Assembly (NCBI GenBank): GCA_043750125.1
Contig: JAYVCD010000328.1
Span: 1-11,124, forward strand
DNA length: 11,124 nucleotides
Reading direction: 5' to 3'
Source of the DNA: Archangiaceae bacterium
Lineage (GTDB): Bacteria; Myxococcota; Myxococcia; Myxococcales; Myxococcaceae
The stretch's first letter is position 1, and each line of letters starts with the position of its first letter. This document shows, piece by piece, positions 1 through 11,124 of this stretch. The notes under the pieces are model-generated. The model saw nothing but the letters and a program-made list of their open reading frames with translations. It was not told the origin of the DNA and did no database searches. Position numbers and translations under genes: made by a program.

Positions 1-832
1 TCGCGTTGGGCTCAGGCGCCTTGCGCGGGAGCGCGGCGATGAACTCGTTCACATCGGGGTCGTAGGTGAGGATGATCGCCGTCGGCGTCGCGGTGTTCAT
101 CTCTCCGCCCGAATACGCCTCGCCTCCCCACAACAGCACTTGCCCGCTCTGCAGCGCGGTGGCGGTGTGAAACGCCTTCAACAGCTTCACGTTGCCCGAG
201 GAGACCGACATTTCGCGCGCGCCCTCGAACGCATTGGTCGCCGGGTTGAAGAGCTCGGTTTCCGAAAGGGCCAGGCGTGCCTGCCCCCCCTGGGCGTAAT
301 TGAAACCACCGGCGATGAAGACCTTCCCGTTCTTGAGCAGGGTGGCCGTATGCGCCGCGCGCGGCATCCTCATTCGCACGCACTCTTTGGGGGTGGCGGC
401 CAACGACGGCGGAGTGAAGGCATTGACCTTGCGCAGAAAGACGCTGATCGCCACGGGATCATTTTGGGCGGGGTCGATCGAGTAGACCACTTCGAACGGA
501 GTCGACTTCCCCACCGAGAGGAGCTTGCCGCTGACGGCTGGATCCGCGTCGAAGCCGCGCACTTCAATCACCCGGTTCTTCCCTGCAGGAATCATCGGGA
601 TCTTCAACGTCCGCTCGGTGCCGGTTGCGGGCCCCACCGATTCGAGCCGATCGACGAGGCCGTCACCCGTGACACGCACCCGCAAGAACTTCACCCCCGC
701 GAAGGGGTCGACCGTCGGGTCACAGACTGCGGTGACGATCTTCACGTCGAACCTGCTCTCTTTGGGGCCGCAGCCCGGCAGCACGAGCCACGCGAAGAGC
801 AGCGCAACGCGCGTGGGGTTTGCGCCGATCAC
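1..832 (-). CDS. Kelch-repeat (beta-propeller) lipoprotein, 3'-truncated by the window edge
   Basis: Translated manually; not in the ORF track because the stop lies outside the window. The GTG at 832-830 overlaps the upstream TGA (GTGA) and the frame is open to position 2. The N-terminus MIGANPTRVALLFAWLVLPGC has a hydrophobic stretch and a lipobox-like LPGC. A beta-rich ~120 aa region follows, then Kelch-type repeats MRMPRAAHTATLLKNGKVFIAGG...ETELFNPATNAF and KAFHTATALQSGQVLLWGG...ILTYDP. Confidence 0.88.
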   Translation of the reverse strand, partial: MIGANPTRVALLFAWLVLPGCGPKESRFDVKIVTAVCDPTVDPFAGVKFLRVRVTGDGLVDRLESVGPATGTERTLKIPMIPAGKNRVIEVRGFDADPAVSGKLLSVGKSTPFEVVYSIDPAQNDPVAISVFLRKVNAFTPPSLAATPKECVRMRMPRAAHTATLLKNGKVFIAGGFNYAQGGQARLALSETELFNPATNAFEGAREMSVSSGNVKLLKAFHTATALQSGQVLLWGGEAYSGGEMNTATPTAIILTYDPDVNEFIAALPRKAPEPNA

Positions 833-2280
833 CACGTCGCGGTAACCGAGCCCGTCACCGGCCTGCCGGCTTCCTTCACTCCCAAATAGGCGCCCACTCC
901 ACCGCCCGCAGCTATCGCAACGCCCGCCACGATCCACACCCAGACGGGAACACCCGACTTGACGACCGGCCCCGGAGCAGGCTCATCGGGCTTCTGCTCG
1001 TCCTCGACCAGGGTGCTCTTGTTCTCGAGGGCGCGAACGTCGGGCCTGGGAGTCAACGCCGCCTTCTCGGGCTCGCGCGTCTTGATCACCCTGCGTTCGG
1101 GGGTGACGACTGCTACGTCGCCCACGTTGCCGGACCCGCCTCGATTGTTCGAAGCCTTCACGGTGCCCTTGGTGATCAGCGCGATCGGCATGCTGGACGA
1201 CGAGAATGCGCCCAGCTTTTCCTGCACCGCATCGGCGAGCTTGAAGGCTTCGACGTTCGCGGTCAGCACGTCGGAATCGAAGCTGATCGCAGGAAGCACA
1301 GCAAGGCTCTGCTTCTTGACTGAGTAGAGCGCGGTGCCGGCGGTCAGCTGCTGGTCTCCGGTGCGGTAGACGAGGCCGACGACGGCGTAGTCTGCTCCGG
1401 TGGCCTTGGCGTACGCGCCGATTCGAACTGCGGTGCCCTCGTCGAGCAAGGGGCCGACGCGGGGGTCGGCGGGGCCTCCGGTCGCGCTCGGGACGGCGGC
1501 GATCTTCTCGTCCTTGCCGCCGAAAATCGCCTTCACTTTCGCAACTCCGCTCTTCACCTCGACGGTGCGGCCAAAGCGTTCGCCGCGTGAGCCTTCGACC
1601 TTCACGTAGTGCAACCCGAGCGCGAGGTTGTCTTCCTGCACCGGCACCATTCCCAGATCGCGTCCATCGACGAACGCAGTGGCTCCGGCCGGACCTTCGA
1701 CCCAGACCGAGGCTTTGGGCTGCTTGCTGACCTTCTTCTTCGCCTTCTCGAACTCGCGGCCGAAGATCGGAGGGTAGCCACTGGGCAGCTGATAGTTGGG
1801 GTCGAGCCGCGCGAGATTGAACAATGCCGCGGTGGCTTCTTTCTCGTCACCGACCCGGAAAGCGGCGGCCCCAAGCAGGATGTGCGCCTCCAGCACCGCG
1901 GGCATGTCGGCCGTTCCAGGATCTGCGAGGGACAGATCGATGCCCTTTTTCATTGCGGCAACCGCTTCCTCGAATTTCAGATCGGAAAGGGCCTTCTTCC
2001 CCACGTCGAGTGCGGTTTGCGCCTCAACCGAAGCCCCGGTCTTCTTCGCCCCGGAACCGGGCGGGGGCTTGTCCGCCAAAGGCGGCTTGATCGCAGGCGC
2101 GGCGACCACGTCGATCACGTTGTCGCGCGTCTTCAGCTCTTCATTGAGCAGCCGCGTGAACTTGTTCGCCGCAGTTTCGGAGGCACCTTCGCCTAAGGAA
2201 AACGGAACGATCACCACCTTCGCCCGGTCGGATCCGAAGGCCAGAGAAGAGACGACGAGAATGATCAGGGACAAACGCAT
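829..2280 (-). CDS. Secreted TPR + PEGA domain protein with C-terminal hydrophobic segment
   Basis: 483 aa. Signal peptide MRLSLIILVVSSLAFG. TPR-like helices at ~aa 85-185 (AHILLGAAAFRVGDEKEATAALFNLARLDPNY). PEGA-like motif at ~aa 189-253 (SVWVEGPAGATAFVDGRDLGMVPV...LALGLHYVKVE). A Pro/charged linker leads to hydrophobic VPVWVWIVAGVAIAAGGGVGAYLGV and a terminal Trp. Confidence 0.85.
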   Translation of the reverse strand: MRLSLIILVVSSLAFGSDRAKVVIVPFSLGEGASETAANKFTRLLNEELKTRDNVIDVVAAPAIKPPLADKPPPGSGAKKTGASVEAQTALDVGKKALSDLKFEEAVAAMKKGIDLSLADPGTADMPAVLEAHILLGAAAFRVGDEKEATAALFNLARLDPNYQLPSGYPPIFGREFEKAKKKVSKQPKASVWVEGPAGATAFVDGRDLGMVPVQEDNLALGLHYVKVEGSRGERFGRTVEVKSGVAKVKAIFGGKDEKIAAVPSATGGPADPRVGPLLDEGTAVRIGAYAKATGADYAVVGLVYRTGDQQLTAGTALYSVKKQSLAVLPAISFDSDVLTANVEAFKLADAVQEKLGAFSSSSMPIALITKGTVKASNNRGGSGNVGDVAVVTPERRVIKTREPEKAALTPRPDVRALENKSTLVEDEQKPDEPAPGPVVKSGVPVWVWIVAGVAIAAGGGVGAYLGVKEAGRPVTGSVTATW

Positions 2281-2339
2281 GTTTACTTTTCGCTCTTCGT
2301 GAGGTTTCGACTGATAAAACCGCTATTTAGGCCCGCAGC

Positions 2340-2369
2340 ACAGTAGCGATCAGCCTACCCAAAGGTCAA
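2340..2369 (-). promoter_or_regulatory. Putative sigma70-type promoter for the PEGA-Kelch operon
   Basis: Minus strand reads TTGACC (2369-2364), 18 nt, TACTGT (2345-2340), within the relatively AT-rich 99-bp divergent intergenic region 2281-2379, about 60 nt upstream of the ATG at 2280. Confidence 0.5.
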
Positions 2370-2379
2370 TTTTCCACCC

Positions 2380-3921
2380 ATGCGTCTCTCTCTGGCTACC
2401 CGCATCTTCCTCGGCTACGCCGTGGTGCTGGTCACGTTCGGAGCGGTGTCGCTGTTTTCGGTCACCGAAATGCACCGCAACCAGGTGGAGTTCCGGCTCG
2501 TTTCAGAGGGCTATCTTCACCTGACTCAGGACGCGGCGGCGATCGAGACTTTTCACAAGAACCGCGAGCGGGACACCACCCGGCTGCGGGACGAGCGCAA
2601 TGTCGAGACCCGTCGGGCGCTGATCCGCCTGACCCGGTTGTACTTCCCCGGGTTGATGGCCGAGAAGATCAAGGCGGGACAGAAGACGGCGAAGGCGGTG
2701 ATGGAATTTGCCCCCGACACCGAAAAGGACTTCGTCGCCGAGGTCGCGCGCAAGTTCGACGAGCTGTCGCAGCGCTATGCCGAGTACGAGCAGCTGTCTG
2801 AATCGGCGTTCACGCTGCTCGAGCAGAACAGCCCTGACTGGGTCGCCGCCGAGGGCCGGCTCGACCGGCTTCAGGCCCTGGAAAATTCGATTGGGGTGAA
2901 CCTGCGGCTGCTGCACGGCTCGCTCGAGACGCGGATCAGCGAACGGGTCGCGCGGGCCCAGGAACGCGAGCGGGTCACTGGAGCTGCGATCATCGTCCTG
3001 CCCGTGCTGGCGATCGCGGTGGGGTTGATTGCGACTGCGCTTTCGGCGCGATCGCTGCGCCCGGTGCGAACGTTGATCGAAGGGGCCTCGCGCATCGGTC
3101 GGGGGGACTACTCGACCCAGATCGGGCTGAAGGGGGACGACGAGATTTCGCTGCTCGCCCAGGAGTTCGACGCGATGGCGCGGTCGCTACAGGAACGTGA
3201 AGCGCTGCTGAAGCAAAAGCAGGCCGAGCTGCTGCTGGCCGAACGGCTGGCGGCCGTGGGTCGGGTGGCGGCGCAGATCGCGCACGAGGTGCGCAACCCG
3301 CTGTCGTCCATCGGGCTGAACGTCGAGCTGCTCGAAGAGCAGATTCAAAACGCGAAGTTTACCACCCCGGAAGAAGGCCACGAAGCGATTGGGCTGTTGA
3401 AGGCGATTTCCCACGAGGTCGATCGACTGACCGAAGTCACCGAAGAGCATCTGCGGCTGGCGCGGCTGCCGTCCCCTTCCCTTCAGCCCGAAGACGTTCA
3501 CGCGCTGCTCGACCGGGTGTTGGCGTTCTCGGGCGAAGAGCTGTCCCGGGCGAAGATCGAAGTGAAGCGAGAGCCTGCGACTCAGCAGTTGTCGGCGCTG
3601 GCCGACGAAGGGCAGCTGCGCCAGGTGGTGCTCAACCTGATTCGCAACGCCCGTGAAGCGATGCGCGACGGAGGCACGCTCACCCTGAAGACCCGGCTGG
3701 TGAACGGGAGCGTCGAAATCGCAGTCGGGGACACCGGGCCCGGAATCGACAGCGAAACCCGGGCGAAAGTCTTTGACCCCTTTTTCTCGACCAAGCAAAG
3801 CGGTACGGGGTTGGGGTTGTCGCTCTCGAAACAAATCGTCCAGGCACACAACGGATCGCTCGAAGTGAATTCCGAGCCCGGCCATGGCGCCACCTTCATC
3901 ATCAGGCTTCCCCGCGCATGA
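2380..3921 (+). CDS. Membrane sensor histidine kinase (TM - helical periplasmic sensor - TM - HAMP - HisKA - HATPase_c), NtrB/PilS-like
   Basis: 513 aa. Two hydrophobic segments (~aa 8-28, ~201-222). HAMP (LRPVRTLIEGASRIGRGDYS...DDEISLLAQEFDAMARSL). H-box AHEVRNPL (His302), N-box QVVLNLIRNAREAM, G1 DTGPGI, F-box FDPFFSTK, G2 GTGLGL. Confidence 0.96.
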   Translation: MRLSLATRIFLGYAVVLVTFGAVSLFSVTEMHRNQVEFRLVSEGYLHLTQDAAAIETFHKNRERDTTRLRDERNVETRRALIRLTRLYFPGLMAEKIKAGQKTAKAVMEFAPDTEKDFVAEVARKFDELSQRYAEYEQLSESAFTLLEQNSPDWVAAEGRLDRLQALENSIGVNLRLLHGSLETRISERVARAQERERVTGAAIIVLPVLAIAVGLIATALSARSLRPVRTLIEGASRIGRGDYSTQIGLKGDDEISLLAQEFDAMARSLQEREALLKQKQAELLLAERLAAVGRVAAQIAHEVRNPLSSIGLNVELLEEQIQNAKFTTPEEGHEAIGLLKAISHEVDRLTEVTEEHLRLARLPSPSLQPEDVHALLDRVLAFSGEELSRAKIEVKREPATQQLSALADEGQLRQVVLNLIRNAREAMRDGGTLTLKTRLVNGSVEIAVGDTGPGIDSETRAKVFDPFFSTKQSGTGLGLSLSKQIVQAHNGSLEVNSEPGHGATFIIRLPRA

Positions 3922-5195
3922 GCTTCCGCTACTTCAAAGATCTGCTTCCCAATGGCTTGCGTCTGGTCACCGTCGAGACCCCTCACCTCCACTCGGCGAT
4001 GGTGTCCGTCTACGTGAGGGTGGGCTCGCGCCACGAGAGCCCGGCGAACAACGGCGTCAGTCATGCGCTCGAGCACCTGTTTTTCCGGGGAAGCGCGCGG
4101 TACCCCGACACGGTGGCGATGAACGCGCGGGTCGAAGCGGTGGGAGGAAACCTCAACGGCATCACCTCGCGCGATCTCTCGTACTACTTCACGCCTTCCC
4201 ACCCCGACGGAGTGGGCGTCGCGCTCGATGTGCTGGGAGATCTGCTCACCCGCCCGATGCTCAGCCGGCTGGAGCTCGAGAAGGAAATCATTCTCGAAGA
4301 GATGCTCGACGAGGTGGACGAGCACGGGCGCGACGTGGACGTGGAGAACCTCTCGAAGCTACAGCGGTTCGGAGATCACCCGCTGGGCCTGAAGATCGCG
4401 GGCACGCTGAAATCGGTTCGAGCGCTGAAGCTGTCGCAAGTGAAGGAGCATTTCCGCAAGCACTACGTCGCGGAAAACATGGTGGTCGCCGTCGCCGGGA
4501 AGGTGAACCGGGCGGCGCTGATCAAGCAGGCCACGAAGGCCTTTGCTCATGTGAAGAGCGGCTCGCCGGTGACCGAGGATGCTCCGCCCCCGCCCCCGAA
4601 GGGGCCGAGGCTGGACTTCGTGCGCGACGAGCAATCGCAGACTTCCTTCCGGCTGAGCTTTCCCACCGTGCCTGAGGTTCATCGCGACTTTCATGCGCTC
4701 TCGGCGCTGCGCCGCGTGCTCGACGATGGCTTGTCGTCCAGGCTGCCCTTCAACGTGGTCGAGAAACGGGGCCTGGCCTATTCGGTGGGCGCGACGATCG
4801 AAGCCTTTCACGACGCGGGCTCATTCGAAATCGACGGGGCCGCGGCGCCGCTGAAGGTCGCCGACACGGTGCGCGAGATCTTGAAGACGGTCGATACCCT
4901 TCGGGCGGGGAAGATCACCGCCGAAGAGATGAAGCGCGTTCGGGTTCGCTACCGGATGGCGGTGGAATCTCAGCAGGACGCTCCGGGCGACTTGCTGGGG
5001 TGGTTCGCCGGCGAAGAGCTGTTCCGCCCGCCGAAGTCGTTTGCGGTGCGGTGCCGCGAGGTCGAAGGGTTGAAGATCGCGGACCTGGTCCGGGTGGCGA
5101 AGCTCTATTTTCGCCCCGAGCGTTTGCTCGCCGTCGGGGTGGGGCCGAAGGAATGCGAGCGCGCGCTGCGCCGGGCCGTCACGTCCTGGCGCTGA
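3918..5195 (+). CDS. M16 family (insulinase/pitrilysin-like, M16B-type) zinc peptidase
   Basis: 425 aa. Typical N-terminus LPNGLRLV...VRVGSRHE...GVSHALEHLFFRGS with the inverted zinc motif HxxEH (HALEH, aa 49-53). Downstream LELEKEIILEE; C-domain SSRL...EKRGLAYSV. No signal peptide. ATGA overlap with the kinase stop. Confidence 0.95.
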   Translation: MSFRYFKDLLPNGLRLVTVETPHLHSAMVSVYVRVGSRHESPANNGVSHALEHLFFRGSARYPDTVAMNARVEAVGGNLNGITSRDLSYYFTPSHPDGVGVALDVLGDLLTRPMLSRLELEKEIILEEMLDEVDEHGRDVDVENLSKLQRFGDHPLGLKIAGTLKSVRALKLSQVKEHFRKHYVAENMVVAVAGKVNRAALIKQATKAFAHVKSGSPVTEDAPPPPPKGPRLDFVRDEQSQTSFRLSFPTVPEVHRDFHALSALRRVLDDGLSSRLPFNVVEKRGLAYSVGATIEAFHDAGSFEIDGAAAPLKVADTVREILKTVDTLRAGKITAEEMKRVRVRYRMAVESQQDAPGDLLGWFAGEELFRPPKSFAVRCREVEGLKIADLVRVAKLYFRPERLLAVGVGPKECERALRRAVTSWR

Positions 5196-5199
5196 ACGC

Positions 5200-6516
5200 C
5201 TACCTTCCGCCCTTGTTGCGCATGATGGTGACGCCGCCCTTCTTCTTCGCGCTGGGAGCCTTGCCGAGGCGGCCTTTGAGGATTTTGGCTCGAGCGTTGT
5301 GGGGCTGCACCCGAAGGGCCTCGGCCACGAGCTTCCGCGCCCGCTCGAGGTGGCTGCCCGTGTCGGCGCAGAGGGTGGCGAGCGCGATCTTCTCTTCGAG
5401 GCTCGCCTCGTTCATGAAGAACAGGCGCTCGAGCGCGCTCATCGCCTCGGCCTTTTCTCCCCGCTTGACGAGAATCGGCCAGACCCGCGAGAGCGCCGGA
5501 GCGAACGATGGGTCCGACTTCAGTGCGTCCTCATACTGCTCGGCCGCGGCCTGCTGTTCGCCCTGCAGCTCGAGCGTGCGTCCGCGGACATACAGGGCGC
5601 GCGCGAACCCGGGGCGAAGCGCGAGCGCTCTTTCGGTCATCTCTTCGGCGAGCTCGACTTTGCCCAGGTAGAGCAGCGTTTCTGCCAGCTGCGCGGCGAG
5701 GTCTGCCTCTCGAGGATTGGCCGCCACCATCGGGGTGAGGAGCTCGGCGGCTTCGGCATATCGCTTGAGGTGGTTGAGCACGCGGCCTTTGAGCTCGACG
5801 ATCTCGGCCTTCTTCGACGCCGCTTCCGGCACCCGTTCCAGGTCCTTGAGCGCTGCTTCGGCAGAGCCGTTCTGGAGGAAGTACCGAGCCCTCAACACCC
5901 GGGCCGGGACCAGAGACGGGTTCTCGGCCAACAGGCGATCCATCAGCTTCGCCGCGAGCATTTCGTCTCCGGAAATGAGCAGAATTTCCGCTTCGACCAC
6001 CTTGGCCTCGACGTTGTCGGCGTCCAGCGCCTGGAGCAGCTCGAGGGTCTTGTACCCGGCCTCGGTCTCGCCGTCGTGGGCTTGCAGCCGCGCCAGAACG
6101 AGCAATTCCACGTCGGTCAGCTGCCCGGCATCTCGCAGCTCGACCAGCGTCGCGATCGCCGCCTTGTTGTTCCCCATGTGGCGGTACAGCTCGACGCGCT
6201 CGCGCCGGACCCCGGGGTCATTGCGCGCGCCCAGGTCTTCGGCCTGCTTGATCGCCAGCACAGCGGCTACGTCGTTTCCGGCCAGGGTTTGTGCGCGGGC
6301 CAGCAGCAGGAAATTATTCGGATCCAAGGGGGCGCTGTCCGAGGCCTTTTCGAAAAGCGCGATCGCCCGTTCGGCGTCACCATCGGCCAGAGCGTCCTTC
6401 CCTTCGGCTGCAAAATCCGAAGAGGTTTGGGCCTTCGTTTCAGCAGCGGCGATTTCGGGATCCTTGCAACCGACGATCACCGACCCGAGGAGAACGAGCG
6501 ATGAAAGCAAGCGCAT
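5200..6516 (-). CDS. Tetratricopeptide-repeat lipoprotein
   Basis: ATG at 6516 preferred over TTG at 6522, giving 438 aa. MRLLSSLVLLGSVIVGC is a lipoprotein signal with lipobox IVGC. The body is many TPR-like repeats (e.g. AIALFEKASDSAPLDPNNFLLLARAQ, ERALALRPGFARALYVRGRTLELQG, YEDALKSDPSFAPAL), ending in a basic tail. Confidence 0.9.
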   Translation of the reverse strand: MRLLSSLVLLGSVIVGCKDPEIAAAETKAQTSSDFAAEGKDALADGDAERAIALFEKASDSAPLDPNNFLLLARAQTLAGNDVAAVLAIKQAEDLGARNDPGVRRERVELYRHMGNNKAAIATLVELRDAGQLTDVELLVLARLQAHDGETEAGYKTLELLQALDADNVEAKVVEAEILLISGDEMLAAKLMDRLLAENPSLVPARVLRARYFLQNGSAEAALKDLERVPEAASKKAEIVELKGRVLNHLKRYAEAAELLTPMVAANPREADLAAQLAETLLYLGKVELAEEMTERALALRPGFARALYVRGRTLELQGEQQAAAEQYEDALKSDPSFAPALSRVWPILVKRGEKAEAMSALERLFFMNEASLEEKIALATLCADTGSHLERARKLVAEALRVQPHNARAKILKGRLGKAPSAKKKGGVTIMRNKGGR

Positions 6517-6524
6517 CTGCAATC

Positions 6525-6543
6525 AAGGTACAGGTGTTACCCT
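6525..6543. promoter_or_regulatory. Imperfect inverted repeat, possibly back-to-back -10 elements in the divergent spacer
   Basis: AAGGTA-caggtgt-TACCCT (GGTA-N7-TACC). The plus strand reads TG-T-TACCCT (extended -10 pattern TGnTAnnnT), 9 nt before ATG 6553. The minus strand reads TACCTT, 8 nt before ATG 6516. Confidence 0.35.
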
Positions 6544-6888
6544 ATGAAGTCGATGGACCCATTTGTTCGCCGCCTGGTCGAGCGGCTCCACGATCCTCGA
6601 TCGCAGCTCTCTCGGAATCGGCACTTTCACGCGTTCGAAAACCCGCAAGGACGCGCGGCGCTGAAGATCTCAAAACGGCTCAAGGCCCTTCAGGCGGACA
6701 TCGCGCGGTGCAGCGCCGAAGGCAGCCAACCGGTCGCCCGAACCCGACGAGACAAAGAAGGCACGGTGCGAATGGAAATCGAGCTCAAGCGCCTGCACGC
6801 ACGCCGGGTGACCCAGCTCGATCAGGCGGAATTCGAGTTGCTCTGCGCGCTGCCAGGCGTGAACGAGGCGGTCGTTCGCGAGGACTAA
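6544..6888 (+). CDS. Small basic hypothetical protein (111-114 aa)
   Basis: Exactly fills the gap between two minus-strand genes, with GC-rich third codon positions and natural-looking composition (MDPFVRRLVERLHDP...LSRNRHFHAFENPQGRAALKISKRLKAL). The start may be ATG 6553 rather than 6544. Its stop overlaps the convergent gene's stop (CTAA, 6885-6888). Confidence 0.8.
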   Translation: MKSMDPFVRRLVERLHDPRSQLSRNRHFHAFENPQGRAALKISKRLKALQADIARCSAEGSQPVARTRRDKEGTVRMEIELKRLHARRVTQLDQAEFELLCALPGVNEAVVRED

Positions 6889-8360
6889 CCTTCGTGGGGC
6901 GCCGGTGGCATAGGGGGGCGCAACAGGGTTCGAAGGGCGAGCAGGAAGTCGTTGTCGACGAGGCTCACTGCCGCAGGCGACCCGCGAAGTGAAGCCGGCA
7001 CCTGTTCGGCGGCGAGCAACCCGGGACCCGCGCCACCGATCAACACCAGCGGAAGTCGAAGCTGGAAGCCGCAGAAGCGGGCGAGCTTCAGCGCGGGCTC
7101 GTCGTCTTCGAAGACCAGCGCACCGATCGCTCCGTGGCTGAAGGGGCGCCACAAGGGGCGGGCCGCTTCGGCGGTGGGCAGCAGGACGAAATCCACTTTC
7201 AAGGAATCCGTCAGGTCGAGTCGACCCAGAGTCCCAAAGCCGCTGCGCAGACAGCCCGGTTCGGTGGCGACCCCCGACAGGCCCGGCATCCCGCGCAACA
7301 GCACTCCTCCTGCCCGGGGGCCGACGACGATGATCTTGGCCACTACCGCCGATCGCGCCACCCTCCCCCGAAGCAGCCGTGCCCGTAACGCGTGCACTTC
7401 GGCGGCAGCGAGCACCGGCTCGGCGCCCCGCACTTTTCCGTCCCGCGGCGAGACCACGATTCGATCGAGCAGCGCATTGAGCGCCGAGAGCACCGCGAGA
7501 TCTGGAGCGTCGACCTGGTCGAGCACCTCGCGCAGCGTCCGCGGAGTTTGAAGCAGCGCCAGCACCGCTGCGGTCACCGGGTGAGGCGCGACCGGGCCCT
7601 CGGCCGAGGGCGACAGCGACACCAGGGTCGACAGCGGCGGAAGCAACGGCATCAGCCGGTCGCGTTCGTCGGACTGGTGGGCTCCTTCGAGCAGCGCGTC
7701 TTCCATCGAACGGTCGATTCGGGTGCGGGTGGGCGCCGGGCCGGGGTTGAAGGCGAAGCTGCCTTCCTTCCACCCCAACAGCCGGAACAGGGCCTTCTCG
7801 CCTTCGATCTCGCCCTCGCGCGCATTGACCGGCCGGCCGGCGCTGAGGCCAATCTCGCCCCGCTCTTGCCCGTTGACGATCACCAACCGGCCGGTGCGCT
7901 TGTTGGCGGCGAGGATCTGCAGCAGATCGGCGAGCGGAAGCTGAGACAACCCGCCTTCAATCTCGCGCGCATCGCCCTTGAGGCTGCGCGCGGCCTCGAC
8001 CCGCCGACAGAGGTGATCGATGCGCGAGAGGACCTCGTCGAGGTTGTAGGGCTTCTTCAAAAAACCTTCGCGCCAGGCTCGAAGCCGGTCGAGGTCCGCG
8101 TCGTGGGTGGTGAGCACGACCGGGATGTCGGAAGTGCGCGGATTCGAAGCGAGGATCTGGGCGTAGTTCTTCGCGTCGATCAGCGTGCACTGCTCGTCAT
8201 AGAGAATCACGTCGGGGTGCCGAAGCACGGCCACCTCGAGCGCCTTGCTCCCATCGGGTGCGTAGGTGACCTGGTAGCCCCGCTGCCGCAGCGCGCGCGT
8301 CAGGGGTCGCACCCCGGTGAGCTCAGGGTCTGCGATCAGAACTTTGCGTGCCTGGGCCAT
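6885..8360 (-). CDS. Response-regulator-like protein: REC + DUF4388 (PATAN-like) + wHTH-like segment + degenerate small-GTPase-like domain
   Basis: 491 aa. REC aa ~5-118 (KVLIADPE, PDVILYD55, PVVLTT, FLKKPY). DUF4388 aa ~134-232 (IEGGLSQLPLADLLQILAANKRTGRLVI...EGEKALFRLLGWKEGSFAF...DALLEGAHQSDE). Helical segment aa ~260-304. C-terminal alpha/beta domain aa ~340-481. Confidence 0.9.
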   Translation of the reverse strand: MAQARKVLIADPELTGVRPLTRALRQRGYQVTYAPDGSKALEVAVLRHPDVILYDEQCTLIDAKNYAQILASNPRTSDIPVVLTTHDADLDRLRAWREGFLKKPYNLDEVLSRIDHLCRRVEAARSLKGDAREIEGGLSQLPLADLLQILAANKRTGRLVIVNGQERGEIGLSAGRPVNAREGEIEGEKALFRLLGWKEGSFAFNPGPAPTRTRIDRSMEDALLEGAHQSDERDRLMPLLPPLSTLVSLSPSAEGPVAPHPVTAAVLALLQTPRTLREVLDQVDAPDLAVLSALNALLDRIVVSPRDGKVRGAEPVLAAAEVHALRARLLRGRVARSAVVAKIIVVGPRAGGVLLRGMPGLSGVATEPGCLRSGFGTLGRLDLTDSLKVDFVLLPTAEAARPLWRPFSHGAIGALVFEDDEPALKLARFCGFQLRLPLVLIGGAGPGLLAAEQVPASLRGSPAAVSLVDNDFLLALRTLLRPPMPPAPHEG

Positions 8361-8369
8361 CGCTTCGAT

Positions 8370-9779
8370 TCACCAGGGCTGAAGGTCGTACTCGTGCTGC
8401 AGCTGGGACACGAGCCCCTCGACGAGCGTGACATCAGAGCTGTGAAAGCCCCAGGTGAGCCCGCGCCCGCGGCGCTGCAGCAGGGCGTAGGCCGACCCAT
8501 CGCCCAGCCAGAGCAGAAACTGATGTCGATTGAGCCGCTCGTCACCCTCGAGAAATACCGGAGTCACGACCGGGTGGTCCGAGATGTCGGTGCGCCGGCC
8601 GAGGACGTAGACGGTCGCTCCCAGGTCGGGCGGAGCGTCGTCGAGCCCGAGGACGATCGGCAGATTGCTGCGAATCTCGGGGGTGCCGACGTAGAGCAAC
8701 CCGCGGGTCGACGGCTCGCGGGTCAGCTCGCGGGCGAGCTCGGTCTGCAGCTCGTCGTAGAGCACGTCAGCCACTTTTCCGCGGCGCGACGGCTCGCCGG
8801 GGGCTTCGGGCAGCCGGGGCGATCGCGAGTTGCCCAGCAGCAGGTCGACCTCGTCCCAGAAGGGAAGCCCGTCGAGCTTCAAGGCCACATGCAACGATTT
8901 GCGGCGCTCTTCCATGCGCTGCCGACAGCGAAGGATCAGCTCGTCGAAGTCGTCGCCGTCGCGTGGAAAGGTCGCCGCTCCGCCGGTGAGGCCGAAGGGA
9001 AGCTTCAGCTCGAGCGCCTTGCAGTCGGGATCCTCGCGGACCGTCGCGAGCGCGCGGCGCAGGAACATCAACCCGCCGAAGTAATCGGTCTCGGGCAGCA
9101 AGATGTGAAATTCCTGATCCGTCGCGCGGGCCACGACATCGGAATCCCGGATGATGGTGCTCATCACCCTCAAGGTGGCCTTCTGCGCGGCGCGGGCATC
9201 GGTTGCGCCCAGGCGGCCCCGAATCTGGGGAAGGTTGTCGAGACTGAAGGTGAGCAGTGAAAACGATCGTCCGTAGCGGCGCGCCTTGTAGATTTCCTTC
9301 GTCGCGTAGTCGGTGAAGTACGACAGCGTGTACGCGCTGGTCTCGCGATCGCGAAGCCCCTGGCGTTGCAGCGAGACCAGACGGGTGGCGGCGCGAACCG
9401 ACGCGGCGGCAAACTGGGCGAGCAGCTGCGAAGGCTGCAACACGTCATCGCCGAAGGACCCGGCCAAAGGGTCGGCCAGCTGCAGCAGACCGAGCACCTC
9501 TCCCCCGCCGATCAGCGGCACCAGCAGCGAGGTGCCCGCGCGCCACGGCAGCAGCTGAACCAGCGCGGGGTCGACCGTCTCGGGCAGCCCCCGGCGCTCG
9601 ATCAGCCCACGGAAGGCACGCAGCCGAAGCCCGGTGCGCTCGCCGCTGACCCACAGCGCCCCGCTCTGAGCGCCGCAGAGGTCTGCGAATTCCGAGAGGA
9701 TGGTTTCCTGCACCGCCTCGAGATCGCTGAGCGACGCCAACTGCAGGCACCGCTGCTCGAGGGGAACCCTCGCGGTCAC
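8370..9779 (-). CDS. GAF + degenerate GGDEF (intact RxxD I-site) + DICT-like domain protein
   Basis: Start placed at GTG 9779 (GTGA overlap with the dapF stop) rather than 9821, giving 469 aa. GAF-like N-terminus (SGALW...LRLRAFRG...SLLVPLIGGGEVLGLLQL...F...LLAQFAAASV). GGDEF fold (LRDRETSAY...EIYKARRYGRSFSLLTFSLD...IRDSDVVARATDQEFHILLPETD...GAATFPRDG). C-terminal ~170 aa extra domain. Confidence 0.9.
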   Translation of the reverse strand: MTARVPLEQRCLQLASLSDLEAVQETILSEFADLCGAQSGALWVSGERTGLRLRAFRGLIERRGLPETVDPALVQLLPWRAGTSLLVPLIGGGEVLGLLQLADPLAGSFGDDVLQPSQLLAQFAAASVRAATRLVSLQRQGLRDRETSAYTLSYFTDYATKEIYKARRYGRSFSLLTFSLDNLPQIRGRLGATDARAAQKATLRVMSTIIRDSDVVARATDQEFHILLPETDYFGGLMFLRRALATVREDPDCKALELKLPFGLTGGAATFPRDGDDFDELILRCRQRMEERRKSLHVALKLDGLPFWDEVDLLLGNSRSPRLPEAPGEPSRRGKVADVLYDELQTELARELTREPSTRGLLYVGTPEIRSNLPIVLGLDDAPPDLGATVYVLGRRTDISDHPVVTPVFLEGDERLNRHQFLLWLGDGSAYALLQRRGRGLTWGFHSSDVTLVEGLVSQLQHEYDLQPW

Positions 9780-10591
9780 AGCGTTCCTTCGAACACCTTT
9801 ACCGCCGGACCGCGCAGCCACACTTGCGAGCGATCAGCCGTCGCCTTGATTTCGAGAATGCCCCCGGGCAGCTGCACCGGAACCCAGGTGTCCCAGGCGA
9901 CGCGCCGGGCGATCGCGTGCGCCACGACGGCGGCGCAGGCGGCGGTACCACAGGCCTGGGTGAGGCCGACTCCGCGTTCCCAGACGGTGACCTGGAGCCC
10001 CCCTTCGGGCCGGGGTCGGCAGAAGGCGACGTTGGTGCGTTCGAGAAACAGGGGGTGGCGCTCGAGGCTCGGGCCCAGCTCGGCGGCGCGCTCGGGCCCG
10101 GTATCGAGCAAGACCAGATGGGGGTTGCCCATGCTCAGTGCGGTGCCGCGCACCCCGCCCACTTCCTGATCGACGAAGGGGCCGCCGTGAGGCAGATGAT
10201 CGGCCTCGAGGCGTGCGGGGCCCATCGCGACGGTGATGCGAGAGACTTCGGTGCCGGACCACTCGATTTCCGACGAGAGAATTCCCGCGCCGGTGCCGAC
10301 GCTGAGCTCGCGGGGGACGGGCGAGGACGACGAGCTCTCGGCCAGGTGCTTGACGACGCAGCGCAGCCCGTTGCCGCACATCTCGGCGGTCGAGCCGTCG
10401 GCGTTGTGCACCACCATTCGGCCGGCGATGCCGGTGGCGGGAAGAATGACGAGCACCCCGTCGGCGCCGATGCCCCGACGGCGATCACACCAGGCCTGTG
10501 CGGTCGCAGAGTCGATGTCGACTCCGCGCAGTCGCCGGTCGACGACGATGAAGTCGTTTCCCAGGCCGTGGTACTTGAAGAACCGCTCCAT
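9776..10591 (-). CDS. dapF: Diaminopimelate epimerase
   Basis: Start at ATG 10591 (TAATG overlap with the upstream stop), 271 aa. Motifs FFKYHGLGNDF, DRRRGIGADG, NADGSTAEMCGNGLRC, SMGNPH and VWERGVGLTQACGTAACA; both catalytic cysteines are present. Confidence 0.97.
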   Translation of the reverse strand: MERFFKYHGLGNDFIVVDRRLRGVDIDSATAQAWCDRRRGIGADGVLVILPATGIAGRMVVHNADGSTAEMCGNGLRCVVKHLAESSSSSPVPRELSVGTGAGILSSEIEWSGTEVSRITVAMGPARLEADHLPHGGPFVDQEVGGVRGTALSMGNPHLVLLDTGPERAAELGPSLERHPLFLERTNVAFCRPRPEGGLQVTVWERGVGLTQACGTAACAAVVAHAIARRVAWDTWVPVQLPGGILEIKATADRSQVWLRGPAVKVFEGTL

Positions 10592-11124
10592 TACATCGAC
10601 AGGCCGCCATCGACATCGATGGTACGGCCGTTGAAGTAGTCGCACTCGAGGATGAACTTCACTGCGACCCAGATGTCTTCGGGCAGGCCGATGCGCCCGA
10701 CTGGAATGTTCGCCACCAGCGCTTCGCGCGCCTTGGGGTTCATCCCCTGGGTCATCGGGGTCTCGATCATTCCCGGAGCGATCGCTCCGACCCGGATTCC
10801 GTAGGCTGCAAACTCGCGCGCCCAGGTGACGGTGTTGGACGCGAGCGCGGCTTTGGCCGAGACGTAGTTGCTCTGCCCCCGGTTTCCGTGGCGGGCGACC
10901 GACGACATGTTCACGATTACGCCCGGCTTGAGCTCTTTCTCGACCATCTTCGCGACCGTCTCACGGACCATCATCGTCGCGCCGGTGAGGTTGACGGCGA
11001 TGACCGCGTTCCACTGCTCGATCGACAGCTTGGTAATCGCGCCGGTGGTCCGGTCTTTCTTCACCAGCAGCCCGTCGCGCAGGATGCCGGCGTTGTTGAC
11101 GAGCCCGTTGAGGCCGCCCATCTG
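10591..11124 (-). CDS. Short-chain dehydrogenase/reductase, FabG-like 3-oxoacyl-ACP/CoA reductase; 5'-truncated by the window edge
   Basis: LVNNAGILRDG, VNLTG, IVNMSS, catalytic YxxxK (GQSNYVSAK), GIRVGAIAPGMIETPMT, IPVGRIG and VDGG. The N-terminal Rossmann GxxxGxG is absent and the frame stays open to the edge. Confidence 0.93.
   Translation of the reverse strand, partial: QMGGLNGLVNNAGILRDGLLVKKDRTTGAITKLSIEQWNAVIAVNLTGATMMVRETVAKMVEKELKPGVIVNMSSVARHGNRGQSNYVSAKAALASNTVTWAREFAAYGIRVGAIAPGMIETPMTQGMNPKAREALVANIPVGRIGLPEDIWVAVKFILECDYFNGRTIDVDGGLSM

Follow-up and report, generated by a model that had tools for sequence, protein, structure and literature searches.

The window analysed here, an 11,124-nucleotide stretch of DNA from an Archangiaceae bacterium, encodes on its reverse strand a protein (P0001) that ends in what looks like a small GTPase stripped of its GTP-binding motifs. 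An earlier note on this DNA had quoted VAKIIVVGPRAGGVLL...GFGTLGRLDLTDSLKVDFVLLPTAEAARPLWRPFSHGAIGALVFEDD...LRLPLVLIGGAG from positions 6918-7343 of the reverse strand, and had read these residues as a catalytically dead MglA/CvnD-like domain, possibly a decoy for MglB/roadblock proteins. The quoted residues are exact and correspond to residues 340-481 of the open reading frame at 6885..8360. What such a domain descends from, and what it could be kept for without its motifs, are the questions raised by this locus.

Domain organization and predicted fold

As judged from the reading frame, the domain hits and the model, the 491-residue P0001 has the domain order receiver, PATAN, winged-helix-like (wHTH) and pseudo-GTPase, all encoded on the reverse strand. 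The atypical receiver (residues 7-114; 8019..8342) is a Pfam Response_reg domain, in which D11-P12 replaces the acidic pair and D55 and K103 are retained. Its second acidic residue is changed to proline in 66 of 73 orthologues, and D55 is present in 69 of the 73; among 80 full-length distant members, D55 is retained in just 52%. The I-L-x-x-N-P-R-T loop of the receiver (residues 69-76; 8120-8150, reverse strand) is among the best-conserved parts of the whole protein; it lies outside the interface modelled below and may be a second binding site. The PATAN (DUF4388) domain (residues 135-233; 7662..7958), identified by Pfam with an E value of 2.5e-20, is present in 73 of 74 full-length representatives of the domain family. 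It is followed by the winged-helix-like domain (residues ~246-305; 7446..7625), assigned from the secondary structure of the model, which has a weak match to Pfam HTH_Cmi2_C (E value of 0.003, below the cut-off) and aligns to the C-terminal half of the Deinococcus/Thermus DUF4388 proteins. The fourth, pseudo-GTPase domain (residues 339-482; 6915..7346), delimited by the model and by profiles, has no match in Pfam or NCBIfam, as the earlier note had expected of standard annotation, nor does any of the 79 family members aligned match a GTPase family. The orthologues carry database names such as "DUF4388 domain-containing protein" or "response regulator". P0001 exists as one copy in its own genome, where no paralogue of the pseudo-GTPase domain was found.

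The AlphaFold2 model of full-length P0001 (pLDDT 86.5, pTM 0.46) comprises four folded units: the receiver, the PATAN domain, the winged-helix-like domain and an α/β domain from residue 339. A pTM of only 0.46 despite well-folded domains means that no fixed inter-domain packing is predicted. Modelled alone, the C-terminal domain has a pLDDT of 88.7 and a pTM of 0.84, and this predicted structure shows the strand-helix order of small GTPases. Structural similarity search using Foldseek gave 49 matches with E values up to 0.001 for this domain; among the matches listed, 43 of 43 are Arf, Arl, Rab or MglA proteins (best E value of 7e-5, TM 0.42-0.57), in line with the small-GTPase fold suspected earlier. 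VIA-align ranked Rab23 first (Z 10.8, rmsd 4.2, 141 aligned), in a leading group with SelB, LepA, CysN, Rab3C and Arf1 (Z 10.0-10.8, rmsd 3.0-5.6, 123-150 aligned). No other fold was recognized among its 50 rows, in which a few chains of large assemblies are unnamed by their titles. Values of 0.78-0.85 to Arf/ATP_bind_1 clusters in the ESM Atlas are leads only. The full-length model matched receiver domains only in Foldseek, and a profile search against PDB sequences yielded nothing beyond Arf1 matches below the threshold (E values of about 0.1-0.2, via an RPLWR motif), which carry no evidential weight. Altogether, the Pfam domains, the fold model and the profile matches given below point to a pseudo-GTPase fused to a receiver and a DUF4388 domain, as had been supposed.

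Motif loss, selection and ancestry

The decisive losses in the C-terminal domain of P0001 are those of the Lys-Thr/Ser of G1 and the Gly-Gln of G3, both of which had been picked out by eye. The degenerate P-loop reads GPRAGGV (residues 347-353; 7302..7322, reverse strand). Whether some orthologues keep GxxxxGKT had been left to an alignment: among 249 distinct homologous domains, none has GxxxxGK[ST] at the P-loop position, the two pattern matches both lying before β1. GK[ST] is likewise absent from the P-loop in the best 150 of 288 representatives (50% identity) and in all 73 genome-derived orthologues, these three sets overlapping; no orthologue with an intact P-loop was found in word-based homologue searches of limited sensitivity or in the best 150 of the 288 representatives. 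Alignment with GTPGQ-type GTPases shows the threonine stretch of G2, which precedes DFG, to be deleted or replaced. G3 reads LPTAE, with its proline present in 99% of the family, and PGQ occurs in one of the best 150 of the 288 representatives, the distant P0235 (LPGQ). At the G4 position (LVLIGGAG; residues 438-445; 7026..7049, reverse strand), neither NKxD, NxFD nor TRQD is found in any of the 73 orthologues, and NKxD in none of the 249 domains. The absence of NKxD noted earlier is thus real; its use as a diagnostic mark is not justified, because the G4 of CvnD-type GTPases is itself NxFD. With a predicted G fold and its G motifs absent, the domain is a putative class I pseudoGTPase.

Simple counting, with saturation uncorrected, gave dN/dS values of 0.15, 0.32, 0.40 and 0.28 for the pseudo-GTPase domain in four groups, and therefore the domain is not in decay. 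The β2-β4 segment had the lowest value in three of the groups and tied in the fourth. Identity across the 80 full-length distant members is 0.39 in β2-β4, 0.23 in β1-α1 and 0.16 after α3. By these measures the domain evolves under purifying selection, strongest from β2 to switch II. The conserved β2-β3-switch II patch, FGTLG ... LPTAEAARPLWRPF (residues 375-407; 7140..7238, reverse strand), which by profile alignment is the equivalent of DFGRI ... GTPGQxRFWFMW of CvnD, is the predicted docking surface, as judged from conservation and the complex model.

The resemblance to MglA/CvnD-like G domains, first seen by eye, goes beyond chance. A score of 20 bits with the family HMM A4 was exceeded by 95 CvnD-type GTPases out of 96, but by none of 480 shuffles and none of the 96 sequences when reversed; three sequences of this 96-member reference set were scanned and all are Pfam ATP_bind_1. 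Comparison by hhalign aligned the domain family with the CvnD type at 95% probability (E value of 2e-8; 5e-8 in a second run), in a register that pairs KII with KI, FGTLG with DFGRI, LP with TPGQ, PLW with FMW and GAIG with GAxG. The Deinococcus/Thermus-type GTPases aligned at 94% (E value of 1.3e-7; 78% with a narrower profile), and scored a median of 42 bits with the broad domain profile. Group-1 MglA, represented by 11 MglA/SofG-like proteins from five myxobacterial genomes, was rejected as the ancestor (non-significant hhalign P of 0.56 and 0.33; best score of 1.4 bits, 0 of 11 above 20 bits). The proposed kinship with the MglA/CvnD family stands, in a narrower form: profile comparison supports descent from the GTPGQ type (groups 2-5), and not from the group-1 MglA of myxobacterial polarity. 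In the available text of the study by Wuichet and Sogaard-Andersen (PMC4316618), GTPGQ defines groups 2-5 of the MglA family, and NxFD is the G4 of group 2.

Intact GTPGQ-type GTPases are rare in the genomes that we compared: scoring 8 candidates in each turned up one in a single genome of the 401. The sole example, in G108 (L264:188-2439), lies in the gene order roadblock, PATAN-wHTH-like gene, GTPase, roadblock, and its operon is ~50% identical to Deinococcus-Thermus proteins; it could have come by transfer or by bin contamination (6% for G108). The closest plasmid relatives of its GTPase are from Thermus and Deinococcus, whose GTPases retain GAGKTT and GTPGQ. In all seven Deinococcus/Thermus plasmid loci inspected, the gene adjoining that of the GTPase encodes DUF4388 or a homologous protein, with a roadblock gene coming next. 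The PATAN and wHTH domains of P0001 align with these adjoining genes at an hhalign probability of 95% (E value of 3e-8, 172 columns), the wHTH part alone matching weakly (best 9.0 bits, shuffles 6.4). As the order of these modules in P0001 is matched in Deinococcus/Thermus by a PATAN-wHTH gene adjoining one for an intact GTPase, these alignments suggest that P0001 arose by fusion of two such genes, followed by loss of activity. In the genome of the window itself (G000, an 89%-complete assembly), canonical MglA was not found and a SofG-like GTPase was seen on C391 only; the missing MglA is probably an assembly gap.

A co-occurring upstream gene for a predicted partner

Directly upstream of P0001, with its stop 9 nt before the P0001 ATG, lies a gene for a GAF - degenerate GGDEF - unnamed C-terminal domain protein (8370..9779, reverse strand), assigned as the putative partner from Pfam and adjacency. 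Its likely GTG start at 9779 overlaps the stop of dapF (GTGA overlap, GAAGGA upstream), and dapF itself (9776..10645, reverse strand), known from annotation, is the usual gene upstream of the pair in the loci compared. The C-terminal domain of the partner (~170 residues; 8373..8882, reverse strand) belongs to no Pfam family, has no solved relative by single-sequence search, gave no match to one roadblock protein in a weak test, and presumably has a DICT-like look. Across loci the architecture is (receiver)-GAF-GGDEF plus this unnamed domain. The partner has no N-terminal receiver in this genus (the window and L001-L004), and most orthologues have one (for example L096, L097, L101 and L109). 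The GGDEF motif is intact in none of 73 partners and RxxD is retained in 72 of them; such a loss with RxxD retained is the usual pattern of c-di-GMP receptors according to the part of PMC4686200 available. Judging from its sequence, the partner is likely a c-di-GMP receptor.

The pseudo-GTPase domain was detected in 245 of 401 genomes of a phylum sample, nearly always as a single copy and with one of the 245 (G084) spurious, and the family extends beyond Myxococcota to a Desulfuromonas protein. The partner C-terminal domain is present in 259 of the 401. Counted by family, the two domains occur in 160 and 161 of 171 genomes, 48 and 46 of 67, and 15 and 15 of 18, and both are absent from families of 17, 20 and 21 genomes; these genomes are related, so the counts are not independent. 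The partner is adjacent to and co-oriented with the P0001 orthologue in 76 of 79 loci, two of which are from the same genome; of the three exceptions, two lie at contig ends and one (G100) has the partner elsewhere in its genome. Three loci, L064 and L095 (G084, G380) and L005, had been removed before counting as spurious or fragmentary.

Two other features surround the pair. A 114-residue reading frame of no Pfam family (6544-6888, forward strand) converges on the P0001 gene with a stop overlap of 4 nt, and its homologues lie near the P0001-partner pair in 10 of 19 loci. Further away, genes for a HAMP histidine kinase and an M16 peptidase overlap as a pair (2380-5195, forward strand), which also occurs near the P0001 locus in several families (L097, L099, L102, L108).

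We modelled the complex between P0001 residues 1-484 and a 334-residue segment of the partner covering the GGDEF and C-terminal domains. The input consisted of 72-row paired alignments with both proteins from the same loci; L272 was omitted as a duplicate genome, L311 for its ill-defined end and L290 for an ambiguous base, as were incomplete pairs. The complex reached an ipSAE of 0.83 (0.83-0.84 over three runs), against 0.00 for the best of 3 controls; in the calibration, which is rough for self-made alignments, 116 of 157 solved complexes attain the ipSAE mark, as do 2 of 215 mismatched pairs. The runs share at least 81% of contacts, and the pLDDT of the partner is at least 83. Although residues 1-484 were offered, all confident contacts on the P0001 side fall within residues 330-409, centred on F375-T377 and P402-F407 of the conserved patch. 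Within the pseudo-GTPase domain, conservation is higher at the interface than elsewhere (0.64 versus 0.42). On the partner, most predicted contacts come from the C-terminal domain, in which interface and other residues do not differ (0.57 versus 0.56); the interface includes the invariant Y445 and the near-invariant E361 and H460 (numbering from a start at 9821). As sequence searching turned up no solved relative of this domain, there is no sign that the model reproduces a known complex. The model predicts that the pseudo-GTPase domain binds the partner.

Named orthologues of P0001 from Myxococcus xanthus exist among the database matches. In G118 the partner has 617 codons, with a receiver, GAF and GGDEF; MXAN5053, also of 617 codons, is listed among response regulators in the available portions of PMC4686200 and PMC4671073. 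As both share this length and a receiver, we infer that the partner is MXAN_5053, and its neighbour MXAN_5052 is probably the P0001 orthologue. According to PMC4686200, three mutants out of 24 were affected in motility and the other 21, the MXAN5053 deletion included, showed no defect in growth or motility; if MXAN5053 is the partner, the output of the pair may be subtle. In the openly accessible literature that we searched, we found no main text that mentions MXAN_5052, and no description of P0001 or of a DUF4388-GTPase fusion.

Proposed role and comparison with known systems

We propose, with a probability of about two in three, that the G-fold C-terminal domain without GTP-binding motifs is a nucleotide-independent docking domain for the upstream degenerate-GGDEF protein. 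The lost motifs together with the predicted grip on the neighbour make it likely a fixed docking site, not an on/off switch. The proposed course of events takes as its basis the family-wide absence of G1, G3 and G4 and the conservation, under purifying selection, of the predicted fold and its β2-switch II patch. A PATAN-wHTH gene would have fused to an adjoining GTPGQ-type MglA gene, an arrangement still seen in Deinococcus/Thermus, and the fusion would then have acquired its receiver and lost both catalysis and its roadblock partner. The former effector face (residues 330-342, 364-377 and 390-409) is predicted to dock on the C-terminal domain and the GGDEF edge of the partner. The latter may sense c-di-GMP via the retained RxxD, plus phosphorylation where a receiver is present, and PATAN may relay the signal to a target or localise the complex there. 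More tentatively, and with some doubt on our part, this dead G domain, of ancient origin in a fused PATAN-wHTH/MglA operon, might clamp a c-di-GMP receptor with its former switch II face, such that GTP control has been swapped for c-di-GMP control. If so, c-di-GMP binding would gate where and when PATAN acts, for example at a pilus or polar target, and M. xanthus would carry a case of G-protein-to-second-messenger rewiring.

The conserved surface corresponds to the switch face by which GTPases contact their GAPs and effectors. This would also suit the role raised by the earlier note, that of a decoy or scaffold towards MglB/roadblock GAPs or towards MglA effectors, through which the domain would modulate the polarity switch. 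Such a role appears improbable, since the similarity to group-1 MglA is undetectable, no roadblock gene occurs among the 11 window reading frames scanned, active GTPGQ-type GTPases were found only in the single genome mentioned above, and the GGDEF neighbour occupies the same surface in the complex model. These points stand against a roadblock gene in the ancestral-type operons (7 of 7 plasmid loci), the occurrence of PATAN genes close to some group 1 and 5 mglA genes in the available text of PMC4316618, and the enrichment in MglA proximity labelling of SgnC, a PATAN protein that may or may not be P0001 (PMC10630675; bioRxiv 10.1101/2021.06.11.447907). A hydrolysis-dead domain still binding a nucleotide or other small ligand, as a sensor, is likewise unlikely: the glycine-rich loop after β1 (GxGPxAGR) that close relatives retain is unconserved in distant members, no pocket is lined by an invariant Lys, Asp or Asn, and β1-α1 and the region after α3 are the least conserved parts (0.23 and 0.16, versus 0.39 for β2-β4). 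In favour of such a sensor, LPG does survive at G3 in some members.

There is a small chance that the domain is kept for folding, for packing on its own PATAN, wHTH or receiver domain, or for self-association, with the modelled neighbour contact incidental. Many of the conserved Gly, Pro and Trp residues could be structural, and blind-picked neighbouring genes pass the complex test in 7 of 44 cases; the complex score, however, is far above the controls, its contacts fall on the conserved patch, the adjacency and co-occurrence of the partner hold over the phylum sample, and no fixed packing is predicted at the full-length pTM. Docking on the degenerate-GGDEF neighbour is the role that we carry into the comparisons below.

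Pseudo-GTPases are a known kind of protein, as the available text of PMC12490416 describes, and PATAN-MglA gene neighbourhoods are known as well; no pseudo-GTPase from the MglA family was found described in the literature searched. Few pseudo-GTPases are mechanistically understood, and P0001 offers a predicted partner with interface residues, a traceable path of descent from an intact operon, and conservation in M. xanthus. The present analysis also assigns a fold to an unannotated domain that recurs in hundreds of proteins named "DUF4388 domain-containing", and suggests what an uncharacterised protein with a degenerate GGDEF domain may bind.

Among known systems, MglA and SofG of M. xanthus (group 1) have the fold in common with P0001 (6h17, Foldseek E value of 4.7e-4), which differs from them in lacking significant profile similarity, TVPGQ, the arginine finger and NKRD. 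The MglA groups 2-5 (GTPGQ; CvnD of the actinobacterial conservon, MfpB; PF03029; PMC4316618) share both fold and profile similarity over β1-β5. Compared to these, P0001 retains the K of KI, the FG of DFG, the P of GTPGQ, the W of FMW and GAxG, whereas GK[ST], the TTT of switch I, the Gly-Gln of G3 and G4 are gone; moreover, its domain sits behind receiver-PATAN-wHTH, and the window has no roadblock gene coupled to it. The Deinococcus/Thermus operons (for example A0O31_RS11755/RS11750 and MWM12_RS10550/RS10555/RS10560) have homologous modules in the order of P0001, PATAN-wHTH and then GTPase, but as separate genes; G1 and G3 are intact there, a roadblock gene is present, and the receiver is missing. 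The PatA-type regulators (PatA, PixE, LsiR; PATAN-REC) also combine PATAN and a receiver in one chain; in P0001 this order is reversed, the receiver is atypical, and the wHTH and pseudo-GTPase domains are extra. Binding to PilB1 has been shown for PixE. A functional likeness is proposed to the N-terminal domain of AAGAB, a eukaryotic class I pseudoGTPase of other ancestry, which is among the structural matches of the C-terminal domain (9dds, Z 8.8). In the available text of PMC12490416 it is a protein-binding G fold without G motifs, as predicted here for P0001; AAGAB binds away from its switch regions, whereas P0001 is predicted to use switch II and the interswitch.
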